Assembly: GCA_009838635.1 (NCBI GenBank)
Contig: VXRE01000002.1
Span: 17,607 to 64,687 of the forward strand
From: Acidimicrobiia bacterium
GTDB lineage: Bacteria > Actinomycetota > Acidimicrobiia > Spongiisociales > Spongiisociaceae
Direction of reading: 5' to 3'
DNA length: 47,081 nucleotides
Shown piece by piece: positions 1 to 47,081 of the stretch. Each line of letters begins with the position of its first letter. Positions within the stretch are counted from its first letter, which is position 1. The translations under genes were made by a program, and so were the position numbers. Under the pieces are notes generated by a model, which saw only the letters and a list, made by a program, of their open reading frames with translations, ran no database searches and was not told the origin of the DNA.

Positions 1-607
1 GGGGGGCTCTCGGGGCCTTGAGCCGCAGGGCCGCCCGGCCATCGGAGGGCGGAACGACCGGGTCGATACCCAGGTCGGCGTAGGTGGCCATCGGGATGTA
101 GGGGATGCCGAGGTCGGCGAAGGCGTCTGTGGCCGTGTCGCCCCGGTCCGCCAGCGTCACCGCCGCCACCACCTCGGCGCCGGTCTGCCGGACCGCGCCG
201 AGGGCGTCGATGACGGACCCGCCGGTTGTCACGACGTCCTCGACAAGCAGCACCCTATCGCCGGGGCCGATCTGCAATCCCTCGATGCGGCGCCCGGTTC
301 CTCGCCCCTTCTGCCGCTTACGGACGATGAACCATCGCGTGTCGCTCACGGCGGCGATGCCCACCGCCAGCGCGTCGGCGCCCAATGTGGGACCGCCGGC
401 GGCATCGAACTCTATCCCTGCTTCGCCGACGGCCTCGACGATGGCATCGCATGCGACCTTGAGGTCCTGCCACGCGGCGAAGGCCTCCTTACCGTCGATG
501 AAGTCTCTCGAGATGGCCCCGCACGCCAGCTGTATCTCCTCGTCGCGGTGGCTCAGCGCCTTGGTCCTCAGGATCTGTTGAAGCCCGGCTCGTAGGGGCG
601 AGGGCAC
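1..607 (-). CDS. pyrE: Orotate phosphoribosyltransferase (3' end outside window)
   Basis: Not in the ORF track because there is no stop in the window. Manual translation from GTG 607 (RBS GAGGAG upstream) gives MPSPLRAGLQQILRTKAL...LACGAISRDFIDGK...GGPTLGAD...FIVRKRQKGRGTGRRIEG...VLLVEDVVTTGGS (PRPP-binding motif)...ADRG. Confidence 0.92.
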   Translation of the reverse strand, partial: MPSPLRAGLQQILRTKALSHRDEEIQLACGAISRDFIDGKEAFAAWQDLKVACDAIVEAVGEAGIEFDAAGGPTLGADALAVGIAAVSDTRWFIVRKRQKGRGTGRRIEGLQIGPGDRVLLVEDVVTTGGSVIDALGAVRQTGAEVVAAVTLADRGDTATDAFADLGIPYIPMATYADLGIDPVVPPSDGRAALRLKAPRAP

Positions 608-1032
608 GGCGGTTCTCCTCCTGGTGCGGTGCTCCTAGGAGGGTACTGAAAAAATCCGGTTGGCCCATGACAGGCGCCGGAACCCAAGGCCGGGGGCGTG
701 GCCGGCCACCCATGCCTCCGTCCTCTCGGGGATGCTCCTCGCCCTGACTGTTCGTAGTCCCCTCCCCGACGGACGCACACCATGCCACCTCAACCGCAGC
801 ATCGCCAGCGCCTACGTCACCGGCCGGGCGGGTGTCACGCCTGGGCCTAACCGGGTGCGGCGGCCGGAAACCCGGTGTTCCCAAGACTGCCTCGTTGAGA
901 GCGCCCGGAGCGGGCTAGCCTTACCCGACCGAGCAATCTCGCCGGCCGTGCACCAGGTCGAGGAGAGCATTGCTCACGTACGGATTCTTGAGGAGAAGGT
1001 TGGAGTTGCGGGTCGAGGTAGCGGGAGGAAGG

Positions 1033-3129
1033 GTGATCGGGCGCGGCCGGCGTACCGTTGCGGCGCTACTCGCGGGAGCGCTGATCGCCTCGGCGGCTGC
1101 TTTTGGTCCGGTTCCTGCCCGGGCAACCGACGGCGTCGCCGACCACCTGCCCGCCGCGACAGCCTGTACCGGAGCCGCCACCAAGTCGGCCGGGTTCCTC
1201 GACACGCTCGGCCTGGTCGCTGAGCCGTTCATCAACTGCCTGGCCCACTACGGAATCACGGCCGGGACCGCGCCGAATATCTTCACGCCGAACTCGCCCG
1301 TGACCCGATGGCAGATGGCGTTGTTCCTCGTCCGTGCGGCCCCCCTCGCCGGGGTCGACCTGAGCCCACCACTCGATCAAGGTTTCGTGGACATCGGGGG
1401 TCTCCGGCCAGCGGCTCAGGATGCGATCAACCAGCTGGCGAGCCTGGGCATCACACGGGGAAGCTCGCCCACCACCTTCTCGCCCAATTCCCTGGTGAAC
1501 CGGAGCCAGATGGCGCTGCTCCTGCATCGGTTCCTCCTGCAGTCGGCCGTCGGGCCGGGTGGGGTTCGCGCCGCCAGCGTCAGGCCGGACGACACCACTT
1601 TCTCGGACATCGGCGGTCTCAGCGGCAACGTGAACCACGCCATACGAGTCCTGTTCGAGATGGGGGTGACGTCCGGTACTTCGGCGACCACCTACTCGCC
1701 TTCATCGATCGTGACGCGAGCGCAGATGGCTATCTTCATCGCCCGGATGCTGGCGCACACCAATGCCCGCCCGGCCGGCGTGACCATGCACGCCGCGGCC
1801 GATCGGGTGTCCTCGGGCGACACCCTGATCGTGCACCTGTCGGTGCGGGACAGCAATCACCGGCCGGTCGCACATGGCTACGTGGACATGTTCACTACGC
1901 CCCTATCGAGGCCCTTGACCTCCTTCGACAGCGACGGCCTCTGCGTCAACAACATGGAGGCGGTGTTCGGTGAGTCGGTGTGCAGGATCGACCAGCTCGA
2001 TCAGCGGCTCGACGATCGGGGGAACCTGGTGGCTGTGCTCCAGCCCACCGATCACATGACGCTCTGGGCTTGGACCGGCTCGGTCGGTAACACGTTCGTA
2101 CTCGGTGATGTGCCGACCGACATGGTCCGGATTTCGGTGTGGAAGCATGCGGTGGCGGTCGACGTCCTGGACGATCTACCTCCCACGGCCCTCGCAGCTC
2201 GGATGGGCGAAGCCATAGAAGTCACCGTCCGGCTGGTGGACGAGGATGGCAGCACAGTGGGGGACCAGGGTGTCCGTGTTCAGGTGAGTACCACCTTCGA
2301 GATCAACGGGATCAGGCAACAAAAAGTTGTCAGGACCCATCTGACGGATGACAACGGGAGGGTGGAACTATCCTTCCTGGGTAGGGATCCCAGCTCGGCA
2401 CGGGTCGGTGACACCGTCAGGATGGACCTGGACGTGGACGCCGGCTTTCTCGATGTCCTGGACCGGACCACGCCAGGCGTGGTCACCCACGATGCCGTCG
2501 AGTCCAGGGACGTTTGGTTTACATGGTCCGACGCGGCGCCGCGGACGAGCACCCTCCGGCTGGCACAGACGGTGCCGTACCACGTGCTGCCTGCGTCGGC
2601 GCCCGGTCCCACCAACCTGATCAGGGCTCTACTCACCGATCAGTACGGCAGCCCCGTACCTGACGCCTCGATCGACTTCACGTCCGACGATCCGGACGGC
2701 ATAGGGAGCACCCGGGTAGCCAGGCTGACCGATCAGAGAGGTATCGCGGTTCTGCGCTACCTGTGGGGCAGCTCGGATGCGGCCGCCGAACGCATAACGG
2801 CCCGGCTGGCCGGCTCGGACCTGGCGCCCGCCTCCATCCGGCACTTCTGGGTGAAGCCGGAGTCCAATGGCGCGTCCAGCTCGGGCGCGGTGATCCATGT
2901 TGCCGACACCCTGCGCAATCAGATAGTGGTAGGCCATCCCACGCCGAGGGTCATCAGCTACACCGGTAGGGACCGGTTCCTGCTGGAAGGCCGGTCGGTG
3001 ACGCCGGCGGTATTCGAGGAGGCTCTGGATGCCGGCTTATACGGACGGATCACGTACACCGGCTACTCGACCGATGCCCAACGCGTGAGCACCTTCGATC
3101 TCACCAACAGCACCTCCGGCACAAGTTAG
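1033..3129 (+). CDS. Secreted S-layer-homology (SLH)-repeat protein with C-terminal Ig-like (Big_1-type) beta domains
   Basis: Signal peptide, then three SLH-like repeats (GITAGT...FTPNSPVTRWQMALFL; GITRGS...FSPNSLVNRSQMALLL; GVTSGT...YSPSSIVTRAQMAIFI) and Big_1-like motifs (LTDQYGSPVPDASIDF, TDDNGRV). GTG 1033 after GGAGGA preferred over the track start at 970. Confidence 0.8.
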   Translation: MIGRGRRTVAALLAGALIASAAAFGPVPARATDGVADHLPAATACTGAATKSAGFLDTLGLVAEPFINCLAHYGITAGTAPNIFTPNSPVTRWQMALFLVRAAPLAGVDLSPPLDQGFVDIGGLRPAAQDAINQLASLGITRGSSPTTFSPNSLVNRSQMALLLHRFLLQSAVGPGGVRAASVRPDDTTFSDIGGLSGNVNHAIRVLFEMGVTSGTSATTYSPSSIVTRAQMAIFIARMLAHTNARPAGVTMHAAADRVSSGDTLIVHLSVRDSNHRPVAHGYVDMFTTPLSRPLTSFDSDGLCVNNMEAVFGESVCRIDQLDQRLDDRGNLVAVLQPTDHMTLWAWTGSVGNTFVLGDVPTDMVRISVWKHAVAVDVLDDLPPTALAARMGEAIEVTVRLVDEDGSTVGDQGVRVQVSTTFEINGIRQQKVVRTHLTDDNGRVELSFLGRDPSSARVGDTVRMDLDVDAGFLDVLDRTTPGVVTHDAVESRDVWFTWSDAAPRTSTLRLAQTVPYHVLPASAPGPTNLIRALLTDQYGSPVPDASIDFTSDDPDGIGSTRVARLTDQRGIAVLRYLWGSSDAAAERITARLAGSDLAPASIRHFWVKPESNGASSSGAVIHVADTLRNQIVVGHPTPRVISYTGRDRFLLEGRSVTPAVFEEALDAGLYGRITYTGYSTDAQRVSTFDLTNSTSGTS

Positions 3130-3332
3130 ACTTCGAAGCCGTTCGGCGGCCGCCAACCTCGGGCTCAGGCGTCACATTTGACGTTCTCAGCCTCAAGAGT
3201 CCCCGAGAGGTCGGGGTCAGGTGGGTGACATGTCGTGGGTTGTCCGCCGGGAGGAGCGGCCAGGTGGATCACGCATGGAGCCGCCGGCCGTCGTTCCGAT
3301 GGTCCCGCACCGATCTTCGGACCCGGAACCGG

Positions 3333-3338
3333 TAACCT
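3333..3338 (+). promoter_or_regulatory. -10 hexamer (TAACCT) for a leaderless transcript starting at GTG 3345
   Basis: TAnnnT exactly 6 nt before the start codon, with no Shine-Dalgarno. The same geometry recurs at other genes in the window. Confidence 0.55.
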
Positions 3339-3344
3339 GACCAG

Positions 3345-4037
3345 GTGTCCATGTCCCAAGCTCCTGCGGCCCCACTCGAGACCGAACCTGACTGGCACGC
3401 CGTCCTGAGGGTTAGGAGAAGACTGGGCGGGAGGTGGTCCCTAGCGCTGGTCGGAGCGCTCCTGATCCTTCATGGCGGCGGTCTGCTGTTCGGATGGGCG
3501 CCCACGCGCACGATCCTCGGTCTGATCTACCCGAACGAGGACGACCTTCCCGGGATCGAGACGCGGGACATGGGATGGGCGGCGATGTTCCTGATCGTGG
3601 GTGTAATCCTGGTCGTATGGACATTCGTCCGGCTCGTCAGCCGGAGACCGGCTCTCCGGGCAGACCGGGACGGCTTGGCGCTGGCGGTAAGAGGACCCTT
3701 CCGGCGGGCGGTCACCATCCCGTGGAGTGAGGTGGACAGCGTGTCGGCTACGACGGTATCGGACGATTACGGAGACGTCCCGGCCTTGCTGATCCGCCTG
3801 GCGGACCCGGGCCGGATCGGACCCAACCCCTGGGGCGCTAGGTGGATCGAGCCCTCCACACTCTCCGTGAGCGCCCCGGACTGGAGACGGCATCCCCAGA
3901 GCGTTGCCGACCGGCTGCTGGGGTTCGCAGCTACGGGCACCCGCCCGCCGCCGGACGAGACCGGCCCCGACCCGACGCCTCCGTTGGCGACTGCTGATCC
4001 GGTTGTCGACGGTCCCTCTGAGGACGGGTCGGGATGA
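3345..4037 (+). CDS. Membrane protein (2 TM helices plus a probable PH-like cytoplasmic domain)
   Basis: Two hydrophobic segments, then [12 protein letters not shown]...[11 protein letters not shown], typical of bacterial PH-like domains. ATGA overlap with nfo. Confidence 0.65.
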
Positions 4038-4816
4038 TCGATGTCGGTGCCCACGTGTCCGGTGAGGATCCGGTAGCCGAAGCCATATCACGTGGCGTGG
4101 ATCTGGTGCAGATCTTCCTCGGCCCGCCTCAATCGTGGAAGAAGCCCGCACCGCGGCTCGACGCTCGGGAGTTGAAGGACTCACCGGTGGACATCTACGT
4201 CCACGCCCCCTACCGGCTCAACCTGGCCAGCCCTAACAACCGGATCCGCATCCCGAGCCGCAAGACCCTGGCCAACATCGTCGATGCCGCCGAGCAGATC
4301 GGTGCGGCCGGCGTAGTCGTGCACGGTGGCCACGTGACCGGTGGTGAGCCGGTCGAGGACGGGTTCCCGCGCTGGCGCAAGGCCCTGGAGAGCTTCGAGA
4401 CCGACCTTCCCATCCTGATCGAGAACACTGCTTCGGGCGACAACGCCCAGGCTCGGCGGATCGATGACCTGGCCCGGCTCTGGGAAGAGATCGGCGACCT
4501 GGGGCCCGGATTCTGCCTGGATACCTGCCATGTCTGGGCCGGGGGAGAGCCCCTGGAAGGAGTGGTCGAGCGGGTGCTCGAGGCGACCGGCCGGATCGAC
4601 CTCGTCCATCTGAACGACTCGCGGGACGGGTTCGACTCCCGGCGAGACCGCCACGCCAACCTGGGTCAGGGACACATCCCCGGAGACCTGTTGACCGAGA
4701 TCGTCCGCCAGGCCGGGGCGCCCACCATCATCGAGACCCCGGGGGGCGTTGCCGAGCACAACGCCGACCTGGACTGGATCAGGAACCGGCTGGCGACGGC
4801 TCCGAGCCTGGCCTAG
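4034..4816 (+). CDS. nfo: Endonuclease IV (AP endonuclease family 2)
   Basis: Zn-ligand motifs HAPY, VVHGGH, IENTA, DTCH, HLNDS, DRH, ETP. Confidence 0.92.
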
Positions 4817-4828
4817 CCGTTCTCCGCC

Positions 4829-5140
4829 CTAACCGTCGTCCCGGTAGACGGCGGCGATTTCGTCCCCGCACTCCGCCTCGATCCGGTCCATGACCGCGCC
4901 GTGGCGAGTAGCGTCGACCAGGATCCCGCTCACGTCATCGGCCGTCATGCCCTCGGTCCTCACCTGCCGGCACACTTCCCAGGCCAGGTAGTCGAGGTCG
5001 TCCCGGGGTTGCTCGTTCCCGCAGGACGCGCCGACGAGCACCGCCACCGTCAGGAACAGCGACCAGCGCCGTAAGCCGGTGTTCGCGCGGCCGCGGATTC
5101 GGTTCCATCGCATCGCAATCCGGCTCACGCTAGTGGTCAT
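4829..5140 (-). CDS. Small hypothetical lipoprotein
   Basis: Arg-rich N-terminus, hydrophobic stretch and lipobox-like VGAS-C, then two more Cys. Directly downstream of clpB. Confidence 0.55.
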   Translation of the reverse strand: MTTSVSRIAMRWNRIRGRANTGLRRWSLFLTVAVLVGASCGNEQPRDDLDYLAWEVCRQVRTEGMTADDVSGILVDATRHGAVMDRIEAECGDEIAAVYRDDG

Positions 5141-5179
5141 GCTCCCCGCTGCGGTCGGGACGGCGCCGCGCGAGACGAC

Positions 5180-7789
5180 CTATGCCCGCACGCCCGAGCC
5201 ACCGGTCGGCGGCGACTTGTCCACGGAGAGGGCCAACCCCTCGCCGTCGACGGTCGTGGTCACGGTGTCGCCGGATCGGAAGCGTCCTTCCAGCAGGCCC
5301 AGGGCGAGCGGGTCGACCAGGGCGGTCTGGAGGAGGCGCTTGAGCGGCCGGGCGCCGTAGGCAGGGTCGTAGCCCTCGCCGGCCAGCCAGTCGGCCGCCT
5401 CGTCGGACAGGTTCACGGTGATGCCCCGGGCCTCGATCCGCTCGGCGAGCCGGGCGAACTGGAGATCCACGATCCGGCGCAGGTCCTCTTCGGATAGCCG
5501 GGAGAACACCACGATGTCGTCGATCCGGTTGAGGAACTCGGGGCGGAAGTGGCCCCGAACCCGTTCCATCACCCGGCTGCGGACCGTCTCCCAGGGAAGA
5601 TCCGGGGTGATCATCTCCGAGCCCAGGTTGGAGGTCATGATCAGCACCACATTGGCGAAGTCCACGGTCCGGCCCTGGCCGTCGGTGAGCCGCCCGTCGT
5701 CGAGCACCTGGAGGAGCACCCCGAAGACCTCGGAGTGGGCCTTCTCCACCTCGTCCAGCAGGATCACCGAGTAGGGGCGGCGCCGGACCGCCTCGGTCAG
5801 CTGACCTCCCTCCTCGTAACCCACGTAGCCGGGAGGCGCGCCGACCAGGCGGCTGACGGAGTGCTTCTCCATGTACTCGGACATGTCGATCCGCACCATG
5901 GCCCGCTCGTCGTCGAACAAGAAGGCGGCGAGGGTCTTGGCCAGCTCGGTCTTGCCTACCCCGGAGGGACCGAGGAAGAGGAAAGAGCCGATCGGGCGGT
6001 TGGGGTCGGCCAGACCGGAGCGGCTCCGTCGGATAGCGCCTGCCACCGCCGACACACCGGCATCCTGGCCGATCACTCGCTCGTGGAGATGATCCTCGAG
6101 GTGGACCAGCCTGGCCATCTCGCTCTCCATGAGTCGCGAGACGGGGATCCCGGTCCAACGGCTCACGACCGCCGCCACATCCTCCTCGGTGACCTCCTCG
6201 CTGAGCATGGACATGTCGGCCTGCAGATCGGCGAGGGCCTCCTCGCGGGTTGCCAGTTCCCGCGCCAGGCGGGGGAGCTCCCCGTACTGCAGCTCCGCGG
6301 CTCGCTGCAGGTCACCGGCCCGGGTGGCCCGGTCCGACTCCATGCGGGCATCCTCAATCTGTTGCTTGACCGACCTGATCGCCTCGATCTCGTCCTTCTC
6401 GTGCTGCCAATGGGCGGTCAGCCGGTCCAGCTCCTCGGCGATCTCGGCCATCTCCTGGCGGACAGCCTCCATCCGGGCCTTCGAACCCGGGTCGGACTCC
6501 TTGCCCAGCGCGCTCGCCTCGATCTCGAGCTGGCGCAGGCGGCGGGTCAGGGTGTCGATCTCCTCGGGCATGGAGTCGATCTCGATGCGGAGCCGGGAGG
6601 CGGCTTCGTCCATCAGGTCGATGGCCTTGTCGGGCAGGTGCCGGGAGGTGATGTAGCGGTCGGACAGCACGGCCGCGGCGATCAGGGCCGCGTCGGTGAT
6701 CCGGACCCCGTGGTGGACTTCGTAGCGTTCCTTCAGACCCCGCAGGATCCCGACCGTCTCGTCGGTGCTGGGAGGCGCCACCATCACCGGCTGGAAGCGC
6801 CGTTCAAGGGCGGCGTCCTTCTCCACGTGCTTGCGGTACTCGTCCAGGGTGGTGGCGCCGATCATGCGAAGCTCGCCCCGGGCGAGCAGCGGCTTGAGCA
6901 TGTTGGAGGCGTCCATCGCCCCCTCGGCGGCGCCGGCGCCCACCAGCGTGTGCATCTCGTCGATGAAGGTGACGATCCGGCCCTCGGCGGCCTTGATCTC
7001 GTCGAGCGTGGCCTTGAGGCGCTCCTCGAACTCCCCCCGGTACTTGGCTCCCGCCACCATGGCGCCCAGGTCGAGCGCCACGATCCGCTTGTTCCTGAGG
7101 CCCTCGGGGACGTCGCCGTCCAGGATACGCAGGGCCAGTCCTTCGGCGATGGCGGTCTTGCCGACGCCGGGCTCGCCGATGAGGACCGGGTTGTTCTTGG
7201 TGCGCCGACTCAGCACCTGGATGATCCGGCGTATCTCATCATCCCGCCCGATCACCGGATCGAGCTTGCCCGCCCCGGCCTCGGCGACCAGATCGCGCCC
7301 GAAACGGTCAAGGGCGGCCATCGTGTCCTCGGGGTTGTCGGTGGTGACCCGCCGGGCGCCGCGGACGTCCGCCAGTACGTCGGAGATGGCCTGGCGAGTG
7401 ACGCCGGAGTCCCGCAGGAGGCTTCCGGCCCGGGTATCGGACCCGGCCAGGGCCGCCAGCAGGTGCTCTACGGAGGTGTAGCTGTCGCCGGCCGCGGCCA
7501 TCGCAGCCTGGGCGTCCTCAAGGATGCGGATGGTGGAGCGGGCGTAGCCGGTCTCGGTGCCGCCGTACACCTGCGGGAGTGACTCCACCATGGCCTCGGC
7601 GCCCTGGCGGAGAAGGGCCGGCGCCACATCGAGGCGGGCCAGCAGGGGAAGGGTGACGGTGTCGGGCTGCCCGAGGAGCGCCACGAGCAGATGGGCCGGC
7701 TCGACCGCCTGATGATGGCGAGCGGTGGCGTCATCGCGGGCTGTTACCAGGGCCGCCTGTGCCTTCTGGGTGAACCTTCCTGCGTCCAT
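5180..7789 (-). CDS. clpB: ATP-dependent disaggregase ClpB
   Basis: Clp N domain, NBD1 ([22 protein letters not shown]), coiled-coil middle domain, NBD2 ([33 protein letters not shown]), GARPLKR. Confidence 0.98.
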
Positions 7790-7833
7790 CGTTACTCCGC
7801 CTCTCCGGGGCCGGACTACCTTCCACCTGTTCC

Positions 7834-7859
7834 AACGCCGGTGGCGCGTGGATTATGCC
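7834..7859 (-). promoter_or_regulatory. Putative SigH/SigR-type ECF promoter of clpB
   Basis: Minus strand reads GGCAT-N18-GTT, one mismatch from the actinobacterial GGAAT-N18-GTT consensus. Confidence 0.5.
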
Positions 7860-7866
7860 CAGAAAA

Positions 7867-7887
7867 TCTAAGCGTAATCATATCAAA
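7867..7887. promoter_or_regulatory. Degenerate HAIR (HspR operator)-like site
   Basis: TCTAAGC-N7-TATCAAA in an AT-rich patch just upstream of the clpB promoter. Only a partial match to CTTGAGT-N7-ACTCAAG. Confidence 0.35.
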
Positions 7888-8027
7888 TCCGGGACCTGCG
7901 GCAAGGCTCGGCGTTTGCCGTGAGCGGAAGCGACCAGGCAGGATGGCTCGCTCGGTAACCTGCCCTGAGAACCCGGTAGCGCGTTCTGTCCGGAACGGTC
8001 CGGGACTAGACCTTGGAGACACCCCCG

Positions 8028-8759
8028 ATGCCCTTGACCAGCCTTGCGGATGGCCTGTTCGGTGAGCGCTACGGATCGAGACCGGTCCGGGTGGTGGCTC
8101 TCCACGGCTGGGGTCGGGACCGGCGAGACTTCCGGCGCGTTCTGGAGGGCCTCGATGCGGTGGCGGTCGACCTGCCCGGGTTCGGCGCCACGCCTCCGCC
8201 GGCCGCAGCCGCCGGCGCGGCCGGATATGCCGGGATGGTGGCCGCCTGGTTGCAGCAGCTATCCGGGCCCCAGGTCCTGGTGGGGCATTCGTTCGGGGGC
8301 CGGGTCGCCGTGGTCCTGGCCGCGACCCGGCCGGAGCTGGTAGCCGGCCTGGTCCTGGTGGGGGTACCCCTGCTCCACCGCTCGGATCGAGCCGCCCGCC
8401 AGCCTTCGGTCGCCTACCGGCTGCTGCGTCTGGCCCACCGGGCCGGTCTGATCAGCGACGAGCGTCTCGAACGCGAGAAGCGCCGCCGGGGATCGGCCGA
8501 CTACCGGGCGGTGACCGGGGTGATGCGCGACACCCTGGTGAGGGTGGTGAACGAGAGCTACGAGGACCGCCTGCCCGACGTGGCCTGTCCGGTGCGGCTG
8601 GTGTGGGGAGCGGCCGACTCGGAGGTTCCACCGGAGGTGGCGCATCGAGCCGCAGCGCTTCTCAGGAACGTGGACATCGAGGTGGTCGAGGGTTGCGGGC
8701 ATGACCTTCCCCGAGAGGCCCCGGAGCGGATCCGGACGGCCATAGAGACCCTGACATGA
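8028..8759 (+). CDS. Alpha/beta-fold hydrolase
   Basis: HGWG oxyanion motif, DLPGFG, nucleophile GHSFGG, WGAAD, C-terminal GH. ATGA overlap with murF. Confidence 0.9.
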   Translation: MPLTSLADGLFGERYGSRPVRVVALHGWGRDRRDFRRVLEGLDAVAVDLPGFGATPPPAAAAGAAGYAGMVAAWLQQLSGPQVLVGHSFGGRVAVVLAATRPELVAGLVLVGVPLLHRSDRAARQPSVAYRLLRLAHRAGLISDERLEREKRRRGSADYRAVTGVMRDTLVRVVNESYEDRLPDVACPVRLVWGAADSEVPPEVAHRAAALLRNVDIEVVEGCGHDLPREAPERIRTAIETLT

Positions 8760-10306
8760 GTTGGACCTCTTGGCTGGTGCCGGTGCTGAGCCTGGCGGGC
8801 ATTGCCGTCGCGGCCGTCAAATGGCTACGTGTGGCTCAGCGGGAGCACTACCTGGCCGGTTCGATCCTCTTCATGCGCCGGGTCTGGATCACCGGCCGGC
8901 CCGTGAACGTCCTCGAGGAGGTGATGCTGGCCGGCGCCCTGGCCGGCTATGCCCTGGCGCCCGATTCGTTCTGGCCCTTGTTGGGCTGCTTGGGGATTGT
9001 GATCTTCCCGATCGGCCTCGGCTACCGCGGCCGGACGTCCCCGCTCAACTGGACCGTCCGGCTCAGGCGCACCGCCTCGGTCGGGGCGATCCTCCTCGCC
9101 CTGGCTACCGCCCTGCTCGGCTGGATGATCACCATCGTGCTCGACGGGGGATGGCCCGGTGCTCTCGCCATGGCCGCCGTCGTCTCGTGGTACGCCATCC
9201 CGGATCTCGGGCTGTGGATAGCCGCACCTGTCGAGAGGCGGCTGTCGGAGAAGTTCGTGGTCCGAGCGGCCGGTACGCTGGACCGGGTGGCTCCGGTAGT
9301 GGTGGGTATCACCGGGAGCTACGGCAAGACCAGCACCAAGTGGTACGTCCGGGACCTCTTGTCCGGAACCAAGCGGGTGGTGGCCAGCCCGGCCAGCTTC
9401 AACAACCGGCTCGGCCTGGCCCGGGCGATCAACGAGACCCTGACCGATGACGCCGAGGTGTTCGTGGCGGAGATGGGCGCCTACCAGCCCGGGGAGATCG
9501 CCGACACCTGCTCCTGGATACCTCCGAGCATCGCCGTCCTGACTGCCATCGGACCGGTTCACCTGCAACGGTTCAAGTCGGAGGAGCGCATCGTCGAGGC
9601 CAAGTCCGAGATCTTCGAGCATGCCGAGGTGGCGATTGTCAACGTGGACCATCCGGCGCTGGCGGACCTGGCCGGGCGCCTGGGTGACCGGAAGGTGTGG
9701 CGATGCGGAACCTCCGAAGGGGCCACGGACGTGCGGGTTCGCCAGGACGGCGACCTCCTGACCATCGTGGTGGACGGCCGGGCGCTCGGCGAGCCGGTCC
9801 CGACCGGCCCGTTTCCCGCCAACCTGGCCTGTGCGGTCGCGGTGGCTCTGGAGATGGGGGTTCCTCCCGCAGTGGTGTCCGATCGGACCCGCCGTCTCGC
9901 CCCCACGGACCACCGCCAGACGACCGGCCGGTCGGAGGCCGGGTTCGAGATCATCGACGACACGTTCAACTCCAATCCCGCCGGCGGCGCCCGGGCCCTC
10001 GAAGTCCTGGCGGGCGCCGGAGATCCGTCCGGCCGCCGGGTGGTGGTGACTCCCGGGATGGTGGAACTCGGCCCCCGGCAGCACGACGCCAACCTGCGGT
10101 TCGCCGCGGCAGCCGCGGAGGTGGCTGATCATCTGGTGATCGTGGGCAGGGCCAACCGTAGGGCACTGCTCCGTGGCGCACGAGGAGGCTCGGTCGAGGT
10201 GATCCTGGTCGACAACAGGGAGCAGGCGGTGGCCTGGGTCCGGGAGCTCCTGGGTCCGGGCGATGCCGTCCTTTACGAGAACGACCTACCCGATCACTAC
10301 CCGTAA
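8756..10306 (+). CDS. murF: MurF-family Mur ligase with N-terminal multi-pass membrane domain
   Basis: GITGSYGKTSTK P-loop, SFNN, AEMGA, IIDDTFNSNP, VVTPGMVELG, terminal ENDLPDHY. The first ~160 aa are hydrophobic helices. Confidence 0.85.
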   Translation: MSWTSWLVPVLSLAGIAVAAVKWLRVAQREHYLAGSILFMRRVWITGRPVNVLEEVMLAGALAGYALAPDSFWPLLGCLGIVIFPIGLGYRGRTSPLNWTVRLRRTASVGAILLALATALLGWMITIVLDGGWPGALAMAAVVSWYAIPDLGLWIAAPVERRLSEKFVVRAAGTLDRVAPVVVGITGSYGKTSTKWYVRDLLSGTKRVVASPASFNNRLGLARAINETLTDDAEVFVAEMGAYQPGEIADTCSWIPPSIAVLTAIGPVHLQRFKSEERIVEAKSEIFEHAEVAIVNVDHPALADLAGRLGDRKVWRCGTSEGATDVRVRQDGDLLTIVVDGRALGEPVPTGPFPANLACAVAVALEMGVPPAVVSDRTRRLAPTDHRQTTGRSEAGFEIIDDTFNSNPAGGARALEVLAGAGDPSGRRVVVTPGMVELGPRQHDANLRFAAAAAEVADHLVIVGRANRRALLRGARGGSVEVILVDNREQAVAWVRELLGPGDAVLYENDLPDHYP

Positions 10307-10465
10307 GGTCTGACTCGGAGTCGTGGCGAGCGGGTGGGATGGGAGTGTCGGTAGGACATCCCCCGGCCCGCATCCGTTCCGGTCCCGATGCTGTTCCTAC
10401 ACGAGGGCCCTAGTACCACCTGCCTGTTTCGGCTCGACGTTTTTTCGCGTTCTCAAGAGTAGGGG

Positions 10466-10493
10466 TTGACTTGTCACAACCCCGATATATGTT
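10466..10493 (+). promoter_or_regulatory. SigA-type promoter for the candidate ncRNA
   Basis: TTGACT (10466-10471), 16-bp spacer, TATGTT (10488-10493). No credible ORF downstream. Confidence 0.6.
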
Positions 10494-10495
10494 GA

Positions 10496-10781
10496 TTAGC
10501 GCCAAGCACCGAGACTGGCCGACAGCACGGAACCGATCGGAACGGTCAGCCGAAGGGAACAGAGCTTCATGGAGCGGAGGCCGATCTCCCGGCAGCCAGC
10601 CGGGCGTGGCCCATCACGCTCCAAACCGGATAGGTGGTGGTGGGGGCGGGCCCTTGGCCGGAGGTCCGGTTTTCGCGACGTTCGCCCTCTAGCGGTTCTT
10701 GAGGCAGAGGGCGTCACGTATGACGTTCTGATCCTCAGGTTCGCCGCCGCTGCCGGTCTCTCGGGTCCTTAGGCGCGCTGA
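10496..10781 (+). ncRNA. Candidate ~285-nt structured ncRNA (Ms1/6S-like architecture, family unassigned)
   Basis: Long-range pairing 10511-19/10752-60, 10530-34/10738-42, 10535-43/10725-33, 10545-48/10721-24. Internal hairpins 10570-76/10617-23, 10624-30/10665-71, 10683-90/10706-13. G-U wobbles fit only the + strand, and a promoter lies upstream. Confidence 0.65.
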
Positions 10782-10839
10782 CAGTTGCGATGTTCTCGAA
10801 GCGTCACCTCGACCACACTGCCGACCAGGGCGTTATGGA

Positions 10840-12369
10840 TCACATCTGGAGGCCGGCGATCAGTTCCTGCTTGAGGCTGGACAGCTCCGGGCTCAGCGAC
10901 ACGTGGTAGGTGTGGGGGTTGACCAGCCGCCGTACTCCGGGATCCAGGCGGGAGAGATCCGCTGACCGTCGTGCTCTTGCGGCTACGAGATCGCCGAAAT
11001 CGCCGGCAACCCGCCGGCCGGCCTTCAGCACCGTCACCCTGAGCGGTTCCACCTCCGAGACCTGCCGGGCGGTCAGGGTCCGACTCACCTCGGGATGGCC
11101 GGGATGGACCAACTGGATGGGCCGGGCGCCCGGATCGAAGCCCTCGAGGGTGATCAGGTCGGCCGTGGCCGTTCCTCGGTGGTTATAGATCCTCCACAGC
11201 CGCTTGCGGCCCGGATCCAGCACCTTGGAGGGCGTCTCCGAGATCTTGATCGCCGCGGTCCACTCGCTGCTCGAGTCCTTGACCGCGACCAGCTTGAAGA
11301 CACCGTTGGGGCTCGGGCAACCGTCCGAGGTGACCAGGCGGGTACCCACTCCGTAGACGAGCCGGTCCAGCAGGCTTCCCGCATCCACCCCGTAGTCACC
11401 GGCCTCCTCCAGGATCTGGTTTCGCACCTGCCAGATGGTGAGCTCGTCCAGATCGGAGGAGAGCACGATCGCCACGTCTTCGAAGCCGGCCCGGTCGAGC
11501 ATGGCTGCGGCCCTGACCGCCAGGTAGGCCAGGTCGCCCGAATCGAGCCGGATCCCCACCGGTCGGTGGCCTCTTCGGCTCAACTCCTCGAATACCTTGA
11601 TGGCGTTTGGCAGGCCCGACTCGAGGGTGTTGATCGTGTCGACGAGGAGCAGGCAGTCATCGGGATACAGGTCGGCATAGGCCCTGAAGGCCTCGAGCTC
11701 GCTCCCCGATTCGGCGATGAACACCTGGACCAGCGAATGGGCATGGGTGCCGCGCGACTCGAAGCCCAGCCGGTGGGAGGTGGCGAAGTTGGAGGATCCC
11801 GCCGCGCCGCCGATGAGAGCCGCCCGGGTGGCCGAATCGGCTGCAGGGCCGGGCGCCCGTCGCATCCCGAATTCCAGCACCGCGGTCCCCCCGGCCGCCT
11901 CCACCGCCCGGGAGGTCTTGGTGGCCACCAGCGTGGCGTAATTGAGCCGGTTCAGCAGGGGGGTCTCAAGCAACTGGGCCACGGCCAACGGCGCCTCGAC
12001 GGTCACGACCGGCGTCTTGGGATGCACCACCCGGCCTTCCGGAATCGCCCACATCGAGAGGGACGCGAACCCGTCCGATCGGGTCAGCCATTCGATGAAG
12101 GGGTCGCCGAAGAGGCGCTTGCCGGAGCTGGTCTGCACTGTGCGCAGGGCGTCAGCCTCCGCGGGCCCGAACCAGGTGTGCTCCATCCAGTCGATCAGCG
12201 GTCCGAGGCCGGCGGTGATGCAGTATCCGGCCTGGTGGTCGCCGTAGTCGGGATAATGCCGGAAGTGGTAGTCGAACTGGGCGGTCCGGTCGGCCAGACC
12301 ATAGCTGTGGTAGAGCTGAGCCATGGTCAGCTGGTAATGATCGGTGGCCAGGATGCCCTCGGTGAGCAC
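10840..12369 (-). CDS. pncB: Nicotinate phosphoribosyltransferase
   Basis: [29 protein letters not shown] (phospho-His), [24 protein letters not shown]. Confidence 0.95.
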
Positions 12370-12375
12370 GCCGCC

Positions 12376-12397
12376 ACGTTACCCGAGCAGGTACTCT
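12376..12397. promoter_or_regulatory. Back-to-back -10 elements for leaderless pncB and pncA
   Basis: TAACGT (minus, 12376-12381) and TACTCT (plus, 12392-12397), each 6 nt before a GTG start. Confidence 0.6.
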
Positions 12398-12403
12398 CAA
12401 GAC

Positions 12404-12991
12404 GTGACTGCCTATGCGCCGGACACCGCGCTGGTCGTGGTGGACGTCCAGAACGACTTCGCCGATCCGGATGGAAGCCTGTACGTTCCGGGCGGGGACA
12501 CTCAGGTGGTCCCGGCGGTGAACCACCAGATCACCTTGGCGTTGGAGGCGGGCGCCTCCGTCTTCTACACCCAGGACTGGCACCCGGAGCGGACCCCGCA
12601 CTTCGCCATCGACGGGGGCATCTGGCCGGTTCATTGCGTGGCCGGGACCGCCGGCGCCGACTTCCACCCCGACCTCCGGATCGAAGGCCCCAGTGTCCAC
12701 AAGGGCGCCGGGGGGGAGGACGGCTACTCGGGATTCACGATGCGTGATCCGACGTCGGGCGAGGAGATTCCCACCGAGCTGGCTTCCATGATCAGGAAGG
12801 CGGGTTGCCACCACGTCGTGGTGGTGGGGCTGGCCCTCGACTATTGCGTGAAGGACACGGCCCTCGATGCAGCCAGGGAAGGGTTCGACACCACCGTGCT
12901 CCTCGCTGCCACCGCGGCGGTCAACCTGGACCCCGGCGACGGGAAGGCGGCGGTCGAGCAGCTACGCGGGGCGGGCGTAACGGTCGATTGA
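12404..12991 (+). CDS. pncA: Nicotinamidase/pyrazinamidase (isochorismatase family)
   Basis: VVVDVQNDF, TQDWHP, WPVHCV, KG...YSGF, GLALDYCV. Start moved to GTG 12404 to avoid overlap with pncB. Confidence 0.93.
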   Translation: MTAYAPDTALVVVDVQNDFADPDGSLYVPGGDTQVVPAVNHQITLALEAGASVFYTQDWHPERTPHFAIDGGIWPVHCVAGTAGADFHPDLRIEGPSVHKGAGGEDGYSGFTMRDPTSGEEIPTELASMIRKAGCHHVVVVGLALDYCVKDTALDAAREGFDTTVLLAATAAVNLDPGDGKAAVEQLRGAGVTVD

Positions 12992-13063
12992 GCGACGTTT
13001 CCCGGATGTGTTCCGGGCCGTCGTTGCCGCCCAGCAGGTCAGCGGGATGTCTTCGGTGCCTTC

Positions 13064-13873
13064 CTAGTACATCACCAGGCCGCCGCTGACGTTGATGGTG
13101 GCGCCGTTTACGAAGCTGGCGTGCCGGGAGGCGAGGAACACCGCCACTGCCGCCACCTCCTCGGGGCGGCCCATCCGGCCTAGGGGGCACTGGGCGGCAG
13201 TACGGGCGGACATCTCGGGAGGGTTGTCCAGGTGTTGCATCGGGGTGTCGATCTGGCCGGGCGAGATGGTGTTGACCAGGATTTCGTGCGGACCGAAGGA
13301 GCGGGCCAGGCCACGGGTCATGGCGACGATCCCGGCTTTGCCGATCACGTAGGCGTCGCTCCCCAGGAACGGCCCGGTCATCCAGGCCATCGAGGCGAAG
13401 TTGATGATGCGGCCGCCACCCCCGGCTGCCACCATCGCGTTGCCCGCCTCGCGACTCAGCAGGAATGACGCTTTCACGTTCACGTCCATCTGCAGGTTCC
13501 AGGCCTCGTCGTCGACCTCGTCGAGGCTGCGCCGGCGGAGCACCGCGGCTACGTTGGCCAGCGCCCACAGGTCGCCGAGACGCTCCACCAAGGACGCGAC
13601 CAGCTGCGGTATGGCCGATGAGTCGGAGAGGTCGAACACCACCGGCAGGTGACCGTCTCCCGGGAGCTCCGACAGGGTGGATCGGAGACCCGGCTCGTCC
13701 CGATCGATGGCCGCCACACGGGCCCCGGCCGCGGCCATGGAGATGGTGACCGCACGCCCGATCCCGCTGGCTGCGCCGGTGACGATCACGCCGCGGCCTG
13801 CCAACCCGGCGCCCAGGTACGACCGGCCGGAGCGGTTCGGGCTGTCCGCGGTCGATGGAGTGGTGCCGGTCAT
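13064..13873 (-). CDS. Short-chain dehydrogenase/reductase (paralog A)
   Basis: TGAASGIG, NVAA, YVIGK (YxxxK), NTISPG. Real start ATG 13873 overlaps the upstream stop; the track's 614-aa ORF is over-extended. Confidence 0.9.
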   Translation of the reverse strand: MTGTTPSTADSPNRSGRSYLGAGLAGRGVIVTGAASGIGRAVTISMAAAGARVAAIDRDEPGLRSTLSELPGDGHLPVVFDLSDSSAIPQLVASLVERLGDLWALANVAAVLRRRSLDEVDDEAWNLQMDVNVKASFLLSREAGNAMVAAGGGGRIINFASMAWMTGPFLGSDAYVIGKAGIVAMTRGLARSFGPHEILVNTISPGQIDTPMQHLDNPPEMSARTAAQCPLGRMGRPEEVAAVAVFLASRHASFVNGATINVSGGLVMY

Positions 13874-14952
13874 GGCCGTCCGGCGGCGGCCGTCCGGGCC
13901 AGGCCCGGAACCGCCAGCAGGCGGGCCGGGTTGGTGACCATCAGGGTTTCCACCTCCGCATCGCCCCAGCCTGCGCTCCTGAGCAGCGGGACCACATGAT
14001 CGAGGATGTGGGCGTATCCCCAGCCCCCGTAGGCCAGCAGGCGGGTCTTCACCCCGCCCATGTCCTGGGAGACGAACAACTGATCGGCGAAGCCTTGCTC
14101 GGCCAGGTCCGCAATCCGCGCCACCACGTCGAAGTCGCTGGGCGGGTACTTGCCCAGGCCGATCAGCGAGTGGTCGAAGCCCATCAGGTCGAAGCCGAGG
14201 TTGGTCCCCCTGCCCAGCAGGTCGACCAGGTAGGGCGGATGGCCGACCGCCGTGTTCATGTGGCCCAGGATCACCCGGCGGGGGTCGACCCCCTCTGACT
14301 CGAGGATGTCGAGCACATGCCCGCCCTCGAAGCCCCACGGGTGTACGTGGATGCTGATCGGTAGGCGGGTCTCGAGATGGGCCCATGCCGCGGCCCGGAC
14401 GACACGTTCCTCCTCGGGTTGGACCGGGTCGCCGGTTCCGATCTCCCCGATGATTCCGGGACGGACACCGGTGTCGCCCACCCCGTGGCGCCACTCGTCG
14501 ATCAGCTCGCCGGCGATGGCTTCCGTGGTTCGCCGGGCAATGTCGGGCGGATGGCTTCCGGCCAGGTAGTAGCCACCGCCCATGATCACCTGCACCCCGC
14601 TGTGCTCGGCGATGCGCTGCAGGATGCCGGGATCCCTTGACAGGTGGCTGGGGGTCACGTCCACGATGGTGCGGCCTCCGGCCGCGCGGAACGGCTCCAA
14701 CTCGGCCACGACCTGATCGGGATCCGTCTGGTGGTAGTTGTCCGGGAAGCCGCCGGGGTTCCATCGGGCTTCGGCGGCAGTCTCGAGGGTCAGCGGCGCC
14801 TCCGAGACCACCGGGTAACCGTGGATGCGGAGGATCGGCCGGCAATCCATGTGGAGGTGTTCGTGGATATGGGTAGGACCCAGTTCGGAGACGGGAACGG
14901 GTCCCCACACCGTCATCGCCCGAGGGCGCCCCTCCGGCTCCGGAACGTTCAC
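13870..14952 (-). CDS. Phosphotriesterase-related (PTE/PHP) amidohydrolase
   Basis: LGPTHIHEHL, GGRTIVDVT, GIIGEIG (Glu bridge, PHP/PTER-type), ISIH, ILGH, SQD, NPARLL. Confidence 0.9.
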   Translation of the reverse strand: MNVPEPEGRPRAMTVWGPVPVSELGPTHIHEHLHMDCRPILRIHGYPVVSEAPLTLETAAEARWNPGGFPDNYHQTDPDQVVAELEPFRAAGGRTIVDVTPSHLSRDPGILQRIAEHSGVQVIMGGGYYLAGSHPPDIARRTTEAIAGELIDEWRHGVGDTGVRPGIIGEIGTGDPVQPEEERVVRAAAWAHLETRLPISIHVHPWGFEGGHVLDILESEGVDPRRVILGHMNTAVGHPPYLVDLLGRGTNLGFDLMGFDHSLIGLGKYPPSDFDVVARIADLAEQGFADQLFVSQDMGGVKTRLLAYGGWGYAHILDHVVPLLRSAGWGDAEVETLMVTNPARLLAVPGLARTAAAGRP

Positions 14953-15974
14953 CAGCCCGATCCGAAGTCGATCACCGAGCGGACCACCCGCCCGGCCCGG
15001 AGATCATCGAGAGCGTCGTTCACCTGATCGAGCGGCCGCCGGTTCCCGACCAGGTGGTCGGTAGTGATGGCGCCGCCGCGGTGGAGGTCCAGCACCTCCC
15101 GGATGTCCAAAGGGGTGAAGCCGCGGGAGCCCGAGAGGGCGGCTTCCCTCCAGATCAGGTCCATGGCATTCACCGGGAAGGGGTCCAGCGTGGCGCCGAC
15201 CGCGATCACCCGGCAGCCGATGCCGGCGGACTCGACCGCCTGAGAGAAGACCTCCGCCGACCCGACCGTCTGGATGATGATGTCCGGTCCTCCCGGTCCG
15301 GCTGCCTCCTTGACCCGCTCGCTGATACCGGGGCCCGTCCTGATAGCGACCTCGGCCCCCATCCTCACGGCCAGTTCGAGGCTCGCATCGGCGCGGCTCA
15401 CCGCGATCACGCGGCAGCCCAGGTAGGCGGCCAGCTGCACGGCGTTGGCCCCGATCCCTCCGATCCCGAATACCACGACCGTCTCACCGGGCCGGGCCGC
15501 GGCTCTCTGTACGAGAGCGTGGTAGGGCGTCGCCACCGCATCGGTGAGCACCGCCACCGCGGCCGGATCGTCATGTTCGGTCACCGGAATGACCGACCGG
15601 GCGGGGATGACCACCCGCTCGGCAAAGGCGCCGTTGAACTCCACGCCCATGCGGCGCACGCCCAGGCACATGTTGACCCGCCCGGACCGACATATCCGGC
15701 ACGTCCCGCAGTAGTCGATGTAGTAGAGGGCTACCGGCTGGCCGATGCCGACCGAGTCGATCCCCGGACCCAAGGACGACACCACGCCGGCCGCCTCATG
15801 CCCGGGGATGATCGGAATGGTCGAGTCGAAGCCGCCCTTTTGGAGGAACAGATCGCTCCCGCAGACCCCGCACGCCCGGATGTCGACCACGACCTGTCCG
15901 GGACCCGGGACCGGATCGGGTATCTCGGTCAGTTCGAGCGGCCCACCGTATTCCCTGAGGACCGCGGCCCGCAC
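14949..15974 (-). CDS. Zinc-dependent (MDR) alcohol dehydrogenase
   Basis: CGVCGSD, GHEAAG, structural CxxCxxC-x7-C, DAVATPYHA, GIGGIG. Confidence 0.92.
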   Translation of the reverse strand: MRAAVLREYGGPLELTEIPDPVPGPGQVVVDIRACGVCGSDLFLQKGGFDSTIPIIPGHEAAGVVSSLGPGIDSVGIGQPVALYYIDYCGTCRICRSGRVNMCLGVRRMGVEFNGAFAERVVIPARSVIPVTEHDDPAAVAVLTDAVATPYHALVQRAAARPGETVVVFGIGGIGANAVQLAAYLGCRVIAVSRADASLELAVRMGAEVAIRTGPGISERVKEAAGPGGPDIIIQTVGSAEVFSQAVESAGIGCRVIAVGATLDPFPVNAMDLIWREAALSGSRGFTPLDIREVLDLHRGGAITTDHLVGNRRPLDQVNDALDDLRAGRVVRSVIDFGSGW

Positions 15975-15977
15975 CGC

Positions 15978-17099
15978 CTACCCCGTGCCGGGCAGTCCCA
16001 GCGAACCGGCGTCCGGCATGGGCGGAGCATCGAAGTTCGACGAGCCGAACACGTCCGGCTTCTTGCGTCCCACCCTGGTGTAGTACTCCTCGGGGACCTG
16101 GGTGGGATCCTTGAACATCTCCCACTGGCACTTCTGCCGCACGTCGGGGTCCGGATCGGTGTCCGGGTAGATAGGTGGATCCACGGTCCGGACCGGGTAG
16201 CCGAACCGGTCCATCGGCATCTCCTCCATCAGGATGATGCAGTGCGCGCAGTAGAGGCAAACCCCCTTCTGGTAATGGTTCCAGGAGGCCTCCTCCTGGC
16301 TGACACCCCAGTTGTAAGGGGGTTCCATGCGGGCCGGGGTCCCCTCGATCCAGTCTCCCCGGATGGTGCGCTGGCCCGATGAGCAGGGGTCGAACCGCAG
16401 GATGAAGCGATCGTCGGTCTCGATCAGCTCGAAGTCACCGGTGCGTTCCGGTCCCACCAGGTGGCCTCGCATGGACTCGCACGCCACGTTCATCAGCGTC
16501 TCGAGGGCTTCGTCCCAGGGGTGCTTGTCGATGTCGAACTTCTCGTAGCGCCACGCGAACAAGGGCTCCAGCACGACCTTGTACATGTCCACGATGCCCT
16601 CGCCGCCGAAGCGGTCTTGTATCTCCGACATGAGGCCGTAGGTGTGGTCGACATCCCGGTCGTGGGTCTGCCGCCATGTCTCCTTCATGGTGTCGAGGGC
16701 GGCCAGCGCCTGGTCGGCCTCCTCCCGGAAGAGGTGGGACAGCAGCTTTCTCTGTGCCCGCTTGAAGCGGTCCCAGTGGCGGTGGGCGTTCCAGGGCGAG
16801 CCGTCGGGAAGGGTGATCTTGGTGACGATGTCGGCGGTAATGCCGGCCAGTTCTTCAGGGGACACGCCGTTGTTCTGCAGGAAGTTGCTCAGGTCGTTGA
16901 TCCACTGGCGGTAGAGGATGAAGCAGACGCTGGCCTCGTCGATGAAGTAGTCCGCCAGATCTGCGGCGTGGTCCCAGCGTTCCTCGGCCACAGCCTCGCG
17001 GATCTTCCGGTAGGTGGAGATCTTCTGGTCTTCCCAGCTGCCGAGGCGGATCCTTCTGCCGACCGCCTCAGAGAACTCGATACGGGTCTCGGTCGTCAT
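15978..17099 (-). CDS. Uncharacterised protein with a Cys/His cluster (possible metalloenzyme)
   Basis: Strong RBS (AAGGAGG) and normal codon usage. First gene of a four-gene operon. Motifs THDRD, SMRGH, FDPCSSGQR, GVCLYCAHC, KCQW. Confidence 0.8.
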   Translation of the reverse strand: MTTETRIEFSEAVGRRIRLGSWEDQKISTYRKIREAVAEERWDHAADLADYFIDEASVCFILYRQWINDLSNFLQNNGVSPEELAGITADIVTKITLPDGSPWNAHRHWDRFKRAQRKLLSHLFREEADQALAALDTMKETWRQTHDRDVDHTYGLMSEIQDRFGGEGIVDMYKVVLEPLFAWRYEKFDIDKHPWDEALETLMNVACESMRGHLVGPERTGDFELIETDDRFILRFDPCSSGQRTIRGDWIEGTPARMEPPYNWGVSQEEASWNHYQKGVCLYCAHCIILMEEMPMDRFGYPVRTVDPPIYPDTDPDPDVRQKCQWEMFKDPTQVPEEYYTRVGRKKPDVFGSSNFDAPPMPDAGSLGLPGTG

Positions 17100-17160
17100 A
17101 CTTGCCTCCTTGCGGTAATGCTATGGGGATTCGTCGGTTGCCCGTGACGTGGAATCGACG

Positions 17161-17487
17161 CTATCGGCAGTCTACGGCCGTTGCCAAAGCGGCGCAGACC
17201 TGGCGCATCCGCTCACCGCTGAGCTTGCCCAGGCGCGAGGTGAGGTGGGCTACCGAGACGTTGAAAGTCGAATCCAGCTGCACCACGCTCGGGAGCGGCA
17301 CGGGGTCATCGCCCGGTTCGAGTACGACCTCGGTGGCAAGATGGCGGTTCACCGTACTGCAAGGCGCCCCGATCACGCGTCGCAGGGCGGCTATCGCCGC
17401 GTCTCGCGACAGCACGACCACCGGCCGCCGGTGCTGATCCGAAACCTCGCACCACCACACCTCGCCTCGCTGCGGTAGATCTCTCAC
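17161..17487 (-). CDS. mazF: PemK/MazF-family endoribonuclease toxin
   Basis: PQRGEVWW, RRPVVVLSRD, APCST, EVVLEPG, LGKLS. GTG 17487 overlaps the antitoxin stop (GTGA). Confidence 0.9.
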   Translation of the reverse strand: MRDLPQRGEVWWCEVSDQHRRPVVVLSRDAAIAALRRVIGAPCSTVNRHLATEVVLEPGDDPVPLPSVVQLDSTFNVSVAHLTSRLGKLSGERMRQVCAALATAVDCR

Positions 17488-17720
17488 GTGGAGCCGACCG
17501 CGTCCAGGAAGGCGGCCGGGTTGCCCCACTCATCTTCGGCTTCCAGTGGTAGTGCGTCGTAGATGCCGTACGCCCGGTCGATCTCGGCGGCGTGCAGCTC
17601 CGCGCAGAGCGCGGCCAACGCCCGGTCGAGCAGAGAGGCATTGTTCAGGTCCGGCAAAGCGGCTCTGGCCTGTTCCAGCAATCGGTCACTTACGGTCGTG
17701 CTTACCCTTATCCGTGGCAT
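17484..17720 (-). CDS. mazE: MazE5-like antitoxin
   Basis: MPRIRVSTTVSDRLLEQARA...AAEIDRAY...DEWG, resembling actinobacterial MazE5. Extended -10 (TGcTATCTT) 6 nt before ATG 17720. Confidence 0.8.
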   Translation of the reverse strand: MPRIRVSTTVSDRLLEQARAALPDLNNASLLDRALAALCAELHAAEIDRAYGIYDALPLEAEDEWGNPAAFLDAVGST

Positions 17721-17812
17721 GGCATAAAGATAGCACGAAAGTGGGATGACCGGCCCGACAACTGCCGGACGTAGCCGGCTACGACTGTCGAGGTAGGGAT
17801 GGGTCACGCCCG

Positions 17813-19273
17813 ATGCCTTCGGTGCCCTACCCTGTCCGCCATGCCACCGAGGACACTATGAGGGCCAGGGCCTCGGCTGCCGTGATGCTCCCGTACTGGG
17901 AGTTCTGGGAGTCCAGTGCCGGGGGGGCATCCTTCCGCTCCGAGCGGCGGGGCCTGCTTGACGAAGTGGTCGAGCGGTTGCAGGGGGCGGGCGTCGATGT
18001 GGTGTGGTCGGGCATGGTCGACTCGCCGGAGGCCGGGGCCACGGCAGCAGAGGAGATCGGGGCTGCCGGCGCGCACGTGCTGGTGGTGGCGCAGTCGATG
18101 GCGGTTCCCCCCACCTATGCCATGGCCGCGCTCGATCCGTTGGGCGACCTGCCGGTGGTGGTGTGGGCGGTCCAGCGGGACCGGAGGCTCGGGGCGGGGT
18201 TCGACCAGTCGGATATCACCACGATGGGCGCGACGGTGGGCACGCCCATGCTGACCAACCTGCTGGTCCGATCGGGAAGGCCGTTCGAGCTGGTGGTGGG
18301 CGGGATAGGCGACGAGCCGCTCGTCGAGAAGCTGGCGAGAACGGCAGGCGCGGCTGCGGTGGCCCGCTCATTGGCATCGGCGCGGATCGCCCGGGTGGGT
18401 CGTCCCATCGACGGATACGACTGCGTTGATATCGATGATGAGGTCCTGAGGGCCGCCACCGGCATCGAGCTCATCCCCGTCGATCCGGCCGAGATCCGGA
18501 CTCTCTACCTGGGAGTTTCCGATGTGTCGGGACTGGAGGCCGAGCTGGCGGGCACGTACGAGGACGCGACGGAAGACCAGGAGGACAGGACGCGCTCTCT
18601 GCGGCTGGCGGCGGCGGTGGAGGAACTGGATCGGGCCCGCAGCTTCGATGCCGGGGCCATGAACTGCCACGTGGCGGAGATCAGGTTCGGCGAGGAGCCG
18701 GGGGTCACCCCCTGCTTCGGCATCGGCCGGGAGACGACGAGGGGCGTGCCGTGGGCCTGCGCCGGCGACGTGCTCACCGCGGTGGCCATGCTGGTCGCCA
18801 AGCGGCTGGGTGGCGCGGCCCTGTACCACGAGATCGAGGCGATCGACTTCGAGACCGGCGAGGCGGCCATCGCCAACTCAGGGGAGCACGATCTCGGCTG
18901 GTGCGGTGACGGCACCCGTCCCCGGCTGCAGCCGAACCCCTGGTTCGGGTCGGACCCTATGACCGGCCTCTGCGCCTGGTTCGAGTTGCCGCCCGGCCCG
19001 GCCACCCTGGTGGGATTCACCCCCCACCACGACGAGCCGAGCGGCTTCCGGCTCATAGCCGCCGAGGGGGAGATCACCGGCAGGTCGTTCCCGGACAGTC
19101 CCACGGTGGGGGGCGCCTTCCGGTTCGCGGGCGGGCAGCCGGTGGGCGAGGCCTGGCGGCGCTGGGCGCTGGCCGGCGCCAACCATCACAGCGCGGCCGC
19201 TCCGGGATCCCTGGCCAACGAGGTGGGAGTCGTAGCCCGCTACGTCGGGATCGGCTTCGCCCAGGTCTCGTAG
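17813..19273 (+). CDS. L-arabinose/L-fucose isomerase-superfamily protein (paralog A, atypical active site)
   Basis: Three-domain layout, AMNCH, CAGDVLTA, LYHEIE, ANSGEH, GPATL, AAEGEI, GANHH. Confidence 0.75.
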   Translation: MPSVPYPVRHATEDTMRARASAAVMLPYWEFWESSAGGASFRSERRGLLDEVVERLQGAGVDVVWSGMVDSPEAGATAAEEIGAAGAHVLVVAQSMAVPPTYAMAALDPLGDLPVVVWAVQRDRRLGAGFDQSDITTMGATVGTPMLTNLLVRSGRPFELVVGGIGDEPLVEKLARTAGAAAVARSLASARIARVGRPIDGYDCVDIDDEVLRAATGIELIPVDPAEIRTLYLGVSDVSGLEAELAGTYEDATEDQEDRTRSLRLAAAVEELDRARSFDAGAMNCHVAEIRFGEEPGVTPCFGIGRETTRGVPWACAGDVLTAVAMLVAKRLGGAALYHEIEAIDFETGEAAIANSGEHDLGWCGDGTRPRLQPNPWFGSDPMTGLCAWFELPPGPATLVGFTPHHDEPSGFRLIAAEGEITGRSFPDSPTVGGAFRFAGGQPVGEAWRRWALAGANHHSAAAPGSLANEVGVVARYVGIGFAQVS

Positions 19274-19364
19274 ATGGTTCGCCCGTCAGGACCGGGTGCT
19301 GGCGAGGGCAACAGATCGGGTCCCTGATCGAGTAGGAAACCGAAGAGAACGCGAAAACCTGATA

Positions 19365-19393
19365 TTGAAACTGTAAGAATGTTGTGATATATT
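19365..19393 (+). promoter_or_regulatory. Near-consensus SigA promoter for the small ORF
   Basis: TTGAAA-N17-TATATT, 7 nt before ATG 19401, in an AT-rich patch. Confidence 0.7.
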
Positions 19394-19400
19394 ATCCTAC

Positions 19401-19580
19401 ATGGAAGCGTTGCTCTCGTCGGTCATAAGTGTTGTCGGGGTCCTGTTGGGACTCATGTTCCTCTGGTTGCGGTCGGATATCAAGGCGCTCCGCTCTGTCG
19501 TGTCCGAGGTGGTCGCAACGCTCAAGGATCATGGCGAGAGGCTCGCCAGGCTCGAGGCCCTGCTCCAAAGAGGGCTTTAG
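19401..19580 (+). CDS. 59-aa single-TM coiled-coil small protein
   Basis: Manual translation MEALLSSVISVVGVLLGLMFLWLRSDIKALRSVVSEVVATLKDHGERLARLEALLQRGL. Below the track cut-off, has its own promoter and fills the gap. Confidence 0.7.
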   Translation: MEALLSSVISVVGVLLGLMFLWLRSDIKALRSVVSEVVATLKDHGERLARLEALLQRGL

Positions 19581-19587
19581 GCGACGA

Positions 19588-21264
19588 TCAGACGCTGGTG
19601 TCCCGCCGACGGAATCGGGCTATAGCCAGCCACGCCATCGCGACCGTCCCGGCCAGCAACAGGAAATAGGCCGGCTCGAACCCCTTGGCGAGGGGTGGAT
19701 CATCGCCGAAGTACCAGTAGAAGGGTGAGACGAACCGGATCGGTCGGAGGCCGTCCGCCAGGGCGCCCAAGCCGTTCATCAGGAATGTGGCCAGGGCTGC
19801 GATGCCGGCGATCCGGACGGCCGGCAGGGACGTGCCCCTGAACCCCCACAGCAGGAGCGCCAGCCCCGCGAAGAACAGGCCGAGCAGGTAGAGCCCGGCG
19901 CCCGCCGCCAGGATCGGCCCGAACCCGAGTCCGGTCTCCCACCGGCGGTCAGCCAGCAAGGCGACGACTGTCGGGATCAGCACCACCAACCCGGCCGAGA
20001 GAGCGACGGCCGCCAGCTTGGAAACAACGACCCGACTACGGGACGACGGCTGGGCCAGCACCAGATCGAGCACACCGGAGTCCTCCTGGCGGACCAGAGC
20101 CATCGACACGCCGCGCACGCAGAAGAAGATCACCACTATCGGGCCGATCGATTGGTAACTGCGCGATGAGACGAACCCGGCCGGGGTGACGATCGCATCC
20201 GGATTGGTCATGCCGAACATGACGAACACTTCCCGGGGCATGGAGGTGACCAGGGCTGCCAGCGCTTCGGCATCCTGAGCGAGGGCCGGCCACGCCGAGA
20301 ACATGGCGAGGGACAGCAAGCCGAGGCCCCCGCCCCACGCCCAGACGGACCGGCGACGATCCCAGATGACCTTGCGGAACGGATCGGTGAGGAGCCACGC
20401 CGCCCGTGGTTGCCGAGCCCGCCGCCGCGCTCGCCGCCGGACCTTGACATCAGGCAAGGCTGCCCGCTCCGTGGCGATGTCCCTCCGGTCGAACAACAGC
20501 ACCGCGACCACCAGCAGGACGGCGGTGGTTATAAGCAGCCACAGGTGACCGGCGCCGAAACCTGTGATCAGCGGGTTGGGTTCCCGGTACCAGGTGAACG
20601 GGCTCAGCCCTCCCGCACCCTCCAGCCAGGGGAACAGGCCAGAGAAGCTGGTCACGAACCACGCCAGGAGCGCCAGCAACCCGGCCATCCCGCCGGCGGT
20701 GGCCGACCGACCCGTAAACGCCCCTACCAGCAGGGCCACCGCGCCGAAGGACGTACCGAGCAGCCAGAGCGACAGGCCGGCCGCCGCCACACCCACCACG
20801 GGCAGGTCCAGTCCGAAGACGGGATTCGCAACCAGGAGCGCGACGGTGATCACGGCCACCATCAGCAGGGTGGCCGCCGCCACGCCGCCTGCCTTCTCAA
20901 GGAAGACCCGACGCCGGGATACCGGATTGGACAGCAGCATGTCCATCAGACCTTCCCGTTCTTCGGTGGACGTCTCGGCGACCATCGCGCTGATCACGAA
21001 GATGAGGATCAGGAGCGGCGCGAACAGCGCGAAGAACTCGGCCGACAGGAACCCCGCCGCCGTCAGGAATGTGGCCAGATCGGTTCCGACGGCAGCGAAC
21101 ATCTCCGGCGGGACCTGTTCCATGATGTCGTTGAAGCCCTGGTTGTCCCGCAGGATCGGGAACAGGGCTCCCAGCCAGACGACCAGCGCAACCAGGCCGA
21201 GGCTGTTACCGATCAGGGCCCGGCGCCGGTCCCGCAGGCTCTTGACCAGGATGGCGGTGGTCAA
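19588..21264 (-). CDS. ABC-2 type exporter permease (two fused halves)
   Basis: Two homologous 6-TM halves (EEREGLMDMLLSNPVSR / QEDSGVLDLVLAQPSSR; SPFTWY / SPFYWY; FDRRDI / FRRRDT). Confidence 0.88.
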   Translation of the reverse strand: MTTAILVKSLRDRRRALIGNSLGLVALVVWLGALFPILRDNQGFNDIMEQVPPEMFAAVGTDLATFLTAAGFLSAEFFALFAPLLILIFVISAMVAETSTEEREGLMDMLLSNPVSRRRVFLEKAGGVAAATLLMVAVITVALLVANPVFGLDLPVVGVAAAGLSLWLLGTSFGAVALLVGAFTGRSATAGGMAGLLALLAWFVTSFSGLFPWLEGAGGLSPFTWYREPNPLITGFGAGHLWLLITTAVLLVVAVLLFDRRDIATERAALPDVKVRRRARRRARQPRAAWLLTDPFRKVIWDRRRSVWAWGGGLGLLSLAMFSAWPALAQDAEALAALVTSMPREVFVMFGMTNPDAIVTPAGFVSSRSYQSIGPIVVIFFCVRGVSMALVRQEDSGVLDLVLAQPSSRSRVVVSKLAAVALSAGLVVLIPTVVALLADRRWETGLGFGPILAAGAGLYLLGLFFAGLALLLWGFRGTSLPAVRIAGIAALATFLMNGLGALADGLRPIRFVSPFYWYFGDDPPLAKGFEPAYFLLLAGTVAMAWLAIARFRRRDTSV

Positions 21265-22187
21265 GGCGCGCTTCCTCCCGGTCCGGATTCGGGATCCCCT
21301 TGCCCGTAGTAGGAGAGAAAGACGTCATCGAGGTCGGCTTCATCGGTGTGGATGGCGATCGCCCCGGCGTCTGCCGCGGCCCGGATCACCGCGTCCTGAG
21401 GCCCCGAGACGCTCAGGCTCAACAGCCTGCCGCCGTCACGGGCCTCGACCGACATGACTCCCCGGAGACCGGCGAAGCCCGACGGGTCGGCCGGCCGCGC
21501 GAACTCGATCGTCAGGTTGGACTGGACCTTGCTGCGGAACCCGTCGAGGGTGTCCACGGCGATCAGATGACCTTGGCGGATGATCCCCACCCGGTCGGCC
21601 ATCCGTTCCACCTCGGGCAGGTAATGCGAGGACAGGAACACGGTGCGGCCCTCGGCCCGCACCTCGCCGAGAAGTGTGGCGAACTCCTGCTGCATGAGGG
21701 GATCGAGGCCGCCGGTCGGCTCGTCGAGTATCAACAGCTCGGGCTCGTGCATGAATGCGTTGACCAGTCCCACCTTCTGGCGGTTGCCCTTCGAGTACTC
21801 CTTGATACGCCGGTCCAGGTCCAGTTCGAACCGGTCGGCCAGCAGGGTCGTGGCTGCGGCGGTGTCGACACCCCGGAGCCGGCTGAAGTAGAGGAGGAAC
21901 TCCCGTCCGGTCATCGACGGGTAGAGGGCCAGATCCCCGGGCAGGTATCCGACGCGGCTCCGGATGGCCACCGAGTCGGCCGTGATGTCCATGCCGAACA
22001 CGGTTCCCGAACCCCTGGTCGGCTGCAGGAAGTTGAGGAGCAGGCGGATGGTGGTGGTCTTGCCCGCGCCGTTGGGACCGATGAACCCGAACACCTCGCC
22101 CACCTCGACGGCGAGGTCCAGGTCGACGATGCCGGCGGCGTCACCGTAGTACTTGGTGAGACCTCGGGTTTCGATCGCTTCTGACAT
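21261..22187 (-). CDS. ABC exporter ATP-binding subunit
   Basis: GPNGAGKTT, YSKGN signature, LILDEPT, SSH. Confidence 0.95.
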   Translation of the reverse strand: MSEAIETRGLTKYYGDAAGIVDLDLAVEVGEVFGFIGPNGAGKTTTIRLLLNFLQPTRGSGTVFGMDITADSVAIRSRVGYLPGDLALYPSMTGREFLLYFSRLRGVDTAAATTLLADRFELDLDRRIKEYSKGNRQKVGLVNAFMHEPELLILDEPTGGLDPLMQQEFATLLGEVRAEGRTVFLSSHYLPEVERMADRVGIIRQGHLIAVDTLDGFRSKVQSNLTIEFARPADPSGFAGLRGVMSVEARDGGRLLSLSVSGPQDAVIRAAADAGAIAIHTDEADLDDVFLSYYGQGDPESGPGGSAP

Positions 22188-22190
22188 GCC

Positions 22191-22955
22191 TCACCTTCCT
22201 TCCCGGGATGAATTGGCGGCGATGAAGGCCAATACCCGCTCCCAGGCGTCGACCGAGTCCTGCGCGAACTCGCCGTGCCGGCGGTCGAAGAACGAGTGAG
22301 GAGCGCCCGGGTATACCACGACCTCGTGGGGAACCCCGGCTCCCGCCAGGGCATCCTCCAACTCCTGGACTTCTTCGAGCGGGATGCTGGGATCGTCTCC
22401 GCCCATGAGGGCGAGGATCGGGCATGCCATGCCGGCTACCCGGTCTATGGCCCCGGCGGTCTCCTCCGGACGGCGGGGTCTGCCGTAGAAGCCGATGGCG
22501 CCGGAGAGCGCGAGGCCGTTGGCGGCCTGGTGCCAGGAGGCGGATCCGCCGAAGCAGAAACCCATGGTGAAGACCACGCGCTCCGGATCGCGTGCCCGGA
22601 GATGGGAGACGGCTGCGGCCACGTCGTCCCGGATGCCGGCGAACGTGGTGTCGTGGACATGGGGCCAGAAGTCCCACTCGTGGGGTCGCTCACCGAGCCC
22701 GGCGGTGCGTCCGAAGTAGTCGACGGCCACCGCGTCGTGGCCGGCGTGGGCCAGCAGTAGGGCCAGTTCCTTGTAGAACCGGAACAAGCCCCGCACGTCG
22801 GGCAGGACCACCACCGCGGCCGTCGAGGGCGTGCCTCCGGCGGCCTCGAATGCGGAGAAGCGGTTGCCGTCCCGCGCGGTCAGCACCAGGTCGCGGCCCT
22901 GTGCCGGTCGATCCCCCTTCGGGATGGGAGGAGCGGAGTCCTGGTCGAAACACAC
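22191..22955 (-). CDS. Dienelactone hydrolase family protein
   Basis: GFCFGG Cys nucleophile, GGDD, YPGAPHSF. Confidence 0.9.
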   Translation of the reverse strand: MCFDQDSAPPIPKGDRPAQGRDLVLTARDGNRFSAFEAAGGTPSTAAVVVLPDVRGLFRFYKELALLLAHAGHDAVAVDYFGRTAGLGERPHEWDFWPHVHDTTFAGIRDDVAAAVSHLRARDPERVVFTMGFCFGGSASWHQAANGLALSGAIGFYGRPRRPEETAGAIDRVAGMACPILALMGGDDPSIPLEEVQELEDALAGAGVPHEVVVYPGAPHSFFDRRHGEFAQDSVDAWERVLAFIAANSSREGR

Positions 22956-22978
22956 GTCTGCCTACTTCTAGCGTTCCG

Positions 22979-24409
22979 CTACACCGCGGTATAGGTTATC
23001 CGCAGCATTGCGGCGGTCCGGCGTAGCACATCCCCCTGGTGGCCCGGTAGCACGGCAGCGTGGTGGGTGGCGCCCGCCTCGCACCATCGGGCGTAGGCCT
23101 CGGCAACTTGTCCCGAGTCGAACCGGAACATCCCGTTGGGGCCCTCCATGGCGTGGTGCTTCGAGTCGAGGATCCGGCCCTCGGCGCCGACCAGGACCCA
23201 TCCGTCGCTGTGATCGATCGGGCTGAGGCTGATCAGCGTGGCCGGTCCTTCCGGGAGCTCGAAAGCCACCGCGGTCCCCGGTCCGTGATCGCCCATGTAG
23301 TGGTCTTCGGGGAGCAGGGTCACGCCGGAAGACGCCGCCCGGATGGTGAGGTCGCCCTCTCCGCCGTTGGCCACCAGTATCCAGTTCCCCGGGAAGTCGA
23401 GCTGATACAGCTCGCAGTAGAGGGCCGATCCGGCGAGGCGCTTTCCGATGGCCAGAGCGATCGCGGTGGGTATGTCCCCCGTACATGCGAAGGGCACCCC
23501 GGCCTCGGCGCACAAGGCCACTCCAAGGCAGGCGGTCACGCCCACCTCGGGGTTCCAGCGGAGAGCGTCGCCGTGGCAGTTGACCGCCCCGGCGTTGGCA
23601 TCGTTCTGGTGGCACAACTCCCTCATGGCCAGAGCGAGCCGGGCGGAGCGGCCAAGGACCTGATCGTCGACCCGGTCGGCCTCGAAACGATCCCGCAGTT
23701 CACCGACGAGAGCGGACACCTCGCCGGCGCCCACCGCCCGGAACGCCGCCGCGATCCCCGGCGGGTCGACGTCGATGACCTCGACCCCCAGATCGACCAG
23801 TTGCTCGCCGCTGACCTCGACGTCCATATAGCCGGGGATGGGCTTGCCGATGGTGAGCAGCCGGGACTTGGTGACCGTGGCGGCCGCATCTGCGGCCCTC
23901 AGCGTCTCGCCGAGGACGGTGTCGAGATCATCCCCGATGACCGAGGAGACCAGCGTGGTGAACTGCCGGCCCATCCGGACGAGCACGTTCGTGAACATGA
24001 CCAGACCGACCGTCAGGCTCCTGCGGGTGGCCTCCTCGGTGGCGTAGTCGTCCGGGACCTCGATGAGTTCCTGTGCCCCGACCGCCACCACCGGCACCCG
24101 GGGGAGATTCCGGATCGCCTCCCATCCGTAGCTGGGCGGGGCGGCCATGGTGGGCGCGAAGACGATCACATCGACGTCGGAGTGGGCGAACAGCAGCCCG
24201 GCCTCCCGTCCCGCTTCGTCATTGTCCACCACCCCCGGGTAGAAGACCGATCCGAACTGCTCGAGCCGGGTCCGCAAAGCGTCGGCGAATGCCGTGCGCT
24301 CCTGGCGGAACTCGGGCGGCATGGCCGCATCGAACAACCCGAAGTAGACCGCCAGCAGTCCGATCCTGAGAGTGGGGGCGTTGTCACCGGGCATACCTGT
24401 CCTCGTCAT
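22979..24409 (-). CDS. L-arabinose/L-fucose isomerase-superfamily protein (paralog B, atypical active site)
   Basis: AVNCH, CTGDIPTA, LYCELY, ANGGEG, GPATL, GAEGRI, GATHH. Clearly homologous to 17813-19273. Confidence 0.75.
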   Translation of the reverse strand: MTRTGMPGDNAPTLRIGLLAVYFGLFDAAMPPEFRQERTAFADALRTRLEQFGSVFYPGVVDNDEAGREAGLLFAHSDVDVIVFAPTMAAPPSYGWEAIRNLPRVPVVAVGAQELIEVPDDYATEEATRRSLTVGLVMFTNVLVRMGRQFTTLVSSVIGDDLDTVLGETLRAADAAATVTKSRLLTIGKPIPGYMDVEVSGEQLVDLGVEVIDVDPPGIAAAFRAVGAGEVSALVGELRDRFEADRVDDQVLGRSARLALAMRELCHQNDANAGAVNCHGDALRWNPEVGVTACLGVALCAEAGVPFACTGDIPTAIALAIGKRLAGSALYCELYQLDFPGNWILVANGGEGDLTIRAASSGVTLLPEDHYMGDHGPGTAVAFELPEGPATLISLSPIDHSDGWVLVGAEGRILDSKHHAMEGPNGMFRFDSGQVAEAYARWCEAGATHHAAVLPGHQGDVLRRTAAMLRITYTAV

Positions 24410-24595
24410 GGCTCAGTCCGATTCTGACACACTGCCGGGAGCGTTCGGCGGCGGGGTGCCCGTGATAAGGTATCGAGAGTCGGATTCCCAGGTGCCGAAG
24501 CGAGCCGCCGGCCCCGGTGCCGCGGGTGGAACCTGCAAGGGAGAAGTGATGACCCCACTCCCATCCGGTCGATCGCGCGGTAGTTAGCAGGGATT

Positions 24596-26362
24596 ATGTC
24601 GCTGGACGCGATTCTGGTGCTCGCCATTCTCGTCGGAACGGTCGTCCTGTTCGTTGCCGAGAAGTACCCCCTCGACATGGTGGCACTGCTCGGTCTGGGC
24701 GCCCTGCTGGGTCTGGGTCTGGTCACGCCACAGGAGGGGTTCTCCGGATTCAGCAATCCGGCGACCCTCACGGTGGCTGCCATGTTCATCCTGAGCGCGG
24801 GCCTCCAGAAGACCGGCGCCACGGCTGCGGTAGGACGGGTCATGGTGCGTTTCGGCAAGGACCACTACAGCGCGCTGGTGGTCGTGATGAGCACGATCAC
24901 GGTGATGTCGGCGTTCGTCAACAACACGGCAGCGGTGGCGGTCTTCATCCCGCTGGTCACGATTCTCGCCAACCGGCGCAGAGTCTCCGCCTCCAAGCTG
25001 CTCATCCCGCTCTCCTACGCCTCTCAGTTCGGGGGCGTCTGCACTCTGATCGGCACCTCTACCAACCTGCTGGTCAGCTCGATATCCGAGCAGGCCGGGT
25101 ACGGGTCGTTCAGCATGTTCGAGTTCAGCCGGATGGGCCTGATCCTCTTCGCCGCAGGAGTCACCTTCTTCCTTGTGTTCGGGCGCTGGCTGCTACCAGA
25201 CCGCCAGGTGAGCGAGCTCGCCAGCACCTACAACCTCGGCGAGTACGTCACCGAGATGCGGGTGCGGAGTAACTCGCCGCTGGTCGGCCAGACCGTGCTC
25301 GAGAGCCGCCTCGGTGAGGAGCACGACGTCACCGTGCTACGCGTTCTGCACATCGGGGATGCCGGATGGGCGCCGCTCCGGCAGGTCCTCGAACCGGATC
25401 AGGTGCTCCTCGTGCGCGGCGAGATCAACGAGTTGATCCGCCTGCGCGACTCCATGGGCCTGGAGCTCAATGTCGACTTCGAACTGAGGGACGAGACGCT
25501 GCAGACCGAGGACCTGCGCCTGGTGCAGGCCCTGGTCGCGCCGGGGTCCGATCTCATCGGCCACACCCTCAAGGAACTGGACTTCCGTAACCGCTACAAG
25601 GCGCTGGTGCTGGCCATGCAGCGCCGGGGCGAGACGATCCACGACCGGCTCAGCACCGTCACCCTCAGCCTCGGCGACGTGATACTGATCCAGGCACACG
25701 AGGCGGAGATCAGGGCGCTGCGGCGCAACAGAGGCTTTATCGTGCTCGACGAGGTCCCGGGTACGGCCCTACGACACCGCGCCCCCTTGGTGATAGGGAT
25801 CCTCGTTGCTGTCGTCGGGTTGGCCGCCTTCAACGTCTTCCCGATCCTCGTGACGGCGCTGCTCGGTTGCCTCGCGTTGTTGCTGACCCGCGTGCTGAGA
25901 CTGGACGAGGCGTACCAGGCCATCAACTGGCAGGTCATCTTCCTCCTCGCCGGGATCCTCCCGCTCGGGATAGCCATGCAGACCAGCGGCGCGGCCGGGT
26001 TCCTGGCGGAGCGGGCGGTGGGAGTGGTGGGCGGCATGGGGCCGGTGGCCGTGCTCGCGGTCATCTACCTGATGACCTCGGTGATGACCGACACGATGAG
26101 CAACGCCGCGGCCGCGGTGCTCCTCGCGCCCATAGCCATCTCCACTGCTGAGCAGATCGGCGTCGACCCGCGGCCCTTCCTGATGGCGATCACCTTCGCC
26201 GCCTCGACCGGCTTCTCCACGCCGGTGGGTTACCAGACGAACACGATGATCTACAACGCGGGTGGCTACAAGTACACCGACTTCCTGCGTACCGGCGTGC
26301 CCCTCAGCATCATCTTCTGGATCCTGTCGGTGATCTTCATCCCCCGTCTCTGGTCCTTCTGA
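24596..26362 (+). CDS. SLC13/DASS-family permease with two RCK_C (TrkA-C) domains
   Basis: FSGFSNPA, SAFVNNT, TLIGTSTN, central RCK_C repeats, MSNAA, TPVGYQTN. Confidence 0.9.
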   Translation: MSLDAILVLAILVGTVVLFVAEKYPLDMVALLGLGALLGLGLVTPQEGFSGFSNPATLTVAAMFILSAGLQKTGATAAVGRVMVRFGKDHYSALVVVMSTITVMSAFVNNTAAVAVFIPLVTILANRRRVSASKLLIPLSYASQFGGVCTLIGTSTNLLVSSISEQAGYGSFSMFEFSRMGLILFAAGVTFFLVFGRWLLPDRQVSELASTYNLGEYVTEMRVRSNSPLVGQTVLESRLGEEHDVTVLRVLHIGDAGWAPLRQVLEPDQVLLVRGEINELIRLRDSMGLELNVDFELRDETLQTEDLRLVQALVAPGSDLIGHTLKELDFRNRYKALVLAMQRRGETIHDRLSTVTLSLGDVILIQAHEAEIRALRRNRGFIVLDEVPGTALRHRAPLVIGILVAVVGLAAFNVFPILVTALLGCLALLLTRVLRLDEAYQAINWQVIFLLAGILPLGIAMQTSGAAGFLAERAVGVVGGMGPVAVLAVIYLMTSVMTDTMSNAAAAVLLAPIAISTAEQIGVDPRPFLMAITFAASTGFSTPVGYQTNTMIYNAGGYKYTDFLRTGVPLSIIFWILSVIFIPRLWSF

Positions 26363-26461
26363 TCGCACGGTGAACCGGAGCACTGGAAACAGGGACGGCA
26401 CGATGGGTTACTTCGCAGGCAGATCCAACGGGCCGAAGGCTCCTGTCGACGGGGCGGCCTC

Positions 26462-28789
26462 GTGACCTGGGAGATCGGGTTCCTGATCCTGCTGCTGGTG
26501 GTGATGGCCTACCTGTTCCTGACCGCCAAGCTTCCGGTGGACCTGACTGCCTTCCTGGGCCTGGCGGTGCTGATCGTCGGAGGCTACGTGGGGCCTACGG
26601 AAGCCTTCAGCGGCTTCGCCTCGCCGGCCGTGATAACAATGCTCGCCATCTTCATCATCAGCGCCGCCCTGCTCTACACGGGGATAGCCGACGTAGTGGC
26701 GTCCAAGGTCTACACCCTGGTGGGCAGCAAGGAGGTCCCGCTGATCATCACCCTCATGCTGGTGTCGGGCATCCTCTCCGCGTTCATGAACAACATCGCC
26801 GCCACCGCGGTCCTGATGCCGGCGGTGGCGGGAATCGCCCGGAGGGCGGGGCTACCGGCTTCGCGCCTGATGATGCCCCTCGCGTTCGGGTCGATCCTGG
26901 GCGGCACGACCACCATGGTGGGCACCCCACCCAACATCGTCGCCGCCACCATCATCGCCGAGCGGGACATGACGCCGTTCGGTCTGTTCGACTTCACTCC
27001 CATCGGGTTGGTGCTCCTCGCCGCCGGAATCCTGTTCATGATCACGGTCGGCCGGCGGCTTCTTCCCGACCGTCAGGTGGGTCCTGCCGAGTCGGAGGCG
27101 GATGAGTTGACCCACATCTACCAACTCGAGGAGCGCCTGTTCACGATCCGCATTCCCGAGCCGTCCGCCATGGACGGCGTCACCCTGTCCGACGCCCACC
27201 TGTCCGGTGCCCTGGGCATCAAGGTGGTAGCCATACACCGGGGCGCCAAGCACCTCTCCCCGACGGCCGACACCCTTCTGAGGGGCGGTGACGTTCTTCT
27301 CGTGGAGGGCAGGCTGTCGGACCTCGAGGACCTGCTGCGGGTCGGGGAAGTGGAACTCCAGCCGACCTCGACCCGCCAACTCCCCAGGCCGAGACGAGGT
27401 TTCACCGCCATCAGGTTCGAGGTTCCCGCCTCGTCGAGCCTGGCGGGAACGAGCCCGCGCGAAGCGCGCTTCAGGGACCGTTACGAGGCGGTGATCGTAG
27501 GCGTGGAGCGGGATGGGGAGGTCATGCGGGAGAACCTGGCTTCCCGGACCATCCACGCCGGGGATCATGTGATCGCTATCGGGCCCCGCTCCCAGCTGCT
27601 GGAGATGCAACCCGACCCGAACTTCCTGGTGAAGGACCTGGGGTTGTCGGCGATGCAGGCCTTCGAGGGCCATCTCTCGGTGCTCCGTGTCCCGGAGGGT
27701 TCCTCGCTGGCGGGATCGACGGTGGGGTCGAGCCGGCTGAGCGAACTGGTGGGAGTCACGGTCGGAGGGATCATCCGTGATGACGTCACCCGTCTCGACG
27801 TGCATCCCGACGACGTGCTCGAGGCCGGCGATGGTTTGCTGGTGGCGTGCGAGCCGGCCCGGTTCGAGAGGTTGGTCCGGCTCGGTGACGTAGAGGTGGA
27901 TTCCCGGGTGGGTGAGGGAGAGCTCGAGTCGGAGAACTTCGGTATCGTCGAGGTGGCGCTGGCGCCTCGCTCGGCGATCGAGGGCAAGACCTCACGCGAG
28001 CTGCAGTTCCGGGATCGCTACGGCCTCCAGTTGCTGGCGGTCTGGAGGGACGGCCGCTCCATCTACGAGGACCTGGCCGATCTGGCGTTCCGCTTCGGTG
28101 ATGGATTGCTGGTGCAGGGTCCTTGGGAGCGGATCAGCCTGCTCGGTTCCGACCCCGACTTCGTGGTGCTCTCACCGGCGGGGATGCGGCCTCGCCGTCC
28201 CAAGAAGGCCCCCATCGCGCTGGGAGCGTTGCTGCTGATGGTCGCGATGGTGGTGCTGGGCATCCAGCCCATCCACGTGGCCGCCTTCATCGCCGCCAGC
28301 CTCGTGTTGCTGTTCGGCACCGTCACCATGGAGGAGGCATACCGGGCCATCGAGTGGCGCACCATCTTCCTGGTGGCGGCGGTCCTGCCGGTGGGGATCG
28401 CCATGGAGAGCACCGGCGCGGCGTTGCTCCTGGTCAGCAGGGCCAGGGAGTGGCTGGGACCGATGGGCCACCTCGCCATCCTCATCGCCCTGGTGGTACT
28501 TGCCAGCCTTCTCAGCCAGGCTCTTGACGGGGCCCCGGCGGTGGTCCTCCTGGCGCCGGTCGCCCTCGAAACGGCTGCTCAGCTGGGCATGAACCCCTAC
28601 GCGGCCATGATGGGGGTGAGCCTGGCCGCGTCGGCCGCCTTCATGACTCCGTTCAGCCACAAGGCCAACCTCCTCGTCATGGGAGCGGGTGGTTACCGGG
28701 CCATCGACTATGCCCGCGTCGGTACTCCGCTGACCGTGGTCGTCCTAGGCATAGTCGTCGCCCTGGTACCGGTCTTCTTCCCCATCTGA
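26462..28789 (+). CDS. SLC13/DASS-family permease with four RCK_C domains
   Basis: FSGFASPA, SAFMNNIA, TMVGTPPN, four RCK_C-like repeats, TPFSHKAN. Confidence 0.9.
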   Translation: MTWEIGFLILLLVVMAYLFLTAKLPVDLTAFLGLAVLIVGGYVGPTEAFSGFASPAVITMLAIFIISAALLYTGIADVVASKVYTLVGSKEVPLIITLMLVSGILSAFMNNIAATAVLMPAVAGIARRAGLPASRLMMPLAFGSILGGTTTMVGTPPNIVAATIIAERDMTPFGLFDFTPIGLVLLAAGILFMITVGRRLLPDRQVGPAESEADELTHIYQLEERLFTIRIPEPSAMDGVTLSDAHLSGALGIKVVAIHRGAKHLSPTADTLLRGGDVLLVEGRLSDLEDLLRVGEVELQPTSTRQLPRPRRGFTAIRFEVPASSSLAGTSPREARFRDRYEAVIVGVERDGEVMRENLASRTIHAGDHVIAIGPRSQLLEMQPDPNFLVKDLGLSAMQAFEGHLSVLRVPEGSSLAGSTVGSSRLSELVGVTVGGIIRDDVTRLDVHPDDVLEAGDGLLVACEPARFERLVRLGDVEVDSRVGEGELESENFGIVEVALAPRSAIEGKTSRELQFRDRYGLQLLAVWRDGRSIYEDLADLAFRFGDGLLVQGPWERISLLGSDPDFVVLSPAGMRPRRPKKAPIALGALLLMVAMVVLGIQPIHVAAFIAASLVLLFGTVTMEEAYRAIEWRTIFLVAAVLPVGIAMESTGAALLLVSRAREWLGPMGHLAILIALVVLASLLSQALDGAPAVVLLAPVALETAAQLGMNPYAAMMGVSLAASAAFMTPFSHKANLLVMGAGGYRAIDYARVGTPLTVVVLGIVVALVPVFFPI

Positions 28790-28891
28790 GGCGCCGCGCG
28801 GCACCCTGCCGGTAAGTCGCGCGTTCGGCACCGGTGTCCGAGGCCTCGGCAGCATAGGGCCGATGGGCACCCGATTATCTAGGCTGGGAAG

Positions 28892-29377
28892 GTGAGCGAG
28901 CCGGGCAACGTGGCAGGCGACTTTGGTCAGCCGACGAGGGTGATCCTCCGCGGATCACTACGAGAGGCGACGAAGGCTCCTCCCACCGTCTACAAGACGG
29001 TCGGAGGCCAGCGATTCTTCGACGATCTCGTCGATCGTTTCTACGATGCCGTGGAGGGAGACCCGCTGCTGCGGCCCATGTATCCGCGGGACCTGCGGAG
29101 ATCCCGCGAGCGCCTGGCCGGCTTCCTGGCCCAGTACTGGGGCGGGCCGCCGCGCTACAGCGAGGAGCGGGGCCATCCCCGCCTGCGGATGCGCCACATG
29201 CCCTTTGCCATCGGCCCTGCCGAGCGTGACGCCTGGATGGCGCACATGGCCGCCTCTCTCGATGTCGCAACCCTGGCCGACGGCACCGGCCGCCCCCTCC
29301 CTGCCGAGGTCCGGGCCGCCATGTTCGACCACTTCGACAACGCCGCCACCCACCTGATCAACCAAACCGGCGCTTGA
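28892..29377 (+). CDS. glbO: Group II truncated hemoglobin
   Basis: VGG..FF..LVDRFY, LRPMYP, FLAQYWGGP..YSEERGHPRLRMRH, ERDAW. Leaderless -10 TAGGCT 6 nt upstream. Confidence 0.9.
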   Translation: MSEPGNVAGDFGQPTRVILRGSLREATKAPPTVYKTVGGQRFFDDLVDRFYDAVEGDPLLRPMYPRDLRRSRERLAGFLAQYWGGPPRYSEERGHPRLRMRHMPFAIGPAERDAWMAHMAASLDVATLADGTGRPLPAEVRAAMFDHFDNAATHLINQTGA

Positions 29378-29393
29378 CCGGGACGGGACTCGC

Positions 29394-30392
29394 ATGATGT
29401 TGCCCGAGAACCGTTCCTTCGAATTGTCCCGGCAGCTTCTCGAAGGCGCCATAGACATCCACGTCCACGCCACACCGCACCTGCCCAGCAGCCCGCGACG
29501 GCTGGACCCCATCGAGGCGGCCACCGAGGCCCGGGACGCCGGCATGCGCGCCATCGTGCTGATGGATGTCTTCCAGATGACCAACGGGATCGCCTGGATC
29601 GTGAACCGGGCCGTTCCCGACTTCACGGTCTACGGCGGTCTGATCCTCAATACCGCGTACGGCGGCCTGAACCCTCGGGCTGTCAAGACGGCGATCGGGT
29701 ACGGTGACGGCGCCAGGTTCGTCAGCCTGGGCGCTCATTCCACCTACTACCAGGCCTCCCGGGAGGGCCGGATCGTGGACGGGAAGTTCACACCACTGAA
29801 GGACCTGTACCCGGAGTTCAGGAGGGAGGAGGTGGATAGGTCCATCCGCATCCCCGTGGAAGGGGCGGTGGGGCCCGAACTGGACGAGATCCTGAGCGTC
29901 ATCTCGGACCATCCCCGTGTCTTCCTGAACACGGGCCACGTCTCGCCCGAGGAGGCCATCCGCCTGGTCGAACTCGCACACGAGTACGGCATCGGCAACG
30001 TGCTGGTAGCCACCGCCGTCACCCAGGCTGCTTCGACGGACCAGCTCCTGTACATGGCCCGGAGGGGCGCCTTCATCGAGTACACCCTGGGCGCCTACAC
30101 GCACACCACGTCGATCCCCAAGACCCATTACTACGTAGAGCTGGAGTACGCGGCGGACGAGGAGATGACGGGGGAGGCGAGTGGTGGCATCCGGAAGGCC
30201 GCCGAGCAGATGCGGCAGGTGGGCACCGAAAGCTGCATCCTGGCGACGGACTTCGGTGGGTACACGTTGCCGGCGCCGGTCGAAGGCCTGCGCGAGTTCA
30301 TCGCCTGCCTCCTTGACCTGGGCGTGCCGGCCGAGGACATCCGCAGGATGGTCAGGGCCAATCCCGGGAAACTCCTCGGCCTCGATCCGTAA
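29394..30392 (+). CDS. Amidohydrolase-fold protein (DUF6282-like)
   Basis: GAIDIHVHATP, GGLILN...GGLNPRAV, NTGHVS, LATDFG, NPGKLL. Confidence 0.75.
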   Translation: MMLPENRSFELSRQLLEGAIDIHVHATPHLPSSPRRLDPIEAATEARDAGMRAIVLMDVFQMTNGIAWIVNRAVPDFTVYGGLILNTAYGGLNPRAVKTAIGYGDGARFVSLGAHSTYYQASREGRIVDGKFTPLKDLYPEFRREEVDRSIRIPVEGAVGPELDEILSVISDHPRVFLNTGHVSPEEAIRLVELAHEYGIGNVLVATAVTQAASTDQLLYMARRGAFIEYTLGAYTHTTSIPKTHYYVELEYAADEEMTGEASGGIRKAAEQMRQVGTESCILATDFGGYTLPAPVEGLREFIACLLDLGVPAEDIRRMVRANPGKLLGLDP

Positions 30393-30408
30393 TTAACCTG
30401 GTGGGTGG

Positions 30409-30852
30409 ATGAGATCGGACGCCGTGACCGTGGAGGAATACCTGGCGAGCCTTCCCGAGGATCGACGGGAGGCGATCTCGGTGGTGCGGTCGGTCATCCT
30501 CGACCACCTGCCCGAGGGATACGAGGAGGAGATGCGCTGGGGGATGATCTCCTACGAGGTGCCGCTCGCGATGCAGCCGGACACCTACAACGGCAAGCCG
30601 CTCATGTACGCGGCCCTTGCCTCCCAGAAACGGCACATGGCCGTCTACCTATCGGGCGTCTATGCGGATCAGGCAGCCCGTGACGACTTCGAGCAGGCGT
30701 ACCGGGCTACGGGCAAGCGTATGGACATGGGCAAGAGTTGCGTCCGCTTCCGCCGCCTCGACGACCTACCTCTCGAGGTCATCGGGGAGGCCGTCGCCCG
30801 CTATCCGGTCAACAACTTCGTCGACCTCTACCACCGCGCTCGCCGCCGCTGA
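30409..30852 (+). CDS. DUF1801 (YdhG-like) protein
   Basis: TVEEYLASLPEDRR, LPEGYEE.M.WGMISY, ALASQK.HMAVYL, DMGKSCVRF. Confidence 0.85.
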   Translation: MRSDAVTVEEYLASLPEDRREAISVVRSVILDHLPEGYEEEMRWGMISYEVPLAMQPDTYNGKPLMYAALASQKRHMAVYLSGVYADQAARDDFEQAYRATGKRMDMGKSCVRFRRLDDLPLEVIGEAVARYPVNNFVDLYHRARRR

Positions 30853-30982
30853 ATCCCCGGATCGGCGGCCGGAGATTAGAACGCCTTCTGGACGTCCCCG
30901 CTCCGAAGGCCCCTGCTACGGTCAATCAGTGGCAAAAGGCGGCTTGGCGATTGCCTTGCACCAGCGCGATGGGAGGTAGAAG

Positions 30983-32974
30983 ATGCTCCGAGGGACGTGG
31001 TATAGGTTCAGACCCGGGTTGGTGATCGTCTCGGTCTTCGTCCTCCTCGCCGCGGCTTGCGGTGACGACGAGGAGACCGCCGAGCCGGTGGCAACCCAAG
31101 CCCCCGCTACTACCGCGGCGGCGGCGCCGGAAACTACTGCGGTGATGGCTGATGAGCCGATCAAGTTGGGTTATATCTCTGGTGGTGATGCGGATCCGTT
31201 CGTGTTCATCGTGACTGAGAGTATCCGTGATGCGGCTGCTGCGGCTGGGGTGGAGTTGTTCGAGTGTGACGCGAATTTCTCTACGGATACGGCTATCCAG
31301 TGTGCTCGGACTTTGGATGCTCAGGGGTTGGATGCGGTGATCAACTGGCAGTTCTTCCCGGATGCTGCTGAGGCGGTTTGCGAGGCGTATGGTGATCTGC
31401 CGACGGTGACGATGGACGTACCGCAGGGTCCGTGTGAGCGGGTGTTCGTGGGGTCGAACGGTTACGAGGCCGGTTTGGTGGCCGGGGCCGGTTTGGGTGA
31501 TTTCGCCCAGTCGGAGTTCGGTTGCGATTTCGATCTGTACGTGTCGATCGAGAACCTGTCTTCGCCTGATATCAATGCTCAGAGGGCTGGTGGTTCGCGT
31601 GAGGGCTTCGAGGGTGTTTGCGGGGCTGTTCCGGATTCGAAGTTCCGGATTGTGGACAAGCGTCAGGGCGGTTCCGATGCGTTGGAGAACGTGCGGCGCC
31701 AGTTCACTGACATTTTGACGACGGTGCCGGACGCGACGGTGATCCTGGTGATGTCGAGTTTCGGTGATCCGGATGCGGCTTCTGCGTTCGCGGCGGCTGA
31801 GACTCAGGGCCGGGGTGAGCATGTGTTCATCGTTGGTCATGGTGCGGACGCTTCGGCGTGGCCGGACATTCTGAACAATCCGCAGTGGATCGGTGATGTG
31901 GCGTATTTCCCGGATCGGTACGGGAGTCTGGCGGTGCCGGCGGCTATCGCGTTGGCGATGGGTGATGACCCGGGCCGGGAGATCTTCATCGATCACCAGT
32001 TCCTCGACGCTTCCAACCTGACCGACGCCTACCCCGAAGCAGCCGGCATGGCCGAGGAGCCGGCGGTGATGGCTGATGAGCCGATCAAGTTGGGTTATAT
32101 CTCTGGTGGTGATGCGGATCCGTTCGTGTTCATCGTGACTGAGAGTATCCGTGATGCGGCTGCTGCGGCTGGGGTGGAGTTGTTCGAGTGTGACGCGAAT
32201 TTCTCTACGGATACGGCTATCCAGTGTGCTCGGACTTTGGATGCTCAGGGGTTGGATGCGGTGATCAACTGGCAGTTCTTCCCGGATGCTGCTGAGGCGG
32301 TTTGCGAGGCGTATGGTGATCTGCCGACGGTGACGATGGACGTACCGCAGGGTCCGTGTGAGCGGGTGTTCGTGGGGTCGAACGGTTACGAGGCCGGTTT
32401 GGTGGCCGGGGCCGGTTTGGGTGATTTCGCCCAGTCGGAGTTCGGTTGCGATTTCGATCTGTACGTGTCGATCGAGAACCTGTCTTCGCCTGATATCAAT
32501 GCTCAGAGGGCTGGTGGTTCGCGTGAGGGCTTCGAGGGTGTTTGCGGGGCTGTTCCGGATTCGAAGTTCCGGATTGTGGACAAGCGTCAGGGCGGTTCCG
32601 ATGCGTTGGAGAACGTGCGGCGCCAGTTCACTGACATTTTGACGACGGTGCCGGACGCGACGGTGATCCTGGTGATGTCGAGTTTCGGTGATCCGGATGC
32701 GGCTTCTGCGTTCGCGGCGGCTGAGACTCAGGGCCGGGGTGAGCATGTGTTCATCGTTGGTCATGGTGCGGACGCTTCGGCGTGGCCGGACATTCTGAAC
32801 AATCCGCAGTGGATCGGTGATGTGGCGTATTTCCCGGATCGGTACGGGAGTCTGGCGGTGCCGGCGGCTATCGCGTTGGCGATGGGTGATGACCCGGGCC
32901 GGGAGATCTTCATCGATCACCAGTTCCTCGACGCTTCCAACCTGACCGACGCCTACCCCGAGGCAGCCGGGTAG
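30983..32974 (+). CDS. Sugar ABC transporter substrate-binding lipoprotein with two identical RbsB-like domains
   Basis: Lipobox LAAA-C, Ala/Thr linker, then two identical ~300-aa periplasmic-binding-protein type I domains (DPF, R..G, IVGHG.D). Upstream of a permease and ATPase. Confidence 0.88.
   Translation: MLRGTWYRFRPGLVIVSVFVLLAAACGDDEETAEPVATQAPATTAAAAPETTAVMADEPIKLGYISGGDADPFVFIVTESIRDAAAAAGVELFECDANFSTDTAIQCARTLDAQGLDAVINWQFFPDAAEAVCEAYGDLPTVTMDVPQGPCERVFVGSNGYEAGLVAGAGLGDFAQSEFGCDFDLYVSIENLSSPDINAQRAGGSREGFEGVCGAVPDSKFRIVDKRQGGSDALENVRRQFTDILTTVPDATVILVMSSFGDPDAASAFAAAETQGRGEHVFIVGHGADASAWPDILNNPQWIGDVAYFPDRYGSLAVPAAIALAMGDDPGREIFIDHQFLDASNLTDAYPEAAGMAEEPAVMADEPIKLGYISGGDADPFVFIVTESIRDAAAAAGVELFECDANFSTDTAIQCARTLDAQGLDAVINWQFFPDAAEAVCEAYGDLPTVTMDVPQGPCERVFVGSNGYEAGLVAGAGLGDFAQSEFGCDFDLYVSIENLSSPDINAQRAGGSREGFEGVCGAVPDSKFRIVDKRQGGSDALENVRRQFTDILTTVPDATVILVMSSFGDPDAASAFAAAETQGRGEHVFIVGHGADASAWPDILNNPQWIGDVAYFPDRYGSLAVPAAIALAMGDDPGREIFIDHQFLDASNLTDAYPEAAG
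31139..32970 (+). repeat. Tandem direct repeat, period 924 bp
   Basis: 31139-32037 reads as identical to 32063-32961, followed by one synonymous A/G difference (32038/32962). A short unique linker separates the copies. Identical shadow ORFs at 31434 and 32358 confirm the 924-bp offset. Confidence 0.97.
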
Positions 32975-32996
32975 TGAGTACCAGCGAGGCATAGCT

Positions 32997-33164
32997 CTAG
33001 TGGTCTGTCTGCGAAACAACCGGGTGCTCTGGCGGCCATCGGCGTCCGGTCGCTGCGTTCCGCTTCCTCAACGTACCGCTGCGGGTACGCCTTCGTCAGC
33101 GGGCCTTGCGAGGAACACCGCTGCCTCGCCATACCACACCGGCATTACACAGACAGACCACTAG
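32997..33164. mobile_element. 168-bp MITE/REP-like element with 15-bp perfect terminal inverted repeats
   Basis: CTAGTGGTCTGTCTG (32997-33011) and CAGACAGACCACTAG (33150-33164), CTAG at both ends, partly palindromic interior, no credible ORF. Confidence 0.7.
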
Positions 33165-33239
33165 GCAGTGGCCAAGGCACGTTCTGACCGGGGCCGGGGC
33201 GACGGGGACGGAATCCCCGCCACCCCGGCCGGTGGGGTG

Positions 33240-34205
33240 ATGTCGAAGCTGACGTCGCGCGTGCGGTTCACGGCCATGCAGGCGCGGGTCGGCGTCCTGA
33301 TCCTGCTGTGTGTCTTCTTCACCATCCGATCCCCCTTCTTCTTCACCTCCACCAACCTGGTGAACGTGCTGGTCAACGGGGCGGTCATCGGCATCATCGG
33401 AAGCGCCATGACCCTGCTGCTCGTGGCCCGGCAGGTCGACGTGTCGGTGGGATCCGCCATCGGGTTCGCCGGAGCGGTGTTCGCGGTGTTCGCCAGGGAC
33501 TACGGCATGGCTTGGGGAGTCGTCGCGGCGATAGCAGCCGCCATGGCGATCGCAGGCATCAACGCGGTGGCGATCATCAAGTTCCGGGTCAACTCGATCC
33601 TCACCACGCTCGCCACCCTCGTGGCCTTCCGCGGGGCCTCCAAGCTCGTGATGGACGGGCGGGCCGTCCGGGTCGAAGGATTCAGGTTCCTGGGGCGGAC
33701 CCGCTTCGAGGTGTGGGGAATCGAGATACCCGTAGCCGTGATCGTGCTGCTGCTGGTGGTGGCGATCTTCTACGTGGTCATGCGCCTCACCAAGTACGGC
33801 CAGCAGATGTACGCCATCGGCGCCAACCCCCAGGCGGCGAGGCTGGCGGGGATCCCGCTCGAGAGGCAGGTGGGTATCGCGTTCGTCCTCACCGGAGCGA
33901 CCGTCGCCCTAGCCGCCATGATCGTCGTGTCCCAGGTGGGTGCGGTGTCCCCCACGACCGGGGAGAGGATGGAGTTCCTGGCCCTGACCGGTGTGATCGT
34001 GGGCGGCGCCAGCCTGTACGGGGGAAGGGGTTCGGTGATCGGAACCCTGGTGGCGATCCTCATCCTGGCGGTGCTGGACAACGGTCTCGTCCTCCTGCAG
34101 GTCCAGTCCTTCTGGCAGGAGGTGTCGAGGGGCGTCCTGCTGCTGGGTGCGGTCGTGTTCGACCAGCTGGGACGGCGGGAGGCGGAAGTCAGGATGGATG
34201 TGTGA
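33240..34205 (+). CDS. Sugar ABC transporter permease (RbsC family)
   Basis: VDVSVGS, ILTTLAT, TKYGQQMYAIGANPQAARLAGI, VIVGGASLYGGRGS. Start may instead be GTG 33168. Confidence 0.92.
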   Translation: MSKLTSRVRFTAMQARVGVLILLCVFFTIRSPFFFTSTNLVNVLVNGAVIGIIGSAMTLLLVARQVDVSVGSAIGFAGAVFAVFARDYGMAWGVVAAIAAAMAIAGINAVAIIKFRVNSILTTLATLVAFRGASKLVMDGRAVRVEGFRFLGRTRFEVWGIEIPVAVIVLLLVVAIFYVVMRLTKYGQQMYAIGANPQAARLAGIPLERQVGIAFVLTGATVALAAMIVVSQVGAVSPTTGERMEFLALTGVIVGGASLYGGRGSVIGTLVAILILAVLDNGLVLLQVQSFWQEVSRGVLLLGAVVFDQLGRREAEVRMDV

Positions 34206-34251
34206 TGCTCCGGGGAGAGGCACGTCCGCGACGACCTGGGGTAGCCGTTCC

Positions 34252-35028
34252 ATGAGCTACGTGACCGTGCCGGGTGCTCCATTGCTGGACATCAGAGGCC
34301 TGTCCAAGCACTACGGGACCATACGCGCCCTGGACGACGTGAGCTTCACCCTCGACCGGGACGAGATCGTGGGGCTCCTCGGCGACAATGGAGCGGGAAA
34401 GTCGACCCTGGTCAAATGCCTGGCCGGCGCCGTCATCCCGACCGCCGGCGAGGTATACCTGCACGGCGACCGCAAGGTGTTCTCCACTCCCGCGGAGGCT
34501 CGCGACGAGGGAATCGAGACCGTCTACCAGCAGCTCGCGCTGGTTGACATCTTCGACATCCCGGCCAACTTCTATCTGGGCCGCGAAGTGGTCAGGAGCG
34601 GGTGGCGCGGGAAGCTGGGGATACTCAACCGCAGGCTGATGCGCAAGAGGGCTCGCGCCGCCGTCGAGGCCCTCCCGGCCCGGTTCCCGAACCTCGATGC
34701 CGAAATCGAGACCATGTCCGGCGGGCAACGCCAGGTGGTGGCCATTTCCCGTGCCGGGTTCTGGGGTGGCCGGCTCCTGCTGCTGGACGAACCCACTGCG
34801 GCGCTGGGTGTCAAGGAGGCGGCCGCCGTGCTGGAGATGATCGGGGCGATGGTGTCATCGTCCGACACGGACATGGCGATGATCGTTATCTCCCACAACA
34901 TGGAGCACGTGTGGTCGATCTGCACCCGCCTGCTCATACTCCGCCAGGGGCGGCTGGTGGCGGACCTGCCCAAATCGGAGACAACCCGCCAGGAAGTGGT
35001 GGCCCACATCACCGGCGCCACCGCCTGA
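34252..35028 (+). CDS. Sugar ABC transporter ATP-binding protein (single NBD)
   Basis: GDNGAGKST, GIETVYQ.LAL, MSGGQRQ, LLLDEPTAALG, ISH. Alternative start ATG 34198. Confidence 0.93.
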   Translation: MSYVTVPGAPLLDIRGLSKHYGTIRALDDVSFTLDRDEIVGLLGDNGAGKSTLVKCLAGAVIPTAGEVYLHGDRKVFSTPAEARDEGIETVYQQLALVDIFDIPANFYLGREVVRSGWRGKLGILNRRLMRKRARAAVEALPARFPNLDAEIETMSGGQRQVVAISRAGFWGGRLLLLDEPTAALGVKEAAAVLEMIGAMVSSSDTDMAMIVISHNMEHVWSICTRLLILRQGRLVADLPKSETTRQEVVAHITGATA

Positions 35029-35055
35029 GGCAGGGGCAAGACCATCGTCTGGAAC

Positions 35056-35811
35056 GTGGGCGCCGGGCTGGACGGTAGGGGGGTCATGGTCACCGGCGCC
35101 GCCCAGGGGATCGGCAAGGCGACCGCGGAAGCCTTCGCCGAGGCGGGGGCGCGGGTGTTCGCGGTCGATATTCAGGGGGATGCGGTCGCCGAGACGGTCG
35201 CCGGGTTGGCATGGCCCTCCCGTCACCGGGCGAGGCGTTACGACCTCCGCGACTTCACCGGGTTGGCCGGCCTGGTTGAGGAGGCGTCCGAGTCGCTGGG
35301 GAACTTGTGGACCCTCGCCCACGTGGCCGGTGTCCTGCGGCGCCAGCCCCTCGACGAGGTGGGCGAGGAGGAGTGGGACCTGCAGCTGGACGTGGACCTG
35401 AAAGCGGGGTTCTTCCTTTGCAGGGCCTTCGGGCAGGCCCTCGTGGCGGGGGGCCGGGGTGGGAGGATCATCAACTTCTCGTCGCCTGGCTTCATCCGGG
35501 GTACCAGGCTGGGTGCCCACGCCTACGTGGCGGCCAAGGGCGGCATGGTGTCGATGAGCCGCGACTTCGCCCGGTGGTACGGGCCGCACGGGATCACCGT
35601 CAACTCACTCCTCCCCGGGCCGATCGACACGCCCATGCAGCACACCGACAACACAGAGGAGGTCGTGGCGGCCGGAGTAGCCGCGTGCCCGCTGGGGCGG
35701 CTGGGCCAACCGTCCGAGGTCGCTTCGGTGGTTGTCTTCCTGGCCTCGGATCACGCGAGCTACATAAGCGGCGCCGCCATCAGCGTCACCGGCGGCGCCC
35801 TCATGTACTGA
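35056..35811 (+). CDS. Short-chain dehydrogenase/reductase (paralog B)
   Basis: TGAAQGIG, YVAAK, PGPIDTPMQ. Close paralog of 13064-13873, sharing the GAGL.GRGV start, CPLGR and the terminal MY. Confidence 0.9.
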   Translation: MGAGLDGRGVMVTGAAQGIGKATAEAFAEAGARVFAVDIQGDAVAETVAGLAWPSRHRARRYDLRDFTGLAGLVEEASESLGNLWTLAHVAGVLRRQPLDEVGEEEWDLQLDVDLKAGFFLCRAFGQALVAGGRGGRIINFSSPGFIRGTRLGAHAYVAAKGGMVSMSRDFARWYGPHGITVNSLLPGPIDTPMQHTDNTEEVVAAGVAACPLGRLGQPSEVASVVVFLASDHASYISGAAISVTGGALMY

Positions 35812-35969
35812 TCGGTGCCCGCCGCCCGGCGCGACGCCGAGCGGAACGGACTCCTCTCCTCCACCGCATGCTCAGGAGGTGCGTAACGGGAGCTCGGACC
35901 CTCGGGTAGTTCGGTCGCTTGGGCGATGTCGGACACATCGACCTCCAACCCCAAGGGTCGGGTGCGTTA

Positions 35970-38015
35970 CTAGAAACGCCCGACTTGGACGATCGGTAGC
36001 GGGCCGGCGTCACCGGACACCATCAGGTCCAGCACGGCGGGCAGCGAGTCCACCCATGACAGACCTGCCACCGGGTCGATGAGCCGCACGGGCGCATGGC
36101 CGGTCACCCGATGCCGGAGAACCTCGGCCGCCCTGGTGCCATCCCCGTCCGGCGCCAACCAGAGTTCGCCCCGATGGTCCGCAACGCCCCGGACACGTGC
36201 CTCGCGGAGTGACGGGCCGGGATCCACGGGTTTGTAGCTGCCCGGTCTGCGACCATTCCCGAACAGCACCGTGTTCAGCACCCTCGTCACGTGGAAGGCC
36301 GGGCGCGGGTTCGACAACCGGTCGAGCAGCCCGTTTACCACCTTGGTCACCCGGTCGAGATCCTGCAGCGGATCGAGATAGACGCGGCAACCGGGCATCG
36401 TGGCGGCTGCGAACAGCGCCTCGGCAGCCGCGAGGGCGTTGCGTTCATCGTCGGCGCCCAGCGGAACCAGGAAGTCGAGACCTCCCACGGAGCCGAGCCG
36501 GGTGTCGAAGGCCAGGACCTCGTTCCACACCGATCCCGAGTCGTCGACCGTGCAGACCGCCCGGTCCAGGTAGACACCACGTTCGCTCAGCATGTCATCG
36601 AGGTCCGGCAGTTCCCGGGGCCGGAAGCCGGTCCGGCTTCGCAGGTGCACCTTGCCGGTGTCCTCCAGCGCCAGCGGGGCCATCGCGACGCCCACTCCCG
36701 TCTCCCGCAGCCCCGCGAGGGCCTCCAGATCCTCACCCTCCGGGAGGAAGCGGTTGGTCAGCTGGACCTCGATGAAGTCTGTCTCGGAGGCCTTCCGAGC
36801 CGCAGCGGCTATGTCAGCGGGCCTGGGACACAGGACGGTCGCGGTCAACCGCACACCCTCGCTACGTAGGACGGCGAGTTGTCCGGCCTGGATAGACACG
36901 TCGAGGTCGTGGATAGGGAACCGGACATGGCGGATACCCGCCTCGACGCAGGAGAGCAGCGGGTAGTCGTCGCGGATCCTGTGCCTCACGTGGTTGGGAT
37001 AGGAGATCGCCCCGTCGCTCTGGTTGGTGATGGGCAGTCGCAGGTAGGTGGCTGCGGGGGAGTGGGGCACATCGACGGTCGTGCCGGTCAGTATCCGGGA
37101 CCCGGCCGGGTGGTTGGCGTGGGTCTCCCCGCTGGTGCGGATGAGATGTACCGAGGTCGCGTCATCGGTGACCCGGACCAGGAAGAAACCGAGCTTGGTG
37201 GTGTCGAGCCATCCCCGGTCGGGCGGACACACGTTGAAGGCCTCGTAGAAGCCCGGCCTGGTGGTGGTCGTCGATGGAAGCGTGTACAAGCGGGTGCCGC
37301 CGGCTCGGTTGAAGACCTGGAAATGGGTGTGACCGCTGAACAAGGCCTCGACGTCGTAGCGCCTGCACAGGTCCAGCAGCCAGGTCCGGTCCGGGTTGCC
37401 GAGCACGTCGTAGCTGCCCAGGCCGGGCTCGTCCTCGTCGACGAGATATGGCGGAAGGTGCATAAACAGAAAGATCCGGTGCGAGGCATGGGCGGCGAGG
37501 TCGGCCTCCACCCACTCGCGCTGCTCTATCCCCTCGGGCAGGGTGGTGTTCATGATCTGGGAGTTGAGGACGACGAAGTGCGTATCGCCTTCGGTCCGGC
37601 TGTAGAACGACTTGCCGAAGTCCTCGTCCCAGCGTTTCAGGTATCCCGGTTCCACCCAGCCGGCGGGCACCGTGGGATCCGGCTTGTCACCGATGTCCAT
37701 GTTGCCGGCCGCGAAGTTGACCTCCAGGCCCGACTCCTCGAACTGGGCTACGGCGGCTCGCCTCCCGGTGTCGAAGAACCGGGATCCCGGGTACTCCTGG
37801 GCAAGATCCCCCACATGGAAGACCAGCTCGGTTTCGGTCGCCTTGGTGAGAGCCAGTGCCCAGTCACCCCGGTCCGACCACTCGCGTACGATCTCCGGAG
37901 TGACCGAATCGCCCTTGGTCGAGTACATGCCCGGATCGACCAGGTGATGGGTGTCGGCGATGACCACGAACTCCAGGGCGGCCTGGGGTACGTCTGAGCG
38001 GTCGAAGCTGGGCAT
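35970..38015 (-). CDS. Calcineurin-like metallophosphoesterase fused to an unknown C-terminal domain
   Basis: IADTH, HVGD, GNMD, FMH, SGHTH in the first ~300 aa. The remaining ~380 aa are unrecognised. Confidence 0.75.
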   Translation of the reverse strand: MPSFDRSDVPQAALEFVVIADTHHLVDPGMYSTKGDSVTPEIVREWSDRGDWALALTKATETELVFHVGDLAQEYPGSRFFDTGRRAAVAQFEESGLEVNFAAGNMDIGDKPDPTVPAGWVEPGYLKRWDEDFGKSFYSRTEGDTHFVVLNSQIMNTTLPEGIEQREWVEADLAAHASHRIFLFMHLPPYLVDEDEPGLGSYDVLGNPDRTWLLDLCRRYDVEALFSGHTHFQVFNRAGGTRLYTLPSTTTTRPGFYEAFNVCPPDRGWLDTTKLGFFLVRVTDDATSVHLIRTSGETHANHPAGSRILTGTTVDVPHSPAATYLRLPITNQSDGAISYPNHVRHRIRDDYPLLSCVEAGIRHVRFPIHDLDVSIQAGQLAVLRSEGVRLTATVLCPRPADIAAAARKASETDFIEVQLTNRFLPEGEDLEALAGLRETGVGVAMAPLALEDTGKVHLRSRTGFRPRELPDLDDMLSERGVYLDRAVCTVDDSGSVWNEVLAFDTRLGSVGGLDFLVPLGADDERNALAAAEALFAAATMPGCRVYLDPLQDLDRVTKVVNGLLDRLSNPRPAFHVTRVLNTVLFGNGRRPGSYKPVDPGPSLREARVRGVADHRGELWLAPDGDGTRAAEVLRHRVTGHAPVRLIDPVAGLSWVDSLPAVLDLMVSGDAGPLPIVQVGRF

Positions 38016-38189
38016 CCGTAGACCTCCTCGGTTGTGGCGTTCCCTGTGTCGTTGCGATCGAGAGCGGATCCGGTCGGATGGTACGCCGGACCATGCGGCG
38101 GCTGTCGAGCATTACTAACTTGTTCATGGACAGTAGACAGCGGGCCATCGCTCCGAGGTGATGGATGGGACGGCCAGGGAGGTAGACCG

Positions 38190-38693
38190 GTGAGTTTTCT
38201 TTCGATCGACCACGTCGGGGTGGCGGTGACCGACCTGGGGATATCGGTTCCCTGGTGGACCAGGTTCCTCGAAGAGGAGCCGTTCATGCAGGGCACCTGG
38301 ATAGCCGCCGACGTGGAGGACTACGTAGGCAAGATCGTCGGGTATCCCAACTGTGACATGTCGGGCGCCTTCTGGGCGCTGCCGGGCGGTTCGGTGCTCG
38401 AGATGCTGCAGTACCACAACCCTCCGCCCGGCCGCGTGGACATGGCCACCTACAACGCCGGGAACACCCATCTCTGCCTGGAGACCGAGGACATCTACCG
38501 GGACTACGAACGGATGCGTGACCACGCGGTGTTCGTATCCGCCGAGCCGGTCCGCTGTGCCTGGGGCAGGTACGAGGGCGCCCTCACCTGCTACCTGCGC
38601 GACCCGGATGACATCTCGATCGAGCTGATCCAGTTCGCCGACGGGGGAAGGCCGTTCGAGGTCGAGAGTCCGTTCGTCAACCCTTACGGATAG
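38190..38693 (+). CDS. VOC/glyoxalase-family protein
   Basis: IDHVGVAV, LEMLQY, NTHLCL, YLRDPD..SIELIQ (H/E/H/E ligands). GTG 38190 follows GGAGG. Confidence 0.88.
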   Translation: MSFLSIDHVGVAVTDLGISVPWWTRFLEEEPFMQGTWIAADVEDYVGKIVGYPNCDMSGAFWALPGGSVLEMLQYHNPPPGRVDMATYNAGNTHLCLETEDIYRDYERMRDHAVFVSAEPVRCAWGRYEGALTCYLRDPDDISIELIQFADGGRPFEVESPFVNPYG

Positions 38694-38697
38694 GCAT

Positions 38698-39795
38698 ATG
38701 GGATCGGGTCGCCGGGTCCGGGTGGGCGTGATCGGCGCCGGCTCCTGGGCGATCGCCAACCACATCCCGATCCTGGCCGCCCGGGACGATGTCGAGCTGG
38801 TGAGCGCCGTCCGTACCAACCGCGAGGCGCTGGCCATGCTGCGCGACAGGTTCGGCTTCGAACACGTCAGCCACGACTACCGGGAGGCGCTGGCGCTCGA
38901 CCCGGACGCGGTGGTCGTGGCCAGCCCGGCGGGGCTCCACTACGAGCATGTGAGGGCGGCGCTGCAGGCGGGCGCCCACGTGCTGTGCGAGAAGCCCTTC
39001 ACCACCGAACCGGACCACGCCTGGGAGCTCAATGGCATCGCCTCAGAACTCGGCCGTCACCTGGTCCTCGCGCTCGGCTGGAACTACCGTCCCACCGCCG
39101 TAGAGGCCAAGCGCCTGATGGAGGATCCCGGTGTCGGAGAAGTCCAGCACGTCCTGGTTGCCATGGCCTCCGGCCTGCGCGGGCTCCTCCACGGCACGGG
39201 GAGCTACCGGGGCCAGGATGCATTCTTCCGACCTGCCCAGGAGACCTGGACCGACCCCAGGCTGTCCGGCGGCGGGTACGCCCCGGCGGCCTTGAGCCAC
39301 GCCCTCGGGCTGGCGCTATGGCTCACCGGCCAGCGCGCCTCCGAGGTCTTCGCCTTCATGAACAACGAGGGCGCCGCCGTAGATCTTCATGACGCGATCA
39401 GCGTCCGGTTCCGCTCCGGAGCCACGGGCTCGATATCCGGGGCGTCCTCGCCACCAGGAGGGAGCGCGGTCGACCAGGAGGACGCCCCGTGGCCGCGTCA
39501 CCAGCTCCAGGTCCGGGTGTACGGGACGGAGGGCCATCTCGTGGCCGACCTGGAGCGGGACTTCCTGTGGCTCTTCCGCGACGACGGGAGGGATGTCAAG
39601 GTGGACCTGCCACCCCACGCCGGTCTCTACGGATGCGAGGACCCACCCGATGTGCTGATCGATCTGGCCCTCGGAAAGGCGGCGGAGAACCGATCTCCCG
39701 CTGACGTTGGAGCCAGGACCGTCGAGTTGCTGAGCGCCGCATACGAGAGCGCGAGCACCGGAGCCGTCGCTCAGGTGTCTTGGCAGGAGGCCTGA
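38698..39795 (+). CDS. Gfo/Idh/MocA oxidoreductase (paralog A)
   Basis: GVIGAG, VVASP..LH, HVLCEKP, SGGGY. Confidence 0.9.
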   Translation: MGSGRRVRVGVIGAGSWAIANHIPILAARDDVELVSAVRTNREALAMLRDRFGFEHVSHDYREALALDPDAVVVASPAGLHYEHVRAALQAGAHVLCEKPFTTEPDHAWELNGIASELGRHLVLALGWNYRPTAVEAKRLMEDPGVGEVQHVLVAMASGLRGLLHGTGSYRGQDAFFRPAQETWTDPRLSGGGYAPAALSHALGLALWLTGQRASEVFAFMNNEGAAVDLHDAISVRFRSGATGSISGASSPPGGSAVDQEDAPWPRHQLQVRVYGTEGHLVADLERDFLWLFRDDGRDVKVDLPPHAGLYGCEDPPDVLIDLALGKAAENRSPADVGARTVELLSAAYESASTGAVAQVSWQEA

Positions 39796-40850
39796 TGGAG
39801 TCATCGGAGGCGAACCTCGACACGTCGGAGCGGGTGAGGATCGCTTTCTTCGGTGTTGGCAGCGTCGCGACCGCGGCGTTGAACCTGTGCCGCCAACGCT
39901 CCTGGATGGCCGTCACCGCTGCCGTCCGTAGCCCTTCATCGGTTGCCGCCCTGCCGACCGCCGGCGCCTGGGCCGGCGTGGGGATCTGGACGGACCCGGA
40001 AGCCATGCTCGATGAGGCGCGCCCCGAAATCGCGCTCATAGCGACCAGGTCCGAACTCGACTCCGTACTTCCCCTGATCCGGCTGTGTGCCCGGAAGGGT
40101 GTTCACGTCGTAAGCACCAGCGAGGAACTCTCCTGGCCGGATGTGGAACTACCCGGAGCCGGCACCTCGCTGCAGCGCACCGCGGAGGAGTCCGGCGTGG
40201 TGATCGCGGCCGCCGGCATCAATCCCGGCTTCGCCTTCGACGTCCTCCCGCTCGTCCTGGCCGGGGCCGCCTGGGACGTCATGAAGATCGTCGTCCAGCG
40301 CACTCTCGATGCCTCGGTGTTCGGCCGGGAGGTGCACCGTTCGCTGGGCATCGGCTACAGCGAGGCCGAGTTCCGGAGTGCCGTCCGGTCCCGCAGGGTC
40401 CGCGGGCATATCGGCTTCGCGGAGAGTGCTCGCATCGTGGCGGACGGGGTGGGGTTGGAGATCGAGCAGTTCGAGGAGGAGATCGAACCGGTAATCGCCG
40501 ATCGTGTTCACAGCCTGGCCGGGTACACGATCGAGCCGCCCGAGACCGCGGGGGTCGTCCAGCTGGCCACGGCATGGGTCGGGGGACAGGAGTGGCTCCG
40601 CTTCGAACTCTCCCTGCACGTGGCTCCGGGCGAGGTCGGTTGGCAGACCCGCGACCGCATCCGGATCTACGGGGAGAACGAACTCGACCTGACGATGGAG
40701 CCGGGTATGCCGGCCGTTTCGACCACCGCGGCCCTGCTCGTCAATGCGGTTCCCGCCGTCCTGACGGCCCGGCCCGGCTTCTACCCCCCGGCGCGGCTAC
40801 AACCCACCACGCCGTGGTTGGCCCGTCGTCGGCCTCCGGGCAGGTCTTGA
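39795..40850 (+). CDS. 2,4-diaminopentanoate dehydrogenase/DapB-like NAD(P)H-dependent amine dehydrogenase family protein
   Basis: FFGVGSVA, VVSTSEEL, AGINPGFAFD, GHIGFAES, TAALLVNAVP.V..ARPG. TGA/ATG overlap with the upstream gene. Confidence 0.78.
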   Translation: MESSEANLDTSERVRIAFFGVGSVATAALNLCRQRSWMAVTAAVRSPSSVAALPTAGAWAGVGIWTDPEAMLDEARPEIALIATRSELDSVLPLIRLCARKGVHVVSTSEELSWPDVELPGAGTSLQRTAEESGVVIAAAGINPGFAFDVLPLVLAGAAWDVMKIVVQRTLDASVFGREVHRSLGIGYSEAEFRSAVRSRRVRGHIGFAESARIVADGVGLEIEQFEEEIEPVIADRVHSLAGYTIEPPETAGVVQLATAWVGGQEWLRFELSLHVAPGEVGWQTRDRIRIYGENELDLTMEPGMPAVSTTAALLVNAVPAVLTARPGFYPPARLQPTTPWLARRRPPGRS

Positions 40851-40881
40851 GGCCTGTACGGCCTCGGGGCCGTGCAGGTGT

Positions 40882-41196
40882 TCAGTCGAGGTGCCAGACC
40901 TCCTCGGCCCAGTAGAGGTTGCCGTCCTCGTCGACGAGGCTGAGGATCACATCCTCGAACCACTTCGACCAGCGGGCGTTCACCTCGGTGGGTCCGATCT
41001 TGCCGAAGGCGGTGGCGACGTCGGGGTGGGCCTCCACGTAGGCGATGACCTGGGTGCCGCGGCGGAACAGGCTGTAGTTCTTGAGCCCGGCCTTCTGGAT
41101 CTCCTCGACCAGCTCGGGCCAGATCTCATCGTGGCGCTTCTTGTACTCGTCGGCCTTGTCCGGATAGATCTCGAACGTGAAGCACGCTCGTTCCAT
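40882..41196 (-). CDS. rhaM: L-rhamnose mutarotase family protein
   Basis: EYKKRHDEIWPEL, NYSLF, VNARW, EEVWHLD. Confidence 0.85.
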   Translation of the reverse strand: MERACFTFEIYPDKADEYKKRHDEIWPELVEEIQKAGLKNYSLFRRGTQVIAYVEAHPDVATAFGKIGPTEVNARWSKWFEDVILSLVDEDGNLYWAEEVWHLD

Positions 41197-41387
41197 GGAA
41201 GCCTCCTCCTAACCGTCTGGGTGCTCGTTCGAATCTAGCAACTCCGGGACGCCGGCCGATACGTGCAGTGCCTGTACTTGCAGTGTCTGCTTTGGGGCCT
41301 GTCTGCCCGGTGCTCCGGGAATGTGACCGGCCGGGAGCCGCGATTATTGTTCGGAGGGCTCGGTGTCGACATCGGATTGGAGGGTTC

Positions 41388-42485
41388 ATGGGTGCGAACG
41401 ATCGGGTGCGGGTAGGTGTGATCGGCGCCGGTTCCTGGGCGGCGAGCAACCACATCCCCGTGCTTCAGGCGCGGGACGACGTGGAGCTGGTGGTAGCCGT
41501 TCGCAAGGGCTGGGATGCCCTTGAGATGCTGAAGGACCGCTTTGGCTTCGAGCACATCACCGAGGACTACCGGGAGGCGCTCGAGCATGATCTGGACGCG
41601 GTGGTGGTCGGGAGCCCGTCGGTGTTCCACCACGAGCACGCCAAGGCCGCCATGGAGGCCGGCGCCAACGTCCTATGCGAGAAGCCGGTCACCATCGATC
41701 CCGCCGAAGCCTGGGATCTCGATGCCACGGCCAAGGCGCTGGGCCGGCATCTGGTCATCTCGTTCGGCTGGCACTACCGGCCGACCGTCATCGAGGCCAA
41801 GCGCATGATGACCGAGGACGGCGGGGTAGGGGACATCGAGCACATCCTGGTGGCGATGGCCTCCGGAACCAGGGAACTGCTGAAGGCCACCGGCGCCTAC
41901 GAGGGCTCGGCCTCCGACTTCATGCCCGATTGGGACACCTGGACCGACCCGGCCATGTCCGGAGGAGGCTATGCCCCCGCGCAGCTGAGCCACGCCATGG
42001 GCCTGGCCCTCTGGCTGAGCGGCGAGCGGGCCAAGGATGTATTCGCCCTGATGAACAACGTGGGCGCCCGGGTCGACCTGCACGACGCGATCAGCATCCG
42101 CTACCAGTCCGGCGCCACCGGGGTCCTGAGCGGCGCCAGCTGCCCCAGCCAGGCAGGTATCGGCGACATCGCCGACGAGCCGTGGCCCCGCCACCAGCTG
42201 CAGGTGCGCTTCTACGGCTCCGAAGGACAGCTGATCGTGGATCTGGAGCGGGACTTCCTCTGGCACTTCCGCGAGGACGGGGTCGATGCCAAGCCCGAGC
42301 TGCCCGACCACGCCGGGCTGTACCAGTGCGACGGCCCGCCCAGCACGCTGATCGACCTCACCCAGGGCAAGGACGTGCCCAACCGGTCACCGGCAGAGGT
42401 AGGCGCCAGGTCCGTCGAGGTGGTGGCGGCCGCCTACGAGAGCCTCAGGACGGGAGGATTGGCCAGGGTCTCCGGCGTCGAGTAG
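41388..42485 (+). CDS. Gfo/Idh/MocA oxidoreductase (paralog B)
   Basis: GVIGAG, NVLCEKP, SGGGY. ATG 41388 follows GGAGGG. Close paralog of 38698-39795. Confidence 0.9.
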   Translation: MGANDRVRVGVIGAGSWAASNHIPVLQARDDVELVVAVRKGWDALEMLKDRFGFEHITEDYREALEHDLDAVVVGSPSVFHHEHAKAAMEAGANVLCEKPVTIDPAEAWDLDATAKALGRHLVISFGWHYRPTVIEAKRMMTEDGGVGDIEHILVAMASGTRELLKATGAYEGSASDFMPDWDTWTDPAMSGGGYAPAQLSHAMGLALWLSGERAKDVFALMNNVGARVDLHDAISIRYQSGATGVLSGASCPSQAGIGDIADEPWPRHQLQVRFYGSEGQLIVDLERDFLWHFREDGVDAKPELPDHAGLYQCDGPPSTLIDLTQGKDVPNRSPAEVGARSVEVVAAAYESLRTGGLARVSGVE

Positions 42486-42506
42486 CGGCCTTCCACAGAC
42501 CCTGCC

Positions 42507-43361
42507 ATGAGGGTCGGGATCGACACCTACTCGTACCATCGCTTCTTCGGCGAGATAAGGGAGGGTGAGGAGGATCCCGGAACCCGCTGGACGACCTGGG
42601 ACTTCCTCGACCGGGCTGCCGAACTCCGCGTGGCAGGGGTCAGCCTGGAGACTTGCTACCTGGATCTCGATGATCCGGTTTTCCGGGATCGTCTGGCCCT
42701 GGCCTTGGACGAGGCCGGCCTCGAGGCCGTGCTGGCCTGGGGCCATCCCGGAGGCCTGGAGATGGGTAAGTCCGCCGAGAGGCTCGATGACCTCCTCCGG
42801 GTCATCGACCACGCCACAGCCATGGGGGTGCATCTGGTGCGGCTGGTGGTCGGCACCTTCACCCACTGGGGAAAGGAGCCGCCACATGTCTCGCTGGGAA
42901 GACTCGTCCCCCGGGTGACCGCAGCCTGCCGTCACGCCGCCGAGCAAGGAATCCGGCTGGCGATCGAGACCCACACGGCCCTGCCGGTCGAAGCCCTGGC
43001 CGACCTCGTGCGCCGGGTCGAAGCCCCCAACCTCGGCGTGGTGCTCGACACGGCCAACGTGGTCCGGGTAGGCAGCGATCTGGTGGAAGCCACCCGCTTG
43101 CTGGCGCCCTTGACCGACATGGTGCACATGAAGGACTTGGATCTCTCGGAAGCCGGGTTCGGCGACCCGGGAGGATGGTGGCCGTGCACTTCGCTCGGGG
43201 CGGGCGATCTAGACCTTCAAGGCGTGCTGGCAGGACTACGGTCGGTGGAGTTCGACGGTCTGATGTGTGTCGAACTGGCCACGCTCCCGCCCGGAAGCGA
43301 CGAAGACCGCATGGTCGCCGAGAGCGTCGCCTGGATACGCGAGGCTATCCGGCTCGCGTAG
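42507..43361 (+). CDS. Sugar-phosphate isomerase/epimerase (xylose-isomerase-like TIM barrel)
   Basis: LAIETH, LDTAN, VHMKD, LGAG..D, MCVE. Confidence 0.85.
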   Translation: MRVGIDTYSYHRFFGEIREGEEDPGTRWTTWDFLDRAAELRVAGVSLETCYLDLDDPVFRDRLALALDEAGLEAVLAWGHPGGLEMGKSAERLDDLLRVIDHATAMGVHLVRLVVGTFTHWGKEPPHVSLGRLVPRVTAACRHAAEQGIRLAIETHTALPVEALADLVRRVEAPNLGVVLDTANVVRVGSDLVEATRLLAPLTDMVHMKDLDLSEAGFGDPGGWWPCTSLGAGDLDLQGVLAGLRSVEFDGLMCVELATLPPGSDEDRMVAESVAWIREAIRLA

Positions 43362-43651
43362 TCGGTCAAAGGTCGTTACGGGTCCGACGCGGACGCCGTG
43401 GCGGCGCTCGGCGAGCCGCCGCGACACACCAGATCCACGAGGTCGGCGAGCACAGGCGACTGTCGCCATCGAGTAGGGCGCCGGGAGCAGTTGCAAGTGC
43501 GGAGTCATGTGGAGTGTAAGTGTTGGGTTATGGCGCCTGCGAGTGACTTGTGCGCCCTTGGCCGAGGTCAAGCGTCTTCTACCGCGTAGCGCAGCGCGTT
43601 GACCACCGTCGGTTGAAAGCAGGCGGCGCACAGGAAGCGCCGCTCCAGGCA

Positions 43652-43683
43652 TTGACATAAGAATGAGAATCATTATCATTATG
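43652..43683 (+). promoter_or_regulatory. SigA promoter overlapped by a Fur-family (Fur/Zur) operator
   Basis: TTGACA (43652-57) with TATCAT (43674-79). 7-1-7 palindrome TGAGAAT-C-ATTATCA (43664-78). 43659-77 matches the classical Fur box GATAATGATAATCATTATC at 16/19. Confidence 0.8.
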
Positions 43684-43714
43684 GGAGCGACTATTGAAAG
43701 GGCACCACTTCACC

Positions 43715-44830
43715 ATGGCCAATCTGAGACTCTTCGAGTTCCTGTCCCCACGGAGCATCCGGGTCGGCGTCGTGGTTGCGGCACTATTCCTGGTAGCGAC
43801 CGCATGCGGTGGCGAGGACGCGGGCGACACCACGGCGGCCACAACCACCACCGCGGCCACAACCACCACCTCCGCGCCCCCTGCAACCGAGGAGCACGAG
43901 GACGAGGACGACCACGAGCACGAAGAGGACGACCACGAGCACGAGGACGAGCCCATGACCCTCACGGTCACGGATGGAAGCGGGCGCCAGATCACACTCG
44001 ACAGTCCTGCCGAGCGGGTCCTGTGCGTGCAGGACAACTGCACCGACCTGACCTCCGACCTGGGGATCGTGCCTGTCGCCCAGCATCGAGGCGATGGTTG
44101 GGGTAGTGCCGCCGCCTACTACGGGGACGGAGCTGCTGACATTCCGGTGCTCGGTGATCGTATGTCCGTGGAGGAAGTCGCCCAGTTCGAGCCCGACCTG
44201 ATCATCGGACGGGTCGGTGAGGAAGAGGTCCGGGACGCGCTCGAAGTCGTCGCCCCGGTGTATCTGGTCGATATCGGCGGCGTCGAGACTCTCAAGGAGG
44301 GATGGATCGATGTGGGCATCCTCACGGGCAGGGAAGAAGAGGCGACCGCGGCCATCGCCAGGTTCGAGGCCAACGTCGCAGCCTTGGCGGCCGATCTTCC
44401 CGCCGGAGCCGTGGACACCCGGGTGGCCGTCGGATTCGGAGACACCAACTGGATGATCTGGGACTCGTCCTCGTTCTGCGAGTTCCTCCATTCCGAGGGG
44501 GCCGGGACGTGTGCCTTCCCGGACCAGGGCGAATCCGAATACGGATCCCCGGACAGCGAGTTCTCCTGGGAGTTCATCGTGGAGACGGATCCAGAGGTCT
44601 GGGTGATGATCACCTGGCCCGGAAGCGCCCGCTACGACACGGTCACCCAGGAAGTGTGGCTCAACACCACCGCCCACCGCGAAGGCCGGGTGTGTGAGGA
44701 GGACTCGGCGGGTGCCTTCGGTCACGGGCTGCTGATGCTCCAGTGGGCTTACCAGTGCTACCTGAATGCCGGCTGGCCCGCCATCTACGACCATCCAGGA
44801 GATCTATCGGTGTGGATGCCTGCTGCCTAG
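43715..44830 (+). CDS. Metal-chelate ABC transporter substrate-binding lipoprotein (FecB/FhuD type) with His/acidic linker
   Basis: Lipobox VATA-C, Thr-rich and HEDEDDHEHEEDDHEHEDE linker, VTDGSGRQITL..PAERV, SVEEVAQFEPDLII. Confidence 0.88.
   Translation: MANLRLFEFLSPRSIRVGVVVAALFLVATACGGEDAGDTTAATTTTAATTTTSAPPATEEHEDEDDHEHEEDDHEHEDEPMTLTVTDGSGRQITLDSPAERVLCVQDNCTDLTSDLGIVPVAQHRGDGWGSAAAYYGDGAADIPVLGDRMSVEEVAQFEPDLIIGRVGEEEVRDALEVVAPVYLVDIGGVETLKEGWIDVGILTGREEEATAAIARFEANVAALAADLPAGAVDTRVAVGFGDTNWMIWDSSSFCEFLHSEGAGTCAFPDQGESEYGSPDSEFSWEFIVETDPEVWVMITWPGSARYDTVTQEVWLNTTAHREGRVCEEDSAGAFGHGLLMLQWAYQCYLNAGWPAIYDHPGDLSVWMPAA
43835..43945 (+). repeat. Short in-frame tandem repeats building the lipoprotein linker
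   Basis: Exact 18-bp x2 GCGGCCACAACCACCACC (43835-70) and 21-bp-period x2 GAGGACGACCACGAGCACGA (43904-23, 43925-44). Confidence 0.85.
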
Positions 44831-44858
44831 GTGGGATCACCCCGGGGGGCAAGCCTGT

Positions 44859-44893
44859 TAGGGGAGGGTCGTCGGTCTCTCGACCCTCCCCTA
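44859..44893 (+). terminator. Perfect 13-bp stem-loop between SBP and permease genes (partial terminator or mRNA stabiliser)
   Basis: TAGGGGAGGGTCG, 9-nt loop, CGACCCTCCCCTA. No strong U tract. Confidence 0.6.
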
Positions 44894-45083
44894 GCTCCGA
44901 CTATTCCTGTTCCTGGTTCTTCGACGCGGACAAGGCCACGTCAAGCACATCACTTGCGAAGTAGCCACCCTTCACCCGGCGGTTGGTTTCACACCGGCCG
45001 GGAGGATAGGGCTGCCAGAATGCCTGTAACCCCAGGTCAGGAGTAAGGAGCACCCATCCCCGTCACCCCACAAACCCCTATCC

Positions 45084-46139
45084 ATGAATGATCGGGGCTT
45101 GCTGAGGAGGCGTTCCCTGTTCCGTAGCAGGTGGGCGCGGGCTGCCATCGTGGTGCTCCTCATCGCCTGCCTGTGCGCAGCGGTGGCCGTGGTGTCACTC
45201 ATGCAGGGAACCCCCGACCTGTCGGTCGGGCAGGTACTGGACGCACTGTCCGGCTCGGGCACGTCCGAGGGAAACCAGCGGTTCATCGTCCAGAACCTCC
45301 GGCTTCCGAGAGTGATCGGCGGACTGGTGGCCGGTGGGATGCTCGGCGTTTCGGGCGCGGTGATGCAGGACACACTCCGGAACCCTCTCGCCGGTCCTGA
45401 GCTGATCGGCGTGTCGGCAGGAGCCTCGCTGGCAGTCGCCACCATCGTCGCCTTCCGGCTCCCGTTTCCGGGTATCGCCCTGCCGCTGGCCGCTCTTGCG
45501 GCCGGGCTGGCTACGGGAACGTTGATCCTGTCGTTGGTGAGCCTCAAGAGCAACCCCATGCGCATGCTGCTGGCGGGAGCAGCGTTCACGGCCCTGCTGA
45601 ACGCGCTGGTGATAGCGGTCATAACGCTTGCTCCCAACTTCGGAGGAGTCTCGATCATCTACCGTTTTCTGGTCGGGAGTCTCTCCGACGTTCAATGGGA
45701 GGAGGTGCGCTTGGTGGCCCCCTGGACAATTGCTCTGCCGGTTGTCTTCCTCCTCGCCGGGAGGCCTCTGAACATCCTGGCCTTGGGTGACGAGATGGCC
45801 GAAGGCCTCGGTGTCGGCGTCCGGCGTACCAGGGCGCTTCTCTTCGCCGCGGCGGTCCTGCTGGTGGCGCCGGTGGTCGCTATTGCGGGTCCGATCGGAT
45901 TCGTGGCGCTCATCTCGCCCCACATCGTGCGCAGGCTGCTGCGGACTTCGGACGCCCGGGTCGTCCTCCCCGTTTCCGCCGCGGTGGGAGCGATCCTCGT
46001 TGTCAGCGCCGACATGGCTGCCCGGCTCGCCCTCCATCCGCACGAGATCGCCGTCGGTCTGTGGACGGTCGTGCTCGGCGCCCCGGCATTACTGGTGCTC
46101 ATGCAAAGAGGGCTAGTACGGCGAAGGGCCGTTCCTTGA
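45084..46139 (+). CDS. FecCD-family ABC permease
   Basis: LRLPRV, GAVMQDTLRNPLAGPELIGVSAGA, LNILALGDEMAEGLGV, GPIGFVALISPHIVR. Confidence 0.93.
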   Translation: MNDRGLLRRRSLFRSRWARAAIVVLLIACLCAAVAVVSLMQGTPDLSVGQVLDALSGSGTSEGNQRFIVQNLRLPRVIGGLVAGGMLGVSGAVMQDTLRNPLAGPELIGVSAGASLAVATIVAFRLPFPGIALPLAALAAGLATGTLILSLVSLKSNPMRMLLAGAAFTALLNALVIAVITLAPNFGGVSIIYRFLVGSLSDVQWEEVRLVAPWTIALPVVFLLAGRPLNILALGDEMAEGLGVGVRRTRALLFAAAVLLVAPVVAIAGPIGFVALISPHIVRRLLRTSDARVVLPVSAAVGAILVVSADMAARLALHPHEIAVGLWTVVLGAPALLVLMQRGLVRRRAVP

Positions 46140-47081
46140 CCGTCACCGCCACCGTCGACCGGCGCGGGAAAACCGGCGTCACTCCGGAGGTCCGGACCCG
46201 GCAGGTACTGGTGGCGCTCGGCGCGTTGCTCCTGGCCGTGATGTTCGCCTACGTGATGCTGGGCCCGGTCGTCTTCGGTCCCGATCTCGTCCTCAAGGCG
46301 CTGATCGATCAGGCGGAGGAGCTTCACCACCGTATCTCGGTGTGGGAGGTACGAGTGCCCCGTGTCCTGATCGCCGCGCTGGCCGGGGCGATGCTGTCCT
46401 CGTCCGGGGCGCTGCTCCAGTCGGTTCTCCGGAATCCCCTGGCCGCTCCCGCGACAGTCGGGGTGACGCAGGGCGCCGTCCTGGGTGCGGTCCTGGCGCT
46501 GGTGATCACCTTCGGGTCGGAGGGGGCGCTGAACGATCTGAACGCCCTGGTACCGCTGGGGGCGATTGCGGGTGGTCTGGCAGCTGGAGCCGTCGTCTAC
46601 GGGCTCAGCTACCGCCGCGCCGGCACCGATCCCATCCGGCTCATACTGACCGGAGTGGTCGTTGCCGCCGCACTCTCGTCGGTCACGTCGTTCATGGTCC
46701 TGATCTCGGGTAGCCACATCGACTCGATCGTCAGGTGGCTGGTGGGATCGCTGAGCACGCGGACGTGGGACCACCTGGTCTTCCTGGTACCCGTTGCGGC
46801 GCTGGCCCTTCCTCTCGTGGTGCTGGTCATACCGCTGGCCAATGCGCTCCAGCTGGGAGACAGCACGTCGGTGAGCCTCGGACTGCGTTCCGAGTTGGCC
46901 CGCGCGTTCATCCTCATGACCGCGGTCGTGCTGGCGGCCGGATCGGTGTCCGTGGTCGGTGGTATCGCCTTCCTGGGCCTCATCGGCCCTCACCTGGCTC
47001 GCACGCTGGTGGGCTCGGACCTGCGGAGGCTGCTGGTCTGTTCCGCTCTGGTGGGCGCCGTCATTCTCGTGGCCGCCGACC
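46136..47081 (+). CDS. Second FecCD-family ABC permease (3' end outside window)
   Basis: Not in the ORF track. TTG 46136 overlaps the upstream TGA. Manual translation contains VRVPRVLIAALAGAMLSSSGALLQSVLRNPLA and GGIAFLGLIGPHLAR. Confidence 0.9.
   Translation, partial: MTVTATVDRRGKTGVTPEVRTRQVLVALGALLLAVMFAYVMLGPVVFGPDLVLKALIDQAEELHHRISVWEVRVPRVLIAALAGAMLSSSGALLQSVLRNPLAAPATVGVTQGAVLGAVLALVITFGSEGALNDLNALVPLGAIAGGLAAGAVVYGLSYRRAGTDPIRLILTGVVVAAALSSVTSFMVLISGSHIDSIVRWLVGSLSTRTWDHLVFLVPVAALALPLVVLVIPLANALQLGDSTSVSLGLRSELARAFILMTAVVLAAGSVSVVGGIAFLGLIGPHLARTLVGSDLRRLLVCSALVGAVILVAAD

Follow-up and report, generated by a model that had tools for sequence, protein, structure and literature searches.

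A dispersed MITE/REP-like element of the Spongiisociaceae that probably carries a new family of small RNA genes

We analysed a stretch of 47,081 nucleotides (the window) from an Acidimicrobiia bacterium and find in it one copy of an intergenic element that occurs about 43 times in the same genome. The element is probably a lineage-specific, MITE/REP-like interspersed mosaic that carries a new RNA gene family of the Spongiisociaceae. Its core would be a small RNA gene consisting of a weak -35 box, a GTCACA box in the promoter spacer (a possible operator), a TAYGTT -10 box, an RNA of about 180 nt and a hairpin with a U-run. In the predicted RNA, helix P1 pairs the 5' end with a G-rich tract, the loop of P2 holds a paralog-specific stretch beside the self-complementary CCGAUCGG, and P3 and P4 form a nested hairpin, with conserved purine-rich joining strands. 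TTTTCGCG boxes enclose the core, and in most cases REP-like palindromic units come after it. The element was probably dispersed in the manner of a non-autonomous MITE; most of its copies are old and have been retained where they lie. What supports this reading was observed directly in the genomes: the number of copies, their architecture and taxonomic distribution, their conservation at orthologous loci, and helices that have been preserved.

Results

Architecture of the window copy

The original prediction placed a structured RNA in the murF-pncB gap, and Pfam matches to the flanking genes confirm this setting: the copy lies between a Mur ligase gene (8756-10306, + strand) and an NAPRTase gene (10840-12369, - strand). 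The unit extends over 10440-10679, with a palindromic tail to 10742. Its left boundary box, TTTTTTCGCGTTCTC (10440-10454, + strand), is the point at which paralog similarity begins in about two-thirds of the full copies and at which conservation among six orthologous loci likewise begins; conservation among orthologs stops at the right boundary box, TTTTCGCGAC (10670-10679, + strand). Within these boxes, TTTTCGCG occurs at 10442 and at 10670, both times on the + strand, and TTTTCGCG boxes flank the element on both sides. The boundary boxes can be written TCGCGAAAA / TTTTCGCGA, the left box of the window's genus (TTTTTCGCGTTCTC) being in direct and not inverted orientation. The end boxes of the sister genus, g2, with flanks read by eye, are CGCGAA on the left (10/21 copies) and TTCGCG on the right (18/21).

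A consensus scan locates a promoter-like region at 10466-10493 (+ strand), composed of TTGACT (10466-10471), TGTCACA in the spacer (10472-10478) and TATGTT (10488-10493). The predicted TTGACT-N16-TATGTT is thereby borne out, as the only promoter-like site in 10250-10900, where shuffles expect 0.0. The same layout of a TTGAA-type box, GTCACA and TAYGTT is common to the copies, and promoter, RNA, hairpin and boxes can be aligned across 28 copies of the genome. TANNNT and GTCACA are each found in 25 of these 28; roughly half have a weak -35 box, TTGACA being matched at four or more of six positions in 13/28. Genome-wide, the promoter motif has 45 matches. Known cores account for 29, and of the remaining 16 no fewer than 7 seem to be additional incomplete copies located at contig ends. 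Both the promoter layout 5' of the copies and the hairpin 3' of the G-tract recur in genomes G011 and G004 and in genus g2.

Covariance model R1 places the predicted RNA of about 180 nt at 10496-10677 (+ strand), its sole strong match in the window scoring 153.6 bits at 10496-10674. Downstream of the G-tract lies a degenerate terminator-like hairpin (10654-10679, + strand; CCGG 10658-10661 / CCGG 10666-10669), and a U-run (10670-10673, + strand) follows directly. The family consensus of this terminator is CCGGUGC-GGA-GCACCGG with U5; the ortholog group of the window copy has a derived, weaker form, G006 retains the canonical one, and the copies in G004 have no U-run. From these signals we infer that the core is transcribed, with a 5' end near 10498-10501 and a 3' end at the U-run. 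The originally proposed length of about 285 nt, to 10781, is probably too long, as the RNA most likely ends near 10674-10677.

The tail of the window copy contains one REP-like imperfect palindromic unit (GGTTCTTGAGGCAGAGGGCGTCA...TGACGTTCTGATCCTCAGGTTC; 10694-10742, no strand assigned). There are 47 such units in the genome, 38 of them no more than 450 nt 3' of an RNA core, and they form arrays of up to six units. Clusters of short imperfect intergenic palindromes, a trait of REP/BIME sequences, are thus present in the 3' module only. Tandem Repeats Finder returned nothing on the six-unit array because the units are too diverged. At the window locus, the REP-like unit is absent in G003, G009 and G002. 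Related-strain variants in four sequencing runs (Logan contigs, fragmented) include some that skip 10308-10460 and about 10675-10838.

Copy number and genomic setting

The RNA had been described as an orphan, which it is not: BLAST gives 44 matches in its own genome (2.9 Mb, 95.75% complete), and an iterated nhmmer profile search gives 43 core copies, which are dispersed. Many dispersed copies, the situation seen here, had been named beforehand as refuting the proposal and as the mark of a MITE or REP. Overlap with predicted genes is absent in 41/43 copies. According to gene calls that are GC3-based and crude, 27/43 copies lie downstream of a gene on the same strand and 16/43 have a divergent upstream gene; of the 26 copies whose contig includes the genes on either side, 20 have a convergent downstream gene and 6 a co-directional one. 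The 169 ORFs lying no more than 3 kb from a copy include no recurrent neighbouring protein, only ordinary paralog families. Several contigs end within the repeat.

Paralogs are 75.8% identical on average and 93.5% at most, and this maximum indicates that there was no recent burst of copying. The closest paralog of the window copy is 74% identical to it.

Distribution and orthologous loci

Model R1 matches 21/29 genomes of the family. It is found in every genome of the window's genus, g1 (11/11, with 26-48 matches each), and of the sister genus g2 (8/8, with 2-17), in 1/3 genomes of g5 and in 0/6 of g3, g4, g6 and g7. At order level, 13/18 genomes of the own family match, versus 0/132 in 11 other families. 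An exact pattern scan of GTDB representatives returned 69 stretches, every one in a MAG record titled Ca. Spongiisocius, Ca. Spongiisociaceae, Acidimicrobiia or Acidimicrobiaceae bacterium, or simply 'bacterium'; viral contigs gave 0 matches to the pattern of the element.

In six species the window copy occupies the same syntenic locus, with exact conservation over the interval from one box to the other. Among orthologs TTTCGCGTTCTC marks the onset of conservation and TTTTCGCG its end, and the remaining spacer cannot be aligned in most of the six species. A second set of orthologs repeats this pattern. The segment in the P2 loop differs between paralogs and is largely retained between orthologs. 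The C54 copy of G000 has no counterpart at the orthologous site of G002, where only REP-like units remain; this could be an insertion polymorphism or, equally, a deletion. No variable direct duplication is evident at the copy boundaries.

RNA fold and covariation

The family consensus is a three-way junction formed by P1, P2 and the nested P3/P4. The 5' strand of P1 (CGCC..CACC, 10500-10510, + strand) pairs with 10633-10642 and so joins the 5' end to the G-rich tract GGUGGUGGUGGGGGCGGGCCC (10633-10653, + strand), which holds the P1 3' strand and an unpaired G-run and is the segment most conserved between genera. P2 (10515-10549, + strand) pairs CUGGCCG (10515-10521) with CGGUCAG (10543-10549), and its loop carries the palindrome CCGAUCGG (10533-10540, + strand) beside the paralog-specific stretch. 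A purine-rich single-stranded joiner follows (GAAGGGAAC, 10552-10560, + strand; family consensus GAGGGAAC), conserved among paralogs and across genera; its GGGAA is invariant in 22 copies of the genome and retained across genera. P3 (10570-10623, + strand) pairs UGGAGCG (10570-10576) with CGCUCCA (10617-10623) and encloses P4 (10588-10604, + strand), formed by CCCGGC (10588-10593) and GCCGGG (10599-10604).

Helices are retained through changed sequence across lineages. RNAalifold recovers P1 on MAFFT alignments of both the own genome and the different genera, and across genera it is the only helix recovered in this way; in a structure-blind alignment, one of its pairs is GC in 19 sequences, AU in 8, GU in 3 and unpaired in 4. 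P2 differs by lineage at the same place (CCGGCCG/CGGCCGG, GCCGGG/CCCGGC, CCGGCU/AGCCGG, GCGGUCG/CGACCGC), and at one of its pairs G.U, A-U and G-C are all seen among orthologs. P3 occurs as GGAGC/GCUCC, GGAAC/GUUCC, GGGCC/GGCCC and GGGGC/GCCCC, with 15 both-side changes in a structure-blind alignment versus 4 in slid controls.

In a model-guided alignment of 60 sequences, 92.7% of cells pair and 25/38 pairs change on both sides, giving 183 both-side-change cells versus 15-51 in slid controls and 39.8 +/- 5.0 in shuffles. When these 60 sequences are aligned by an HMM blind to structure, 43 such cells remain (16-38 in slid controls), and P2, with 19 against 15-25, is not distinguished from the controls; most of the covariation signal hinges on the model-guided alignment. 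Within the own genome, both-side changes affect 5/38 pairs (7 cells), which is no better than slid controls (2-7 cells) because the stems vary too little there. In an anchored complementarity test of weak discrimination, for which only 37/60 sequences could be anchored, P2 scores 6.7 with its own partner versus 5.5 across subfamilies, and P3 does not discriminate. G.U cells (102) outnumber A.C cells (33), which favours the + strand.

Several features of the fold originally proposed are not confirmed. The long rod closing a multibranch loop was correctly drawn in that its helices are present in the minimum free energy fold of 10496-10781 (z = -3.23; 1/200 shuffles equally good), but they are not conserved: the 3' partner of the rod (10720-10781) falls outside the conserved unit, and three of the five other species either lack it at this locus or cannot be aligned there. 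Selection on + strand structure had been argued from three G-U pairs of the rod, and yet the reverse strand folds almost equally well (z = -2.92). Among the three basal hairpins, UGGAGCG/CGCUCCA, our P3, is conserved in the family; AACCGGA/UCCGGUU is lost in orthologs, and CGCCCUCU/AGAGGGCG falls in variable sequence immediately 5' of the repeat unit. Folding above shuffles, too, fails for the conserved core (10496-10677), which has z = -0.40 against dinucleotide shuffles, 59/200 being equally good; a consensus-like copy does no better (z = -0.52).

Discussion

A selfish repeat or a set of retained RNA genes

The principal alternative is that the element is purely selfish DNA of the MITE/REP type, its promoter and hairpin being incidental or serving transposition, with no selection for an RNA function. 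We regard this as rather unlikely, although a good part of the evidence fits it. The dozens of dispersed intergenic copies are short (<500 bp) and non-coding, as is characteristic of MITEs; the end boxes of genus g2 are inverted (CGCGAA/TTCGCG), the G000 copy is absent at its site in G002, REP-like units are joined to the 3' side, an IS110-family element has the G-tract as its target, much as REPs are hit by elements of that family, and the core folds no better than shuffles. The age and the manner of conservation of the copies argue the other way. No copy is recent, the top paralog identity being 93.5% and that of the window copy 74%, and orthologs are conserved box to box where the neighbouring spacer is unalignable. 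Pairing is kept by helix sequences that differ between lineages, G.U exceeds A.C, and the positions of promoter and hairpin are constant across two genera. Moreover, the genome has no Y1, IS110 or TnpB family match, and G004, with 26 copies, has no IS110 match.

A further possibility, though an unlikely one, is that some 40 paralogous RNA genes have been domesticated and are co-regulated, the P2 loop acting as specificity determinant and GTCACA as the operator of a single regulator. The three-way junction, the self-complementary CCGAUCGG loop and the G-rich tail would then serve as scaffold. In a variant of this proposal, the RNA may take part in the mobility of its own element.

It is quite improbable that the element is a cis-acting module, serving the gene downstream as a leader or riboswitch, or the gene upstream as a terminator or 3'-end stabiliser. 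The combination of a three-way junction, whose joining strands are conserved, and a terminator hairpin behind it does resemble an aptamer with its expression platform, 27/43 copies follow a gene on the same strand, and REP-like hairpins come after the core. However, the convergent downstream gene in 20/26 copies means that most copies have no gene to control in cis, and a riboswitch or cis leader was rejected with a co-directional downstream gene in only 6/26; the divergent upstream gene of 16/43 copies and the conserved promoter of the element itself also speak against a cis role.

The original prediction favoured an Ms1/6S-like RNA that binds RNA polymerase, which we now consider very improbable. 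6S RNA is about 185 nt long, and the predicted RNA, at about 180 nt, is in range and has its own promoter. The expected lack of canonical 6S is also found, RF00013 having 0 matches in this 95.75% complete genome; this absence fits the background point from which the prediction started and gives a role in polymerase binding no support. Against such a role stand the roughly 43 copies per genome and a consensus that is a three-way junction instead of a rod with a bubble, the rod not being conserved in orthologs. Nothing observed calls for the short motifs that the original prediction likened to mycobacterial Ms1. Rfam 15, whose Ms1 and 6S models were included, has no match either for the window copy (E <= 10) or for 18 paralogs and relatives (E <= 1); 10300-10860 gave nothing except a chance CRISPR-DR56 hit (E = 1.7), and a scan of the whole window at gathering score gave no match.

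A small protein, encoded by one of the 67-73 aa ORFs or by a short ORF after GAGGGAA ... AUG, can practically be dismissed: an SD-like GAGGGAA does stand 10-17 nt before a conserved AUG or GUG at the start of P3, but single-base indels put the conserved blocks into 9 frame combinations among 22 paralogs, the start codon is ACG in one copy and one has an in-frame stop. The claim that the gap holds no credible ORF therefore agrees with our results, as the three ORFs of 67-73 aa have no Pfam match and their frames are not kept among paralogs.

Comparison with known systems

REP/BIME, Correia (NEMIS), ERIC, BOX and RUP sequences are dispersed intergenic modular mosaic repeats with palindromic units, often found at gene 3' ends, sometimes carrying promoters or terminators and serving as IS targets; mostly they are hairpins of <160 bp without a separate promoter-to-terminator RNA gene. 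The present element is likewise a dispersed intergenic mosaic with palindromic units that is an IS target. It differs in its multi-helix core of about 180 nt with conserved junctions, and there is no RAYT (PF01797) in the genome.

Multicopy lineage-specific RNA motifs without assigned function, turned up by comparative genomics, and likewise HEARO/IscB omega RNA are structured, about 150-300 nt long and present in many copies in a narrow lineage. The element shares with them a structured RNA, many copies per genome and a narrow lineage; it differs in having no Rfam 15 match, no adjacent HNH/IscB-type ORF and no variable 5' or 3' guide segment. An IscB/TnpB omega RNA was rejected because no HNH/IscB-type or other recurrent ORF lies beside the copies. 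With Ms1 and 6S it has in common the order of size, a stand-alone promoter and its non-coding nature. These, unlike our element, are single- or few-copy RNAs with a rod and bubble (here 43 cores in the own genome, 26-48 per genome in the genus, and a three-way junction without a covariance-model match).

A close parallel is MITEPpu9/ssr9 of Pseudomonas putida KT2440, where a small RNA gene with its own promoter lies in a short non-autonomous repeat, in 8 copies and in few strains, and the end boxes copy those of ISPpu9, its mobiliser (PMC12288879). Our element resembles it as a putative small RNA gene with a promoter of its own, carried by a short non-autonomous repeat whose end boxes are conserved; in both cases several unlinked copies occupy intergenic sites near REP-type sequences and IS110-family elements. 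Unlike ssr9, it has about 43 copies per genome, which are old and remain syntenic between species and in two genera; the sole IS110 element seen near a copy sits inside the RNA and, judged by eye, has ends unlike the boxes, and neither the own genome nor G004 has an IS110 match.

Significance

The suggestion of a new class of non-coding RNA survives in part. Promoter and hairpin are shared by two genera, the helices are kept and the window copy is syntenic in six species, but it is no single-copy orphan. A full-text literature search found no paper describing this element. Should transcription be confirmed, this would be a previously undescribed structured RNA family without Rfam 15 match. There would then be 26-48 promoter-equipped genes per genome of an uncultured sponge-symbiont genus, individual copies being held at the same locus between species. 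The element would plainly exemplify an RNA gene that was first dispersed in the manner of a MITE and afterwards kept. Any function we infer from sequence; our working guess is a family of trans-acting or protein-binding RNAs expressed as one regulon. The domesticated set, if real, would be a multigene RNA system of a new type, confined to sponge symbionts. The element would also offer an entry point to the RNA biology of a symbiont group that cannot be grown, and is both a practical marker for these genomes and a cause of assembly breaks.

Mobility partners and IS110 insertions

In the own genome, PF01797 (RAYT, Y1 transposase) has 0 matches, with control genomes responding, and PF01548 and PF07282 have 0 matches each, so that these three families supply no autonomous partner with matching ends. 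IS110-family elements target REPs (PMC12288879). An IS110 bridge or seek RNA was rejected, there being no recurrent neighbouring ORF. In G008, an IS110-family element is inserted inside the G-rich tract of two copies, at one fixed position of the RNA, and could provide a natural, sequence-defined target for the study of a bridge-RNA-type recombinase. Its recombinase is encoded on the strand opposite to the RNA, the IS interrupts the RNA instead of containing it, and its ends, compared by eye, are unlike the boxes of the element.

The window element and its copies

The window element belongs to a multicopy, lineage-specific family and lies between a Mur-ligase gene (8756–10306, + strand) and a nicotinate phosphoribosyltransferase gene (10840–12369, − strand), in a gap without any Pfam-matching ORF, in agreement with the original prediction that no credible ORF is present. 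The promoter claimed for this gap is also real: TTGACT-N16-TATGTT at 10466–10493 is the sole sigma-70-like site within 10250–10900, where shuffling leads to an expectation of 0.0. The RNA is not an orphan, as had been proposed. A BLAST search with 10440–10800 against its own genome (2.89 Mb in 171 contigs, 95.75% complete) returned 44 matches on both strands with 69–92% identity, and several contigs terminate within the repeat. Of 105 matches from iterated nhmmer searches, 43 cover at least 150 profile positions and count as core copies; the others are extra palindromic 3′ modules of ~50 nt. According to crude, GC3-based gene calls, 41 of the 43 cores are free of overlap with predicted genes. 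The count of 43 is a minimum, since a promoter-motif scan revealed at least seven more partial copies where contigs end. Promoter-motif matches beyond the 43 cores at 19554–19600 of contig C104 and 3628–3670 of contig C166 are followed by sequence faintly like the RNA 5′ end, and these sites may be very diverged members.

We built a covariance model of the core, R1, from own-genome copies. The window holds one copy only, scoring 153.6 bits against 15.2 bits for the runner-up (26796–26855, + strand; E = 0.017), which spans the model with large deletions and is probably a chance match. A second core is located on the same contig (C96, 15456–15676; 166 bits with R1), ~2 kb ahead of the window's first base.

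The unit begins with a left box, TTTTTCGCGTTCTC, found in roughly two of every three full copies, and continues with a promoter-like region composed of a TTGAA-type −35, a near-invariant GTCACA in a 17-nt spacer and TAYGTT. Of 28 copies, 25 have TANNNT and 25 have GTCACA, and in 13 the −35 agrees with TTGACA at four or more of six positions. A ~180-nt segment starting with AUCGCCAAGCACC is followed by the G-rich tract GGUGGUGGCGGGGGAGGGCCC, the hairpin CCGGUGC-GGA-GCACCGG with U5, a second occurrence of box TTTTCGCG and REP-like imperfect palindromes of ~48 nt, numbering from zero to six. We detected 47 such REP-like units, 38 of them no more than 450 nt from a core on its 3′ side. The genome contains box TTTTCGCG 79 times, against 6–56 times for each of eight words with identical composition. 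Of these sites, 73 are in intergenic DNA, and 40 are within or next to cores; the two window sites, at 10442 and 10670, enclose the unit. Elsewhere in the window, a lone GGTTTTCGCGTTCTC box (19343–19357, − strand) has no RNA core and is preceded on that strand by an unusually AT-rich stretch (~19358–19400). After the core on contig C20 (locus L006, 1760–2050), four full and one partial REP-like units form an array whose linkers vary from 12 to 22 nt and which Tandem Repeats Finder missed.

Conservation at orthologous loci

Orthologous copies lie between the same gene pair in six related genomes (G010, G001, G003, G009, G002 and G006), the first two being ~95% identical to the window locus over 3.2 kb. 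In the six-species alignment, conservation begins at TTTCGCGTTCTC (~10446) and ceases at TTTTCGCG (10677); the remaining spacer is missing or unalignable beyond the closest relative. The boundaries given in the original prediction are wrong. The terminator of the window copy is a weak, derived form, and the canonical hairpin is retained in the G006 ortholog. A single pair of helix P2 is G.U, A-U or G-C depending on the species. The copy on contig C2 represents a second ortholog set with the same conservation pattern.

Own-genome paralogs have a mean identity of 75.8% (maximum 93.5%), and the window copy is 74% identical to its nearest paralog versus 83–95% to its orthologs. Paralog identities below those of orthologs argue that the copies predate the species split and have been retained since. 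The copy on contig C54 (L005) is absent from the orthologous site in G002 (L194, contig C32), where only REP-like units remain; this is an insertion or deletion polymorphism, indicating some turnover of copies.

Fold and covariation

RNAalifold predicts four helices and a terminator from 22 own-genome copies. P1 pairs 5′ CGCC..CACC with GGUG..GGCG, P2 is CCGGCCG/CGGCCGG, and P4 (CCCGGC/GCCGGG) is nested within P3 (GGAGCG/CGCUCC). Both GAGGGAAC and CAGGA(C/U)(A/G), the joining strands, are conserved. In the P2 loop, a ~10-nt variable stretch adjoins the self-complementary CCGAUCGG, which is replaced by UCGAUCGA in two copies with self-complementarity kept. The original prediction was right that a structured element lies here. 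From the fold first put forward, the UGGAGCG/CGCUCCA hairpin survives as P3, and AACCGGA/UCCGGUU is lost in orthologs. The long rod is not conserved: it pairs 10512–10545 with 10723–10761, a partner that is located in the REP-like unit and unique flank, outside the conserved unit, and is missing in G003, G009 and G002. In the family fold, it is the G-rich tract that pairs with the 5′ end, forming P1.

The 286 nt originally proposed do stand out from shuffles (z = −3.23, with the reverse strand nearly equal at −2.92), but the core alone does not fold better than shuffles (z = −0.40 and −0.52). Covariation in the own genome is weak because the stems barely vary there (7 both-side cells, not above slid controls). 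A 60-sequence alignment, fitted to R1, includes members gathered from other species and a second genus, g2. Pairing is observed in 92.7% of its cells and both-side changes at 25 of 38 pairs (183 cells), compared with 15–51 cells in slid controls and 39.8 ± 5.0 in 500 shuffles, none of which scored as high. Lineage variants include CCGGCCG/CGGCCGG, GCCGGG/CCCGGC, CCGGCU/AGCCGG and GCGGUCG/CGACCGC for P2, and GGAGC/GCUCC, GGAAC/GUUCC, GGGCC/GGCCC and GGGGC/GCCCC for P3. The excess of G.U over A.C cells (102 versus 33) favours the promoter's strand. When the same sequences are aligned with a structure-blind HMM, 88.5% of cells are paired and 43 both-side cells are found versus 16–38 in slid controls, with P3 above controls (15 versus 4) and P2 not (19 versus 15–25). 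MAFFT with RNAalifold across genera recovers P1 alone, one pair of which is GC in 19, AU in 8, GU in 3 and unpaired in 4 cases. Given the folding energy of the core and a covariation signal that depends on the alignment, the case for structure rests on helices kept despite changed sequence, not on folding energy.

Distribution of the family

R1 matches all 11 genomes of the window's genus (26–48 matches each; 32 in the own genome), all eight of g2 (2–17) and one of three in a third genus (4 matches), and none of the six genomes from four other genera of the family, with up to 92 candidates scored per genome. At the order level, under stricter filters, 13 of 18 genomes of the own family match versus 0 of 132 from 11 other families. 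An exact two-part pattern, searched in one genome per GTDB species, finds 69 stretches, all in MAG records titled Candidatus Spongiisocius, Ca. Spongiisociaceae, Acidimicrobiia or Acidimicrobiaceae bacterium, or just 'bacterium'; in IMG/VR viral contigs, it finds none. DNA runs holding the stretch are labelled chiefly as sponge metagenomes, plus two marine metagenomes. The promoter layout and the hairpin after the G-tract are kept in the divergent genomes G011 and G004 (the latter's copies without the U-run) and in g2. Read from the flanks, the g2 unit is bordered by inverted boxes, CGCGAA on the left (10 of 21 copies) and TTCGCG on the right (18 of 21), which look MITE-like.

Identity of the element

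The proposed Ms1/6S-like identity failed on every point that could be tested and is rejected. No Rfam 15 family reaches its gathering score anywhere in the window, and on 10300–10860 there is only a chance match to CRISPR-DR56 (E = 1.7). A leader or riboswitch is disfavoured by the neighbouring genes: by the same crude GC3-based calls, the downstream gene is convergent at 20 of the 26 copies with both neighbours on the contig and the upstream gene is co-directional at 27 of 43. These orientations fit a self-contained unit that is tolerated at the 3′ ends of genes.

REP/BIME, Correia and similar elements are mosaic repeats that the present family resembles, but the latter carries a predicted promoter-to-terminator RNA gene. 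The reading that we favour is a mosaic element of the MITE/REP-like type, with a conserved core that would be a new small-RNA gene; its transcription and function are what we infer. We hold the RNA-gene reading with moderate confidence, as the covariation signal partly hangs on the alignment method. The nearest described system that we found is MITEPpu9/ssr9 from Pseudomonas putida (PMC12288879), in which an sRNA gene and its own promoter sit in a MITE-like unit that an IS110-family transposase mobilises. By comparison, the present family has more copies (~43 against 8), is older and syntenic across species, has a conserved multi-helix core, and its ends bear no visible relation to any IS ends.

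Partner proteins and IS110 insertions

A comparison of 169 ORFs located up to 3 kb from the copies reveals no recurrent protein, and the own genome has no match to the Y1 transposase, IS110 DEDD or TnpB families, nor to 6S RNA. In the complete genome G008, a ~1.45-kb element of the IS110 family, whose 408-aa recombinase is encoded on the opposite strand, splits two different paralogs (L197 1805–3501 and L198 1799–3493; C1 ~468.3–470.0 kb and 1556.9–1558.6 kb). Both insertions are at one point, between GGGGGAG and GGGCCC, and part the RNA body from the terminator; the two copies are unlike in promoter spacer, P2 loop and terminator. The same insertion point in two differing paralogs shows that IS110 targets the G-tract specifically, much as other IS110 members target REPs, and suggests RNA-guided targeting of the repeat. 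The RNA is not the bridge RNA of this element, since the element interrupts it and the recombinase is on the opposite strand. Across the family, genomes differ greatly in IS110 load, and these differences do not follow the number of RNA copies: the complete g2 genome G044 has 51 IS110 DEDD domain matches versus 0 in the own genome and G004 and 8–11 in G007 and G008.
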